The notes under the pieces: generated by a model | What the model was told of the DNA's origin: nothing | What the model saw: only the letters and a program-made list of their open reading frames with translations | The model's database searches: none | From: Opitutales bacterium | Lineage (GTDB): Bacteria > Verrucomicrobiota > Verrucomicrobiia > Opitutales > PNEW01 | Length of the DNA: 64,000 nucleotides | Reading direction: 5' to 3' | Assembly (NCBI GenBank): GCA_965197745.1 | Contig: CBDANS010000007.1 | Span: forward strand, 544,001 to 608,000 | Shown: piece by piece, positions 1 through 64,000 of the stretch | How the letters are laid out: the number at the start of each line of letters is the position of its first letter | Numbering within the stretch: the first letter of the stretch is position 1 | Translations under genes and position numbers: made by a program

Positions 1-248
1 TTAATCAACATTGTCGTCATATTATTCTCCAGATCAATAATCGCGACTGCTGTTCCCATAGAACCGCCTGCTATTTCAGTACGAATTAATTTATCCTTGA
101 GCATGTAAGTCAATTGCATGACTGAAATCCCATCGTTCATATTAAAAACTACTTTACCTTCGAAAGCATAAACAGATGAAGTCGTTAAAAATAACAAACT
201 GAAGGAAAGGTACTGAATTAATCTGACCCTATTTTTATGAAACATCAT
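1..248 (-). CDS. Exported protein, DUF4412-like, running off the left edge of the window
   Basis: Manual translation: MMFHKNRVRLIQYLSFSLLFLTTSSVYA|FEGKVVFNMN...YMLKDKLIRTEI. It has a signal peptide and a FEG start typical of DUF4412 proteins, and is open to the window edge. Confidence 0.55.
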   Translation of the reverse strand, partial: MMFHKNRVRLIQYLSFSLLFLTTSSVYAFEGKVVFNMNDGISVMQLTYMLKDKLIRTEIAGGSMGTAVAIIDLENNMTTMLI

Positions 249-325
249 TTATCGACTGTATCTAAATTATATCGTAAGACAACTTTTAAACCTGATACTA
301 CTTACCTGCTGAAAATTTTATGCGT

Positions 326-362
326 AAAAAAACCCGGTCTTATATTTAAGATCGGGTTTTTT
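326..362. terminator. Intrinsic terminator with a bidirectional shape
   Basis: AAAAAAACCCGGTCTTA-TATT-TAAGATCGGGTTTTTT hairpin flanked by A/T tracts, just downstream of the stop at 386. Confidence 0.8.
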
Positions 363-385
363 ATTAAAGAAAATGTGAATTATCT

Positions 386-826
386 TTAGCTTAGCACTGC
401 CTGGTGGAAACAATACCAGTCATCAAGATTATTCAAATTAACGGCATCTTTTATACTTCCGTCATCTTCAATGCCGGAATCACTGCAGATTGATGCGCGT
501 GTATCATCATCATGGATGTAACCGGTTATCGCATCATTTAACTCTTTAACCGCGTTGGCATCAAGCGAGCCGCCTTTTTTATCAAGGATCCACTTTTCAA
601 GTTGGCAATAAGTTGGTTTGCTATCTTTGATATAAGCGAGGAATTCATCCTTATCGAGGCCTAAGGCGTTAAGGACCATAGAATCATACCCGCCTCCAAC
701 AGCTGGATAATCATCAGCTAACTGCCCAGTCGCATCGAGGGATGTTTTCAGCCACAAACGCGGCAGGTGTAGGACACCGAGCGGACCGGCTTCTCCGGAA
801 CTGATTAAGGGGACAATTTTCGACAT
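386..826 (-). CDS. DUF5069-family protein
   Basis: The likely start is MSKIVPLISSG (826). GPLGVLHLPRLWLK and NLNNLDDW are characteristic. The longer ORF to 1057 overlaps the next gene. Confidence 0.75.
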   Translation of the reverse strand: MSKIVPLISSGEAGPLGVLHLPRLWLKTSLDATGQLADDYPAVGGGYDSMVLNALGLDKDEFLAYIKDSKPTYCQLEKWILDKKGGSLDANAVKELNDAITGYIHDDDTRASICSDSGIEDDGSIKDAVNLNNLDDWYCFHQAVLS

Positions 827-993
827 TTTTATCTTCTTTGATTTTAGGTTTTTACTTAATTTAGAAAAAGGATTTCGAATCCAATGTATTCCCCCTTTCA
901 AGTCAATAGCATATTGATATCGAGAGGGTAAAAATAATTCAGGAAATAAAATGAGAGCGATAATTTCAATCGGGACCTGATGTTTTTCTAAAA

Positions 994-3003
994 TTACAAT
1001 TTCGCAGTCAGCGTGGTGAGATCGTTTTCGGGCTCCAGGCAGTGAGTGCCGACGCAAAGTTGATAACCTTCGGGCTGGGCGGGATCATCGGAAATCAAGA
1101 GAAATACGCGCCGCCAGGGTTTATGAGCGAGCTTGTCCTGGAGAGCATCAAGATTTGGAATGTTTTTAATTTTGATTACGGCGGTGCCGACCGCGTCACC
1201 GGTTAACCCCGCGAGGGCGTGAGGAATACCGTTGGGTATACGGTCAACATAGGAGGAGTAAGCCCTGCGCAGGGCGTCAAGGTTATCAGCGTATTTTTTA
1301 TCACCGGTGAGCAGATAAAGACCGGACATGACATGAATAAGAGAAGAGTTGCCCGCAGGGATGGCGTTATCCCACCACTCCATTTTACGACTGATGAGTT
1401 TTTCGTGGTCATTGCTGGTAAAATAAAAACCGAACGGGTCTGAGGAGCTACGAAAGTGTTCACAAACGGCATCGACAATGGCAACAGCACGTTGAATGTA
1501 TACCTTAGAAAAGCCGGGTTTTAGCCAATCAATTTTTGCCGCGATACTTAAAAGAGCTTCCGCATAAAAAGCGTAGTCATCGAGGTAAGCATTAACTCCC
1601 TGGCCGGAATCTTCATAATAGAGGGCATAAAGTCGATTATCATCGAAACGCTGTGTTTCCCATATCCAATCAGCGGAGCGTATTGCATCTTCGAGCCATT
1701 CTTTACGGTTAAAGGCGAAGGAAGCTTCAACCAGTCCTCGAATGAGAAGGCTGTTCCACGCGACTAGCTGTTTGGTGTCTTTCCCCGGTGGCACCCGTTT
1801 AAGACGTCTCTCCAGCAGTTTCTGCCGGAAAGGTTGTAATGCCTGGCGTTTATCAAAGTCAGCTATGGCCAATGCGGGATTGGATGTTCCCTCCTCAAAA
1901 TTGCCATTTTCAGAGAGGCCGTAGGTTTCACAGAAAAGTTTTCCGTCTTTAGAGCCAAGAACCGCTTCAACCTCGTCTGGAGTCCAAACATAAAACTTCC
2001 CTTCTTTTCCTTCACTATCGGCATCAAGAGAGGAATAATAACCCCCGTTAGGAGCGAGCATTTCGCGCTTTAACCATTCGATCGTTTCCTCAACTACAGC
2101 TCCGAATAATGGCTGGCGGTATCGCATCCAACCCTTAGTGAAAATGTCGAGAAGGAGAGCATTATCATAGAGCATTTTTTCAAAGTGGGGGATGAGCCAG
2201 TGCTTATCGACACTATATCGGGAGAACCCACCACCGATCTGGTCAAAGATGCCGCCGCGTGCCATTGCATTAAGAGTATGCGTGACCACTTCATCAATCC
2301 GTCGAGCGAGACTGGGGCGTTGTTCCTCACATGTTGAGCTTTGTCTAATCTCAAGAAGAAAGTTAAGCGCCATGGAGGGAGGGAATTTTGGAGCCTGTCC
2401 AAACCCGCCCCATTCGTCATCGTGGCTATTGCAGATTATTTCTGCAGCCGTAAGGAGCTGTAGATTGTCCAACTGGTGGTCTGAATCACCTGCGGGACGA
2501 TTGCTTAAAGCCAGGTTTTTTACAATATTTTCTGCGTTTTCTTCCAGCTCAGTTTTCTTGTGTTTATAAAAGTCGGCTATCCGCATAATAAGTTGAGGCC
2601 ATGGAACCATATTTTGACCCCGGTCTTCAGGTGGGAAATAGGTTCCGCCAAAGAAAGGACGCCCGTCAGGGAAACAAAAAATATTTAAAGGCCATCCACC
2701 GTGGTTGGTGATCATCTGTACCGCTTCCATGTAGATCTGGTCGACATCCGGGCGTTCCTCACGGTCAACTTTAATGCAGATAAAGTGCTCATTCATAAGT
2801 TTTGCAATGTAGTCATTTTCGAATGATTCATGAGCCATGACGTGACACCAGTGACATGAACTGTATCCGATACTCACAAGGAGTGGTTTATCTTCAGCTT
2901 CAGCCTTATCCATCGCTTCCTTTCCCCAGGGGTGCCAGTCCACGGGGTTTTCAGCATGCTGGCGTAAATATAGACTTTTTTCCTGAGCGAGGCGGTTAGC
3001 CAT
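994..3003 (-). CDS. Thioredoxin-domain protein, YyaL/SSP411 (DUF255) family
   Basis: [46 protein letters not shown] and [11 protein letters not shown]. Confidence 0.92.
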
Positions 3004-3114
3004 ATAAACAGTTAATTAAAGGTATCAAGTGCGGCATGGAGCTTCATGAATCGAAATATAAAATGCAAATGAATCCCCGATTTTTTTTGCCATCATTGTG
3101 AGATCAGTCCACTT

Positions 3115-4830
3115 TTGAAAAATAAAATGCCGGCAATACGAATATTAACCGATCGCGTTGCTAATCAAATAGCCGCAGGAGAGGTAATTGAGCGGCCGGT
3201 AGCGGTAGTCAAAGAACTGGTCGAAAATAGCCTTGATTCCGGGGCCACGCGCATTGAGATCAATTTCCGAAATGGCGGTAAAAATTTTATCCGCGTAGAG
3301 GACAATGGACATGGAATGAGTCCTGATAATTCGATGCTCGCTCTGGAGCGGCATGGCACGAGTAAAATCAGTGAGGTGAGCGACCTCCTTAAAGTAAACA
3401 CTTTCGGATTTCGTGGAGAAGCATTGCCCTCGATGGCGAGTGTTTCACGGTTTACGATGCGGACACGCGACCAGGCCTGGGGATACGGAACGGAAATTCT
3501 ATTCAATGGCGGTAAATTTATCCAACAAAAGGAAATTGGAATGCCGGCAGGTACTACGGTCGAGGTGGCAAACCTCTTTAATTCAGTGCCGGCAAGACGT
3601 AAATTTCTTAAGACCGATAACACGGAAGCGGCACATATTATTCGGCTCTCGCGCCTCTATGCCGTGGCTAACCCTGGCACTTCATTCACCCTTATGGAAA
3701 ATGGACGGGTAATTTTCCGATCGCCGGTGAGCCCGAACCTCAGTGAACGCGTTCGTGAAATATTCGGTAAACAGGTAGCTGATCTACTCATGGAAATCAA
3801 CGCTGAGGAAAACGATTTACAATTGACGGGCTTAATTGGAAAGCCGGGTGCAGGTCGATCAACACGTCAGGATATGATAGCCTATGTCAACCAGCGCCCG
3901 GTAGACAGTCGCACTCTATATTATGCTCTCATCGAAGCCTATCATACCTATCTTCCCAAGGGCCGCTATCCCCTGGCCTTTATTTTTCTCAAAATGAATC
4001 CTCAGGGGGTTGATGTGAATGTTCACCCAGCTAAACGTGAAGTACGGTTTCATGAAGAGGGACGTGTCAGACAGTTTTTAATGAGAGCCCTTTTAGATAG
4101 ACTGCGAGAAACTTCGAGGAGTGAATTTTCTTCTCCCACCAATGCTGATGTTGTCGATATCAAGCCCGTGCTTTCACCTCCTGTAACTTCTCGAATGGAA
4201 ACGATCCTCAAGCCAACGATACACGAGACTACGCCTTCAAAGGAGAAGCGTCAGCAGTTGAGGTGGAAATACATCGGGCTTGTCCATGATATATTTGCAA
4301 TATTTGAAACGGAAACGGGTCTGATCCTGCTCAATACACGCGGAGCGAGAGAGCGTATCGTTTTTGAAAGTATTCAGGCGCGATTGGCTTCAAATGAATT
4401 AATGAGCCAAAAATTACTTTTTCCGTTACCCCTCGAGCTCGATCCTGTTTTATCGACTACTCTTGGAAATCATCTCGATTTTTTCGGCGATAATGGTTTT
4501 ACGATAGAACTTTTCGGTCGCAATTTCTACCGTGTTGAAGCATTGCCGGATTGGCTGGATCCCGGTCTGGGGGAAGATTTTATACGCGACCTTATAACAC
4601 GCATTCATGAGCGCGGATTGAGACCGGACAAACCGGACCTTGCCCACGAGGAAATAGCGCGATTGGCTTCGGTTCAGGCCAGTCGCAAGAGTCCCGATCA
4701 ATCGGAAAGTGAGATGAATCGAATCGCACAAAAGCTGGCTGCCTGTAAAAATCCACTCAATGACCCCCGCGGTCGCCCGACCTACATTGAAATATCACGC
4801 ACTGATCTGGATAAAAAATTTTTCAGGTAA
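3115..4830 (+). CDS. mutL: DNA mismatch repair protein MutL
   Basis: NQIAAGEVIERP, KELVENSLD, GFRGEAL and VDVNVHPAKREVRF. The start is TTG 3115 or ATG 3127. Confidence 0.95.
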   Translation: MKNKMPAIRILTDRVANQIAAGEVIERPVAVVKELVENSLDSGATRIEINFRNGGKNFIRVEDNGHGMSPDNSMLALERHGTSKISEVSDLLKVNTFGFRGEALPSMASVSRFTMRTRDQAWGYGTEILFNGGKFIQQKEIGMPAGTTVEVANLFNSVPARRKFLKTDNTEAAHIIRLSRLYAVANPGTSFTLMENGRVIFRSPVSPNLSERVREIFGKQVADLLMEINAEENDLQLTGLIGKPGAGRSTRQDMIAYVNQRPVDSRTLYYALIEAYHTYLPKGRYPLAFIFLKMNPQGVDVNVHPAKREVRFHEEGRVRQFLMRALLDRLRETSRSEFSSPTNADVVDIKPVLSPPVTSRMETILKPTIHETTPSKEKRQQLRWKYIGLVHDIFAIFETETGLILLNTRGARERIVFESIQARLASNELMSQKLLFPLPLELDPVLSTTLGNHLDFFGDNGFTIELFGRNFYRVEALPDWLDPGLGEDFIRDLITRIHERGLRPDKPDLAHEEIARLASVQASRKSPDQSESEMNRIAQKLAACKNPLNDPRGRPTYIEISRTDLDKKFFR

Positions 4831-4959
4831 ACTTATTACTTTATTTCGGGTCTCATATATTAGTGATATTAGCGCTTCACAGTGAAGGGCATAATGGTTT
4901 TAATAGAGTTAAATAATGAGGCAGTATTATTGCTGAAATAGTTTGAATGCATTGCTCCA

Positions 4960-7512
4960 ATGGCGATGAACAAGTCCACATCCACCGCGAAAAAGGGTAA
5001 AACCGATCCCCTGAAAGAGGGGGAAGTTCTCGATTTTACGAAAACAAAGCATCCTTTCAATTTTAACATTGAAAGCAATGTGCGAGGGTTCAAAACCTCC
5101 ATTCTTAATCACCTGCGTTATACGCTGGCGCACGACACAAAAATTGCCTCTAAACGCGATTGGTGGATATGCACCTGTATGGCGGTTCGCGACCGTATTA
5201 TGGAGCGCTATATCAAAACGCAGGGCGCGCATAATCGGTCCAATGTAAAACGAACATATTTTCTGTCTTTTGAATATTTAATGGGGCGTCTTCTCTCCAA
5301 CAATCTTTTTAACACGAATCTCTACGAAACGGCAATACGGGCCCTGAGTGAAATCGGATTAGACCTTGATGACTTGCTCGATGAAGAACCGGATATGGGT
5401 CTGGGGAATGGGGGACTTGGCCGCCTCGCTGCCTGTTTTCTTGATTCACTGGCTACCTTGGATTATCCTTCCATTGGATATGGAATCTATTACGAGTTTG
5501 GGCTCTTTCAGCAAGAACTGGTAGCCGGGCGTCAGGTTGAGCATCCCGATAGTTGGTCACAATATGAGAATCCCTGGCAAATAGTGCGCCCTGAGTATTC
5601 ACAGGAGGTCCATCATTATGGAAAAATCGAAAATCAATTCGATGATTTCGGTAACAGTAAGCCGGTTTGGGTGAATACCCAGACGATTATTGGTATTCCC
5701 TGGGATATTCCGATCTGCGGCTATGGGTCCAGTACCGTAAACTTCCTCCGTCTCTGGGAATCGCGCGCATCGAAAGAATTCGATCTCGGTGTATTCAATG
5801 AGGGGGGGTACGTTGAAGCGGTTCGAGAGAAAGCTTTGGGTGAGACTATCTCCAAAGTTCTCTATCCCAATGATGAACGGGAGAGTGGCAAAGAACTTCG
5901 CCTGGTCCAACAACATTTTTTTGTATCCTGTTCATTGCAGGACATTATCCGACGCTATCTTAAAAAAAATGAAGGGTGGGATAATTTTACGAAAAAAGTC
6001 TCGATTCACCTTAATGACACACATCCCGCTGTCGCCGTTTTGGAACTGATGCGCATATTTATCGACGAAAAACAGTTGGAATGGGATTCTGCCTGGAATA
6101 TTTGCCGTCAGGTTTTCGCTTACACAAACCATACCTTATTACCTGAAGCGCTGGAAAAATGGAGTGTACCGCTCTTCGAAAAAGTTCTGCCAAGACATTT
6201 GCAGATAATTTATGAAATAAACCGACACTTTCTTGAAGATGAAGTTGAAAAGTGCTGGCCTGGCAACAGGGAGATAAAACGAGAAATGTCTCTTATTGAA
6301 GAGGGAAAGCCAAAATTGATTCGCATGGCATACCTGTCCGTTATTTCGAGTCATTCTGTCAATGGGGTAGCGGCTCTTCACACGGATCTGCTCAAGAGCC
6401 ATCTTTTCCCATTGTTCAATGAACTTTACCCAGATAAGTTTAACAACAAAACGAATGGCATTACACCTCGGCGTTGGCTGAAAGTATGTAACCCGCGACT
6501 TACCCGTCTTGTCAATAAAAGTATCGGTGAGGACTGGATCACCAATCTCGATCAATTACGCAAGCTTGAGGAATATGCAGAAAATCGTGATTTTCAGGAT
6601 GAATTCCGGGCGATCAAGCATGCTAACAAGGTTGATCTGGCTGAAGTAATATCAGATCAATGTGGACTTGATGTCGATCCTGACGCGATTTTTGACGTTC
6701 AAGTTAAACGCTTGCATGAATATAAGAGACAACATCTAAATTTACTGCACATTCTGGCCCTTTATCGACGTATCCTACATGACCCGGATTACGACATGCA
6801 TCCCCGCGTTTTCATTTTCGCGGCAAAGGCAGCACCTGGTTACACCTTGGCAAAAATAATTATTCACGCGATTAACGCCGTGGGGGAAAAGATTAATCAG
6901 GACACCCGTGTTAAGGGAAAAATAAAAGTAATATTTTTACCTAACTATGGAGTGACACTGGCGGAAAAAATTATACCCGCGGCCGATGTTTCAGAACAGA
7001 TATCACTTGCCGGTAAAGAGGCATCGGGCACGGGAAATATGAAACTTGCGTTAAATGGTGCGGTCACAATAGGAACCCTCGACGGGGCAAACGTTGAAAT
7101 CAGAAAAGAAGTAGGTGAGGATAATTTTTTTGTCTTTGGAATGAAGGTAGAAGAAGTAGAAGCATTGCGTGAAAGCGGCTACAACCCGTATGACATTTAT
7201 TTTGCCAATGACGAATTGCGAAATGTCGTCGATTGGATAGGTTCCAGTCATTTTACCCCGGAAGATCCCTATGCGCTTGTCCCGCTACGCCGCAGCCTGC
7301 TCGAAGAAGGCGATCCATTTTTTGTTCTCGCGGACTTCGAAAGTTATTGTAAGACACAAGCATATATCGATGAGGCTTATCGCGACCGACAGCGCTGGAT
7401 ACGAATGGCTATTCTAAATTGCGCGCGGGTAGGAATATTTTCCACTGACCGCACCATTCGCCAGTACGCTGAAGAAATCTGGAATCTTGATTCTCTGTCC
7501 ATTGATTCCTGA
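4960..7512 (+). CDS. glgP: Glycogen/alpha-glucan phosphorylase
   Basis: [32 protein letters not shown] and the PLP site EASGTGNMK. Confidence 0.97.
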
Positions 7513-8360
7513 TGCTATTAAAATATATATTTAGTTTAATTAATAAATCAGCCTGCCTTTCCGCGGTAACAATATTTATCCTTGGCGGCTCACTCCTCAG
7601 GGCTGAAAACTCATCGATGCCATTTATTACCGGAGAAAAGTTGACCTACCAATTGAACTGGAACTCATTTCCCGTAGGTAAAGCGGTCCTGGAGGTTAGG
7701 GGACCTGTTATGGTCAATGATACCCCCTGCTATCAGTTTTCGTTTACGGTTAAATCAAATAAATTTGCGGACGCATTTTATAAAGTTCGTGATCAAATAG
7801 ACGGGTTCGTCGACCTTCAGATAAATCGTTCCGTGCTCTATACGAAAAAGCAAAAAGAGGGGAGACATGAACGCGATATCGTTGTTAACTTTGATTGGGA
7901 AACTAAAAAAGCAAGTTATTCAAACTTCGGCCAGGTTCAAGATCCGGTCTCCTTGCCGGATGCGGCTTATGATCCTCTTTCGATGTTATATGCGACGCGC
8001 CTTTTACCCCTTGAAGTTGGTAAACAAATTACCTTACCGGTAACCGATGGCAAAAGATACCTCGAATCTAAAATCAAAGTATTAAGAAAAGAAGAGGTGA
8101 AAACCGCGCTGGGTAATTTTAAAACACTCCTTCTACAACCGGGACTGGAGGGGTTAAGAGGTGTTTTTAAAAAGAGTAAGAATGCCAAAATACATATATG
8201 GATGTCTGAGGATCAACGCAGGATTCCGGTAAAGATCAAAAGTAAAGTAAAGATAGGAACTTTTCGAGCAGTCCTGGTTTCTTTAGAAAGCGAAGAAAAT
8301 TCAGGTAAAGTAGCGTTTAAAGATACCGCTAAAATTACAAATAGTCGGAGAGAAGGTTAA
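7512..8360 (+). CDS. Exported DUF3108-family protein
   Basis: Signal peptide, GEKLTY, YDPLSMLY and W-x-S-x-D-x-RRIPVKI. It overlaps glgP at TGATG. Confidence 0.8.
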   Translation: MLLKYIFSLINKSACLSAVTIFILGGSLLRAENSSMPFITGEKLTYQLNWNSFPVGKAVLEVRGPVMVNDTPCYQFSFTVKSNKFADAFYKVRDQIDGFVDLQINRSVLYTKKQKEGRHERDIVVNFDWETKKASYSNFGQVQDPVSLPDAAYDPLSMLYATRLLPLEVGKQITLPVTDGKRYLESKIKVLRKEEVKTALGNFKTLLLQPGLEGLRGVFKKSKNAKIHIWMSEDQRRIPVKIKSKVKIGTFRAVLVSLESEENSGKVAFKDTAKITNSRREG

Positions 8361-8379
8361 GACCCGTCCCAAACGATTA

Positions 8380-9756
8380 CTATTTATGTGCCTTAACTGC
8401 GATTTCAACAATATTATCCCGGTTAAATTCAAGGCTTGTGACTTTTCCTTTCCGCTCTTTTTTAAAAGTGATAGTGGCATTGAGGCCATCAAAAGAAAAA
8501 ATGTCATCGCTGATCGCATGAATACGGTGTCTTGATTGGCTGATGAACTGGCCGTATAGTCTATCTCCTTGAGATGTGATTACAAGTGATTGATCATTTT
8601 TAAAATTGTAAACACCAATATAATTTTTAATTTGTTTTAGGGTTATTTCTACGATCTCAGGGTAGTGACGCAGAGAGAAATTATTGGGATCGAGAATATA
8701 TAGGCCTATATCATCAAGGCTGTTTGCAGAATTTGACAGTAGAACAACGCCTTTTTTATCTGTTTTCTTAAAACCGATAAAACAGCTGTAACCCGCGGTC
8801 ATGGCGCTATGCCAATGAATCGCTTTATTATCTTCATCCATGCTGAGATTCCACCCAAGACTGATTTTATGATTGGGTATTCGGGTGTCGACCAGGGGGC
8901 GATGGGTATCGGTCATCACTGAATAGAGCGAGCTGTCGTTAAGTCCAAATTGCGCCTTGATAAATGCGGCCAGATCTTTGGCTGTAGAGTGGAGAGCCCC
9001 CGCTCCCGGAATGGCCGGAAGTTCCCATCCTGGCATTTGATCGACGCCATCGTGACCACGGGCAAGATGATAACGCTGTGTTTCAGATAGCTTAACTGAA
9101 GTAGCATCCATACCTAATTTATTAAGAATACGCTTCTTTAGAATATTCTCGAAAGAGTCTTTGCTTTTTAGACTGAGGATGTGACCGAGCAGACCTACGC
9201 CGAAGTATGAATATTCATAAGTGTTGCCCGGCGCAGTCTCCAGTTGATAGTTGTTGAGAAAGGTGTAGAATTGATCAATGGTATACCCGGCAAAAGGATT
9301 TCGCAGGTCGACAACCTCTAAATTATCCGGTTGTGGGGGAAGTCCTGACACATAAGTTGCCAGATGAAGAAGCGAGATTTTATGACCATTCTTTGCGGGT
9401 GAAACTATGTCCGTCGGCAGATATTTATCGATGGGGTCATTGAGAGCAATTTCTTCTTTCTCCACCATATCAGAGAGAAGGAGGCTGGTGAAAACATTAG
9501 TGACCGATCCAATTTCAAAAACGGTATTTTCATTTACGGGGCGCTCATCTCCCTCCCTGTAGATGCCCGCTTTATAGTAGCGAATCCCTTCCGAGGAGAC
9601 CACAGCGACGACGATCCCCTGGTTAATTTGCCTGTTTATTCTAGTTAACAGGGTTTGCTCGATATTACCGGGCGGTATAGCAGAAAAAGAGAAAAGGGGC
9701 AGGTTGAATCCTGTCACCAAGCTAAGAATCGCGATCGAGATAATTGCTCGTCTCAT
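8380..9756 (-). CDS. Beta-lactamase class C-like serine hydrolase with a C-terminal DUF3471-like domain; catalytic motifs are degenerate
   Basis: Signal peptide, TVFEIGSVTNVFT, LATYVSGLP, PGNTYEYSY, LGMDAT and GAGALHSTAKDL. Confidence 0.85.
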   Translation of the reverse strand: MRRAIISIAILSLVTGFNLPLFSFSAIPPGNIEQTLLTRINRQINQGIVVAVVSSEGIRYYKAGIYREGDERPVNENTVFEIGSVTNVFTSLLLSDMVEKEEIALNDPIDKYLPTDIVSPAKNGHKISLLHLATYVSGLPPQPDNLEVVDLRNPFAGYTIDQFYTFLNNYQLETAPGNTYEYSYFGVGLLGHILSLKSKDSFENILKKRILNKLGMDATSVKLSETQRYHLARGHDGVDQMPGWELPAIPGAGALHSTAKDLAAFIKAQFGLNDSSLYSVMTDTHRPLVDTRIPNHKISLGWNLSMDEDNKAIHWHSAMTAGYSCFIGFKKTDKKGVVLLSNSANSLDDIGLYILDPNNFSLRHYPEIVEITLKQIKNYIGVYNFKNDQSLVITSQGDRLYGQFISQSRHRIHAISDDIFSFDGLNATITFKKERKGKVTSLEFNRDNIVEIAVKAHK

Positions 9757-9840
9757 TTTACATATTCCAAATATAAAACAGGGTAAATAAAATCTTGTTC
9801 CGCAGAATATTATTTTTTGGTTATTGGAGCAACGATTATA

Positions 9841-10797
9841 TCAAGGATTATATTTAAAAATATTATTTTCATACGGAAGACAGCTTTTAACATGATTACT
9901 AATATCGGTTATTTTTTTCATCACTTCCGAGGGGCAGGCACGATCGAGGGCATGGGCGTTTTCATTTACCTGTCGTCCGTTTCTTGCGCCAACAATTACC
10001 GAGGTGATATCAGACTGTTGGACCACCCATTGAAGAGCGAGGTGTTGCAGCGGGCTATTCATTTCAGCTGTAATTGTTTTTAACTTTTCCGTAGCTGCAA
10101 AGAGATGGGGCCAGACATCGGATTGGAAAAAAACGGTATTGGGTCTAAAATCACCCGTTTTAAATACAGGTCTAAACGGGAATTTTCCTGTAAGTATACC
10201 TTGAGCGATTGAACTGTAAGTAACAACCGCAATATCATTATTTACACAATAGGGAATAAGGCACTCTTCAGCTGCGCGCCAATAAAGGTTGTAGCAAAGC
10301 TGGTGGGCATCGATTTTACCGACTTCATTTAACTGTTTCATTTGTTCGAGAGAAAAGTTGCTTACCCCTATGGCGCCAATGGTGCCCTTTTCCCGCTCTT
10401 TTTCGAGTAGTTCCATGTGGGGTCGCATATCGACATCACTTCTTGGCCAGTGAAAGTAATAGAGATCAATATAATCAGTGCTCAAATTACTCAGACTTTT
10501 ATTTAGCGATTTGATTATTGATTCAGGTTTCCTCCCTGGATGACCCTTAGTTGCGAGGAATACCTGGTCCCATTTACCTTTTAGGAATTTTACGCAGAGG
10601 GTTTCGGAGTGACCGGAACCATATCCAAGGGCTGTGTCCCAGTGGGTAAGTCCCAATTCCCACGCTGTTTTCATGGCATCAATAGAATCTGCATCACTCT
10701 GCTCTCCCCAGTGATCGCCGCCAAAGACCCAACAGCCGAGGGCAATGATGTTGTGTTTATTTAAAGTTCTCGTCTTCGTCTGCCTCTTAGTCTTCAT
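9841..10797 (-). CDS. Aldo/keto reductase
   Basis: LGCW, WDTALGYG, ATK, DYIDLYYFHWP and IGVSNFS. Confidence 0.92.
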   Translation of the reverse strand: MKTKRQTKTRTLNKHNIIALGCWVFGGDHWGEQSDADSIDAMKTAWELGLTHWDTALGYGSGHSETLCVKFLKGKWDQVFLATKGHPGRKPESIIKSLNKSLSNLSTDYIDLYYFHWPRSDVDMRPHMELLEKEREKGTIGAIGVSNFSLEQMKQLNEVGKIDAHQLCYNLYWRAAEECLIPYCVNNDIAVVTYSSIAQGILTGKFPFRPVFKTGDFRPNTVFFQSDVWPHLFAATEKLKTITAEMNSPLQHLALQWVVQQSDITSVIVGARNGRQVNENAHALDRACPSEVMKKITDISNHVKSCLPYENNIFKYNP

Positions 10798-11008
10798 CTC
10801 TGTTTTATTATTAATAATTCATATAATTTATATGACGAAGACGAAGATTATTTACATAACTTAATGCTTTTTGATCTGATGATCTACAGGGGATGATGAT
10901 CTGAAGAAATTTATATATTTATTTAAAGTCCTCGTTTTCAACTCATTATTTTTATTAATTCGTAAAATTAAAATGACGAAGACGAAAAGGCAGACGAAGA
11001 GGAAGATT
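10766..11008. repeat. Cluster of dispersed (TCTTCG)n-type repeat arms, consensus AATCTTCGTCTTCGTCTGCCTCTTCGTC
   Basis: Arms at about 10769-10798 (+), 10832-10849 (-) and 10973-11008 (-). Related copies lie at 34790, 37073, 37253 and 41358. Confidence 0.75.
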
Positions 11009-11040
11009 ATTTACATAATTTAATGCTTTTTGATCTGATG
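10843..11040. repeat. 39-bp direct repeat with a 159-bp period that includes the 3' end of the methyltransferase gene
   Basis: GAAGATTATTTACATAAyTTAATGCTTTTTGATCTGATG at 10843-10881 and 11002-11040, 38/39 identical. Confidence 0.85.
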
Positions 11041-11649
11041 GTCCTTACGACGCATGATTCGTGCCTGCTCCCGGTTTTCACGCCCCGGATAGGCTTTCTG
11101 TGGCACCCATTTATCCAGAGTGTCGAAATAGGGGTGAAAAAGATGATCAATTTCCTCACTGGAGATCGGAAATGGAGGGCCTTCTGGATCTTCGATGTGA
11201 ATAAAAAAAATAACTGCCAAATGCCCGGTTGCTTTTAAGGTTTGATGAATGATGCGCACGTAATCACTGCGTAAGGATGGATTAATCGCGCAGAGAAATG
11301 TATGTTCAAAGACCCAATCAAATTTACCCTTTAATAAATCATTAAGTGAAAAAAAGTCACCTTCCTCATATTTTTCCTCATTTATCAGAGAAAAACTTTT
11401 TGCCTTCTGTATAGCATAAGGGGCGATATCCAATCCCGTGGGTTGCGCGCCGTGTTGCGCGAGCAAACGAACGTCATGTCCATAACCACAACCGGGAACT
11501 AATACATGCCCGCTCACCTTATGCCTGACCAGTAGCTCAATTAAGGGTGGCGCCGCGTAGCCTTTTTCCCAGGGTGTATCGCACGTCTGATAGCGTTCTT
11601 CCCATAGGGTGTCAGGCTCTTTTGAACTGCGATCTAAATAATCTGGCAT
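11020..11649 (-). CDS. Thiopurine S-methyltransferase (TPMT)-family SAM methyltransferase
   Basis: WEERYQ..DTPWEKG, VLVPGCGYGHD, GDFF and FDWVFEHTFLCAI. The start is taken at ATG 11649. Confidence 0.88.
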   Translation of the reverse strand: MPDYLDRSSKEPDTLWEERYQTCDTPWEKGYAAPPLIELLVRHKVSGHVLVPGCGYGHDVRLLAQHGAQPTGLDIAPYAIQKAKSFSLINEEKYEEGDFFSLNDLLKGKFDWVFEHTFLCAINPSLRSDYVRIIHQTLKATGHLAVIFFIHIEDPEGPPFPISSEEIDHLFHPYFDTLDKWVPQKAYPGRENREQARIMRRKDHQIKKH

Positions 11650-11702
11650 GTGTCCAAAAAGATATGATACTTCCTCGAGAATAACAACGGATAATTCAAC
11701 CG

Positions 11703-13178
11703 ATGCCATCGCCGGTCCTTATAGATCTTAATAAAGTAGACGTTTCCTTAAATAATAAAAGAGTCCTGCATTCAATTTCCTGGAAATTGCGCAAAGGTGA
11801 ACAGTGGCTTTTTTTGGGGCCTAATGGCTCGGGAAAGACAACACTTCTGAAATTGATTCGTGGTTATCTTTGGCCCACTCCTGGAAGTAGGGGAAAAAGA
11901 TTATATTATTTCTCTGGTGAGACGTCGGAGAGTCCAATAGGTCTGGAAAATAAAATTGCCTGGGTTTCATCTGAACAACAGCAGCGCTATCAGCGATATG
12001 AATGGAATCTTTCGGGTGAGGATATAATACTCACCGGATTTTGGGACACTGATTTTTTATATGAAAAACCTGACGTAACACAGGTCAATCTAGCGCGCCA
12101 ACTGATCAGGAAACTAAAAGTCCAGCAATTAGCGAAAAAATACTATGATCAGATGTCCGAAGGGGAGCTTCGCATAATACTCATTGTTCGAGCCCTGATT
12201 AGTCACCCTGAGGTATTAATTGTCGAAGAGTTTTGCAATAACCTCGATTCCCACGCCCGGGGTGAGCTGTTAGCAATGATAGATCGAATGAAATTCACGG
12301 GCACTCAAATCATTATGTCAGCTCATCGAAGCGAAGACATATTGCCATCGATAACGCATATCGCGGTATTAGATATCGGGCGAATTATAAAAATGGAAAT
12401 GCTGCGGGAAATGTATAAAAGTGGATATTTTTCTGAAAGATGTCCGAGAGAGGAAAATAGAAAAAGAGTCCCTCTATCGAGGAATCGAGGCAAGCAACAA
12501 CCCCTTGTTTGCGTCCGAAATGCCGATGTCTATTATCATCACAGAAAAATTTTGAGTAAGATCGATTGGCGGGTAATGACGAATGAAAATTGGGCAATAA
12601 CCGGGCCCAACGGATCTGGAAAAAGTAGCTTGCTCAAACTTGTTTATGGGGATTTTTCTTGTGCTTTAGGAGGTGATATCAGCCATTTCGATGCTCATGG
12701 TCGGATTGTGGTGCTTGAAGCCCGGCGTATGATGGGGCTTGTTTCGTCATCATTACAGCATGCTTACAAAGAAGCTATTTCGGTTGAGCGTGCGGTTGCC
12801 AGCGGTTATTTTGCCAGTATCGGTATGAATGAACGGATTACTGCAGGTCAGGGAAAACGCGTGCTTCAAATATTAAACCAATTAAAAATTGAAAAACTGG
12901 CTAAGAAAAATGTTCAGCGTTTATCATTTGGTCAGATACGAAAAGTTCTTATTGCCCGCGCAATGGTATTTAAGCCCCGCTTATTGCTATTGGACGAACC
13001 GCTGGATGGGCTTGATGTCTCAACACGAGAAGAAATAAATATTATACTCGCGTCGTTGGCAGCGATGGGGACAAGCCTTGTTATGGTTTCTCACCACGAG
13101 GAGGATTTTCCTCAGAATATTACACACCGGATGCGTCTTGAAAATGGGCGAATAGTCGAACGGCGAAAGGTAAGGTAA
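11703..13178 (+). CDS. ABC ATPase with two nucleotide-binding domains, ModF-like
   Basis: Two Walker A motifs (GPNGSGKT, GPNGSGKS), LSFGQ and LLLLDEP. Confidence 0.85.
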   Translation: MPSPVLIDLNKVDVSLNNKRVLHSISWKLRKGEQWLFLGPNGSGKTTLLKLIRGYLWPTPGSRGKRLYYFSGETSESPIGLENKIAWVSSEQQQRYQRYEWNLSGEDIILTGFWDTDFLYEKPDVTQVNLARQLIRKLKVQQLAKKYYDQMSEGELRIILIVRALISHPEVLIVEEFCNNLDSHARGELLAMIDRMKFTGTQIIMSAHRSEDILPSITHIAVLDIGRIIKMEMLREMYKSGYFSERCPREENRKRVPLSRNRGKQQPLVCVRNADVYYHHRKILSKIDWRVMTNENWAITGPNGSGKSSLLKLVYGDFSCALGGDISHFDAHGRIVVLEARRMMGLVSSSLQHAYKEAISVERAVASGYFASIGMNERITAGQGKRVLQILNQLKIEKLAKKNVQRLSFGQIRKVLIARAMVFKPRLLLLDEPLDGLDVSTREEINIILASLAAMGTSLVMVSHHEEDFPQNITHRMRLENGRIVERRKVR

Positions 13179-13224
13179 TTTCAAATGCTTTGACATGAAT
13201 TAAGAACAGGCTTTACTGGGTGAT

Positions 13225-13710
13225 ATGGTATTAAGGAAGGTAGGATTCAGGATTTACGGGTGCATTCTCTGCTTGCAGTTTACCCTTTGTGAGGTATGCG
13301 CCCTTGAAATCGTAAATGCCTATCCTCAATTTATGGAGGAGCAGAGTTTTCAGCGTATTAGTGAATTTTTTTCCGGTGTGGAAAAAGCGGGACCTTACCT
13401 CATTGTGCGAACCCAACCCCAGGTCCGTGGAGGAGAGTATTTTGTGATTACTCTCGATCAGAGAGTTCGCTCGCTACCGGAGGGAACCCAAATAATACTC
13501 GAAGTGGTTCGACCCGATTCACATTCTCTCACTGCCTACACCCTGGAACTCCCCGAAAAGAGGCCGAACACAAGACAGATCTATGCCGGGATCACGGGTT
13601 CGGAATGGCCGGATTCTGCGATCCGCCCTTTAGCCTGGAAAATTTCATTCATTAATTCACAGGGAACAGTAATTGCAGAAAAACAGAGTTATTTGTGGAC
13701 ATATCCCTGA
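13225..13710 (+). CDS. Exported hypothetical protein
   Basis: 161-aa ORF with a signal-like N-terminus, FQRISEFFSG.E and a KQSYLW C-terminus. No family was recognised with certainty. Confidence 0.7.
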   Translation: MVLRKVGFRIYGCILCLQFTLCEVCALEIVNAYPQFMEEQSFQRISEFFSGVEKAGPYLIVRTQPQVRGGEYFVITLDQRVRSLPEGTQIILEVVRPDSHSLTAYTLELPEKRPNTRQIYAGITGSEWPDSAIRPLAWKISFINSQGTVIAEKQSYLWTYP

Positions 13711-13790
13711 AGGTGACCGTTTCAAATACACGCACGGGCGAAATTATTAACGAACGCGTTACCCTTTAGGTTGCTTAGAGGTCTCTGCTC

Positions 13791-14654
13791 ATGCAATGGA
13801 TACCATGGCGTCCGCTTCACCTTAAGGTATCATTTACTGCGAAATCACTGGGGGAGACATTAGACGGGGGGCAATCCTTTAGATGGAATCAATCTCGCGA
13901 TGGTAATTGGATAGGCCAATGGTCTCAATGCCTGGCGCGCGTGCGTTTGGATTCAAAAAACAACTTGGAATGGTCATGTCCTTCTCAATTAAAAACGCTC
14001 GTTGAAATTGAGATAGCACGGTACTTCGCTACCGATAATAATTATTTATCGATCATTGATCAATTGCCGTGGCGCAGTGATAAAATATTGGCTGAAGCTA
14101 TAAAAAGCCTGGAGGGTTTACGAATCCTGGGCCAACCATTAAGCGAAACACTCCTGACTTTTCTCTGCAGTTCGACTAAGCGAATTTCCCAGATTAAAAT
14201 AATATGTGATACCCTCGCTGAAAATTATGGTGAGCTTATCGCAGGTCAGTATCGAGCGCTTCCTACATGGGAGACTTTAAACACCATTTCTGAAAAGGAA
14301 TTGCGCGCCTGTAAAATCGGCTACCGGGCCCGATTTATTAAAGATACTGCTCGTATTCTGGTTGAGCGACCTAATTTCCTCTCAGAAACAAAGCGGCGCC
14401 CCTATAACGAGGCCAGGAGTGCTTTTATGGAATTACCCGGGGTGGGAGAAAAGATCGCCGATTGTGTACTCTTATTTGGAGACGGTCGACTGGAAGCGTT
14501 TCCGGTTGATGTTTGGATGCTAAAAGCGATGGCCAGACACTATGGATTGGACGGATGGAAACCGGCGCAAGTGTCACAATTTGGGCGCGCTCATTTTGGC
14601 TCCTACGCCGGCTATGCTCAGCAGTTTTTATTTGCCGGTGAGCGGAGAAGGTAA
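13791..14654 (+). CDS. 8-oxoguanine DNA glycosylase (OGG/HhH-GPD family)
   Basis: TLDGGQSFRW, GYRA, LPGVGEKIADCVLLF, AFPVDVW and YAGYAQQFLF. Confidence 0.9.
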   Translation: MQWIPWRPLHLKVSFTAKSLGETLDGGQSFRWNQSRDGNWIGQWSQCLARVRLDSKNNLEWSCPSQLKTLVEIEIARYFATDNNYLSIIDQLPWRSDKILAEAIKSLEGLRILGQPLSETLLTFLCSSTKRISQIKIICDTLAENYGELIAGQYRALPTWETLNTISEKELRACKIGYRARFIKDTARILVERPNFLSETKRRPYNEARSAFMELPGVGEKIADCVLLFGDGRLEAFPVDVWMLKAMARHYGLDGWKPAQVSQFGRAHFGSYAGYAQQFLFAGERRR

Positions 14655-14659
14655 GTGTA

Positions 14660-15697
14660 ATGAGTCGATGTGATAAAGCGAAAATGAGTGCATGCGGAAA
14701 ATGCATCGTGCATTCACTATACCCCATATTAATTGTGGCATTACTTTTGTTATTGGGACTGGTAATACTTTATCTCCCTCGGATTATTACGGAAAAAGGC
14801 AAAGAGATAACTGAAACCAAAAAGCCCGACACCTATGATAGAGGCTATCCCGTATCCATCGTCGATGCGCTGGGGCGTGAAATTTCAATGAGAGAAAGAC
14901 CGGAACGGATCATATCTCTCGCTCCAAGTTTGACTCAGACGGTATTTATTATCGGATCAGAAGACCGCCTGGTTGGTAGAACACGATTCTGCCGGTGGCC
15001 TCCGGAAGCAGAAAGGATACAAAGTGTGGGAGGCCCCGCCGCTCCCCACATCGAGTCGATGATGGCTTTACAACCGGATCTGGTCCTGGCAACGACTTTG
15101 ACCCCAATCGAGGTTGTGCGTCAGATCGAAGCCCTGAGCGTGACAATCGCCATCTTTAAACAAGAGGGAGTCGATGGGACTTTTAACGACATGGAAGTGA
15201 TCGGTCGTCTTATTGGCTCCTTGTCTGAAGCGAATATCGCTTTGAAGAAATTAAATACACGCAGGTTTGAATTAAGAGAAAAAGTCGAGATGGTTGTAAA
15301 ACGACCGAAAACCTTATTGCTCTACGGTGTAGACGGTTTATACAGCGCCAGAGTCGGCACATTTCCGAGTGACATGATCGTATTAGCGGGTGGTGATAAT
15401 GTGGTCAAGGCTACGGCATCCGAATGGCCACAACTATCTATGGAAAGCATTATAGAGTGGAATCCTGAAGTCATTATGGTAACACTTCGTCCCGGTGAAG
15501 AAGAAAAGAGACTTGTCACAATGGTTGTAGCAGGTTGGAAAGATGATGCTCGTTGGGCGACTATATCAGCGGTAAGGGAAAACAGAATATTATATTTAGA
15601 CGATACACTCATGTCTGTTCCCGGACCGCAGATGATTGAAACAGCAGTGACCATAGCAAAAGCTCTCCACCCCGAAATATTTTCTGAATCGCGTTAA
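14660..15697 (+). CDS. Cobalamin/Fe-siderophore ABC substrate-binding protein (BtuF-like)
   Basis: DALGRE...PERIISLAPSLT, QPDLVL, PGP and an N-terminal membrane anchor. It sits beside btuB and the riboswitch. Confidence 0.85.
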   Translation: MSRCDKAKMSACGKCIVHSLYPILIVALLLLLGLVILYLPRIITEKGKEITETKKPDTYDRGYPVSIVDALGREISMRERPERIISLAPSLTQTVFIIGSEDRLVGRTRFCRWPPEAERIQSVGGPAAPHIESMMALQPDLVLATTLTPIEVVRQIEALSVTIAIFKQEGVDGTFNDMEVIGRLIGSLSEANIALKKLNTRRFELREKVEMVVKRPKTLLLYGVDGLYSARVGTFPSDMIVLAGGDNVVKATASEWPQLSMESIIEWNPEVIMVTLRPGEEEKRLVTMVVAGWKDDARWATISAVRENRILYLDDTLMSVPGPQMIETAVTIAKALHPEIFSESR

Positions 15698-16506
15698 TGA
15701 GTAATTCCATTTTATGTAAAGGAAACCGTCTGGTGGCCGGATACGGAAATGATCCTGTCCTCCATGATCTTAATATTCAACTTCATCAAGGTGAATTACT
15801 GGGTATCCTGGGACCCAATGGTTCGGGTAAAAGCACCCTTATCCGCACTTTGACGGGGGCCCTGCCCTTAAGGAGTGGAGAAATTATTTTAGATGATCGA
15901 ACGATCTCTGAATACAGCAGGGTAGAGCAGGCGCAGCGTGTTGCGGTTGTCCCTCAAGCCAGCCCTGTTCTTTTTTCATTTTCAGTTCGTGAAACCGTTG
16001 AGATGGGTCGTTATCCGCATTCCGGATCGTTAAGGGCAATGCGTGACGGGGACAATAAAGCGGTGGCGGCGGCTATGCATGAAGCAGACATTATTCATCT
16101 TCAAGACCGTGCTATAGATCAGCTTAGTGGCGGTGAATGGCAGCGGGTAATGTTAGCGCGCGCCCTCGCTCAACGTTCTAAAGTTCTTCTTTTGGATGAG
16201 CCCACCGCCCATCTCGATTTGTCTCACCAGTTGCAGGTATTTAAGATTGTGAAAAGATTGTGCCGCGATGAAGGAATGGGGGTTCTATGTGTCTTGCAGG
16301 ATTTGAACCTGGCCGCAGAATTTTGCGGGCGTCTTATTTTAATGATTGAAGGGCGCATTCTTTTTGAAGGTAAGCCTCGTGAGGTAATCACCATTGAAAA
16401 CTTACGCCAGGTATACGGTGTTACTGTTGAGATTGAACACAACCCTTACAGTGACCGGCCAATGGTGATTTTACGCAACGGTGATGAGAGAGGAGCAACG
16501 CCATGA
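15697..16506 (+). CDS. Cobalamin/Fe-siderophore ABC ATPase (FepC/BtuD-like)
   Basis: GPNGSGKST, LSGGEWQRV and LLLDEPTAHLD. Confidence 0.9.
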   Translation: MSNSILCKGNRLVAGYGNDPVLHDLNIQLHQGELLGILGPNGSGKSTLIRTLTGALPLRSGEIILDDRTISEYSRVEQAQRVAVVPQASPVLFSFSVRETVEMGRYPHSGSLRAMRDGDNKAVAAAMHEADIIHLQDRAIDQLSGGEWQRVMLARALAQRSKVLLLDEPTAHLDLSHQLQVFKIVKRLCRDEGMGVLCVLQDLNLAAEFCGRLILMIEGRILFEGKPREVITIENLRQVYGVTVEIEHNPYSDRPMVILRNGDERGATP

Positions 16507-17552
16507 AAGAGAGAGAAACTACTCTAGGTAACGGGATCGTTTTTTTTATCTCATTTGGCCTTTTGCTTCTATTTTCAATTTGGTTTTCTCTTAGTCTTGG
16601 GCAACTGGGATTTACAAAACCTTCGGATTTGATGCAAATTCTGCAGGTTCATTTCAGCCAGGGTAAACTGGAAGGGCCATTGAAAGATCTGTCGATAATT
16701 CTCTGGCAAATACGATTACCGCGCATTGCTCTTGCTCTTCTCGTTGGCGCGAATCTCGCTGTTGCCGGTGCGTTGATGCAGGCCTTATTTTATAATCCAC
16801 TGGCCGAACCCTATATCGTCGGTGTCTCTGCTGGAGCCGCCCTGGGGGCGGTTATCGCCATGATTCTCGGATTGGAAGCCGCTTTTTTCGGATTAAACGG
16901 AGTTGCCATTTTTGCCTTTGCCGGAGCCACAGGCACGACGCTTATCGTTTATCGTGTCGCGAAACGCGCGGGAAAGGTTTCCATCAGCACTCTTTTATTG
17001 ACGGGTATTGCCGTGGGAGGATTAATGCAGGCTCTTACCACCCTGTTGATTTTGCAGGCGGAGCCCTACCATATCAGAAATGTTCTTGCATGGCTCATGG
17101 GCAGCCTGGCTTACCGCGATTGGAATTACGCGATTGTCTTGTTGCCGTATACCTTAATAGGATTGACCGTTGCCTGCTATCACTACCGGACCTTAAACGC
17201 GCTGGCCACGGGTGAAGAGTCAGCCCACTACCTCGGAGTAAATGTAGAAAGAGCCAAACTCGTACTTCTCCTGATCGCATCTCTGCTTGCCGCTTCCGCG
17301 GTTGCGGTCAGCGGTATTATTGCTTTTGTGGGGTTAATTGTCCCTCATCTGGTGCGTATACTTCTTAGAGCTAATCATCGTGTTCTCTTGCCTGCTTCAA
17401 TTCTCGTAGGTTCGTTTTTGGTAATGTGGGCTGATATCCTTGCCCGCACGGTGGCTCCGGGACAGGAGATCCCTATTGGTGTGGTGACGAGCGTATTAGG
17501 ATGTCTTTTTTTCCTTTATCTTCTGCGACACTATAAAGGCAGAGCGATATAA
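16503..17552 (+). CDS. FecCD/BtuC-family ABC permease
   Basis: IRLPRI, NPLAEPYIVGVSAGA, GIIAFVGLIVPH and EIPIGVVT. Confidence 0.92.
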   Translation: MKERETTLGNGIVFFISFGLLLLFSIWFSLSLGQLGFTKPSDLMQILQVHFSQGKLEGPLKDLSIILWQIRLPRIALALLVGANLAVAGALMQALFYNPLAEPYIVGVSAGAALGAVIAMILGLEAAFFGLNGVAIFAFAGATGTTLIVYRVAKRAGKVSISTLLLTGIAVGGLMQALTTLLILQAEPYHIRNVLAWLMGSLAYRDWNYAIVLLPYTLIGLTVACYHYRTLNALATGEESAHYLGVNVERAKLVLLLIASLLAASAVAVSGIIAFVGLIVPHLVRILLRANHRVLLPASILVGSFLVMWADILARTVAPGQEIPIGVVTSVLGCLFFLYLLRHYKGRAI

Positions 17553-17627
17553 AGATAAACGAATCCTGTCTTAACAGGATAGACATTGATATCACAATGG
17601 TAAAATGAATGTGAACCTGATCGTTAT

Positions 17628-19451
17628 TTAGAAATGATATTTTGCACCGGTAAAGAGACTTGCGTTCGTCGCCGGAAAACCGGCTATGGGTTCAAATTTA
17701 TCATTAAGTAAATTCTCACCTCTCACCCAGATTTCAAAATTATTCCAGTTAATAGTAGCCGACGCTCTAACGGCCAGATAGTCCTCATGAGCACCTTGGA
17801 TGAATGTGTTGGGATCGAGATCTTCCCTGTCAAGAACCCAGGTTACTCCCAGGTTCAAATGCAAATAATCCCTCGGTTGAGCAGTGACTAGGGCATCAAA
17901 TTGATGTCGGGGGCGGCGCAGTAATCGCTTATCGTTAGCTTCGTCTTTAGCTTCCGTGTAGGTGTAGTTAATTTGAGGCTGAATGTGATCGCCCTCATAA
18001 GCCGTGGTAAACTCTAACCCATAGGTTCTTGCGAGTGCTACATTTTCCACACGTCCTGTAAAGTCAATTTCCGGATCAGGAACATACTGAATCAGGTTAT
18101 CGATCTCATTCCAAAAAACTATGCCAGAGATCCCCCAGGGCCCTTTCTGGATTTTTATTCCCCCTTCCCAGGAGAGGCCTTTTTCAGGATTCACATCAGG
18201 ATTGGCAGAACCGGGAAAATATAGATCTTGAAAAGTCGGGATGGAGTAGGATTCCCCGACATTGGTATGCAGCACTACCCCATCTTTTGGTTGGAAGCTG
18301 GCACCTGTCCTCCATGACCAGGCATTCTTAAAATCGCTATAGGTGTCATAGCGAACAGCAGTCAGTAAATTCCATTTAGTATTTGGTTGATACTGACTAT
18401 GAAGGAAAAAACCTGCATTATCCTGACTCTCATCGATAGGAGCAAATCCTTCTCTCTGCACCTCTGTGGTATAAGCTTCAGTTCCAGCGAGTAAGGTAAA
18501 TGACTCGAAACCGGTGAAGGCTGCACTATAATCTAAACGCCAGGATTTCATTACCTGTTCATTACTGAAGAAGGAACTGAAAAAGTCTTGTTTTTGCCTG
18601 TCGTAGGACAGGTATAGTTTATGGTTCCAGTTTTCGGATGGCTGCCATTCTATTCCGGGTGAGAGAATTACACTCTGTGTATCGATTATGTCATCAGGGC
18701 TGGGGAAAGAACTGATTCCCGGAACTCCGGAATTTACTTCATACCAACCAAAAAGTAAATCGGTATGGATTTGATCACCATTATAATCAAGTTTGCCTCT
18801 CATCCCCGTCTGCTTATAGTTGCTGTTGGGACGTTGAAAATCGGATTCTTCATGAGTGAAAGAAGCGGAGTAGGAAAACCGGTCTATCTTCATGGCGCTT
18901 GATCCCGAGAAACGGTAGGCACCGTAGGAGCCGAACTCTCCTTCAAAGGCATGGGTTGGTTCTTTTGTCGGTTCTTTGCTGATTAGGTTAACAACACCAC
19001 CAATGGCATCGGCTCCGTGGGTTACGGATGCCGGGGTTTTGACAACCTCTATCCTTTTAACATTGTCAAGGTTCAGGTTGGTGTAATCATAGCCCCCCGC
19101 TAAGTTTGGGGATATTTTCCGTCCGTCAATTTGAAGCTGGGTGTGGTTCGACTCAGTGCCACGGATAAACAATGAGGTCGTTTGGCCTTTAGTCCCTGAT
19201 TGAGCAATATGCAGACCGGGGACTGACTGCAAAACATCAGCGAGAGTAATAATTTTCTTTTTTTCTATTTCCGTTGAAGTAATAACATCGACCGATGCGG
19301 CCACATCATCTATCGGCTGAAGGATTCGTGTAGCCGTTATTATCATCTCTTCCAATTCGATGGGTTTATCCAGCGCGGACAAATTAGTCCATAGCTTGAA
19401 GAGAACTGTGGTGAACAATCCTACGATGAGTATTATATTTTTATTCTTCAT
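17628..19451 (-). CDS. btuB: TonB-dependent receptor, probably for cobalamin
   Basis: TonB box (EMIITATR), plug motifs FIRGTESNHT and IEVVK...HGADAIGGVVN, LLRRP, a C-terminal Phe, and an upstream cobalamin riboswitch. Confidence 0.85.
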   Translation of the reverse strand: MKNKNIILIVGLFTTVLFKLWTNLSALDKPIELEEMIITATRILQPIDDVAASVDVITSTEIEKKKIITLADVLQSVPGLHIAQSGTKGQTTSLFIRGTESNHTQLQIDGRKISPNLAGGYDYTNLNLDNVKRIEVVKTPASVTHGADAIGGVVNLISKEPTKEPTHAFEGEFGSYGAYRFSGSSAMKIDRFSYSASFTHEESDFQRPNSNYKQTGMRGKLDYNGDQIHTDLLFGWYEVNSGVPGISSFPSPDDIIDTQSVILSPGIEWQPSENWNHKLYLSYDRQKQDFFSSFFSNEQVMKSWRLDYSAAFTGFESFTLLAGTEAYTTEVQREGFAPIDESQDNAGFFLHSQYQPNTKWNLLTAVRYDTYSDFKNAWSWRTGASFQPKDGVVLHTNVGESYSIPTFQDLYFPGSANPDVNPEKGLSWEGGIKIQKGPWGISGIVFWNEIDNLIQYVPDPEIDFTGRVENVALARTYGLEFTTAYEGDHIQPQINYTYTEAKDEANDKRLLRRPRHQFDALVTAQPRDYLHLNLGVTWVLDREDLDPNTFIQGAHEDYLAVRASATINWNNFEIWVRGENLLNDKFEPIAGFPATNASLFTGAKYHF

Positions 19452-19498
19452 TTATTAATCATGTCTGTGACAATCATCGTCGTAGAAATAGAGCCAAT

Positions 19499-19533
19499 AA
19501 AAAGCCTCCATTTCTCGAGAGAGAATGAAGGCT
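19499..19533 (-). terminator. Riboswitch-associated intrinsic terminator (attenuator)
   Basis: Minus strand AGCCTTCATT-CTCTCTCGAG-AAATGGAGGCT-TTTT, between the aptamer and the btuB start. Confidence 0.7.
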
Positions 19534-19585
19534 ACATAATCCATATCATAGCTCATTCTCCTTCTTCGCGAGAGAGATTAAGAGC

Positions 19586-19725
19586 GTGAAGAAACACGTC
19601 TTCTGACTCCTGGCATCAGTCCTACTACCCGTCCTTCCCTGATCAAGGTGAACAATTGGGTTTCGTATCCAGTTACAGCGGCGCGGCCGCGTCTGATTTT
19701 CACAGACTTCCGTTTGTTTCTTCAC
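19586..19725 (-). promoter_or_regulatory. Cobalamin riboswitch
   Basis: Minus strand AAACGGAAGTCTGTGAAAATCAGACGCGGCCGCGCCGCTGTAA...GGGAAG...AGTCAGAAGAC (B12 box), closed by a GTGAAGAAACA/TGTTTCTTCAC stem and upstream of btuB. Confidence 0.9.
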
Positions 19726-19888
19726 AACAAGCGTCGTACAAAGTCAAAGAACTTCAGATAAAGCAGCAAAGGGGGGCGCGCTTGTCAAGGGAAGCTATAG
19801 GTAAGCACCGAATCGAGCTTGTGCGCGAAAGCGATAGACTGCGATTGAAGACTTAAAATTGGTAGAGGAAAGCGTATTTGATATCCGT

Positions 19889-20464
19889 TTAAAATACTTC
19901 CTTATACCTGGCCATGATGAAAAGCACATCACTCAAACGATTTAAATAATGGGTCAGGATATTTCTAATCTCATGCCCTTTACTTTTTAAATCAATTACC
20001 ATTAGTTCTGCTTCCCTGCATACCTTGCTCGCAAAATCCAATTGGGCGGATGCTGCGGTTGATGATCCATATAAAATCCATCCTTCGATCCGGTAATTTT
20101 CTTTTTCTAAGCCATTTGTAAATCGATCAGCTATTTTTTCAATAAAGTCTAAATCGTTTCTTATCAGATGATCGAATTCTTTACTGTACCGTTCCTTTTT
20201 ATTATCAGCGATTGCTATCTCACCCATAAGTTTAATTAAAGCCTTTTGGATTTTAAACAGAGATTCAGATAACTCCTGATCGACAGGTTCTTCTTTATTT
20301 AAGTGTTGATGAACAAGACCCAGGGAAGCGTGTAAAGTGTCGATTTTACCATTGGCTATAACGCGACAGTCACTTTTAGGAACGCGATCACCCATTAAAA
20401 GTGATGTTTCCCTTTCATCGCCTGTTTTCGTTATAATTTTAATGGTCATGATCTTTGATTGCAT
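19889..20464 (-). CDS. ATP:cob(I)alamin adenosyltransferase, PduO type (divergent)
   Basis: KIITKTGD..ETSL..G.RVPK and YLNRLSDVLFIMAR. The start may be ATG 20449. Confidence 0.82.
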   Translation of the reverse strand: MQSKIMTIKIITKTGDERETSLLMGDRVPKSDCRVIANGKIDTLHASLGLVHQHLNKEEPVDQELSESLFKIQKALIKLMGEIAIADNKKERYSKEFDHLIRNDLDFIEKIADRFTNGLEKENYRIEGWILYGSSTAASAQLDFASKVCREAELMVIDLKSKGHEIRNILTHYLNRLSDVLFIMARYKEVF

Positions 20465-20474
20465 ATTCTAAACT

Positions 20475-20571
20475 GATGCAAGATACAAGATACATGATTC
20501 AGGTTATGAGTTATAGTCTAGAATAACCATCCAGTTAAATCGGCAATCGTAAATCGGCCATCGCAAATCGA
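20475..20571. repeat. Two short heptamer tandem arrays
   Basis: GATGCAA-GATACAA-GATACAT-GATTCAG (20475-20502) and AAATCGG-CAATCGT-AAATCGG-CCATCGC-AAATCGA (20537-20571). Confidence 0.65.
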
Positions 20572-20572
20572 T

Positions 20573-21511
20573 TCAGGGCTTCCAGGTTTTCAGCAACTTG
20601 GCGTATTCCCTGGCCTGACCGACGATATCCACTCCCACTTCATCGGACCATGCCTCAAGCAATCTTTTATAGATGGATCCCGGTTTTCCATCGCCGACGG
20701 GATGAGTATCAAACCGTGTAACCGGGACCATACTGATTGTTGTCGAAGTAGACCAGGCTTCATCTGCGGCGCGCACATCGTAAGGTTCAATATCAGCTTC
20801 ATGGACAGGGATCTCGAGTTTAGTGGCCAGGTCCATGCACATATGGCGTGATACGCCGCGCAGAATGTGATGCGGTTTCGGGGTATATATCTCCCCATCC
20901 TTTGCCATGAAAAAGTTGTTACCAGTTCCCTCCGTTATGAAACCATGTTCATCGGTAAGTAAAGCGCCCGCTGTTTTATCCATTTGATTAGCCTGAAATC
21001 CGGCGATAGCGTAAAAAATCCGACTGCGATTTTTGCACTTTGGATCAATGTAGCGCGAGGGCACAGATTGTTGCGCAGGGACAATTAAATGGGCTCCTTT
21101 CTCATAGGAATCAACCTGGTTTCCGAGGTGGCGAATGAGGGGAATCACATTAATAGAGATGATGGGTTTGGTCCCTTCTTTAATCAGGGTTTCGTAGATG
21201 CCTAACCCCCCTCGAGTGACATCGTGCATGATCTGGAAATCATAGCCCTCGAGCATCGGCAGATTGCGCTCAATCGTTTGATTGGTGGCCTCTTCCATCT
21301 CGTCAATGGTTAAGGGGCAATCGATGTGAGCGTAGCGAATGGATGCATAAAGGCGCTCTAAATGTTCGCGCAGCCTAAAAGGTATCTGATTGAAAGTGCG
21401 TGTCATTTCAAAGACCATATCCCCGACCATCAGGGCACTGTCAAAAATTGATATTCGCGCTTCAATTTCGGGTATGAAGTCACCGTTAAAATAAACTAAT
21501 CGTTGGGACAT
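20573..21511 (-). CDS. Aminotransferase class IV (IlvE/PabC-like)
   Basis: VYFNG, GDMVFE, FRLREHLERL, EGTGNNFF and ILRGVSR. Confidence 0.9.
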   Translation of the reverse strand: MSQRLVYFNGDFIPEIEARISIFDSALMVGDMVFEMTRTFNQIPFRLREHLERLYASIRYAHIDCPLTIDEMEEATNQTIERNLPMLEGYDFQIMHDVTRGGLGIYETLIKEGTKPIISINVIPLIRHLGNQVDSYEKGAHLIVPAQQSVPSRYIDPKCKNRSRIFYAIAGFQANQMDKTAGALLTDEHGFITEGTGNNFFMAKDGEIYTPKPHHILRGVSRHMCMDLATKLEIPVHEADIEPYDVRAADEAWSTSTTISMVPVTRFDTHPVGDGKPGSIYKRLLEAWSDEVGVDIVGQAREYAKLLKTWKP

Positions 21512-21770
21512 ATTTTTCTCCGTTGTGTGTTATGGTTAAGAGTTAAGCAAGGTGCAAGACACATGAACTATCATTGCAACAGCCATTTTGACAATACGGT
21601 TTTTTATTTATTAGAGAATTTAATCAGGTAGAAGTGCCAATAGTTGCCGCGCCATGGTCTGGAAATGCGCAATCTAATTATTTACCCTATAATATTTTTT
21701 AATAGAAGTTTATATAAATTGCTTTTTTGACGGTTAAAGATTATAAAAGAAGCAAAATTAAATAAGAAAA

Positions 21771-22097
21771 GTGAAGGACTATAATCAAATTCGAAGTGAA
21801 CTGGATCACAAGCGTGTAGAAGTTGAGCAACGCCTTAACAAGATTAAAGAGGATAGGCGCCATACAAATAAACCGCTGGACACCAATTTGGAAGAACAGG
21901 CGGTGGAGCGCGAAAATGATGAAGTGCTCGATGCTTTAGACATTACCCTTCGCAAGGAAGTTGAAATGATCAACACCGCCTTGGCGCGGATGGAGCAGGG
22001 AGTTTACGATAAATGCGCACTCTGTGGCATTGTCATTCCGGAGGAAAGGCTTGAGGCGCTTCCCTATACCGATTGCTGTGTCTCCTGCGCTTCTTAA
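21771..22097 (+). CDS. TraR/DksA C4-type zinc-finger protein
   Basis: Coiled coil with EEQAVEREND, and CALCG..IPEERLEALP...CVSCA. Confidence 0.9.
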   Translation: MKDYNQIRSELDHKRVEVEQRLNKIKEDRRHTNKPLDTNLEEQAVERENDEVLDALDITLRKEVEMINTALARMEQGVYDKCALCGIVIPEERLEALPYTDCCVSCAS

Positions 22098-22143
22098 AAA
22101 TCACTTTTGCTGAAATATTCTGGAATTGAAAGGATCGAATACG

Positions 22144-22560
22144 ATGGATCTTAAATCATATAATAAAACCATGCTGGATGCCGTTAAAAAAACCATTCTC
22201 GCCGGAATTGGAGCAACGGTCACGACCAAGGAAAAAGCTGAAGTAGTTCTTAAAGAACTCGTGGATAAAGGTAATATTACCGCTAAAGAAGCTCGGGTGA
22301 TGGGTAATAAAATTGCCAGGGGCAGCAAAAAGGAATTCGAAGAAAGTAAGAAAAAACTGGAGAAACATTATAAGGATGCTCTCAGTACTCTCAGCAAAGC
22401 CAAGGTAGTGTCGAATGCTGAACATGTAGCATTGGAGAAACGGGTGCGATTACTTGAGGCTAAATTGGATGGAAAAAAAACCGGTAAAAAAGCCGCTCGA
22501 AAGAAGAAAGTAATCTCCAAAAAGAAAACCTCGAAGAAAAAGACTAAGAAAAAGAAATAA
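22144..22560 (+). CDS. Phasin (PhaF/PhaI)-like protein with a Lys-rich tail
   Basis: KKTILAGIGA...KEKAE..LKELVDKG.I...EA, LEKRV..LE and a poly-Lys C-terminus. Confidence 0.7.
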   Translation: MDLKSYNKTMLDAVKKTILAGIGATVTTKEKAEVVLKELVDKGNITAKEARVMGNKIARGSKKEFEESKKKLEKHYKDALSTLSKAKVVSNAEHVALEKRVRLLEAKLDGKKTGKKAARKKKVISKKKTSKKKTKKKK

Positions 22561-22646
22561 AAAGGAGCTTCGAGGTTTTAAATCCTGCGCGGATTTTAAT
22601 TAAACCGGGGATGACGCGGATGTAGCGGATGAATTAGGAATTGAAT

Positions 22647-22782
22647 GACCGCGGATTACACGGATTGATATGGATGATATGTTATGGAGTGTAAGATTCG
22701 CGAATAGGCACGCGATTTCGGGGCGACAAATGGACATCCCCCATATCGCCGTCTGAGAAACTTATCCGTGTAATCAGCGGTC
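22647..22782. repeat. 19-bp inverted repeat pair (CGGATTACACGGAT type)
   Basis: GACCGCGGATTACACGGAT (22647-22665) and ATCCGTGTAATCAGCGGTC (22764-22782), with one mismatch. Degenerate GGAT units also occur at about 22605-22630. Confidence 0.7.
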
Positions 22783-22783
22783 C

Positions 22784-23656
22784 TCAGATCTCAACCCCTA
22801 AGAAGGAACGAATGAGATACCCGATGATGAAACTGATCATTGCTACGATAAGACTCAGTCCAGCCATTTCAAAAAAACGTTTTTTAAACGACACCTCGTT
22901 TACCACGGAGATATAGTAATTAAAAATGGCGATAATGAAAAATGCCAGAACTAAGGTAGAAGCTAAACAGAGGTATAAGTTTTCCATAAGAAGATAGGGG
23001 AGAATAAGGATAAATACGGTTACAATATAAGCAATTCCTGTATATATTGAGGCGGTCACCGGATTCCTTGTACTACCTTCAGTCTTTTTGGAGAGATACT
23101 CCGATGCTCCCATGGACATGGCTGCAGCAATGCCCATGATCAATCCGGCCAGGGCGATAAGTTTGGTGTTTTGAAATGCCAGGGTCAGACCCGCTAAGGC
23201 TCCCGTTAATTCTACGAGTGCGTCATTGAGACCTAATACCATAGAACCTAAATAGCGAAGCCGTTCTTCCTCCAGGAGCGTGATCAATTCATTCTCATGA
23301 TCATTTTCATCCTGAATCATGGCGTCCACTTCTTGAAACTTCTCGCGCAAATGTTCATAGCTATCTATTGCGCGCACTTCCTCTTTCTCCATGAGCTTGA
23401 TGCCAAATGTCATCCCGAATATTTTGCTGATTATAAAATATTTCCATAGTTTCAGTTTATCAGGTTTAACCTCCTGCCGGGTATATGACTGCCAATCCTG
23501 GTAGTGGCGCAGTTCGTCATCCGCTATCTTTTCTAAAATACGTCGATTTTCAGGAGATTTGGCGCTAATTGCCAATCGCTTGTAAACATGGTGTTCGGTA
23601 ATTTCATCTCTCTGGTAAACCAGCAGCTTTTCAAGGGTATTCTCACTTATATTCAT
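22784..23656 (-). CDS. Rubrerythrin/ferritin-like plus VIT1/CCC1 fusion (MbfA-like iron transporter)
   Basis: Di-iron-type motifs DEITEH, DELRH and DENDHE, then VLGLNDALVE, AMSMGASEYLS and transmembrane helices. Confidence 0.88.
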   Translation of the reverse strand: MNISENTLEKLLVYQRDEITEHHVYKRLAISAKSPENRRILEKIADDELRHYQDWQSYTRQEVKPDKLKLWKYFIISKIFGMTFGIKLMEKEEVRAIDSYEHLREKFQEVDAMIQDENDHENELITLLEEERLRYLGSMVLGLNDALVELTGALAGLTLAFQNTKLIALAGLIMGIAAAMSMGASEYLSKKTEGSTRNPVTASIYTGIAYIVTVFILILPYLLMENLYLCLASTLVLAFFIIAIFNYYISVVNEVSFKKRFFEMAGLSLIVAMISFIIGYLIRSFLGVEI

Positions 23657-23835
23657 TATTTGCGCCTAATATGTATATCTACAATAGACGAAGCAATGAA
23701 TAAGGCAATATGCCGTGAATGAATATGGCTTAAGTTACACCAGTGGGAATTAACTCCCAATAAACTTTATTGAATGCCCTCATTAAATAGTGAAAGATAG
23801 CATTCGGCCCTTATGGGCTGTACGGGTCTTGATTT

Positions 23836-24312
23836 TCAAAGCGAATGCAGGGCTACCCCAATTTTTTTTAAAGGGCAGTAATGGTCAGCGTCGTTCTGAC
23901 AGCAGGTATCGATTTCTTCGTGTATGAGACGGACAAGGGCATTTTCCACGAATTTTTTTCCTACCGATTGTTCTATATCGGATAATTTATCAACATGAAA
24001 ATCATCTGCATCTAATACCTCAAATATTGCCATTACCCCTGACCGGTACAACTCGGCACACGCATATTTTCCAGGTTCACAGGACAAGGTGTAGTCGATG
24101 AACTCGGTTAATGGTGGGCGATCTTTGGCGGGCTTATTATTCAGCAGCAACAGGCCTAAAAGTTCTTCAAACAGGGCTTGGAGATAATCAAAAGAAATCT
24201 CTCCATGGGTCTTATCTGTATTACTGAAAGGTAAGTCTATTTCCGTAAACCAGTTCTCAAGTATAAGATCTTTATTTTGTAATAATAATCTGACTAGTTT
24301 CCTGTTCATCAA
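23836..24312 (-). CDS. Hypothetical helical Cys-containing protein with an RsbRD-N-like N-terminus
   Basis: LLLQNKDLILENW pattern. It is a paralogue of 24348-24821. Confidence 0.65.
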   Translation of the reverse strand: MMNRKLVRLLLQNKDLILENWFTEIDLPFSNTDKTHGEISFDYLQALFEELLGLLLLNNKPAKDRPPLTEFIDYTLSCEPGKYACAELYRSGVMAIFEVLDADDFHVDKLSDIEQSVGKKFVENALVRLIHEEIDTCCQNDADHYCPLKKIGVALHSL

Positions 24313-24347
24313 GTATTTTGAGAAATTTACTTAAATTAACACTTTTC

Positions 24348-24821
24348 TTAGTTATTCACAACGAAGGTAATAGAGGATCTATTGTTTAAGTTAAGATCAC
24401 TCAATGAATGAGTTTCTCTTTGAATAATAATATTCATAGCTTCGATTATCCTCTGATTATATAAATTAATTTCTTTATCAGTGTAATATTCATAAGGGCG
24501 TTCTACTTTCTTTAATATATCCTGGAATGATTTTAAACCCGCCACATAGAGTATGTTGCATACATCTTTATCGGGGTCATTTGAAGTTTTCTTATTGATA
24601 TAATGACAAAGCGGACGTCGGAATGGGCTACTTGTCCAGGCTTTGCCATTCAAATCGTGGAGCATGGCTATAATTTCATTGAAAGTGTCCTCCAATAAAT
24701 CGCGATAAACAGATTCCGTTCTTAAAGGACCACTCTCAGGATTTGACTCAAGATTGCGTCTCCACCTCATGATAATTCGTCTTTTGTTTTCAATCAGATA
24801 ACTGCATAAATTGAGTTTCAT
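24348..24821 (-). CDS. Hypothetical helical Cys-containing protein with an RsbRD-N-like N-terminus
   Basis: YLIENKRRIIMRW pattern. It shares C-x2-LY-x2-G...D-x-E...A-x4-I-x2-E with its neighbour. Confidence 0.65.
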   Translation of the reverse strand: MKLNLCSYLIENKRRIIMRWRRNLESNPESGPLRTESVYRDLLEDTFNEIIAMLHDLNGKAWTSSPFRRPLCHYINKKTSNDPDKDVCNILYVAGLKSFQDILKKVERPYEYYTDKEINLYNQRIIEAMNIIIQRETHSLSDLNLNNRSSITFVVNN

Positions 24822-24849
24822 GGATTAATCATAGGCTTAACTGATCGTT

Positions 24850-24891
24850 TTCGCTCCGCAAGCGTTCGCCATATTTATGCATATTTTGTCC
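24850..24891 (-). promoter_or_regulatory. Putative tandem AraC-type operator, copy 1
   Basis: GGACAAAATATGCATAAATATGGCGAACGCTTGCGGAGCGAA. It is 29/42 identical without gaps to 30352-30393, and a TATGAT -10-like hexamer lies at 24833-24828. Confidence 0.6.
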
Positions 24892-25071
24892 TCATCATCG
24901 TTTGTTTCAAAAATCTCAGTAGGGGACATAAAGTGAGAGATAAGATGCGTTTATTAAATTAGTTAACCCTTGAATTTACATATGGAATTCGATAAATTCA
25001 CTTAATGTTCTGGCTAAGGTAATAAATGATTATCCCTTTATTTAATACGGGGATATCCGGTAAAGGTATCA

Positions 25072-25983
25072 ATGATTTCGAAGTTCAACTCAGAACGGTC
25101 TTCATTAAAACGAAGCCGGGAAATAGTTAAACGTTTATCGCGGTCAAAAATATACCGTGATTATGAGAAAGCCTTTACTGAAGCTACGGGCTTACCCTTG
25201 GCAATACGGCCGATGGAGACCTTTCAATTAGCGCTGAGTGGTAAGAAGGAAGAGAATTTATTTTGCGCATTAATGGCGGACAGCAATAAAAGCTGTGCGC
25301 AGTGTTTACAAATACAGGCCAAGCTGGAGCAGGAAGCGCAGATTAAACCAAAGACGCTGAAATGTTTTGCCGGTCTCTGTGATTCCATCGCTCCCATTCG
25401 AGTAGGCGATAACCTCATCGCCTTTTTACAGACAGGGCAGGTTCTTCTGCATCAACCAAACAAGCTGGAGTTCAATAAAATCACGCGCCAGCTTTTATCC
25501 TGGGGAACAAAGGTTGATCTCAAGCGGTTAGAAGAGGCCTACTTTCAATCTCATGTTCTGCCCCCAAAACAATACGAGGCATTTATCCATTTATTGTCTA
25601 CCTTTGCCGAACATCTCGCGGCAATCAGTAATAAACTTATGGTTGAAGAGGAACATGCTGAACCTGAAATGATTATTAAAGCCCGCCGATATATTACGGA
25701 TCATTACGAAACACCGCTCTCTCTGGGGGACGCTGCGCGTGCGGTTAATACAAGTGTGCATTATTTCTGCAAGATGTTCAAACAGGCTACGGGTATAACA
25801 TTCACCGATTATCTCACTCGCATTCGGGTCGAAAAAGCTAAAAATCTACTTATTAATCCTAACAAGCGGATAAGCGAAGTCGCATTTGATGTAGGCTTTG
25901 AATCGCTCTCTCAGTTTAATCGTTCGTTTAAGCGAATTACCGGTAAGTCACCAACCGATTATCGGAAGAATGTGAATCATTAA
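25072..25983 (+). CDS. AraC-family regulator with an N-terminal PocR sensory domain
   Basis: FTEATGLP, FC...C..C and CFAGL....API in the PocR part, plus a C-terminal AraC HTH (ISEVAFDVGFESLSQFNRSFKRITGKSPTDYR). Confidence 0.92.
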   Translation: MISKFNSERSSLKRSREIVKRLSRSKIYRDYEKAFTEATGLPLAIRPMETFQLALSGKKEENLFCALMADSNKSCAQCLQIQAKLEQEAQIKPKTLKCFAGLCDSIAPIRVGDNLIAFLQTGQVLLHQPNKLEFNKITRQLLSWGTKVDLKRLEEAYFQSHVLPPKQYEAFIHLLSTFAEHLAAISNKLMVEEEHAEPEMIIKARRYITDHYETPLSLGDAARAVNTSVHYFCKMFKQATGITFTDYLTRIRVEKAKNLLINPNKRISEVAFDVGFESLSQFNRSFKRITGKSPTDYRKNVNH

Positions 25984-26028
25984 TCTTATAATTGATTAAA
26001 TGATAGGATTTGAAAACGGATTGCAGAA

Positions 26029-27273
26029 TTAAAAGCTGTAAACTGATTGCAACCAGAATTTCTCCTGGTCGGCAAATATGCCATCACTATAGAAAAAGGC
26101 ATATTTGGCCAGGACCGACCAATGCTTATCGATTTTTTTAGAGATTACGGCATCGATTTCATTGCCATAATCTGTGTCCCCTTGATCAGAATTAAACCAG
26201 TGATAAACCGCTTTGACTGAGATGTTCTTAGCGAGGGAGATCCCGGCTGCGAAATAAATGTCTTCCAGTCCTTGTGGCGGGGTATTCAGAAATACATCAG
26301 CCCATCCATTATAGGCATGCAAAGTCGCCAGTGGGGTGCGAAATCCCTGATCGTTATCACTACCCAAAAGTTCATAACCGCCGCCAATGCTGAATTTCTG
26401 GTATAAACACGTTGCATTGAAGGAATAGTAATTTGCTTCGTAGTCAGCGGGGTTTTCACCGCCGTCTCTTTGATGCGCAAACTCACCGTGTAATGTAATT
26501 TTTGTATTTTCCTGTATTTTAATTGTTCGATCAAGGCTCGCTCCAATAGTGTTGCCTGAATTAGCAGGGGCATTCTCTAGATCTAAAAGGTATGCGTAGA
26601 GTGTTACCCTGGCATCGCGCAGACCCGCGTATGCCACATTAACGAGGTGTGAACTTGACGAAAATTCACGGTGACTATCGAGCGGGGCGTCATGACCAAA
26701 GATACGATGCACTTTATTAATGAATCCGTAGTAAAGAGTCAGATCGGACAGGTTCTGGTTTTTAAAGGTAACAGCATCGTAGGTCTGCTCATTCTGACGC
26801 CAACCGACGTTTCCAATGAAACGATCTTTGTCCAGTTTGATGCGTTGGCGGCCAATAATTGCCTCTGTCTTGAAACCCGATAGGTTTAACTGGGCTCGAT
26901 TCAACTCAGTTCCCTCGGGATCAGCAATCACCGTTCTGCCAGGCCGAGGGTAGGGGTTGAAGTTACCCTCTGATCCAATCACGCGAACATCCTCCATTTC
27001 TACTAAAGCAGAAATTCCATATATAGTCCCGGTTTTAAAGCCCAGTCGCGTCCGCAGTGTCACAGCGTTAGAATCATCGCGACCACCCTGATTCGCATAT
27101 TCATAGCGGGGGCGGACATTCAGAAGAATTTTGCTCTCCTTTATTAAAGTAGGAAATGTTTCTTTCTTGAAAATCTGGCTTGGGTCTAAGCCTTCTTCAG
27201 CGTTACTATGGAATACGAATAATCCCGATAAAACTATAAAAAATGAGGCGATGAATTTGTTTAATATATTCAA
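26029..27273 (-). CDS. Alginate-export-family outer-membrane beta-barrel
   Basis: Signal peptide, RPRYE, GRQRI.LD..RFIGNVGWRQNEQTYD, FRTPLATLHAYNGWADVF and a C-terminal Phe. Confidence 0.85.
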   Translation of the reverse strand: MNILNKFIASFFIVLSGLFVFHSNAEEGLDPSQIFKKETFPTLIKESKILLNVRPRYEYANQGGRDDSNAVTLRTRLGFKTGTIYGISALVEMEDVRVIGSEGNFNPYPRPGRTVIADPEGTELNRAQLNLSGFKTEAIIGRQRIKLDKDRFIGNVGWRQNEQTYDAVTFKNQNLSDLTLYYGFINKVHRIFGHDAPLDSHREFSSSSHLVNVAYAGLRDARVTLYAYLLDLENAPANSGNTIGASLDRTIKIQENTKITLHGEFAHQRDGGENPADYEANYYSFNATCLYQKFSIGGGYELLGSDNDQGFRTPLATLHAYNGWADVFLNTPPQGLEDIYFAAGISLAKNISVKAVYHWFNSDQGDTDYGNEIDAVISKKIDKHWSVLAKYAFFYSDGIFADQEKFWLQSVYSF

Positions 27274-27299
27274 TCGTAAAGATTTATTTATTAACAGAT

Positions 27300-28004
27300 T
27301 TACTTTTGCTTTATGGAAAAGAGATTAGCAGCGATAGCTTTTTTTATTGTCTCAATTGTTTTAGAGGGATCAGTACCGAGTCCATTTTGTTGTGAAAGAA
27401 TTTCTCCCTCTTGATTGAGAACAGAAATAATGTTTGAATGAGAAAAATCGCCCGTTGAGGTTTTCTTATAGCGTACTCCCAGCAAATTCGCTGCTTCCAT
27501 AACATCCTGATCATTACCATGCATTAATGTCCATTGATGAGAATTCAGCTCCATTTTTATGCTGTATTTCTTTAATTTTTCAGGAGTATCTCTATCCGGA
27601 TCCATGGAAATTAAGACAAATCCTACCTTTTGTTTTTCGTTTTCCGGAATGAGCGACTCGATTCGTTTCATATCAGATACGATGCGGGGACAGGCATACT
27701 GACAGCTTGTATATATTATAGATAAAACCTGTACGCGCCCCCTGAGCTCCCCGAAAGCCATCTTCTCTCCATCCTCGTTTAACCAGGTGGATTCAACCTG
27801 GTAAATGGATCCATCGGTATAATTATTCGTTCCCTCTAATGCCATGTTCTCTAATGGTTGTGTTGTATGATCATGAGGATTATTAACTATTTCTTTTTTC
27901 TCTGTATGAGGATGTTGAGATTGTAGAGCAGTACCCGATGAAGAAATGACAATCAGGCATAAGAGTATAAGGTTAGTTAAATACTTTATGACATTAATCT
28001 TCAC
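27300..28004 (-). CDS. SCO-family copper chaperone
   Basis: YTSCQYACP (CxxxC), DPDRDTP and FSHSN. Confidence 0.92.
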   Translation of the reverse strand: MKINVIKYLTNLILLCLIVISSSGTALQSQHPHTEKKEIVNNPHDHTTQPLENMALEGTNNYTDGSIYQVESTWLNEDGEKMAFGELRGRVQVLSIIYTSCQYACPRIVSDMKRIESLIPENEKQKVGFVLISMDPDRDTPEKLKKYSIKMELNSHQWTLMHGNDQDVMEAANLLGVRYKKTSTGDFSHSNIISVLNQEGEILSQQNGLGTDPSKTIETIKKAIAANLFSIKQK

Positions 28005-28804
28005 TTTTGTTCATTTATCTCAGGTTTAATATCTCTTGCACACCTGAACCCAAGATTGGCTATCGTGTAGTGTGCTTTCAGACTGCTTCGGAAACCGTAG
28101 CGCATAAAGGCTGCATAGTCTTTAAAATCTGAAGCGCCGATAGATGCGCTACCACAATAAAATTGGCGGTCTAATCCTGAATCTGCTCTTGATTCTCCCG
28201 TCACCAGTGCGGTGTTGAAATCAGCAACCCACTCCCAGATTAATCCATGTAGATCATATAGCCCCCAATAATTTTTAAATGTTGAGCCCACTGAAGGAAA
28301 TTTTACGGGGGTGGGTTTGCTATACCAGTTAAGGATGCGCTGAAGAAATTCAGGATCATTACGACCATAGGGCTGCATCTCACTTGCTGCAGCTACATAT
28401 TCCCACTCCGCTAAGGTCGGTAGGCGTTTCCCTTTCCACTTAGCGTATGCTCTTGCGGCATACCATGAAATGCAGGTGACCGGGCTGTTCTTTATTAAAT
28501 TTTTTTCATCGCCCAGTTCCAGATCGCCAGGCCAATGCTGCAAATAAGTATTATCAGCAAATATTTTCTTTATCTGCGATCGTCTCCATTGAGGATTGAC
28601 TTTAACAAATTCCAAGAATTCGGAATTTGTAACTGGATATCTATCGATTAAAAAAGCACCTACACTTATTATATCGGGATCATTTTCACTGGTATAAAGT
28701 GGGGAAAATGTGCCATCGAGAATATAGACTAATGAATCCGTTTCCTGACCGGAAGTGATTGAAATCAGGAGTAGTAAGCTGACATATCCATTATGCCATA
28801 TCAT
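28001..28804 (-). CDS. FGE-sulfatase domain protein, NirV-like
   Basis: PVTNSEF, RLPTLAEWEY, GLYDLHGLIWEW and LGFRC, directly downstream of nirK. Confidence 0.88.
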   Translation of the reverse strand: MIWHNGYVSLLLLISITSGQETDSLVYILDGTFSPLYTSENDPDIISVGAFLIDRYPVTNSEFLEFVKVNPQWRRSQIKKIFADNTYLQHWPGDLELGDEKNLIKNSPVTCISWYAARAYAKWKGKRLPTLAEWEYVAAASEMQPYGRNDPEFLQRILNWYSKPTPVKFPSVGSTFKNYWGLYDLHGLIWEWVADFNTALVTGESRADSGLDRQFYCGSASIGASDFKDYAAFMRYGFRSSLKAHYTIANLGFRCARDIKPEINEQK

Positions 28805-28837
28805 GTATTTATGATATTTTTTAATTAGATACTATTA

Positions 28838-30289
28838 TTAGTTTGCTAAAGGAGAGCGCAATGCCTGCACATCAGAAGGTTTAACATTACCGAATTCGTT
28901 TCCCCAACTATTCATAATGTAGGTCATGACATTGGCAATTTCCTGGTCGCTTAACAGAACTTTTGGCATGACTCCATCATACGCTATGCCGTTAACCTTT
29001 ATTTTTCCACTTAAGCCATTCAAAACTGAATCAATCGCTCGAGAGATATCTTTTTCCAGGAAATCGGAATCAGCCAATGGTGGAAAAGCACCGGGGATTC
29101 CCAACCCGTTAGGCTGATGGCAAGCTGCGCAATTTTGTATGTAGGTACGACTGCCAATTTCTATCTTCTCAGCTATTGAGAGGATTTTTGATTCCTGTAG
29201 TGATTCTTCGATAGCAATTTTCTGAATCGCCCCACCTTCTGGCAGATAAACCTCCTCTGCTTGACGTCCGGAGTAAATATCAAGATTTTCTTCGCCGCTC
29301 ACCTTTAACATTCCTAGCGCACCCTTGTTGAAAGCCCTGAAAATAGAATGATCAACCAGGATATAGGTGCCGGGAACATTTACCTTGAATTCTACAATAG
29401 CTGATCCTCCTGCAGGAACAAGTGTCGATTGGACATTTTCCTGATTAGGTAAAGTACCACCTTCCGTATAGACGATGTCAAAAATTTCACCAATGACATG
29501 AAAGGAGGATACGAGATTGGGTCCCCCATTACCGATATATAAACGTACCGTTTCACCAACTTCTGCGATGATAGCGTTATCACCTACGAGCGACCCAACA
29601 GAACCATTAAAGACAACGTATTCTGGTCGTTCATCCAGGGCTTTTTGCATATCAAAGGGTTGTAATCCATCTTCTCCATAGTTTCCTCGCGTGTAGAATT
29701 CACTTTGCATGATATAATATTCACGGTCTACAGTCGGAAATCCTTCTTCAGGTTCGACAAGGATTAATCCATACATTCCATTTGCGATGTGCATACCAAC
29801 AGGCGCAGTCGCGCAATGATAGACAAAAAGACCAGGGTTAATTGCCTTAAACGAAAACACTGATGCTTTGCCCGGAGCTGTAAAAGATGAAGTTGCTCCA
29901 CCTCCGGGCCCTGTCACGGCATGCAAATCGATATTATGGGGCATTTTACTTGTGGGATGATTCTTAAGATGAAATTCAACGAAATCGCCTATACGGACAC
30001 GGATGAATTTTCCTGGTACCCGTCCTCCAAAAGTCCAGAAAGTGTATGTCACACCATCAGCCAGTCTACCTTCCAATTCTAGTGTCTCCAACTGGATGAC
30101 AACTTTTGCTGGATGGTCTCTATTAATCGGAGGAGGAACATGGGGGGAATAGCTAAGATTTACTGTTTCCGTCCCGTCTTGTTCCCTGGGATATGTAGGT
30201 GAGGCAAACAGAGAGATTAGTATTATTCCCATGAGGAAATGACGGATTAATTTTATATAATTAATTTGAATGGTAAGGGCCGCTATCAT
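28838..30289 (-). CDS. nirK: Copper-containing nitrite reductase with a fused C-terminal cytochrome c
   Basis: HNIDLHA, YHCA...[19 protein letters not shown] and the haem motif CAACH. Confidence 0.95.
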
Positions 30290-30351
30290 TTCAAGTAATA
30301 CATATTTATTGGTTTATATTTATCAAAATACTATCTCAGAAATCATGAATC

Positions 30352-30393
30352 TCCGCTACGCATACTTTCACAAATATTAAGCAAATATTGTCC
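30352..30393 (-). promoter_or_regulatory. Putative tandem AraC-type operator, copy 2 (nirK promoter)
   Basis: GGACAATATTTGCTTAATATTTGTGAAAGTATGCGTAGCGGA, with half-sites GnnAAnnnnTGC spaced 21 bp apart. Confidence 0.6.
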
Positions 30394-30432
30394 CTCTATC
30401 TTTAATGGGTTATAGACTCTGAAAATTGTTAA

Positions 30433-30474
30433 TTTAAAAAAATGCACAGTTTTGATTAAGTTATGCGAAGCGCG
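30433..30474 (+). promoter_or_regulatory. Putative tandem AraC-type operator, copy 3 (usp promoter)
   Basis: AAAAAATGC-N12-AAGTTATGCGAAGCG, with TATAGT at 30490-30495. Confidence 0.45.
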
Positions 30475-30522
30475 AATGATTGAATTGGTTATAGTATATT
30501 AAATACCAAAATTAATAATATC

Positions 30523-30984
30523 ATGATCAATATACAAAAAATTCTCTATCCGACTGATTTTTCAGAATACGCAGACTATGCGCGGCCGTATGCGATTGAA
30601 CTGGCTAAAAAATTTAAGGCGCAGATGATCGTTCAACATGTAATTGAATTTCCTACAATTTACATGTCATATGGTTATGGCGCTGAGTTTAACACTATTG
30701 TTACACAGGTACAGGACGATGGGCAGAAGCGGATGGAAGCGTTTGAGAAAAAAATTGAAGATGAGGGCATTTCCGTTCAATCTGAAATTAGCAGGGGCAG
30801 CCCTTTTTATGAAATCGTTACTACCGCGCGCAAACTTGAGGTAGATTTAATTGTGATAGCAACTCATGGACACGGAGCGGTAAAACATATGCTGATGGGT
30901 AACACCGCAGAAAAAGTAGTGCGTAAGGCATCCTGTCCGGTTCTTACGATCCGTCATCCCGAGCACGAATTCATCCATCCATGA
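30523..30984 (+). CDS. Universal stress protein (UspA family)
   Basis: KILYPTDFS and DLIVIATHG....HMLMGNTAEKVVRKASCPVL. Confidence 0.95.
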   Translation: MINIQKILYPTDFSEYADYARPYAIELAKKFKAQMIVQHVIEFPTIYMSYGYGAEFNTIVTQVQDDGQKRMEAFEKKIEDEGISVQSEISRGSPFYEIVTTARKLEVDLIVIATHGHGAVKHMLMGNTAEKVVRKASCPVLTIRHPEHEFIHP

Positions 30985-31156
30985 TATATTAATAATTAGT
31001 CGCACAACTAAGCTTGTCTTAGCTGCTTCAATATAATATCTATTCTCTAATAGTTTCTTCGAAGAGTTTTTATGACGGATAGTTTAATTTCATAGGAATA
31101 GTTAAATGAGAGGAGCCTTTACGCAGATTGGGATTAATAAAATTTAATAAATTTTC

Positions 31157-32596
31157 ATGCTTCCCTCCGACTTTGAAGCGTTATTAGATCAAGTAAATTT
31201 CAGGAGCCCTGCTGACGTGCGCAAGCGACTGCTTGAATTGGCTGGCGATGATGGGGATACGCTTGCCCTTGTTCGCATAACTGAGGAACTGAGTGATTCA
31301 TTGAAGGGGTCCCCGGATCCTGATTCAGCACTTATTCATTTAGACCGGTTTACTCAAGCTCGGGGTTCAAAATGGGAATTATACCAATATTTCTCAGAGC
31401 ACCCGGCGGCGTTGGAATCTTTTATCGCGATAGTGTCGTCTAGCAACTATCTAGCCGACGTGCTCGTGCGAAACCCTGAATATCTTCCACTTATATACGA
31501 TACTTCTCTCTTGAGCAGGATTAAAACGAAAGAGCAATTCCATGAAGAGTTAGAGGAACTAAGTGCAGCATTCCAGACGAGCGCGGCCAGGCTTGACTCT
31601 CTTCGCAGGTATCGCCGCCAGGAAATTCTGCGAATTGGGTCAGCTGATATCCTGGGTCATTACGATTTACAAACAGTCACAGAGCAACTATCGCGTCTTG
31701 CCGATGTTGTCGTAGAAATATGTCTGTGCGAAGTAAGCAATGAATATGATGATATAGGATTCTTTGTCTTAGCATTAGGCAAATTAGGTGGGAACGAACT
31801 GAATTATAGTTCAGATATAGATTTAATATACGTCACGGAAAATTTTGACTACCTCGACAAGGCAACACTGATAGCGAGGGAATTAACCCAGGTCCTGGGA
31901 GAATTTACTTCAGAAGGTTTTCTTTACCGGGTTGACTTGAGATTGCGTCCATATGCCTCTTCGGGTGCCTTGATCGTCTCGACTGGGATGCTGGAAGAAT
32001 ACCTGGCGGTCAAAGCCGATCCCGCAGAAAGACAGGCGATGTTAAAAGCGCGACCCATTGCGGGTGAAATTGAAAGGGCAAAGCAGTTTCTGCAGCAGAT
32101 CAAACCGGTATTGTATTCCGATGCCATTCAAGCACGCAGCCAGATTCGAAAATTGAAAGAGCGAATTGAGCGACAGCTTACAAGAAAGAAAGGCATGGCG
32201 GGGAATGTAAAGTTGGCACCTGGCGGTATTCGAGATATCGAATTTATAGTTCAATCACTTCAACTTGAAGCGGGACAAGACAACCCCAAATTACATACCG
32301 GTAACACCCTTGATGCTATTTCCGTTCTCATTGAAACCGGTGCTCTTTCTCATGATGAGGCGATGGATCTACGTGAGGCCTATAAGTTCTTGAGGATAGT
32401 TGAGCATCGTATGCAGATGATGAACAACCGACAAGTGCATCAGTTACCAAAAGATGAATATGCCTGTCTTATATTAGCAAGGATAATGGGATATTGCGCG
32501 TTTGAAGAAGGAGTGCAGTTTATAAATCTGTATAATGATCAGGCAGGTAAAGTACGGACAATATTTGATCGCATTCTTCCTGCAGTAAAAGAATAG
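31157..32596 (+). CDS. glnE: Glutamine synthetase adenylyltransferase-like protein, first half
   Basis: LGKLGGNELNYSSDIDL, YRVDLRLRP and KLAPGGIRDIEF. It contains only one nucleotidyltransferase module. Confidence 0.8.
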   Translation: MLPSDFEALLDQVNFRSPADVRKRLLELAGDDGDTLALVRITEELSDSLKGSPDPDSALIHLDRFTQARGSKWELYQYFSEHPAALESFIAIVSSSNYLADVLVRNPEYLPLIYDTSLLSRIKTKEQFHEELEELSAAFQTSAARLDSLRRYRRQEILRIGSADILGHYDLQTVTEQLSRLADVVVEICLCEVSNEYDDIGFFVLALGKLGGNELNYSSDIDLIYVTENFDYLDKATLIARELTQVLGEFTSEGFLYRVDLRLRPYASSGALIVSTGMLEEYLAVKADPAERQAMLKARPIAGEIERAKQFLQQIKPVLYSDAIQARSQIRKLKERIERQLTRKKGMAGNVKLAPGGIRDIEFIVQSLQLEAGQDNPKLHTGNTLDAISVLIETGALSHDEAMDLREAYKFLRIVEHRMQMMNNRQVHQLPKDEYACLILARIMGYCAFEEGVQFINLYNDQAGKVRTIFDRILPAVKE

Positions 32597-32600
32597 CACT

Positions 32601-34778
32601 ATGTCGATTGAGTCTGAAAGCAACGTTATCGACATGATCCTTGCCCAACATGGGGCTGCTTATAATTGTTTCAGCGAAATTCAGCAATCTGAGCACGCTC
32701 AGTTACTCGGGGAAATAAATAAGCCGGGTGATTTACAGTTACACGCGCAACGCCGAGATTCCCAACTCTGGACGATAACGGTATCAGCTGAGGATTCCCT
32801 GGGTATTCTATCGATTATTACCGGCTTATTTGCAGCACAACGAATCGATGTCATAAGCGGGGATTTTTTCACGGTTCACATTAAGAAACGATTGGAATCC
32901 GTGAAGTCCGATCGTTTTAAGCGGCGGCGTGGTCCACGTCATCATAGGTCTCGAACGGTTTATCGTAAGATCCTTGACCTATTCGAAGTTCGCACGGAGG
33001 TGGAAGTGAATGATGACTATTGGAAAGCATTAGGGAATGAGCTGGTTGCATTGGTGGCTATGGTTGCCAAGGGGAATTTGGAGCAGGTGCGTGAAGATAT
33101 AATTTATCGAGTTTGTTCTATAACACGGGAGAGAGATAATTTTGACGAGCGACTTCTACCCATTACCATTTCCATGGACAATGAGTCCTCACCTAATTTT
33201 ACCGGACTACGTATTCAGACCATTGATACCCCGGGGTTTATATTTGAATTTTCTAATGCTCTGGCCCTGCTTAATGTTAATATTGAGCGCGTTGAGGTAC
33301 GTACTGATGACGATGGTGTCCATGACACTTTTTGGGTGAGTGATTCGCAGAGGCGAAAAATAGACGATAAAAATCGATTAAATGAGCTCCGGTTAGCGGC
33401 CACTTTGATAAAACAGTTTACCCATTTGCTTCCTCGTGCGCCCAATCCCGCACAGGCACTTAGTCAATTTAGCGCCTTAACAATCCAGATGCTATCCAAT
33501 CCGGATTGGATTCGTGAGGCCCAGGCGCTCCAATCCAGCCTTGTCTTGCGCACCATAGCTGACCTGATGGGGACAAGTCAGTTTCTGTGGGAAGACTTTC
33601 TGCGAATGCAGCATGAAAATTTATTTCCGGTCCTCAGCGATGTGTCAGGACTGGATGAGAAAAAGTTAAAGGTAAATTTATTAAAGGAGTTGGAAGATAA
33701 TTTGCGTGGAACAGGTGATGAAGCAGAACGGATTTCCCAATTAAATAAAATCAAGGACCGCGAGATGTTTCACATCGATCTTCGACATATTACTCAACGG
33801 ATAAACTTTGTGGAATTCTCGATTGAATTGAGTGACCTTGCCGAAGTGATTGTTCAACACGCGGTTGAACTTTGTCAATCGATGCTCCAAAAGAAATATG
33901 GTTACCCAGTTGATGCCAATGGCAAAGTGTGTCCCTGGTGTGTTTGCGCTCTGGGAAAATTCGGCGGGCGTGAATTGGGCTTCGCTTCGGACATCGAATT
34001 GATCTTTGTCTACGAAGGAAATGGGTTTACAGATGGTGAGCATAGCGTTGACAACACCCACTTTTTTGAAGAATCGGTGAGCACATTTCTGCAGATTATA
34101 ACCGCCCGGCAGGAAGGAATATTTCATATCGATTTGCGCCTGAGGCCCTATGGCAAGAGCGGAAAGTTGGCTACTACCCTGGCTGGTTTCCAGAAATATT
34201 TTTCGACAAGCGGCGATGCCGCTCAATTTGAACGCATGGCCCTGGTTAAATTGCGCCCCGTGGCGGGTGATCCTGAATTAGGGGAGCACATCCTGATTGC
34301 GCGCGATCAATTTGTTTACTCAGGCAAACCTGTTGATTACGATGACATTTTGCATTTCCGCCACCGCCAGGCAACCGAGTTGGTTCCCACTAAAGCGGTT
34401 AGCGCGAAACTTAGTCATGGGGGCTTAGTCGATGTGGAATATTTTATCCAGGCGCGACAGATAGAGGTGGGAGTAACTGCTCCCCCTGTCCGTGTGGCTA
34501 ACATGCAGGAAGCTATAACTCAGCTTGAAAAGACCGGCGACATTAACGCGTTTCAAGCGGCAGAGTTGCGTACCACCTACGCGTTTCTCCGTCAATTAAT
34601 TGACGCATTACGCTCGGTGCGAGGTAATGCCAAGGATTTAACTCTCCCCTCAACGGAATCCCTTGAGTATGAATATTTAGCCCGCCGCCTCGGATATGAA
34701 TCCGGTTATTCATTGCAGAAAGATGTTACCCTCCGCATGGACTTCGCACGTCATTTGTGGAGCGAAGACCGAAGCTGA
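32601..34778 (+). CDS. glnE: GlnE-like protein, second half, with N-terminal ACT-like domains
   Basis: ACT-like EDSLGILS and DTPGFIFEFSNAL...VHDTFWV, then LGKFGGRELGFASDIEL, IDLRLRPYG and GGLVDVEY. Confidence 0.8.
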   Translation: MSIESESNVIDMILAQHGAAYNCFSEIQQSEHAQLLGEINKPGDLQLHAQRRDSQLWTITVSAEDSLGILSIITGLFAAQRIDVISGDFFTVHIKKRLESVKSDRFKRRRGPRHHRSRTVYRKILDLFEVRTEVEVNDDYWKALGNELVALVAMVAKGNLEQVREDIIYRVCSITRERDNFDERLLPITISMDNESSPNFTGLRIQTIDTPGFIFEFSNALALLNVNIERVEVRTDDDGVHDTFWVSDSQRRKIDDKNRLNELRLAATLIKQFTHLLPRAPNPAQALSQFSALTIQMLSNPDWIREAQALQSSLVLRTIADLMGTSQFLWEDFLRMQHENLFPVLSDVSGLDEKKLKVNLLKELEDNLRGTGDEAERISQLNKIKDREMFHIDLRHITQRINFVEFSIELSDLAEVIVQHAVELCQSMLQKKYGYPVDANGKVCPWCVCALGKFGGRELGFASDIELIFVYEGNGFTDGEHSVDNTHFFEESVSTFLQIITARQEGIFHIDLRLRPYGKSGKLATTLAGFQKYFSTSGDAAQFERMALVKLRPVAGDPELGEHILIARDQFVYSGKPVDYDDILHFRHRQATELVPTKAVSAKLSHGGLVDVEYFIQARQIEVGVTAPPVRVANMQEAITQLEKTGDINAFQAAELRTTYAFLRQLIDALRSVRGNAKDLTLPSTESLEYEYLARRLGYESGYSLQKDVTLRMDFARHLWSEDRS

Positions 34779-34789
34779 GGAATTATAAT

Positions 34790-34813
34790 AATCTTCGTCT
34801 ACGTCTGCCTCTC
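34790..34813 (+). repeat. Copy of the dispersed AATCTTCGTC repeat
   Basis: AATCTTCGTCTACGTCTGCCTCTC, just after the glnE stop. Confidence 0.7.
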
Positions 34814-35023
34814 ATGCCAAGCCTTAGCTCGATAGTGCGACGGCTGGTTGTCCTCGTCCCTCTTTTGTCCCATTTTATCTCCTCACAGAAGATCTTGCGC
34901 ATTTATTGGGTCCGCTAATGTAAAATCTTTACTCGATGGAGTTACTTGTCGAAAATGAAAGATCAAATCGAGGATACAATCCCTTACATTTTTCGTTCAT
35001 AATCAAACCTGGGTTTTATTATT

Positions 35024-35878
35024 ATGAGTCCAATATCGGCTGATCCGATGGAAGAATACCTGTTCGATCTTCGTGGGTATACGATGATCGAAGAGGCTAT
35101 CGATAGCGACCATCTTCACGCCATTAACGAATGGCTCGATGAACTGCCACCCCTTGAGCCCAACCAGTGGCATGGTAATATCGATGTTCATACATACGGC
35201 GCGGTCGACGGGTTTAATCTTCAGAATATTATTGAAGGAGGAGAAATTTTTGAGCGGTTAATTGATCATCCCTCCTGGATAAGTCGTGTGCGCCATTACC
35301 TGGGGGAAATCCATAGACCCTTTATAAATGAATCGTTCATCAATCTGCGTGGCCCTGGTGGTTATATTGGAGTTCACTCCGGTGGCGAATCGGTTAATTT
35401 TTATCGGGGAAGTGGCCGGAAACGTGGGGAGTGGTGCTGTGGGTATCTCACTTTGATGGTAGCTTTGAATGATGTGGGGGGAGGTGACGGTGCGACGATT
35501 ATCGTTCCGGGCAGTCATAAGTCAGATATTCAGCATCCCGCCCAGGCGGAACACGGGACTAAATGGCTTAAGGATGCAATCCCGATGAAAGTAGACGAAG
35601 GAACCCAGGCGAAAGGGTACCCTGTTGAAGCGGGTATTGAGATACACTTACAGGCCGGAGACGGTATTTTATTTAACGATTCTCTTTGTCATGGATCTGG
35701 GGAAAGAACGAATCCTGGTCAAAGACGGATGATAGTCTTCCGTTATTTACCTTCGCCACTGGCTCACCGGTTTCGCTATGAGCCTTCTCAAGAATTGCTC
35801 GCGCGCTTAACCCCGGAACGCAGGGAGATAATTCAACCCGTAACCCCACGCCGTCGACCGTTAGAAGTTGAAAGCTGA
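35024..35878 (+). CDS. Phytanoyl-CoA dioxygenase (PhyH)-family protein
   Basis: YLFDLRGY, VPGSHK, GDGILF...CHG and RR. The first metal motif reads HSG instead of HxD. Confidence 0.85.
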   Translation: MSPISADPMEEYLFDLRGYTMIEEAIDSDHLHAINEWLDELPPLEPNQWHGNIDVHTYGAVDGFNLQNIIEGGEIFERLIDHPSWISRVRHYLGEIHRPFINESFINLRGPGGYIGVHSGGESVNFYRGSGRKRGEWCCGYLTLMVALNDVGGGDGATIIVPGSHKSDIQHPAQAEHGTKWLKDAIPMKVDEGTQAKGYPVEAGIEIHLQAGDGILFNDSLCHGSGERTNPGQRRMIVFRYLPSPLAHRFRYEPSQELLARLTPERREIIQPVTPRRRPLEVES

Positions 35879-35893
35879 ATTAATAGCAGAATT

Positions 35894-37048
35894 GTGAAAA
35901 TTACCAAGGTTGAAACTTTTCCTGTTAATATTCCTTATAAACATCCTGAGGTCAGTTACCTTATCTCGCGCCCTGGCATCACCGATATCATCGTAAAAAT
36001 TACTACTGACAATGGACTTGTCGGTTGGGGGGAATGCACACGAGCCGGTGATGCGGCGGGAATCGAGAGCGCGGTTAAGTCGATGGCGCCAATAATAACA
36101 GGGCGCGACCCCTGGGACAAAGAGGCCATTGCTCGCGATATCCAGATTGCCGGTCTATGGATGATCCAGCCGATGACCGGAAACTTTGCCTATGCCGGAA
36201 TCGATATCGCCCTTTGGGATATCTGCGGTAAAGAATGCGGCCAGCCGCTTTACCGTCTGTTTGGCGGTGCGGTGCGTGAAGAGGTTGATTACTTTTATTA
36301 TATGCGCTGGGGAACTGTGGATGAGATCGTGATACAGGCGCAGGACGGGGTTGATCGCGGGTATACCGTTTATTATATTAAAGCCGGGGTTGATCAAAAA
36401 AAGGAAGAGGCGATGCTCGAGGCCCTGCGCGCCACCATTGGTCCGGAAGGAAAAATTCGTATCGATGCGAATATGGCCTGGTCGGTGCCTGATGCCATTC
36501 GCATTATCAATGACTGGCACCAGCGATATACTATCGATTTCGCTGAAGCGCCGGTAGATTTCGATCCCATTGAGAATATGCTCGACGTGAAGTCTAAAGT
36601 GGAAACGGCACTTTGCGTGAACGAAGGGTTATGGAAAGAGCAGGACGTAGCGAGAATCATCAAGAGCCGTGCGGGTGAATATCTGTGCTATAGTGTCTAT
36701 TCCGTAGGTTCAATGCGGCGGTTCCATACTACCATACATGCCGCTAATGTCGAGGGGATGCTGGTCTGCAAGCACACACACGGTGAATTCGGCATAACCG
36801 CCGTCGCCGGTCAGCACATGATGCTCACCGCCCCAAACGCCTGCGATGGACATCAGCAAACCGCTCAATTTATGAAAGATGATATTCTCAAAGAGCCGAT
36901 ACCGATTGCCGAGGGGCCTAAGTGGGGACGTATCGAAGGTCCCGGGCTAGGTGTTGAAGTCGATGAAGACAAAATGATGACCTACCACGAAGATTATTTG
37001 CGTAACGGGATGTTTCCCCCTTACGGTGATTTATATGACCCAGTATAG
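35894..37048 (+). CDS. Mandelate racemase/muconate lactonizing enzyme family protein
   Basis: TDNGLVGWGE, IDIALWDICGK...PLYRLFGG, RIDAN and GPGLGVEVD. Confidence 0.9.
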   Translation: MKITKVETFPVNIPYKHPEVSYLISRPGITDIIVKITTDNGLVGWGECTRAGDAAGIESAVKSMAPIITGRDPWDKEAIARDIQIAGLWMIQPMTGNFAYAGIDIALWDICGKECGQPLYRLFGGAVREEVDYFYYMRWGTVDEIVIQAQDGVDRGYTVYYIKAGVDQKKEEAMLEALRATIGPEGKIRIDANMAWSVPDAIRIINDWHQRYTIDFAEAPVDFDPIENMLDVKSKVETALCVNEGLWKEQDVARIIKSRAGEYLCYSVYSVGSMRRFHTTIHAANVEGMLVCKHTHGEFGITAVAGQHMMLTAPNACDGHQQTAQFMKDDILKEPIPIAEGPKWGRIEGPGLGVEVDEDKMMTYHEDYLRNGMFPPYGDLYDPV

Positions 37049-37072
37049 GATTAAGAAAAGGTTGGCATTGAC

Positions 37073-37268
37073 AATCTTCGTCTTCGTCATCCTCTTGGTC
37101 TGCGTCCCCCCCAATATTTACATCAATATCAGGGTAGAACGCGCTGTCCCTGGCGCGTTTGAAAAAGTCGTAATGGAAGAAGCGTGCTAGGGACAGCCCG
37201 CTCCACCTTATTTTCAAGAGATATAACACAAAAATTACCTGAGATTATCTGAGACGAAGACAAAGATT
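37073..37268. repeat. Nested repeats: inverted AATCTTCGTC arms enclosing a REP-like doublet
   Basis: Outer arms at 37073-37106 and 37253-37268. Inner 28-bp inverted arms GGTAGAACGCGCTGTCCCTGGCGCGTTT (37133-37160) and AAGCGTGCTAGGGACAGCCCGCTCCACC (37180-37207). Confidence 0.75.
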
Positions 37269-37345
37269 TGTTGCTTATCTCGACACCATTTATATATGAC
37301 CCATTAGAAACACATAACTCAACTAAGACTGAAAGGATAGATTGT

Positions 37346-38062
37346 ATGACTGAACTTGAAATGCTGGAAGAACTGAAGAATTTTGACACACCCTCAATTA
37401 CCAATGTCGTCGCGACCTACCCGGACTCCCCGCTCTGTCTCGGACTTTATGATCCCTGGTACGATAACTGGTACACCGATCAGAGTATTCGCTGCATGTA
37501 CCCGGAACTCGGAAGGACCGTGGGTTATGCCGTAACCAGTGTTCATGGGTTACCTGATCCGGATAACAGTACGACCATGGCTGATTTGTTCGATGCTGTG
37601 GATGCCTCCAAAAAACCATCGATTCTCGTCTTCGAGCAACGATTTCCGCCAGAAATTGCGGGAAAGGTAGGTCTTGCCGGAGGTATGTTTTCGACCTCAT
37701 TGAAGGCTTTGGGTTGTGTTGGCGCAGTGTCTAACGGTCCGTCGCGAGACCTCGATGAGATCCGACCGATGAAATTTCAGTATATGCTGAGTGGGGTGAC
37801 CGCCGGTCATGGGAACATGGCAGTACACGAAGTTAATGTCCCGGTAAAAGTGGGGGGGATGGAAGTCAATCCCGGTGAGATCATTCACATGGATGAATCC
37901 GGTGCCTGTAAATTTCCAGCCGATAAACTGGAAGAAGTTCTGGATCTGGTAACTAAACTCCAAAAGGAAGAAGCGGTAAGAATGGAAGCGCTGCAAAAGG
38001 CTGATTCCGCTGCCAAACTTCGGGATTTAATGGGATTGAGCTATTCATCAAAGAGAAAATAG
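37346..38062 (+). CDS. RraA/HMG-aldolase family protein
   Basis: DTPSITN, VGYAVT, GAVSNGPSRDLDE and PGEIIHMDESG. ATG 37346 follows GAAAGGA. Confidence 0.85.
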   Translation: MTELEMLEELKNFDTPSITNVVATYPDSPLCLGLYDPWYDNWYTDQSIRCMYPELGRTVGYAVTSVHGLPDPDNSTTMADLFDAVDASKKPSILVFEQRFPPEIAGKVGLAGGMFSTSLKALGCVGAVSNGPSRDLDEIRPMKFQYMLSGVTAGHGNMAVHEVNVPVKVGGMEVNPGEIIHMDESGACKFPADKLEEVLDLVTKLQKEEAVRMEALQKADSAAKLRDLMGLSYSSKRK

Positions 38063-38083
38063 GAAATAAATGGAGACAGTCGG

Positions 38084-38455
38084 GTGAAATTCATTAAGAC
38101 GAAACAAGATTTTCCGATGAGCGCTGCTGTCGTGCATGAAGGTAAAGTTCTTGAAACGGTGTTAACAGGTATACCAGACGGAGAAGCTAATCCAATAGAA
38201 GGGGGAGTGGGCGCGGAGATGCGAGAGATCTTTCGACAGCTTGATGCCATACTCACCAAGGTCGGTTTAGAAAAAACCGCGATCTGTTCAGCGCGGCTTT
38301 ATTTGCAGGATGTCAACCGCGATATTGCTGAAGTGAATGAAGAGTATAAATCTTACTTTGGTTCTCACCCTCCCAACCGGCGCGCTTATGGAGTGGATTT
38401 ACAGGTTGGCATGGTGATTGAAGCTGCCTTTATCGCCGAATTTCCCAACGACTGA
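38084..38455 (+). CDS. RidA/YjgF family protein
   Basis: S.AVVH, LDAIL...G, YLQD, NEEY..YF..HPPNR and IE. Confidence 0.85.
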   Translation: MKFIKTKQDFPMSAAVVHEGKVLETVLTGIPDGEANPIEGGVGAEMREIFRQLDAILTKVGLEKTAICSARLYLQDVNRDIAEVNEEYKSYFGSHPPNRRAYGVDLQVGMVIEAAFIAEFPND

Positions 38456-38507
38456 TTTCTGTTATAAAGTAATACTATAAATATCAAACATCACGGAGGA
38501 ATGGATC

Positions 38508-39533
38508 ATGGGATTCAATAAACAACAACTCTTATTAATTATACTCACGGGGCTACTGGTTACAACCGTATCGGCAACTCCCAAGCAATGGGAGGAGGGA
38601 AAAGGCTGGGGATGGGTCTGGGGTGATGACGATGAAGTGGGGTCACTTAACGAAATGACAACAAAAAGCATTCTTAAAGCTATCAATCTGGTGAAAAAAG
38701 GCGAGGTCCGGGACATGGGAATTCTTTATGATCGAACTTCTTACAAGTGGCCGGGACACTCACCGGCTGAAATTATAACTTTTCGCAGTCCCGAGGGAGT
38801 TAAACGTCAAAAAGATCTCGATTTTACTTTGCCCGAAAATGGCAACACTTCTCAAACGACATGGCACAGTTGCGCGCTCTTTATGAATGATAATGTGGCA
38901 ACCCAGATCGACAGTCTTGGCCATATCGCTGTGGGCGAAGACAATCATTGGTACAATGGTTTCCGCGAAGATGATTGGGGCGGTAACTGGGGTATTCGCA
39001 AGTGCGGCGCAGAAACCATACCTCCGGTGATCGCACGCGGCGTGCTCATTGACGTTGCCGGGGACAAAGGGGTTCAAGCATTAGCGAGTAAATATGTAAT
39101 CACTGTGGAGGACTTAAAAAGTGCGCTTAAGCGTCAAGGCACAAAGCTGAAATTTGGTGATGTCGTTCTTATCCGTACAGGGACGTTGAGCTACTGGGGT
39201 GAGACCGGAGCCGATCTTGAAAAGGTTGGAGAGCACGATTCCGCAGGAATTCAATTACCCGCGGCGAAGTGGCTCGTTGAGGAGAAGGGTTCTCTAATGA
39301 TCGGTTCAGATACTTCAGGTTTGGAGATGGTGCAGCCTCCCCATGATGGCAGTACCAGCTTTGTTCCCGTGCATAAGTACCTGTTAGTTGAGCAGGGCGT
39401 GCATATCGCTGAGTTTCATTACCTCGAGGACCTGGCCGAAGAAGCGGTTTATGAATTTCTATATGTCGGGGTAACGAATAAAATCAAAGGGTCTACTGCA
39501 GGGTTTACAATGCGCCCCCTGGCCATCTTTTGA
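38508..39533 (+). CDS. Exported cyclase family (kynurenine formamidase-like) metallohydrolase
   Basis: Signal peptide, WG.DDEVGSLN, TQIDSLGH, RGVLID, GDVVLIRTG and PVHKYLL. Confidence 0.85.
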   Translation: MGFNKQQLLLIILTGLLVTTVSATPKQWEEGKGWGWVWGDDDEVGSLNEMTTKSILKAINLVKKGEVRDMGILYDRTSYKWPGHSPAEIITFRSPEGVKRQKDLDFTLPENGNTSQTTWHSCALFMNDNVATQIDSLGHIAVGEDNHWYNGFREDDWGGNWGIRKCGAETIPPVIARGVLIDVAGDKGVQALASKYVITVEDLKSALKRQGTKLKFGDVVLIRTGTLSYWGETGADLEKVGEHDSAGIQLPAAKWLVEEKGSLMIGSDTSGLEMVQPPHDGSTSFVPVHKYLLVEQGVHIAEFHYLEDLAEEAVYEFLYVGVTNKIKGSTAGFTMRPLAIF

Positions 39534-39587
39534 GTGTGAAGGGGGGAGTTAAAATGTCAAAACGTTGGATGATGCTGGTTGGCTAGA

Positions 39588-39615
39588 CAGTAATCAGTGT
39601 CCAGTGATCAGTCAC
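39588..39615. repeat. Heptamer tandem array (CAGTnnn) x4
   Basis: CAGTAAT-CAGTGTC-CAGTGAT-CAGTCAC. Confidence 0.6.
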
Positions 39616-39664
39616 CATCGTTCTTCCGTGGTGAAATTAAAGCTGAAGTGTTCGCACCCTTTCT

Positions 39665-39698
39665 TGTCATTGCGAGAAGCAACGCGACGAAGCAATCC
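39665..39698 (+). repeat. GTCATTGCGAG...GCAATC-type palindromic element
   Basis: TGTCATTGCGAGAAGCAACGCGACGAAGCAATCC, with ATTGC/GCAAT arms. It resembles a widespread intergenic palindromic repeat class. Confidence 0.6.
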
Positions 39699-39802
39699 AG
39701 GGGGGATGTCTGATGTGTAACTACAGCCCCTGGGTGCAAGGCTTCACTCAATAGGACGATTGCTGATCTATATTATTCAAAAAAGTTACTCATGTTTTTA
39801 GG

Positions 39803-39860
39803 GGCCACGACGGAGCGTGGCCCTCCAGTAAAAAAGGGAGGGCCACGCTCCGTCGTGGCC
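39803..39860. repeat. Perfect 24-bp inverted REP-like doublet
   Basis: GGCCACGACGGAGCGTGGCCCTCC, a 10-nt spacer, then GGAGGGCCACGCTCCGTCGTGGCC. Each arm has its own GGCCACG/CGTGGCC hairpin and a GGAG tail. Confidence 0.85.
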
Positions 39861-39922
39861 GTTTCTTAGAAGATTGATCGATTTTTGGTAAATTCTTAAG
39901 GGATAAAGATGATGACTAAGAT

Positions 39923-41293
39923 TCATATTATTTTATAAATCCCATAGACACCGATGAGAACAATGACGATAGCGCTGGTCCAGAATGCGGTATCATAAAA
40001 TTTGCTGGGTTTTAGCTGTTCCGAAAGTCTCTTATAACGGAAATGGAACGCGGCGAAGACCACGAGCAGAAGAATAATCGAAGTAGAGACTCCACCGATC
40101 ATGACCATCAGGACCGGTAGTTTTATAAAAAGAAAGAGAAGGGACCAGATTATGGGAAATACCCATGCAAGGATGGCGATGGTCCGCATGCGTATTCTCG
40201 GGTCATAAAAATTAATTAAACCCATTTGACCGAGGGTGTCAGAGAAAACGCGGGTCCATGCCGCGAGGCCCGCAAAAAGCGTCGAGTATAAAACGACAAA
40301 GGCCCCAAGCAAATAAATGGCTTTAGCCTCAGCACCCAAGGTTTTAGTATACATTTCGGAGAGTATTTCAACCATAGCGTATCCCTGGGGAATATTGCTT
40401 TGGGCATGTAAGACGGCGGCACCAAGGAGGTAAAAAGCGGCGGTGACTAAAGTGTAGACCAACATGGCGAGAAGTGCATCGATATACATAACTTTAATCC
40501 AACCCTTCGCTCTATTCGTCCATTCCACTGTATTTTTACGAGGTCCAGTGTAAGTCGCATACCCTTTTTCTATGCACCAATAGTTGTAATACATGATCTC
40601 ATCTCCGCCCACGCCAGTGATACCAAAAGCCGCGATGGCGAAAACAACAGCTTCTGGAGGGAGTTTAAATTGAAGACCTTCAAGGATATTTACCCACGAA
40701 ATCGCGAAGGGAGTATATTGAAGATAGGCCAGCGAGATAAAAGTGAATATCGTAAAAAAGCCGATCATGATGATAGAAAATTTTTCTACGAATTGGTAGT
40801 ACCCGCGAAATACTAACAGTGATACAGAGAAAGCCACTATCCAGGTCCAGAGAGAGACGCTGATCTGATCAAAGGCTATATTCAATGTCAGCGCTACACC
40901 TCCAACGATACCGCCAACCTGCAGAAGCTTAAATATCATCAAAAACAACCACGTGCATATTGACCAGCTTACGACACCCAGTTTTGGTCCGGGCAGCTTG
41001 TTGAGCGATGCCATCGTCGATTCACCGGTATTTATAGCATGCTTACCGAATTCAAGCTGAAGCGCTACTTTTACAAAACAACTGACGAGGATTACCCAGA
41101 AAGTAACAAATCCAGCTCTGGCACCCAGCGTAGTGGTGGCTATCAATTCACCGGATCCTACAATTCCTGCTGATAAAATAAATCCCGGCCCAAGGTATTT
41201 AATCGTTTCCCGCAGAGACTGGGGAGGGTCCTTGACTGTCGAATCAGATATAAGATAGGGATTGGGGTTTTCCCCCACTGGATTCTTGTTCAT
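39923..41293 (-). CDS. Nramp/MntH-superfamily transporter
   Basis: LGPGFILSAGIVGSGEL, FGITGVG, and many transmembrane segments. Confidence 0.85.
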   Translation of the reverse strand: MNKNPVGENPNPYLISDSTVKDPPQSLRETIKYLGPGFILSAGIVGSGELIATTTLGARAGFVTFWVILVSCFVKVALQLEFGKHAINTGESTMASLNKLPGPKLGVVSWSICTWLFLMIFKLLQVGGIVGGVALTLNIAFDQISVSLWTWIVAFSVSLLVFRGYYQFVEKFSIIMIGFFTIFTFISLAYLQYTPFAISWVNILEGLQFKLPPEAVVFAIAAFGITGVGGDEIMYYNYWCIEKGYATYTGPRKNTVEWTNRAKGWIKVMYIDALLAMLVYTLVTAAFYLLGAAVLHAQSNIPQGYAMVEILSEMYTKTLGAEAKAIYLLGAFVVLYSTLFAGLAAWTRVFSDTLGQMGLINFYDPRIRMRTIAILAWVFPIIWSLLFLFIKLPVLMVMIGGVSTSIILLLVVFAAFHFRYKRLSEQLKPSKFYDTAFWTSAIVIVLIGVYGIYKII

Positions 41294-41357
41294 GCAAGCC
41301 TATGATTTCCAATACAAGGCAGTACAGAAAGTTTCTGAGTTAAAGGTGGTGCGAGAA

Positions 41358-41449
41358 AATCTTCGTCTTCGTCTGCCTCTTCGTCACTGAAGTAATTAAT
41401 AAATATGTATGTTACAATTTTTTAGAATTAGATAAAGATGAAGATTTAA
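41358..41449. repeat. Copy of the dispersed AATCTTCGTC repeat with a degenerate inverted partner
   Basis: AATCTTCGTCTTCGTCTGCCTCTTCGTC from 41358, and AAAGATGAAGATT near 41434-41446. Confidence 0.7.
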
Positions 41450-41475
41450 TGCTTATAGATGACGGTATTGGGCAG

Positions 41476-41898
41476 TTAATTATCGACCGGCTCTCTAAGT
41501 GAAAACCAGGGTTCCTCACTGCTCACATCCACCAGCGCCGGTCCGGTGAATATTGCCGGACTGAGAATGGCAAGAAAGACGAGCGCACTATTGCTCGTAT
41601 TATAGGTGCCGTGGACTTTATTGACGGGTATGTGCGCCATCTCACCGGCGCCCAGGATCCGATGATCACGCTCAACCCACTGCTCCGCCTCGCCTTCTAA
41701 AACGTAAATAATTTCTTCCATCGCGGGATGGCGATGAAACGCATGAGCCTTGCCTGGCGGCATATGAACGCGTACGAGAAGCAATCCTTCTGCTTCAGTC
41801 AACCCTGGCCGACACATCCAATGATGAGGGCCCCAGGGCAATTGCTCGACTTGAATATCGTTATTGGAGACAAATCGAAGCAACTGTTCTTTGCTCAT
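41476..41898 (-). CDS. Cupin domain protein
   Basis: HAFHRHP..EEIIYVLEG and HIP....H. The start is taken at MSKEQ (41898). Confidence 0.88.
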   Translation of the reverse strand: MSKEQLLRFVSNNDIQVEQLPWGPHHWMCRPGLTEAEGLLLVRVHMPPGKAHAFHRHPAMEEIIYVLEGEAEQWVERDHRILGAGEMAHIPVNKVHGTYNTSNSALVFLAILSPAIFTGPALVDVSSEEPWFSLREPVDN

Positions 41899-41991
41899 AG
41901 CGGCAGCATATCCCCCTCGACCTTGCAATTGATCGAAGCCGTCCCATCAAGACAGGCGATGGTCTATGCCCTATTCTGAAGAATCTATAAT

Positions 41992-42189
41992 CTACTCAGA
42001 TGCTGAAAAATCTCTATCTTTTACGGTTTTACGGCGGTCTTTGCGTGCATTCTCGATAGCCTGATCGCAGAGGCCTTTCACGATATCAGATAGCGCTGAT
42101 GCCGCGCTTGCGGATGTATTCATTGACGCTTTTTCGCGAACATATTTTTTAAGCTTCGATATGACTACCAATATATCAGAATTACTCAT
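41992..42189 (-). CDS. Bacterial histone-fold protein (Bd0055-like)
   Basis: ILVVISKLKKYVREKASMNTSAS....LS......C..AIENA..D.RKTVKDRDF, a single histone fold with the RKTV..RD signature. A GGAG ribosome-binding site lies upstream. Confidence 0.88.
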   Translation of the reverse strand: MSNSDILVVISKLKKYVREKASMNTSASAASALSDIVKGLCDQAIENARKDRRKTVKDRDFSASE

Positions 42190-42756
42190 GTTTTATCTCC
42201 AATTTTTATTTATTTTATGGATGATTAGGGTTAACTTAATCGTTAATATTATGGCAATAGTATTTTATTGCTCTCTAATTCAATCCCTAGGGGTTTCTCT
42301 GCTTTCAGTCAACCTTTGAGCAAAAATAATTATTCACCTCACTTTTATTCATTTTTGTGAATTTCTCACTTGGTTTAGAATTTATAGATCACCACGTATG
42401 CCCAATGTTCATCGTGAAGGTTACTTATTTTTTGATTCGATGCTGGTTCATGAATGGTATTATTAATAATATTTTTCCTCAAGTTTCTCCCCATGATCTT
42501 TACTGAAGAATATTCCGTTCATATTTTATTGATTCAGAAATATCAATAAATAGTGTCTTTGCTTTATATAAAATTGGGTCATTTACCCAGGGGAAAGGTG
42601 TTTTAAAAGCTTTATTGCTTGATATTAGCGAAAAATCTCTGATAAATTATTATCGTTACGTCCCGAAAGCTAGATTACTATCCCAATCGGCTGTTTAAAG
42701 TACCTGAAGATTTCACGTTTAAAAGAGGTGAAAACAGTCCCATTTTCTGGCTATAA

Positions 42757-45700
42757 ATGAGATTAGATAAAAGATATTTTAAGTTTCTTATACGTGCATT
42801 AACTTTGTTTGCACTATGCTGCTGTTTATCGCCAAAACTTCGGGCGCAAGTATTTGACTGGAACCTCAATGGCAATGGCAACTGGAGTGTGGCCGGCAAC
42901 TGGACACCGGGTGGAGGTCCCCCCAACGCCATCGGTGACACCGCCAACTTTGGAACCGTTAGTACCGGCAACAACCGTAATGTCACGGTAGACATTAATG
43001 TCGTGGTCGGGCAGATGGATTTCTTTCACGACACGAATAACAAAGAATACAATATCATTGGCACCAACACCATCACCTTTGATGTGAGCAGCGGCAATGC
43101 CTCGCTCACTGTGGACATGCAGGACAAGAGCAGAATATTAGCCCCTATAGCCCTCAATGACGACCTCGATTATTTTAACGCCAACACACAGAACTTCCGT
43201 ATCCAGGGAAACATCTCGGGTACGGGGGGAATCACCCACCAGGGAGGACAACTGACTTTTGAAAACGGAGGCACCAATACCTACAGCGGAGACACCGTTG
43301 TCGAAGACGGGACCCTGTCTTTAGATAGAAGCAGTGTCAATGGAGCGATTGACTCAGATCTTACTATAGGTGACGGAGTGGGAGCAGCGGGCAGTGCCAT
43401 TGTCGAATACGCCAATCGCAATGATCAGATCTCTGACACCAGCGCGGTCACGATACTGTCGGATGGACTGCTCGATCTCACCAATGAGGACGAAACGATC
43501 GGGTCGCTCTCCAGTTCGAGCACGGCTGCAGAAGTGCAGTTGGGGACTTCACCACAAGGAACGCTTACCGTGGGCGATGCTACGAATGCGACATTTGACG
43601 GTGTCATTTCGGAGAGTGGCGATATTGTCAAGCAGGGCGACGGGACCTGGACTTTAACCAATAATAACACCTATGACGGGACCACGACGATCAACAATGG
43701 TGTCCTCGAAATCGAAGACGCCAGTGCCCTCGGCGATACCACCAGCGACACAACGGTCAACAGTGGTGGCACCTTAGCCCTCGATACGGGAATCACGGTT
43801 ACAGGAGAAGGCCTCACTTTAAACGGCACCGGAGAGGCTGGCACTGCGGGAGCCTTACAGAACATTTCCGGCACCAACGAATGGCAGGGAGCCGTCGACT
43901 TGGGATCGACTGCCACTATCATTTCACTAGCTGGCAGCATAGATATCAGTGGTGACATTGACAATCAGACATTTGATATTACTGTAGACGGCGCTGGAAA
44001 CACGACTTTCAGTGGTGTTGTATCCGATTCGGGTGATCTGATCAAAGACGGTGCGGGCACGCTCACCATATCAGGCATCAATACCTACACCGGTTCCACT
44101 ACAATTAATAATGGTACTGTAAGTATCAGCGCAGACAGTGGTTTAGGGACAGCGCCAGGAGCGGCAACTCCCGGCCATCTCACCTTTGACGGAGGTACCC
44201 TAAATACAAGTGCCACCTTCTCTCTGGACAGTAATCGGGGAATCACCTTAAATGCAGGAAACGGCACGATCGATACGGATTTTGGAGCGACGTTGACCTA
44301 TGGGGGAATCATTGCCGGGACCGGAGATTTAACTAAGGACGGAACGGGCACGCTCACGCTTTCAGGGGTCAACACTTACACCGGATCGACGACCATCGAT
44401 GGGGGCACCTTAAGCATCAGCGCCGACAGTGGTTTAGGGACAGCCCCCGGAGCGGCCACCCCCGGCCACCTTACCTTTGACGGAGGCACGCTTAATACCA
44501 CTGCTACCTTCACTTTAGACAGCAACCGTGGAATCGCCTTAAACGCGGGCGGCGGAACAATTGAAACCGATGCTGCCACGACGTTGACCTACGGGGGAAT
44601 GATGGCCGGCACGGGAAGCTTCGATAAGACCGGTACGGGGACCCTGTCCTGGATGGCGTCAATACTTACACCGGCACGACCACGGTGCAGGCGGGGACCC
44701 TCGAGGTCACCGATCCGAGCGCCCTGGGCGGCACCGGCAGTGGGACCGTGGTCCAGTCCGGAGCGACGCTGGAGGTATCTACCATAGCCGCGAACATGTC
44801 AGCGGAGCCATTGACCATCAATGGCACCGGAGTGGGCGGCGTAGGCGCGCTGTATTGGACCGATGTAGGATTTGATGAATGGACCGGAGACATCAACCCT
44901 CGGCTCCAATGCCACGATCACTAATGCTGCGGGAGGGATCATGCCCATCAGTGGGAATATTGATCTGAACGGAAGCACGCTGACCGTTGATACCGGTGAT
45001 TTAGCCGGGATGGTTTCAGGTTCAGTGATCAGTGGAACAGGTAATTTTGTAAAAGATGGCACGAGCACCTGGTTTGTCCAGGGAGGGACTAATACCTACA
45101 CCGGATCAACGACCATTAACGACGGGACCATGAATCTGAACGTAGCCGGTGGATCCTCTGTTCCCGGAGCCCTGGTCATTGGTGACGGCGTGGGGGCAAC
45201 CGGATCAGCCATTGCCTTTGTCGGCAGCAGCGAACAGATCGCTGACACCTTGGCAGCGACCATCGATTCTGACGGACGCCTCGACGTAAACAGTTTCAGT
45301 GAAACGATCGGTTCCTTAAGCAGCGGCAGTGCCACGGCCCAGGTCTTCCTCGATGCGGGGACCCTGACCGTAGGAGATGCCACGAGCACCACTTTTGCGG
45401 GCGTAATCTCGGAGACCGGAGACCTTGTGAAAGAGGGCACGGGCACCTTGACCTTAACCGGCACGAACAGTTTCAGCGGAGACACCACGGTCAATGCGGG
45501 AACCCTGGAACTGAACAACGGAGCGGGCAATGCCCTCGACGGCACGGCAACAGTGATCATCACCGGGGGCAGTTTGCTCTTAAGTGGTGATGACCAGGTC
45601 GTGGACACCGCGAACATGGAATTGGATGGAGGGATCTTTGACAGCGACGGTTTCGATGAAGTGTTGGGAACGCTTACCCTGTCCTCGGACTCGTCAATCG

Positions 45701-46059
45701 ATTTAGGCACCGGAACAAGCATTATAGACTTTGACGACAGCAGCGGGTTGGAACTGGCGTGGACGGACTCGGGACAGATACTGTCAATACTGGACTACAC
45801 CGGTGACACCAACGGGGGAGGCATCGACCAGATTATATTTGGATCGGCGGGGTTGACCGACTCGCAGTTAGCGCAGATAAGGTTCGTCAATCCGTGGGGA
45901 ACGAGTAAGACCTTTCACGCGCGTTTTCAAGGGGACGAGATCGTTCCTGTCCCCGAAACCTCGACTTACCTCTACGGTGGCTTGATCCTAACCCTCATCG
46001 GTTGGCGTGAACGCCACCGCTTGTCTGGTTGGATAAAAAAAATTCAGACTCGAAGGTAG
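42757..46059 (+). pseudogene. Autotransporter-associated beta-strand repeat surface protein with a PEP-CTERM-like tail, broken by two compensating frameshifts (or sequence errors)
   Basis: Signal peptide, repeated [21 protein letters not shown] and the tail [24 protein letters not shown]. The repeat pattern moves to another frame at about 44647 and returns at about 44895. Confidence 0.8.
44047..44628 (+). repeat. Intragenic tandem duplication, 2 x 291 bp (97 aa)
   Basis: SISADSGLGTAPGAATPGHLTFDGGTLNT occurs twice, with units starting at 44047 and 44338. Confidence 0.9.
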
Positions 46060-46066
46060 ATTACGT

Positions 46067-47098
46067 TTAATCTTTCCACTTAAATATTACACCGAGCATT
46101 GATTTTTCTCTATTGAAGGCCATTTCATAGGCCTTTTTCATCTCAGTATATTGAAATTGATGGGTGATAAGACGCTTGGGTTCAAGAAGGCCATCGGCCA
46201 TTAAGGATAGCATATGAGCGCAGGCTCGATCTGCCGAAAAGCGTTCAACATCGAGTTCACGATGACCACTTTCATCAGGATATAAATAGCCAGCAGGACC
46301 AGAAACTGCGATGAGAGATATACCTTTAAAATAAAAGAGTTCTGTAGGTAACGGATTGTCTTCGAGAGGTGGTTCACCGCGACCGAGGAGACTGACATTT
46401 GAAATGCGACCATTGGGACGAACAATTTCTAAAGCCGTTCGCAATGCAGGCCAGGGATTAGCCGCGAGTATTACGAGATCGATCCCTTCTCCATTTGTAA
46501 AAGTGTCTAATTCTTGTTTCAAATTCGGATCATCTGACAAATAAGTTGCATGAGCCCCCATGCGATCAGCCATTTCCAGTCGAGCTGGGCTGTTGCCTAA
46601 CCCCACAACCCGTCCTCCAAAGAGTGGACCCAGGGCAATTGCTCCCAGGCCGAGGACCCCTAACCCGATGACGGCTACATTTTCCCCGGCGCGAAACTGC
46701 GCCTTGTGATAACAATGAGCACTGAGTCCGTAGAGATGAGCATAGACTGCGTCCTCGGAATGAACGTTATGAGGGACCTTGACGATGCTTGCTGACAGGT
46801 TGGTTATGTACTCGGATTGATGATGTTGCCGGGTTACCACGCGATCGCCGATTTTAAAGCGGGTAACATTACTTCCAATGCCTCTTACAATTCCCAAATT
46901 ACTATCCCCCACTGAACGGGGATACATGGGGACTCCGGGAGTATATTCAGCACCTTCGTAATTACCTCGATCAGTCCCAATCTTAAAAGCGCTTATTTCT
47001 GTTTCAATCCAGAGTTCGTCCGGTTTAAGATTACTGGTATCAAGATCCTCTTCAACCAATTGCAGGTCCCGAGGACCATAAAGCATAGCGATTTTCAT
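46067..47098 (-). CDS. Medium-chain dehydrogenase/reductase family oxidoreductase
   Basis: GroES-like N-terminus, VAVIGLGVLG Rossmann motif, GIDLVI and LITHQF. Confidence 0.85.
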   Translation of the reverse strand: MKIAMLYGPRDLQLVEEDLDTSNLKPDELWIETEISAFKIGTDRGNYEGAEYTPGVPMYPRSVGDSNLGIVRGIGSNVTRFKIGDRVVTRQHHQSEYITNLSASIVKVPHNVHSEDAVYAHLYGLSAHCYHKAQFRAGENVAVIGLGVLGLGAIALGPLFGGRVVGLGNSPARLEMADRMGAHATYLSDDPNLKQELDTFTNGEGIDLVILAANPWPALRTALEIVRPNGRISNVSLLGRGEPPLEDNPLPTELFYFKGISLIAVSGPAGYLYPDESGHRELDVERFSADRACAHMLSLMADGLLEPKRLITHQFQYTEMKKAYEMAFNREKSMLGVIFKWKD

Positions 47099-47127
47099 AG
47101 AATTATATTAGCGATTAAACAGTACCG

Positions 47128-49713
47128 CTATTTCTTATCTTTGGCACGAATTGTTTTTGTTCTTTTCTTCAAATCTTTCACTGCCTGCCTGTTACCCATA
47201 GCTTTGTGAAGGTTTATCATTAAGTCCAAGACATTTAATAATTTAAGGCTTTCATTGCCGAAATGTTTTTCCTTGATATCCAGAGAACGTTTGAGCAGAC
47301 GTTCAGTATTGGCATAATCTTCCATGGTGTAATACAATTCCGCAATTTTATATAATGATTCCGCGGTTTTAGGGTGGTCAGATCCGAGGGCTTTTTCATT
47401 TAAGGCCAGCGCCCGATTATGCATTTTTTCTGCTTCGTCATATCTTTTCATAGAACTATAGAGTCCCGCTAGATCATGCAGAATTAACGCCACCTGAGGG
47501 TGCTCGGGTCCAAGAGCATTTTCTTCAATGTCCAGCGCTCGTTTATACAGGCGTTCAGCTTTTTTATAATTACTCTGAATTTTATATAAATCAGCCAGAT
47601 TGTGGAGTGATGACGCGACCTGGACATGGTCAGGACCCAAGGCTTTTTCTAAAATCGAAAGTGAACGCAGAAATAGAGGTTCGGCTTCTATATAATTACC
47701 CTCGGATGATAAATGTTCGCCTAAATCATTAAGTGATTTAGCGACAAATGGAAATTTAGTGCTTTGTGATTTTTCTTCCAGCATGAGGGTCTTGTTATAA
47801 GCAGCCTCTGCCTCAGCATATCTACCCTGATTGGAATAGATAATTGCCAGTTTATTTACAATGAAAGTAACTTCTGCGCTTTCAGGCCCAATCGATTTTT
47901 CGAAAATTGCCAGCGCTCGATTAAACAAGGATTCAGCTTCATCATATTTCCGTTGGCTTTTATAAAGATCGGCCAATTCATTTAAGGTTTTCCCTATTTC
48001 GGGATGGTCAGGACCTAAAGATTTTTCTTCTATCAAGAGAGCACGATTGAAAAGGGGCTCTGCCTGGCTGAATTTATTCTGATCTTTATAAAGACTTGCC
48101 AATCGTTCTAATGTTCTCCCTACTTCAGAATGTTGAGAATCGTAAGCATTTTCAATTATCGTTAAGGCACGATTTAATAACGGTTCAGCCTCGGAATACC
48201 TTTCCTGTAATACGTAAAATTCGGCCAGTTTGATCAGCGATTCACCTACTTCAGGATCATACCGTTTATGGATTTTTTCTCTAAAGTCGAGGGCCTGTTT
48301 ATAAAGGTTTTCGGCAATTTCATAGTCACCTTTGGCATTATTCAACGCCGCTAAGTCACTTAAGGATTGCGCCACTAGTGGGTGATTGGGCCCATAGGTT
48401 TTTTCTCTTATATTCTGTACTCGTTTAAGGAGTTGCTCAGCTTCTCCATATTTCTCCTGGAAAGAATAAAGAGCGGCTAATTTATCAAGGGGTATAGTGA
48501 TCTGAGGATGATTAGATCCCAGAGCATTCTCTAATATACCCAGTGAACGTTGATAAAGGAGCTCAGAGGAGGAATACTTTGCTTGATTAAAATAAACTTC
48601 AGCCAATTCATTCACATAAATAACGCAGTCGGGATGGTCCGGCCCGAAAGTATTTTCGGCAATGGACAAACCTCGTTTTAAAAGGGGCTCAGCTTGATCA
48701 AATTTGCCTTCAATAGAATAAAGTTCAGCTAAATTTTTTAGAAAAGCTGCAACCGATGGATGTTCCTGACCAAGCTTCGTCTCCAGTAAAATAAGTGCTC
48801 GCTTATAATACTGTTCAGCCTCGCTATAACGGCCTTGAATTTTATAAAGATCTGCCATGTTATTTAAGGAAGCTCCTACATCGGGATGGTTGGTGCCCAG
48901 CGTTTTCTCTCTAATTTCCAAAGCCCGTATATGGAGATGCTCTGCTTCAGTATACTCTCCCTGGGCTTTGTAGAGTTCGGCTATGTTATTGAAAGATTGT
49001 CCGACATCCGGATGCATCGATCCCAATGCTTTTTCTCTAATCGCCAATGCCCGTGTGAAATACGGTTCCGCTTCCGTATACTTTCCCTGGTAAAATAAAA
49101 TACCAGCAAGATTATTATAGGAGTTTGCCAACTTCAGGTGGTCGGGTCCAAGCGCCATTTCTTCTATAATCAGAGCGCGTTTGAAAAGCGGTTCTGCCTC
49201 GGTGTATTTACCTTGATCTTTATATAATTCTGCCAGGTTGTAGATTGATTGTCCGATATCGGGGTGTTTGGGGTCATGCGCTTTTTCCCTGATCGCCAGG
49301 GCGCGTATGAGGAGGGGTTCCGCTTTAGCATAGTTTCTTTGCATCCTGTAAAGTTCTCCTAAATTGTTCATCGATTGGGCCACAAAAGGATGATCGGGCC
49401 CGAGAATCTTTTCTCTCAAGCGCAGTGCTTGTTTATGATAATTCTCTGCTTCGTCATATCTACCGATAGAAAAATAAAATACACCCAGATTATTCAGCGC
49501 TGTAGCCACTCTGGGGTGTTCCGGCCCGAATGTTTCTTTAGCAACTTTTAGAACTTCCTTGGTTACTTTTATCGCTTCGGTATGCTTCCCCTGCTGATAT
49601 AGGGACACCGCCTGGGTATTTAGCTGTTCCCACAATGATTCCTGGGCATGGGAAGACACTGAAAACAATAAAAGGAGAACTGTAAATATTCCCTTAAATT
49701 CTCGCGCCTTCAT
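47128..49713 (-). CDS. Exported tetratricopeptide repeat protein (42-aa kinesin-light-chain-type repeats)
   Basis: Signal peptide followed by serial GPDHP.VA.SLNNLA.LY..QG.Y.EAEPL..RAL.I.EK units. Confidence 0.92.
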   Translation of the reverse strand: MKAREFKGIFTVLLLLFSVSSHAQESLWEQLNTQAVSLYQQGKHTEAIKVTKEVLKVAKETFGPEHPRVATALNNLGVFYFSIGRYDEAENYHKQALRLREKILGPDHPFVAQSMNNLGELYRMQRNYAKAEPLLIRALAIREKAHDPKHPDIGQSIYNLAELYKDQGKYTEAEPLFKRALIIEEMALGPDHLKLANSYNNLAGILFYQGKYTEAEPYFTRALAIREKALGSMHPDVGQSFNNIAELYKAQGEYTEAEHLHIRALEIREKTLGTNHPDVGASLNNMADLYKIQGRYSEAEQYYKRALILLETKLGQEHPSVAAFLKNLAELYSIEGKFDQAEPLLKRGLSIAENTFGPDHPDCVIYVNELAEVYFNQAKYSSSELLYQRSLGILENALGSNHPQITIPLDKLAALYSFQEKYGEAEQLLKRVQNIREKTYGPNHPLVAQSLSDLAALNNAKGDYEIAENLYKQALDFREKIHKRYDPEVGESLIKLAEFYVLQERYSEAEPLLNRALTIIENAYDSQHSEVGRTLERLASLYKDQNKFSQAEPLFNRALLIEEKSLGPDHPEIGKTLNELADLYKSQRKYDEAESLFNRALAIFEKSIGPESAEVTFIVNKLAIIYSNQGRYAEAEAAYNKTLMLEEKSQSTKFPFVAKSLNDLGEHLSSEGNYIEAEPLFLRSLSILEKALGPDHVQVASSLHNLADLYKIQSNYKKAERLYKRALDIEENALGPEHPQVALILHDLAGLYSSMKRYDEAEKMHNRALALNEKALGSDHPKTAESLYKIAELYYTMEDYANTERLLKRSLDIKEKHFGNESLKLLNVLDLMINLHKAMGNRQAVKDLKKRTKTIRAKDKK

Positions 49714-49931
49714 TGATTTCTATATACTTTATAGGCGGATTAAGAGGAGAGAAAATAAAAAAAGTCTGCATAAAATTAAATTTCAGTCAGTCAAGTAGTT
49801 TACTTTAAAGATCACAAGTAAAATGCCGGCTCAACCTATGGAGAACTTCAGGATACGGGTCTCAAGAGGAAGGTTATTGCTTAAAATTATTCGAGTATAA
49901 TCACTCCAATCAATTACAAAAAATGGATTCT

Positions 49932-51212
49932 TCAGATCTTTAGGGCTTCGATTTTACTTCGAATTAATACTTTCTCAGTCTCGGTTTGCGAAAGCGATAA
50001 TGCTTCTTCCAAGTAAGAATGGGCCTGTTTGATATCAGCCACTTGAGAGTAAAATTCTCCTAAAGTTGCCGGTAGCAAAAAATAGTTTTTAAGCGTTCCC
50101 TCTCTTTCTATTTCCTTTAATGATTTAATAGCTTCATGCGGTCCTTGAATATGACCTAGAGCGATGGCACGATTTAATTGAATGACTGGTGTCTGGTAGT
50201 GTCTGAGAAGTGTGTCGTATAATCTTAAAATGCTTTTCCAATCGGTTTCTTCAAAACTGGGTGCAGCGCAATGATACCCGGCGATACTTGCTTCAAGATA
50301 ATATCTTGAAAAAGTTTTACTTTGTGTCGCCGATTTAAAGTGGGCAAAACCTTTAGCTAGAAGCCGTTTATCCCACAGTGAACGATTTTGATCTTTCAAT
50401 AGATTTATGGTGCCTCGATCGGTAAGTCGTGCGGGTAACCTACATGATTGAAAATAAAAGAGAGCGAGAAGAGCATGGAGCGTGGGTTCCTGATCGCCGG
50501 TGTGACCGATCAATATTTCTCCCAGGCGAATTGATTCAGCACAAAATTCTACGCGTATATATTTATTTGCATCAGAGCTCTTATATCCTTCATTAAACAA
50601 TAGATAAATAACGCTGAATAGTGCGTGAAGGCGTTTATAAAGTTCTTCTCCACGGGGTGCTTCAAACGGAATGATACCTGTTCTAAATTTGTCCTTGGCA
50701 CGGTATAACCGCTTATTAATTGTTGATTTCGCGTTTTAAAAGGCAGCAGCAATTTCGTTTACGCTTAATCCACATAGAACATTTAAAGTAAGTGCTAATT
50801 GAGCTTCAATCGATAAAGAAGGATGGCAGCAGGTAAACATCATGCGAAGCAAATCGTCTTCAACCTCGTGCTCTGCAAATGCTCGCTCTACGGTGGTATT
50901 CAGGCTCCATTCCGAACTTAAAAAACGTTGAAGTTCAGGTGAAAACCTCTGCGAGTATTTTTCTTTACGAATATAATCAATAGCCTTCCGTTTAGCCACT
51001 TGCATTAACCAGGCTTCGGGGTTGTCAGGTATTGTATGGTAGGGCCAAACCTGAAGCGCTTTTAGTAGAGTTTCCTGTACAATATCTTCAGCAACATCTA
51101 AGTTATGTGTTCCTAAAATATGGACTAAAACGGAAACCATCTTTCCAGACTGATGCCTGAAAAGATGGTTCACTAATTCGTAAGTCAATTGTTGGGATGA
51201 AACTTCAGTCAA
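49932..51212 (-). pseudogene. ECF sigma factor with a C-terminal DUF6596/TPR extension (ECF42-like), interrupted by an in-frame TAA
   Basis: AEDIVQE, WL..VAKRKAID, LRMMFTCCHPSL, then AAF*NAKSTINKRLYRAK...YLLFNEGY in one frame. The stop is at 50736-50738. Confidence 0.85.
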
Positions 51213-51216
51213 AACA

Positions 51217-51561
51217 TTACATGTTCATTTCCTGGACAGGTCGAATTTCGACCGCCCCGTCATTATCGAAAATAGGGCATCCCTTGGCAAGTTCTGCAGC
51301 TTCATCGAAGCTATTTGCCTTGATTAAGAGATAACCGCCCACCAGTTCTTTTGCTTCAGAATAGGGACCATCGGTAACTACCTTATCGGCACGGATTGAT
51401 TTTGCGTCATTTTCGAGAGGTTCACCTGAGAGAAAGTGTCCTTTTTCTTTCAGTTCTTGCATCCAGGTTCCCCATTTTTGCATATGTTGCTGAATCTCTT
51501 CTGGCGACAGTTGCTCCCATTTCTCGTCTCCTCCATAAATCAGATACATGTAGTCCTTCAT
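51217..51561 (-). CDS. YciI/DGPF-family protein
   Basis: VTDGPYSEAKELVGGY and GAVEIRP. This is the usual partner upstream of ECF42-type sigma factors. Confidence 0.9.
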   Translation of the reverse strand: MKDYMYLIYGGDEKWEQLSPEEIQQHMQKWGTWMQELKEKGHFLSGEPLENDAKSIRADKVVTDGPYSEAKELVGGYLLIKANSFDEAAELAKGCPIFDNDGAVEIRPVQEMNM

Positions 51562-51945
51562 TGTTGTTCTCCTTTAAGAATTTTATTCAGTAATGATTTA
51601 GATACTTAGATAATGTATTTATTGATAAATCGAAATATCTGAACCTTATATGTGATTGTTCATATATATGACGCATAGGAAGCTGTAAATAGGACACGTC
51701 ATTACTAATTTTATAATATGCTAAGTGATAGACATCGATTGACTCCCGTGTAATGTGTCCCGTTTCGTTTATTTGTCAGGATATATGCGTAAAATTAGTT
51801 ACGCACCTATTTTAAATTCGAGATAAATATAATTGAGGTTAATTCACAATATCTGGATTGGTAGATGTCGGACTAAAGCCCTCGATTGCTGTAGCGCGCT
51901 GATCTTCGCATTGACCAACAATCAATTTAACTTCAGGTCCGATTA

Positions 51946-52776
51946 TTATTCAATTCCGTAGAATTTTGCCGCGTTGAGACCAAGAATGGCCTCTTGTATC
52001 TCGATTGGGTATTGCTGGATATAATCCTGCACAATAAATAATACTTCATCGTAAGTGGCAGAGAGCGTAGAAACTGGCCAGTCAGATCCAAACATCAGTC
52101 GGTCCGGTCTGAAACATTCAAAAATGATATCCAGATAGGGCTTAAAATCTGCTGTTCTCCATTGTTTCCAGGAAGCTTCCGTCACCATTCCCGAAACTTT
52201 GCAATAAACGTTTTCAATTTTTGCAAGTTCCCTGATCGCTTTGTCCCATGGTGACATCGTTCCATCTTTAATCAGTGGTTTTGAAATATGATCCAGGACA
52301 AATTTCTGGTTTGGAAGTTGCTTAACAACCTCGATAGCCATGGGTAGATGTTTAGGGTAGAGAAGAAGATCGTAAGTTAATTCGTAAGAACCGAGCGCAC
52401 TGAGCCCTCTTAAAAAATCAGGATCTAAGATAAAACGGTCGTCAGGTTCATCATGAATCACATGGCGGATCCCTTTTAATTTCGAGTGTTGGGAAAAGGA
52501 TTCAAGATGTTCCTCAACCCGAGGTGACTTTAAATCAAACCAACCGACTACGCCTTTGATAAAATCAAAGGTATCGGAAAGCTCCAGTAACCATTCTGTC
52601 TCCGTCAGATTTTGACGTGCCTGGACCGCGATCGTTCCCTCAATCCCGGTTCGATCCATGAGGATTTTCAATTCGTGGGGGAGATAATCCCTTTTAAGAT
52701 CAGACATGGAGTCGTTCATCCACCCATACTCTTTTGGATTGTATAGCCAAAAATGTTGATGAGAATCGAGATGCAT
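51946..52776 (-). CDS. Amidohydrolase family protein (L-fuconolactonase-like)
   Basis: DSHQHFW, VLDHISKP, CKVSG and RLMFGSDWPV. Confidence 0.88.
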   Translation of the reverse strand: MHLDSHQHFWLYNPKEYGWMNDSMSDLKRDYLPHELKILMDRTGIEGTIAVQARQNLTETEWLLELSDTFDFIKGVVGWFDLKSPRVEEHLESFSQHSKLKGIRHVIHDEPDDRFILDPDFLRGLSALGSYELTYDLLLYPKHLPMAIEVVKQLPNQKFVLDHISKPLIKDGTMSPWDKAIRELAKIENVYCKVSGMVTEASWKQWRTADFKPYLDIIFECFRPDRLMFGSDWPVSTLSATYDEVLFIVQDYIQQYPIEIQEAILGLNAAKFYGIE

Positions 52777-52905
52777 TAAGGTCCTGTCTAATTTATTGTT
52801 GGATATTTTCAAGCTTCAACCCTCGTCCCGAAATTATCGTTGAACGCAGGACCAAGGAGCAAGTCACTCCGCACCCGATTCTCGATACGACACTGCGGGA
52901 GGGGG

Positions 52906-52990
52906 TGGTGCCCGGGAAAGGACTCGAACCTTCACGCCTTGCGGCACTAGAACCTAAATCTAGCGTGTCTGCCAATTCCACCACCCGGGC
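52906..52990 (-). tRNA. tRNA-Leu (anticodon TAG)
   Basis: GCCCGGGTGGTGGAATTGGCAGACACGCTAGATTTAGGTTCTAGTGCCGCAAGGCGTGAAGGTTCGAGTCCTTTCCCGGGCACCA. It has an anticodon arm CTAGA-TTTAGGT-TCTAG, a long variable arm and an encoded CCA. Confidence 0.97.
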
Positions 52991-53509
52991 ACACCATGAA
53001 AATAACACTCAAAGAACTATAAGAAAAATACCACAGGATTGAATGAAAGATGAGCTAAAGAGAAAGAATTCTCTCTTTAGAGAATAATAACCGGTGAAAT
53101 TCAGCTTAAGTAAAGCCAGAAAGTTATGTATGGATTTAATCCTGTGAGTGGTCCTATAAAAGGGTATAGCATAAAGCGAAGGCAATTTTCAGCAAACCGA
53201 TCCTATGCCATCGCCACCCTTTTTGAAAGGTGAAAACAACAGGCAACTATCTAATGCCGACTGTCTCTTGAATACGGGAGATAATAATTAGATAATGTGA
53301 ATCTAATATTTCAAAAAACATCTGAAATATACAATAAGTGAAAACTCAAGCTGCGATAAGATGACAGACGTGGAGAAATTGTATTATTGACATTATCGGG
53401 AAATCTTTAATTAATTTAGCTCCTCGGTTATATTTAACACCATTTGGTTAAGACTAATTATATAGTTTCTTTACTGAGTAATATTAACAACACCGTAGAC
53501 GTTTTATTC

Positions 53510-54478
53510 ATGTCAGCACAAATTTATAATAATATAATAGATACCATTGGGAAGACTCCGCTTATCAAACTCAATCAAATTGCGGAAGGATTACCTGCGG
53601 ATCTTTATCTCAAGTGTGAATTCAACAACCCCCTTTTCAGTGTAAAAGACCGTATTGGCATGTCGATGATCGACGCGGCGGAAAAAGACGGTAAACTCAA
53701 GCAGGGCAATGTCGTTGTCGAACCCACTTCCGGTAATACCGGAATCGCCTTAGCCTTTGTCTGTGCTGCGAGAGGTTACAAATGTCTCCTCACGATGCCG
53801 GAAACGATGTCCATGGAACGACGCATTTTATTGCGCATGCTCGGCGCGGAGATCGTTCTTACACCCGGACCCAAAGGGATGCCTGGCGCAATTGCCAAGG
53901 CCCAGGAAATATTTGAAGAAAATAGCAGTGGTGCCTTTATGCCTCAGCAATTTGAAAACCCGGCTAATCCGGACATTCATCGCCGCACTACAGCCGAAGA
54001 AATTTGGGAGGATACGGAAGGTAAAATCGATGTCCTCATTTCCGGAGTGGGTACCGGAGGCACGATCAGTGGTGTTTCCGAAGTCATTAAGTCGCGCAAG
54101 AAATTGACATCGATTGCGATTGAACCGAAAGCCAGTCCGGTAATTTCGGGAGGAAAACCCGGACCTCACAAGATTCAGGGAATCGGTGCAGGATTTATTC
54201 CGATGAACCTCAACCTCGATATCGTCGATGATATTGTCCAGGTTGACAATGATGATGCCTTCGCGACTGCGCAAAATTTAGCGGTTACCGATGGTATACC
54301 CGGAGGGATATCCACCGGCGCTGCAGTTTGGGCGGGAATGGAAGTGGCGAAACGCCCGGAAATGGAGGGGAAAATGATTGTAATAATTGGACCGAGCCCA
54401 ACAGAGCGTTATATTAGTACACCACTCGCGGAAAAGGCTCGTGCTGAAGCTTCCAAAATGGCAGCAGTAGGAGAATAA
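53510..54478 (+). CDS. cysK: Cysteine synthase A
   Basis: IGKTPL, SVKDRI, EPTSGNTG, GVGTGGT and PHKIQGIG. The start is taken at ATG 53510. Confidence 0.95.
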   Translation: MSAQIYNNIIDTIGKTPLIKLNQIAEGLPADLYLKCEFNNPLFSVKDRIGMSMIDAAEKDGKLKQGNVVVEPTSGNTGIALAFVCAARGYKCLLTMPETMSMERRILLRMLGAEIVLTPGPKGMPGAIAKAQEIFEENSSGAFMPQQFENPANPDIHRRTTAEEIWEDTEGKIDVLISGVGTGGTISGVSEVIKSRKKLTSIAIEPKASPVISGGKPGPHKIQGIGAGFIPMNLNLDIVDDIVQVDNDDAFATAQNLAVTDGIPGGISTGAAVWAGMEVAKRPEMEGKMIVIIGPSPTERYISTPLAEKARAEASKMAAVGE

Positions 54479-54550
54479 GACACAACAATTTAGGGCAAAA
54501 ATTATTCAGCGTGGTTTTTGCCCATAAAAACAGGTAGTAGTAGTAATAAA

Positions 54551-54583
54551 GAGCCGCCAACTTCGGTTGGCGGCTTCTTTTTT
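54551..54583 (+). terminator. Intrinsic terminator
   Basis: AGCCGCCAAC-TTCG-GTTGGCGGCT followed by a T tract. Confidence 0.88.
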
Positions 54584-54655
54584 GTATTGGTGGATTTCAA
54601 ATTAAGCGTATATTTCTGGTCTGATTAGTTACATTTCAAGTAGCTTACATCTGTC

Positions 54656-55549
54656 ATGGATATTCTGGTAACGGGTGCCACTGGATTGATCGGAAACGCG
54701 CTGATTCCCTATTTGCGGGCTTCAGGTCATAATGTTTATGCTTTGACGCGAAATCCAATCGGGAAGCAGGACCTGGGATGGGACCCGGATTCCGGTCAAT
54801 TGGATTTATCTCACTTTCAGAGTTTGGATGCTGTCGTGCATCTGGCTGGTGAAAATATTGCAGGTGGGCTTTGGACGAAGGCGCGTAAAGAAAGGATTTA
54901 TAAAAGCCGAGAAGCGGGAACACGACTGTTAATTAATAATTTAACTGCACTTGAAAAACTACCCAGCGTTCTCATCAGCGCATCAGGTATTCATTATTAT
55001 CCTCATACGGGAGGAGCGGATTACGATGAATCGGGTCCCTGTGGTAAAGGGTTTCTAAACGAAGTATGTCAAGTTTGGGAGGCTGCGACTGCGCCCGCGA
55101 ATGAGAAAGGGGTACGGGTAGTCAATTTACGATTAAGCGTAGTCTTAAGTCCGTCGGGTGGCGCACTGGCTAAAATGCTTCCGGCCTTTAAACTAGGACT
55201 GGGTGGACGCGTTGGCGATGGGAGGCAGCATATGAGTTGGATCGCCATTGATGATGTTGTAGATATAATATATCAATGCTTAAACGATGAGCGATTACAA
55301 GGGCCGGTAAATGCTTGTTCGCCCGAGGTGGTATCGAATAGAGAATTCACGCATATCCTGGGTGAGGTATTGCGGCACCCAACATTAGTTCCACTCCCTG
55401 AAAGAGTTGTAAGAATACTCCTTGGGCAGCTGGGTGAAGAGACCTTGCTTGCTGACTTTCGAGTTTACCCCCGTAAACTACTGGAGGCTGGCTATACATT
55501 TCGTTTCTCTTCACTTAAGAAAGCTCTCTCGCATCTGCTTGAACGATAA
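54656..55549 (+). CDS. TIGR01777-family (YfcH-like) NAD-dependent epimerase
   Basis: ILVTGATGLIG, VVHLAGENI, GDGRQHMSWIAIDD and GPVN. Confidence 0.9.
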   Translation: MDILVTGATGLIGNALIPYLRASGHNVYALTRNPIGKQDLGWDPDSGQLDLSHFQSLDAVVHLAGENIAGGLWTKARKERIYKSREAGTRLLINNLTALEKLPSVLISASGIHYYPHTGGADYDESGPCGKGFLNEVCQVWEAATAPANEKGVRVVNLRLSVVLSPSGGALAKMLPAFKLGLGGRVGDGRQHMSWIAIDDVVDIIYQCLNDERLQGPVNACSPEVVSNREFTHILGEVLRHPTLVPLPERVVRILLGQLGEETLLADFRVYPRKLLEAGYTFRFSSLKKALSHLLER

Positions 55550-55626
55550 TTCAGGTATATCTAAAAGCTTGCGAAGGCATTACTGGGTTGTTTATTGCTC
55601 AATGCGTTTTTGCCTTATACCTAAGA

Positions 55627-56082
55627 ATGAGAGTAGTTGTTCAGCGTGTATCTCAAGCTTCTGTCACAATTAACGGAAAGGTAAAATCTACGATCGGTAC
55701 CGGATTATTGATATTCGTCGGCATCATGAATGATGATGGACTAGAGGATATTGACTGGTTGAGCAGGAAGATTCCACAAATTCGCATTTTCCCCGATAAT
55801 GATGGATTAATGAATCAGTCGGTGGTCGACATAAATGGAGAGATCCTCTTAATAAGCCAGTTCACACTTTATGGTAATTTAAATAAAGGCTCGCGCCCCT
55901 CGTTTAATCGATCCGCTCCACCTGATATAGCGGTGCCGCTTTATGAAGCGTTTATCCAAGCGCTCTCTGACACTTGCGGGAAATCTGTCGCGACCGGTGA
56001 ATTCGGAGCCATGATGAAAATTGACGCCCTGCATGATGGTCCGGTTACGTTGATCATCGATAGTAAAGAGAAAAAGTTTTAG
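55627..56082 (+). CDS. dtd: D-aminoacyl-tRNA deacylase
   Basis: MRVVVQRV, SQFTL, RPSF, GEFGAMM and DGPVT. Confidence 0.95.
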   Translation: MRVVVQRVSQASVTINGKVKSTIGTGLLIFVGIMNDDGLEDIDWLSRKIPQIRIFPDNDGLMNQSVVDINGEILLISQFTLYGNLNKGSRPSFNRSAPPDIAVPLYEAFIQALSDTCGKSVATGEFGAMMKIDALHDGPVTLIIDSKEKKF

Positions 56083-56097
56083 TAAAACCGATCCACC

Positions 56098-56637
56098 ATG
56101 TTAAAGAGAGACAGTCCCATCTTGAACCCTCGGTTTTTTAATCGTCCCACCCTTGAAGTAGCGCGTGATCTACCCGGTAAATACCTCTGCCGCCGAATTA
56201 AAGGGGATATATTATCCCAGCTATTAGTAGAAGTAGAAGCCTATGATGGTTTTGATGATAAAGCATCACATGCTCATCGCGGAACCACCCCGCGTAATGC
56301 CGTAATGTTTGGTCCTGCTGGATACTGGTACGTCTATCTTTGTTACGGTATGCATTGGATGCTGAATATTGTCACGGGGCCGCGTGAATATCCCGCGGCC
56401 ATCTTAGTCCGGGGCGCGGGTGAATACTCGGGTCCGGGGCGCTTAACCAAAGCGTTGCAGATAAATAAAAATTTCAATGGGAAGAAAATCACCCGCGCCA
56501 ATGGTCTCTAGCTGGAGGATCGAGGAGTGGTTGTTCCTTCCCATGAGGTAAAGCGATTGCCACGTGTTGGGATCAACTACGCGGGGCCGCTCTGGACGAA
56601 AAAACCTTATCGATACGTTTGGAATGCCAGCGCATAA
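56098..56637 (+). pseudogene. mpg: 3-methyladenine DNA glycosylase interrupted by an in-frame TAG
   Basis: EVEAYDG..DKASH, YVYLCYGMH and GPGRLT. After the TAG at 56509-56511 the same frame continues LEDRG...PRVGINYAGPLWTKKPYRY to TAA at 56637. Confidence 0.85.
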
Positions 56638-56684
56638 AGAAATAAATTTATTGTTATAACCCTTAATAAAGGTATAATGCGCTT

Positions 56685-57623
56685 ATGATTTCACACCCAT
56701 TTCACCAACTTTATAGTGGTGGACATCAATTAGACACATCGCCGGAATGTTTTGGGGAGTTTTGCTCTTCAATTGATATTTTAGATGATACGCATGCGCT
56801 TCACGCCCGAATAAAACGAGATGGTTACCTTTACTTGCCGGGTTTCTGGCCGCGTGAAGAGGTATTAAAACGGCGTATTATGATTACGGATCAAATGGCG
56901 AAAAAAGGGTATTTGAATTTGGATTACCCGGTAATAGATGCGGTAGCGAAAGAGAATGTAGAGATTAATTCTTTCAGTTCCCATTTTAAGAATAAAGATA
57001 GACGGGATAGCATGTTCCTTGAAATGAGTCGCTTGCTTTTTTCAGGTAAAATTATAACTTTCCTTGAAACCTATCTTGGAGGAGCGGTTCAACCTTATGA
57101 GTACACCTGGTTTCGTGTACGTAAACCAGGCATGGGGACTAAACCACACAGTGATATCGTCTTTTTTAACCGGGGGACACACAATATCTACAGTGCTTGG
57201 GTGCCCTACGGTGATATCGATCAGGAGTTGGGTGGCTTGATGATTCTCGAGGATTCTCATAAGAAGCGACACCGCTTAAAAAATTACCTGAAACGCGATT
57301 CGGATACTTATTGTAAGAACCGAAAGGGCGCCGAGCAATATGCGTCACAGAAGACTAAAGTTTGGAGTGGAACGCTTTCAAGCAACCCGGTGACTTTAAG
57401 AGAAAAGTTGGGGGGTAGATGGCTGAGAGCAAATTATGGTATGGGTGATCTGTTGCTCTTCCCGCCCTATACGGTGCATTGCAGTCTTGATAATAATTCA
57501 GATCGCTTTCGTATCTCCACGGATACACGCTACCAATTGGCTTCTGACCCATATGACAAGCGCTGGGTAGGACCCAACCCGGTGGGCCATGGAGCGGGTG
57601 GCAAGCGGGGAGTGATATGCTGA
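56685..57623 (+). CDS. Phytanoyl-CoA dioxygenase (PhyH)-family protein
   Basis: RDGYLYL, PHSD, GGLMILEDSH, GDLLLF...VH and RISTDTRYQ. Confidence 0.88.
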   Translation: MISHPFHQLYSGGHQLDTSPECFGEFCSSIDILDDTHALHARIKRDGYLYLPGFWPREEVLKRRIMITDQMAKKGYLNLDYPVIDAVAKENVEINSFSSHFKNKDRRDSMFLEMSRLLFSGKIITFLETYLGGAVQPYEYTWFRVRKPGMGTKPHSDIVFFNRGTHNIYSAWVPYGDIDQELGGLMILEDSHKKRHRLKNYLKRDSDTYCKNRKGAEQYASQKTKVWSGTLSSNPVTLREKLGGRWLRANYGMGDLLLFPPYTVHCSLDNNSDRFRISTDTRYQLASDPYDKRWVGPNPVGHGAGGKRGVIC

Positions 57624-57653
57624 TATTCAGTTGAGGCTATACAGTCGGTATAC

Positions 57654-58934
57654 TTGAGTTCAATTAAGTTGAACAAATATTTTATATTAATATCGCTTAC
57701 CTTTTTTTGTCGACTGGCACTCGACGCTTACGGGGAGCGATTGACATCACTGGGGCAAACTCCGGACTGGTCTCAATTGGAGAAGTATCAGGAAACGATT
57801 ACAAGGGTAAGATTCAAACGACTGCTCGACGAAATATATGCTCCCGACAATGCCTATGCCGATACCATTACCCTCAATAAGAATCATGCACGAATAAATA
57901 CCCGTAATGGTGATCCCAATTCTATTTTTCTCCTTGGCTTTGCCAGCGATGAAAGTTCTGCACGCGTGCGTCCGGTTAACTACTGGCGGCGGCGGACCTC
58001 ATTACCAAAAGCCCCAGAGGAAAAACCACTGGGATATTTAAAGATCATCCTGGATCCAGGGCATATCGGCGGCGATTTTGCCATTATGGAGAATCGCTCC
58101 TTTAAAATTGGCGAGAGTAAACCTCTACGTGAAGGCGATCTTACTTTAACCGTCGCGCAACGATTAAAAATCAGGTTGGAAGAATTGGGAGCAAAAGTTT
58201 GGTTAAGCCGAGAGACAACCGAACCCACGACGGAAGAGACGCCCGAGAGTTTAAGGTATATAGCCGAGCGACTTCTCTTAAAAAATAGTGATAATCCTTC
58301 TTTGCTTTTAACGCTCAATAAGGCAGACGCAAAAGAAGTAGAGCGGTTAAGCGAGTTGCTTTTTTATCGCGTGAGTGAAATCCGTACTCGTGCGATTAAA
58401 ATAAACCAGCATTTTCAACCGGATGTAGTCATTGCCATACACTTCAATGCTGAATCATGGCCAGATAATCAAAGAAAAACGCTGGTGAACAGCAATCACC
58501 TGCATGTTCTAATCAACGGCGCATACAGTAGGGAAGAATTAACCTATGATGATATTCGGTTTCAAATGTTGCGTAAACTTCTCAGTGGAACAACACAGGA
58601 AGAGATTGCGCTAGCCCGAGCAATCATTTCAGAAATGGCTGAGAATACAAAACTTCCTCCCTATAGTTATCCAGGGAACAACGCTGTAAAAGTGGGCGAC
58701 AATCCCTATATATGGGCGCGCAACCTGATCGCCAATCGTCTTTACCAATGCCCGGTAGTATTTCTGGAGCCCTACGTGATGAATGGTAAGGAAGCTTTCT
58801 CACGTATTCAAGCTGGAGACTATGAAGGGAAACGACTCATCAATGGATCTCTCCGAAAAAGTATATTTCGGGAATACGTTGATAGTGTAGTCACAGGACT
58901 GATTGATTATTACGGAAATGGTGACGACAATTAA
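57654..58934 (+). CDS. N-acetylmuramoyl-L-alanine amidase (Amidase_3)-like exported protein
   Basis: ILDPGHIGG, EGDLTL.VA, R...IN...PD...IHFNA and VFLEPY. Confidence 0.75.
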   Translation: MSSIKLNKYFILISLTFFCRLALDAYGERLTSLGQTPDWSQLEKYQETITRVRFKRLLDEIYAPDNAYADTITLNKNHARINTRNGDPNSIFLLGFASDESSARVRPVNYWRRRTSLPKAPEEKPLGYLKIILDPGHIGGDFAIMENRSFKIGESKPLREGDLTLTVAQRLKIRLEELGAKVWLSRETTEPTTEETPESLRYIAERLLLKNSDNPSLLLTLNKADAKEVERLSELLFYRVSEIRTRAIKINQHFQPDVVIAIHFNAESWPDNQRKTLVNSNHLHVLINGAYSREELTYDDIRFQMLRKLLSGTTQEEIALARAIISEMAENTKLPPYSYPGNNAVKVGDNPYIWARNLIANRLYQCPVVFLEPYVMNGKEAFSRIQAGDYEGKRLINGSLRKSIFREYVDSVVTGLIDYYGNGDDN

Positions 58935-58981
58935 CGAATAAACTTCCGATCAGCTCTAATATGCTATGGCAGATCGAAGCC

Positions 58982-60040
58982 TTAAATGACGAGGATTATC
59001 AAAAGAGCCGCGAGTATGATTCGATAATAGGCAAAAATGCTCAAACCATGCCGTGTCAGGTACTGAACCATCCATTTTACGGCAATCGCTGCAGACAATG
59101 CTGCCACCAGGCATCCGAATAAAACGGGACCCAAGCCAAATGATTCAAGAAGCACAGGGCCTTTTTTAACTCCGATATAAAATGCCGCCCCGGTAAGAGT
59201 GGGAAGCCCAAGCAAAAAACTGAACTCGGCCGCATGACGCGGGCTTAGACCGACCAGGTAGCCACCGACAATAGCCATCATCGAACGACTTGTTCCCGGC
59301 CACATGGCAATACATTGAAGTATTCCAATGAGCAAGGCTTTCCCAGGAGTTAGTTCATGGAGATCAAGTCCGGCATTATGATTGGACAGACGTTTATGGC
59401 GCCAGTGTTCTACGCCAAGCATGAGCACGGAGCCTGTGAGGAGAGCAGTGATTACCGTCCAGGTATTAAACAGGTGCTGACCAATCCAATTTTCAAGAGC
59501 TAGCCAAAAAAAAACGGCGGGGATCAGGGCAATGAGCAGATTGCGACCCAATAACAATCCTTCACGATTTTTTCCGATTAACCCTAGGATAATAGACCAG
59601 ACCTTTGCCCAGTAGAGAATCAATACCGCGGCAATAGCTCCCGCTTGTATTATCACGGTGTAAGCATCTACAGCAGATTTCAGGGTAAAAGCTTCACCCT
59701 CAGGAAAATTATCAGACGGGGGTTCTTGGAGGTGGGCGGCGCCGGCTTGATTGTTGAGCGGTTGTTCCCGGTTGAGACCTAGCAACTGATTGGTGATTAT
59801 AAGATGACCGGTTGATGAGATAGGTAAAAATTCGGTTATCCCCTCGACCAATCCTAAGATTAAAGCCTCTCGATAGTTCAAAGTATTAGTATCTGATCTA
59901 TTTTCATCTTCTCTAATGATTAATGATGTATTTTCGCTACTATCATCGGTCATACCGGATGACGGTAATTGTGCGCTTACCAGAGGCACCAAAGCCAAAC
60001 TCATGATCAAAACAATTGTTGCCTGGTGTAATAATCTCAC
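58982..60040 (-). CDS. uppP: Undecaprenyl-diphosphate phosphatase
   Basis: LGLVEGITEFLPISSTGHL, IQAGAI, PGTSRS and AAEFSFLL. Confidence 0.93.
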   Translation of the reverse strand: MRLLHQATIVLIMSLALVPLVSAQLPSSGMTDDSSENTSLIIREDENRSDTNTLNYREALILGLVEGITEFLPISSTGHLIITNQLLGLNREQPLNNQAGAAHLQEPPSDNFPEGEAFTLKSAVDAYTVIIQAGAIAAVLILYWAKVWSIILGLIGKNREGLLLGRNLLIALIPAVFFWLALENWIGQHLFNTWTVITALLTGSVLMLGVEHWRHKRLSNHNAGLDLHELTPGKALLIGILQCIAMWPGTSRSMMAIVGGYLVGLSPRHAAEFSFLLGLPTLTGAAFYIGVKKGPVLLESFGLGPVLFGCLVAALSAAIAVKWMVQYLTRHGLSIFAYYRIILAALLIILVI

Positions 60041-60268
60041 AATACCGTTTCTTTTTTAGCTCCGATCATAAAAACATAGTGTCACATTTTCGAGGGAAGT
60101 AACGATTAATTTTAAAGAAAGTAAATTTGATTTTTAATTGGGCGGAAAAAATAATAATTTATCTCAATAGATCATTCCCGCCGAAAGCTGGTACCTACTC
60201 TCGGCCCAAGTCCTTCAATACTACCGCAACCACAGCCCTGAATCATGGATCGTTAAAAATTGGATCTG

Positions 60269-61867
60269 TTATGACGCAATATCTTCGGGATTGATGTAGA
60301 CTCCGACGATATGACTTTGTCCAGGTATGTCGCCACAGTTGGTGTAGTCGATGAAAATGATCCGGCCATCGGGCAGTGTGAGCCAGGAGGAATAGCCGTG
60401 ATCGGGGTGAGGTTTTTGGTCGGGGTGATTTCCGTGGATTTGTACCATCCGGTTACGTTGATACTGATCGGGGTAGTCGCCGGATGAAGCGGACCAGTTC
60501 CACGACCAGTCATCGAGTGTTTTGTTTTGGGAGGAGAAAGAGACTGCTCTCCAGGTGCTCGTGCCCGTATCACCCCATTGTCCAAACATGGTGCGCATGT
60601 CGGTGCGAGCAGTTTGGAAGTCTGAGATGTTTGTTTCTCCACGAAAGACATTGCGATAGATGAGGTCTTCGCCGTCCAGTTGTATGCGTAGTAATCCACT
60701 TTTGTGTCGCATGGCGACTTTTCTCGGACGGGAGAAGTCAGCCTTTTTGTAAAGGTCGGAGCGCTGCACTTCGCCGAGCGAAATGAAGTCGGAACCGATA
60801 GTGATAAAGGCATTCACGCTTCCGCAGGACATAAATGAGATCGGTTTGCCAGGTGGGCCTTCAACTTTTATTTCGGTTTTGAAGTCGACGGTGCTGAAAC
60901 GATTCTGAGGTGGCAGGAGGCTGTATCGGCATTCGTGTTCGGGCTTGTTTTCGATGATCAGCGCGCCATTATTCAGCGTTGCACTGTATTTTCTGCGTGG
61001 GCCTCCGATTGCATAGGTACCTGCTTCCTGTTTCAGGTCACCGATCCAGGCGTAGCAACCCAGGCCACCATTTACGTGACGGCCGGTGACCATACAACGT
61101 CCGTCGGCGAGTTGCTTCACATAAGGACGGTGGAGCGCGAAGGGGCACATTTGTGGATCGCTCCAGGTCTGACCATTGTCCTGTGAATAGGTGACAAAGC
61201 TGGGGATGCCGCCCGATTGATTTTCCCGCATGACACAGGCCAGTTCATTGCCACCATCGAGGATCACGAGGGCGCCTTCACAAAAGCGGTGATAGCCGTC
61301 ATGTGCTACGATGACCTGATCGCCCCAGGTTCTACCGCCGTCAGTGGAGGTGGTCATTATTTCGGCGAATTCCTGGCTTTCGCGCATCATGATGTGTGAG
61401 CAAACGGCGAGGCGACCATCTGGCAGTTCCATCATACGGTCGGGTTCAAAGCCCATGATATTGGGCTTGTGTGGGCCGTCCCAGGTTTTGCCTTCGTCGG
61501 TGCTCCACCAGATCCAGTTACCGGGGGGCTGGTCTACGTGAAAGTGGCCGAAATCGTCGTGGTCACAGATAACTGCAATTCTATTGTCTCGTAGCAAACT
61601 TATGCGCGGTGTGACCAGACGTTCGTCTCCTTTACTGCGATCGGCAGTTGCTACTTCATTCAATTTGTCCCATGTCTGACCATCATCGTCACTATAAAGG
61701 ATTGTGAGTATCTGTGTTGTTTCTCCCCAGTGGGCTTCGGTGTCGGAGTAGACGAGAAGGAGACGGCCGGATGTGAGGCGTATGATATCGGGATTTTTTG
61801 TGAATCGATCGGGACTTCGCCAGGCTTCGAATACTTTGTGGGCTACAGATCGGGGAGGGATGTACAT
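60269..61867 (-). CDS. Sialidase-family (BNR/Asp-box) protein
   Basis: Asp boxes SDDDGQTW, STDEGKTW, STDGGRTW and SQDNGQTW, and DHGYS near the C-terminus. Confidence 0.8.
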   Translation of the reverse strand: MYIPPRSVAHKVFEAWRSPDRFTKNPDIIRLTSGRLLLVYSDTEAHWGETTQILTILYSDDDGQTWDKLNEVATADRSKGDERLVTPRISLLRDNRIAVICDHDDFGHFHVDQPPGNWIWWSTDEGKTWDGPHKPNIMGFEPDRMMELPDGRLAVCSHIMMRESQEFAEIMTTSTDGGRTWGDQVIVAHDGYHRFCEGALVILDGGNELACVMRENQSGGIPSFVTYSQDNGQTWSDPQMCPFALHRPYVKQLADGRCMVTGRHVNGGLGCYAWIGDLKQEAGTYAIGGPRRKYSATLNNGALIIENKPEHECRYSLLPPQNRFSTVDFKTEIKVEGPPGKPISFMSCGSVNAFITIGSDFISLGEVQRSDLYKKADFSRPRKVAMRHKSGLLRIQLDGEDLIYRNVFRGETNISDFQTARTDMRTMFGQWGDTGTSTWRAVSFSSQNKTLDDWSWNWSASSGDYPDQYQRNRMVQIHGNHPDQKPHPDHGYSSWLTLPDGRIIFIDYTNCGDIPGQSHIVGVYINPEDIAS

Positions 61868-62051
61868 AGAGTTCCTTTAATTTGAAATGCTGGGTGGTCG
61901 AGCGTCAATTCGGTATTTTGATAGAAGGATTCATACCTACAAGAGTTAGATACTATGACACCTGAAAAATTATATCGATAAATAATTCAGTAGTGATTTT
62001 ATCTTGTGGTATTTCCAGGAAGCGTTACCACACGGAAAGATAATAAGTACG

Positions 62052-63101
62052 ATGTTGGTATTAGATGCATTAACGGTTGAACTTCGAAAAGGAGCTGACT
62101 TAGACAACGCACAGTCTGAAGAAGCTGCCAATTCACTGACTTCAGCGGATATCTCCGCTGAATCAAAAGAAGATTTTTTAATTGCCCTAGCCGAAAAAGG
62201 GGAGTCTGCCGGTGAAGTTGCCGCCTTCGCTCATATATTTCGCAATCATGCCCGTGACCCTGGAGTGTCTGCTTACGCGGACAAAGCAATTGATGTTGTC
62301 GGAACCGGGGGCGATCACTCAGGCAGTTTCAATATTTCAACGACTGTAAGTTTTGTCGTGGCAGCTGCTGGTGTCACTGTCATCAAACACGGTAGCAGTG
62401 CAATCACCTCGAAAAGTGGAAGCGCAGATCTTCTACACGCTCTCGGTATTAATCTTCAAGCAGATAACGAATTGATCCAACGATCGCTTGAAGTTCTGAA
62501 CTTTTGCTTTTTATTTGCTCCCGCCTTTCACCCTGCATTTAAGGAGATAATGCCCGTGCGAAAGTCTCTCGCCGAGAAAGGACGGCGCAGCATATTTAAT
62601 ATATTGGGCCCCCTTATTAATCCAGGCCGGCCGGCCTATCAGCTCCTTGGTGTATATGCTGAACACTGGGTCGAACCCCTGGCTGAATGCCTCCAAACAT
62701 TGGGAATTAAACGCGGTATCGTGGTACACGGAATCGTGAACACCGATACGGTGATGGATGAACTTACCTGCTCTGGGGTAAACCGTGTAGCCGGGGTGGG
62801 TGAACTGTGTCAAACGAACACGACGTGGGTTCCTGAAGATTTTGGTCTCGAAACCTGCGAATTTTCAGAATTAAGGGGTGGATCAGCAGAGGATAATCTT
62901 AGGCTCCTCCATGAAATACTGGAGGGGAGAGGCCGGCCCGGGCTCCTTAACTCAATTTTATGGAATGCCGGTGCTGCTCTCTGGATTGCCGAAAAAGTAA
63001 AAGACCCACATGAGGGAATTGATATGGCTCGGTCACTTATACAAGACGGTGTGGTTCGAAAGTGGTTACAGCGCGCGCGCGATTTTTACCTGACGTCATG
63101 A
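62052..63101 (+). CDS. trpD: Anthranilate phosphoribosyltransferase
   Basis: DVVGTGGD..GSFNIST, KHG, SKSGSADLL, FNILGPLINP and DE. Confidence 0.95.
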   Translation: MLVLDALTVELRKGADLDNAQSEEAANSLTSADISAESKEDFLIALAEKGESAGEVAAFAHIFRNHARDPGVSAYADKAIDVVGTGGDHSGSFNISTTVSFVVAAAGVTVIKHGSSAITSKSGSADLLHALGINLQADNELIQRSLEVLNFCFLFAPAFHPAFKEIMPVRKSLAEKGRRSIFNILGPLINPGRPAYQLLGVYAEHWVEPLAECLQTLGIKRGIVVHGIVNTDTVMDELTCSGVNRVAGVGELCQTNTTWVPEDFGLETCEFSELRGGSAEDNLRLLHEILEGRGRPGLLNSILWNAGAALWIAEKVKDPHEGIDMARSLIQDGVVRKWLQRARDFYLTS

Positions 63102-64000
63102 GCCTGAAGTATTTTGGAACGGACGGGATACGCGGTGAGTTTGGAGGATCGCTTATATCAACGGATATGTTTCGACGTCTAGGTTGTGCGGTGGGCAAGT
63201 ACCTTGAGGAAACCAGGAACCATCGTGATCATAAAATTGTCGTTGCGCGTGATACTCGTGATTCAGGTAAAGAACTTGAAAAAGCTTTTTGCGAAGGGGT
63301 AGCCACACCTGATATTGAGATTGTGGCTCTAGGTGTTCTTCCTACTCCTGCGGTATCGATGGCAACGCGTGAGCTTCACGCTGACCTGGGGGTGGTTATT
63401 ACTGCATCCCACAATCCCTCAACCGATAATGGTATCAAGCTCTTGTCCTCTGACGGTCGAAAGCTCGACGAAGGCGCGGAAAGCAGAATAGAGCAACTTG
63501 TTGAAGAAATAGATGAGGTGCCGGCAAGCACAGGTATAAATTATTCCTGCGATTTCGATGGAATAGAATTTTATGTTCGTTACGCTCAATCCTTATTAGC
63601 GGAGAATTGCTTGAAAGGATGGAAAATAGTTGTCGATGCCGCGAATGGCGCCGCTTATAGAACCACGCCATCAACCCTTGCCAATCTTGGGGCGGAAGTG
63701 ATAGAGATCGGAGATACACCTGATGGCGTTAATATTAATGAAAGCTGCGGCAGTGAACATCCTGAAAGGTTAGCAAATGAGGTAAAGAAGGTTAATGCGA
63801 GATTAGGGATGGCGCACGATGGCGATGGCGATCGTCTTGTGGTCTGTGATGAAAGCGGTGATTTGGTCGATGGTGATGAGTTGTTGGCTATTCTTGGACT
63901 GCATTACATAGGACAAGAAACATTGTCAGCTAATGCCCTGGTTGCTACAATAATGAGCAACATGGGACTTGATCGGGCAATCGAAAATGCCGGTGGAAAA
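63098..64000 (+). CDS. glmM: Phosphoglucosamine mutase, running off the right edge of the window
   Basis: Manual translation: MSLKYFGTDGIRG, RDTRDSG, LPTPAV, VITASHNP..DNGIK, HDGDGDR and MSNMG. It overlaps trpD at ATGA. Confidence 0.92.
   Translation, partial: MSLKYFGTDGIRGEFGGSLISTDMFRRLGCAVGKYLEETRNHRDHKIVVARDTRDSGKELEKAFCEGVATPDIEIVALGVLPTPAVSMATRELHADLGVVITASHNPSTDNGIKLLSSDGRKLDEGAESRIEQLVEEIDEVPASTGINYSCDFDGIEFYVRYAQSLLAENCLKGWKIVVDAANGAAYRTTPSTLANLGAEVIEIGDTPDGVNINESCGSEHPERLANEVKKVNARLGMAHDGDGDRLVVCDESGDLVDGDELLAILGLHYIGQETLSANALVATIMSNMGLDRAIENAGGK

Follow-up and report, generated by a model that had tools for sequence, protein, structure and literature searches.

Our analysis indicates that a short minus-strand gene of an Opitutales bacterium encodes a singlet histone of the HBb/Bd0055 type, that is, an alpha3-truncated histone of the "bacterial dimer" class, as judged from its sequence and its modelled structure. 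The explanation that we consider best, with a probability of roughly 0.85, is that this single-fold histone forms a dimer which would bend and compact DNA as a nucleoid protein. The gene lies in a stretch of 64,000 nucleotides, called here the window, for which an initial annotation had already proposed a Bd0055-type histone, and the sequence, the predicted fold, the predicted dimer and the diagnostic residues agree on this identity.

41992..42189, minus strand: coding sequence of the putative HBb-type singlet histone, 65 aa, stop codon included
42197..42200, minus strand: Shine-Dalgarno sequence GGAG, at 7 nt from the ATG, part of AATTGGAGA and identical in 4/4 orthologues

The minus-strand ORF 41992..42189 opens with an ATG and its product has 65 residues. 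Its description as a basic protein was borne out (13 lysines and arginines against 9 aspartates and glutamates, pI 9.52), both of the peptides that had been quoted, LVVISKLKKYVREKASMNTS and DRRKTVKDRDF, occur in the translation, and the ribosome-binding site that had been claimed can be recognised in the GGAG at 42197-42200. Using a word-indexed protein search, we found 70 of 71 candidate homologues at E<=1e-3, and a profile built on 66 homologues from that search (profile A1), run against a set of 1.84 billion, matched 540 cluster representatives at E<=1e-10 and, at the looser limit of E<=1e-3, 1264. Compared with three orthologues from the same GTDB family, the gene has a dN/dS of ~0.09 (dN ~0.11, with a saturated dS of 1.2-1.3) and is under strong purifying selection. 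It is present in one copy in the genome, and the segment 41300-42873 is carried without any difference by contigs of four sequencing runs from four studies, one of which may be the window's own source. These observations establish the ORF as a real, constrained gene whose match to its homologues goes far beyond chance.

With so short an ORF, in a phylum where histones are seldom found, one might suspect a false gene call, a contaminating contig or a very recent transfer; the chance of this is close to nil. In addition to the dN/dS of 0.09, the locus is syntenic and sits on a large contig of a seven-contig genome, its flanking proteins are ~80-95% identical to those of an Opitutales record, the GC content of the gene is typical (42.4% vs 44.6% for the window), and a histone is present in all four genomes of the family. 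Selection, synteny, GC content and family-wide presence thus refute this reading. The closest named records among the best 80 loci listed are a chromosome labelled "MAG: Opitutales bacterium" (82%) and "Verrucomicrobia bacterium Opi.OSU.00C" (85%). The gene order of the window, TPR-ADH-histone-cupin-transporter-cyclase-RraA, is found again in the Opitutales record (locus L002), and a second relative (L031) has the same order from ADH to the cyclase, where its locus ends. With these nearest records and the conserved gene order, the verrucomicrobial origin proposed for the contig holds. The expectation that so short a gene would easily be missed by annotation did not: the exact protein is already in a public protein collection, on four contigs, so gene callers did not miss it.

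Predicted fold and dimer, and diagnostic residues

In a phmmer search of the PDB, the best matches are the HBb/Bd0055 chains 8CMP_A (E 5.9e-12) and 8FVX_A (E 7.2e-12), over 58 residues. Counted by hand on this alignment, 27 of the 58 residues are identical (~47%), and Foldseek gives 44-47%. Weaker sequence matches were obtained with HLp (9QT0, E 5.7e-6), HTkC (9F2C, E 0.022), HmvA and archaeal histones. The AlphaFold2 model, which was built on A1, has a pLDDT of 89.0 and predicts a helix-loop-helix-loop-helix arrangement around a long central alpha2, as in the histone fold.

Residues 10-21: predicted alpha1 (AlphaFold2 model)
Residues 29-50: predicted alpha2, 22 residues (AlphaFold2 model)
Residues 58-60: predicted alpha3, a one-turn helix (AlphaFold2 model)

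An alpha3 of 3-4 residues and an alpha2 shorter than that of nucleosomal histones are characteristic of bacterial dimers (Schwab et al., 2024; Hu et al., 2024; both papers are cited for structure and function from excerpts of their texts), and both features appear in the model. The initial annotation had suggested an HMM or structure search against histone folds. In the Foldseek search of the PDB, the top entries are all HBb structures (9EZZ, with TM 0.89/0.95 and rmsd 1.0 A, then 8FVX, 9F0E and 8CMP), followed by HLp and HTkC (TM 0.80/0.92) and then by HMfB and other archaeal and eukaryotic core histones; the top 49 matches listed are all histones or histone-fold proteins, five of them at E<=1e-3. 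The score against Pfam CBFD_NFYB_HMF (PF00808) is 17.4 bits, under the cut-off of 21.4, and that against NCBIfam archaea_histone (NF043032) is 23.9 bits, under the cut-off of 50. These two libraries therefore give the protein no family name; they cover its subgroup poorly, and sub-cut-off scores accordingly say little on the fold.

The likeness to HBb of Bdellovibrio bacteriovorus (8CMP, 8FVX, 8FW7, 9EZZ, 9F0E) extends from the ~60-aa single fold with its short alpha2 and one-turn alpha3 to individual residues, the S-K motif, the RKTV loop and the D-R-D clamp among them. According to the phmmer alignment, a residue of the window protein carries the number of its HBb counterpart plus two. Ten residues of HBb are described as contacting DNA, T8, S9, K10, K12, T23, S24, A25, K52, T53 and R57 (excerpts of Hu et al., 2024), and nine of them are identical here (S9, K10, K12, T23, S24, A25, K52, T53 and R57); the one that is changed is T8, replaced by I10. 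The clamp D49-R51-D58 of the same description is kept at all three positions, and in the dimer core (V11, L31, I35, L38, I59) L31 and L38 are identical while V11, I35 and I59 are conservatively replaced by L, V and F. The start of alpha1 bears the S-K pair and the alpha1 lysines that distinguish this class (Schwab et al., 2024; Hocher et al., 2023; Hu et al., 2024, all in excerpts), with S11, K12 and K14 invariant and K15 present, and the RKT(V) sequence of loop 2 and the R-D clamp are found as R53-K54-T55-V56 and D60. Across the 66 homologues of profile A1, S11, K12, K14, R53, T55, R59 and D60 are invariant.

The two proteins also differ. The host is a member of the Opitutales, not of the Bdellovibrionota, and HBb is without the near-invariant LCDQAIENA...KDRDF pattern that marks the window protein as part of a distinct and very conserved subgroup spanning several phyla. 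We know of no member of this subgroup that has been studied.

The protein is predicted to form a homodimer. The dimer score was 0.62, as compared to 0.00 for the best of three controls, on a scale where 20 of 30 solved one-chain pairs, but also 1 of 23 single chains, attain the mark we used. The prediction runs had at least 98% of their contacts in common, with a partner pLDDT of at least 80, and the predicted contacts (37-37, 33-40, and 23-26 with 54-57) describe a histone handshake, in which the alpha2 helices are antiparallel and loops L1 and L2 are paired. HBb dimers have already been solved, so this result may reflect memory of those structures and is to be taken as likeness only.

HLp of Leptospira perolatii (9QT0-2) and HTkC, which come next after HBb by sequence as well as by fold, share with the window protein the truncated alpha3, the short alpha2 and the RD clamp. 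They represent the face-to-face histones, which form a stable tetramer wrapping ~60 bp of DNA, and one could ask whether the window protein is another of these. We consider this very improbable. The sequence match to HLp is much weaker, the E-value of HBb being a million-fold better, and the HLp tetramer interface (R49, S52, N53, R55, T61 and F63 in the published description) is kept at two of six positions, R55 and F63; this mapping, taken from the PDB phmmer alignment, assumes that chain numbering equals native numbering plus two, an offset that we deduced. The tetramer-building R49 and N53, which are conserved in that group, are N47 and D51 here, and R55, the only one of the three tetramerisation residues R49, N53 and R55 that is kept, corresponds to R53, the clamp arginine. 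Moreover, D51 is the equivalent of the HBb-type D49, which augments the RD clamp (excerpts of Hu et al., 2024). As far as the excerpts of Schwab et al. (2024) go, bacterial dimers are defined through sequence clustering and by the absence of precisely these R and N residues. Since HLp R49 and N53 are not kept, the protein falls into the bacterial-dimer class rather than among face-to-face histones; its best PDB matches also place it with HBb (E 6e-12 vs 5.7e-6 for HLp), and its orthologue stands in the singlet alignment of Hocher et al. (2023).

Archaeal HMfB and HPhA, and the Pfam family CBFD_NFYB_HMF, resemble the window protein in having a histone fold (Foldseek probability 0.97-0.99), an RKT loop and an RD clamp. 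They are set apart by the shorter alpha2 of the window protein (22 residues in the model), its truncated alpha3, a TM of ~0.6 and the Pfam score below cut-off. DUF1931, the family of the pseudodimeric histones of the Aq_328 type, matches the protein weakly along a single fold, at E 0.038 and under the cut-off, through positions 1-53 of its 138-position profile; in those proteins two folds are fused over ~138 positions, whereas the 65-aa protein has one.

Proposed modes of DNA binding

Based on what has been described for HBb, we propose the following mechanism. Two copies would pair head-to-tail through their antiparallel alpha2 helices, and each end of the dimer would present an L1-L2 site for DNA, to which one chain would contribute T25, S26 and A27 and its partner K54, T55 and R59, with K14 in support. 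The N-terminal turns of the paired alpha1 helices (S11, K12) would offer a further site. These sites would touch the DNA along its phosphate backbone, across the minor groove and irrespective of sequence, and the dimer would bend the DNA and, by bending it, compact it. The histone would in this way act as a nucleoid-associated protein beside the two HU/IHF-family proteins (PF00216) that the genome encodes, a co-occurrence known from the host of HBb as well. DNA binding, bending, the lack of sequence specificity and a high abundance are all expected here by homology with HBb.

An HBb-type dimer could also bind DNA end-on and coat it as a straight nucleoprotein filament, without bending, which we consider unlikely although by no means negligible. 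The first HBb-DNA co-crystal suggested long filaments without bending or wrapping (excerpts of Schwab et al., 2024), in one crystal form the binding mode is as in 8FW7 (excerpts of Hu et al., 2024), and the residues of this interface (K14, T25, S26, A27, K54, T55, R59) are all kept in the window protein. However, in its excerpts, Hu et al. (2024) describe a second HBb interface formed by T8, S9 and K10, report crystal structures together with biophysical and biochemical assays that support compaction by bending, and name molecular dynamics simulations as further support for the bending model. In agreement with a second interface, S11 and K12 are invariant in the 66 homologues. From sequence, the bending and the filament mode are inseparable.

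Neighbouring genes and upstream region

41476..41928, minus strand: Cupin_2 gene (Pfam Cupin_2, 5.7e-17), directly downstream of the histone gene on the same strand
42190..42756, between genes: AT-rich intergenic region, 567 bp, 31.2% GC vs 44.6% for the window
42306..42322, minus strand: 17-nt block TGCTCAAAGGTTGACTG, invariant in four orthologous loci, with a -35-like TTGACT, ~115 nt upstream of the ATG
42254..42271, minus strand: inverted repeat GCAATA-N6-TATTGC, downstream of the conserved block and upstream of the ribosome-binding site, its pairs kept in four loci

Within the family, the cupin gene begins 63-93 nt downstream of the histone gene, and this adjacency is kept in both relatives (L002 and L031). 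In the window, no terminator-like site was found between the two genes (41929-41991). The kept adjacency and the lack of such a site make co-transcription of histone and cupin genes possible. When the ORFs of the best 80 loci and of the window were clustered, no partner gene was found to be conserved across phyla: the clusters that span several phyla consist of the histone ORF and its antisense frame, and all other clusters reflect lineage-specific synteny. Two genes downstream of the histone gene (39923-41293, minus strand), a protein of 456 aa is 74-88% identical in the relatives; it matches no Pfam family at E<=0.001 and, from its sequence, looks like a multi-pass membrane protein.

These neighbours bear on whether the protein might be a histone-fold protein with a specialised, low-abundance role, e.g. 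in local regulation, and not a nucleoid protein of general function. The genome already has its two HU/IHF genes, the order with the cupin gene is kept within the family, and not every prokaryotic histone-fold protein need organise the genome globally (excerpts of Schwab et al., 2024). Nevertheless, no neighbour is conserved across phyla, whereas the residues that contact the DNA backbone are invariant over many phyla, and the ribosome-binding site is strong and conserved. In addition, HBb stands beside HU and IHF in Bdellovibrio, at a similar absolute expression level (excerpts of Schwab et al., 2024). We therefore regard a specialised role as improbable and keep to the nucleoid protein as the better reading.

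Upstream, the initial annotation had described a long AT-rich region shared with a divergent surface-protein gene. This is correct for the window, where a gene with PATR repeats (autotransporter-type) starts at 42757 on the plus strand, but the sharing is specific to this genome. Neither of the two relatives (L002, L031) has the PATR gene at this place, and the upstream neighbour in both is an alcohol dehydrogenase gene, so that the sharing of the region is peculiar to the window genome. The long AT-rich region itself is ancestral; the corresponding region of L002 is 748 bp long at 31% GC. Sequence conservation among the orthologues is confined to the proximal ~135 nt. The 17-nt block TGCTCAAAGGTTGACTG occurs in one exact copy in the genome, with no copy at one or two mismatches, and is a candidate promoter element. 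It is absent upstream of the second histone paralogue of the family (paralogue b, see below), which has its own, different conserved block. A promoter scan returned two promoter-like sites vs 4.1 expected.

The inverted repeat differs in one of the four loci, L083, by one change, which affects both arms. It may act as an operator or fold into a hairpin of the 5'-UTR, a weak suggestion drawn from four sequences with a positive, i.e. unfavourable, covariation term. The consensus fold of the 5' region of the four orthologues has an energy of -11.5 kcal/mol with a covariation contribution of +1.94, which leaves a structured leader without support, and an Rfam scan of 41300-42900 at E<=1 gave no match.

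The PATR-repeat gene on the other side of the region (42757-46059, plus strand) is split into three ORFs, 42757-44787, 44685-44924 and 44872-46059, in frames 1, 0 and 1. In contigs from other runs, a G is added behind position 44645 (X1) and a base is missing at 44895 (X1 and X3). These differences are exactly the two frame shifts, so the three ORFs are probably one gene of ~1100 aa, and the two indels of the window would be due to errors of assembly or to strain variation. Some of the differing contigs may come from paralogues, since PATR repeats recur. The gene is either an insertion specific to the window genome or was lost in the two relatives (L002:3253-4000, and L031).

Distribution, probable history and significance

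Using profile A1, we found the histone in all four genomes of the GTDB family, the other three having two copies each. In a sample of the order, 6 of 401 Opitutales genomes match, namely the four of this family, one with a double-fold protein of 121 aa and one with a weak match; in a sample of the phylum, 2 of 401 genomes match, the window genome and one weak match. The weak matches, G007 (E 5.7e-4, in a 258-aa frame) and G403 (E 4.8e-4), were left out of the histone count. No other strong singlet match was found among the 401 sampled Opitutales genomes and the 401 sampled genomes of the phylum, a distribution which applies to the genomes searched.

For the phylogeny, we used 75 rows over 67 columns: the window, two rows from genome G003 and 72 of the best 80 loci among at least 550 genome hits. 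Eight loci (L035, L043, L044, L051, L053, L066, L069 and L076) gave no clean ORF by pattern and are not in the tree, and Bd0055 itself is represented by stand-in Bdellovibrionales records. The seven histones of the family form one clade (97/91), divided into a subclade a, which includes the window protein (100/87), and a subclade b (100/94). Many other forks are unsettled at 67 columns, and there is no settled sister for the clade of this Opitutales family. A second verrucomicrobial lineage, the Verrucomicrobia record SZAS-1 (L045), has a 64-aa histone of this kind, which lies elsewhere in the tree, together with those of an uncultured bacterium and of a Pseudomonadota record (95/92). Its position outside the Opitutales clade suggests a separate origin.

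The family histones are thus supported as two paralogues, of which the window genome retains a, b having been lost. The place where synteny puts b lies outside the window (G000:C4:92885-93006, L095), and 122 bp remain there vs 451 bp, gene included, in a relative; the flanks are intact and 82-84% identical to those of the relative, and no remnant of a histone was found in the 122 bp. The orthologue of the window gene in Opi.OSU.00C (PNEW01000051.1-7) is 85% identical, of the same length, syntenic and in the same subclade a; that genome differs in that it also has paralogue b (68 aa). Within this one small family of the Opitutales, inheritance is vertical. From the patchy distribution we consider that the family ancestor probably gained the histone by horizontal transfer, and the simplest history would be one old acquisition in that ancestor, followed by a duplication and by the loss of b in the window lineage.

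The searches also returned histones of other architectures. A genome of the same order (G117, 8.3 Mb) has a 121-aa ORF (L089:1294-1659, minus strand) with GRQTVRPSDI in one half and GRETVRAHDF in the other, which reads as a double-fold histone of another type than that of the window. Three cluster representatives (P0071, P0072 and P0078) join two HBb-type folds covalently in tandem, with SKLK...RKTVMxRDF present in both halves. In a Bdellovibrionales record (L066:2293-2781), the histone fold is fused to a cysteine-rich N-terminal extension, which we take to be of the ZZ type in Schwab's description.

The initial annotation did not judge whether such a gene is already known in the lineage. This can be answered: Table S1 of Hocher et al. 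(2023) and the alignment file include both histones of Opi.OSU.00C, one of them the 85% orthologue. Among the "Verrucomicrob" records listed (the first 32 of 89 occurrences, two of them in Table S1), Opi.OSU.00C is the only genome with histone-fold entries. Neither Hocher et al. (2023) nor Schwab et al. (2024) has the string "Verrucomicrob" in its main text, and it is likewise absent from three supplements of the latter, although Verrucomicrobiota may yet appear in its Supplementary Figs 6 and 8. A full-text literature search joining HBb histones with "Verrucomicrobi" gave nothing relevant, as judged from titles and the beginnings of abstracts. Several relatives of the gene already bear the label "histone H3/H4" at JGI. 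To our knowledge, bacterial histones have been characterised only from 2023 onward and few have been studied, namely HBb, HLp and the L. interrogans protein.

The HBb-type histones are a known and structurally characterised family, and the window gene is not new in kind. Our results add a well-supported HBb-type member in Verrucomicrobiota, and their value is phyletic: the histone is fixed in one small family, where it exists as two paralogues with a clean loss of one of them in the genome described here, and it belongs to a cross-phylum subgroup that is much more conserved than HBb itself. How such histones work is understood no differently as a result. Heterodimers are known for archaeal and eukaryotic histones and, by analogy, a and b may form them too. 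A fuller scenario combines a single acquisition, paralogues a and b with upstream elements of their own, possible heterodimers, a reversion to a alone and a role as major chromatin protein; we put it forward tentatively, with the odds leaning against it. If it were true, a verrucomicrobium that is not a predator would use this histone as a major component of its chromatin, and the family would offer a comparison of bacterial chromatin built with one histone and with two.
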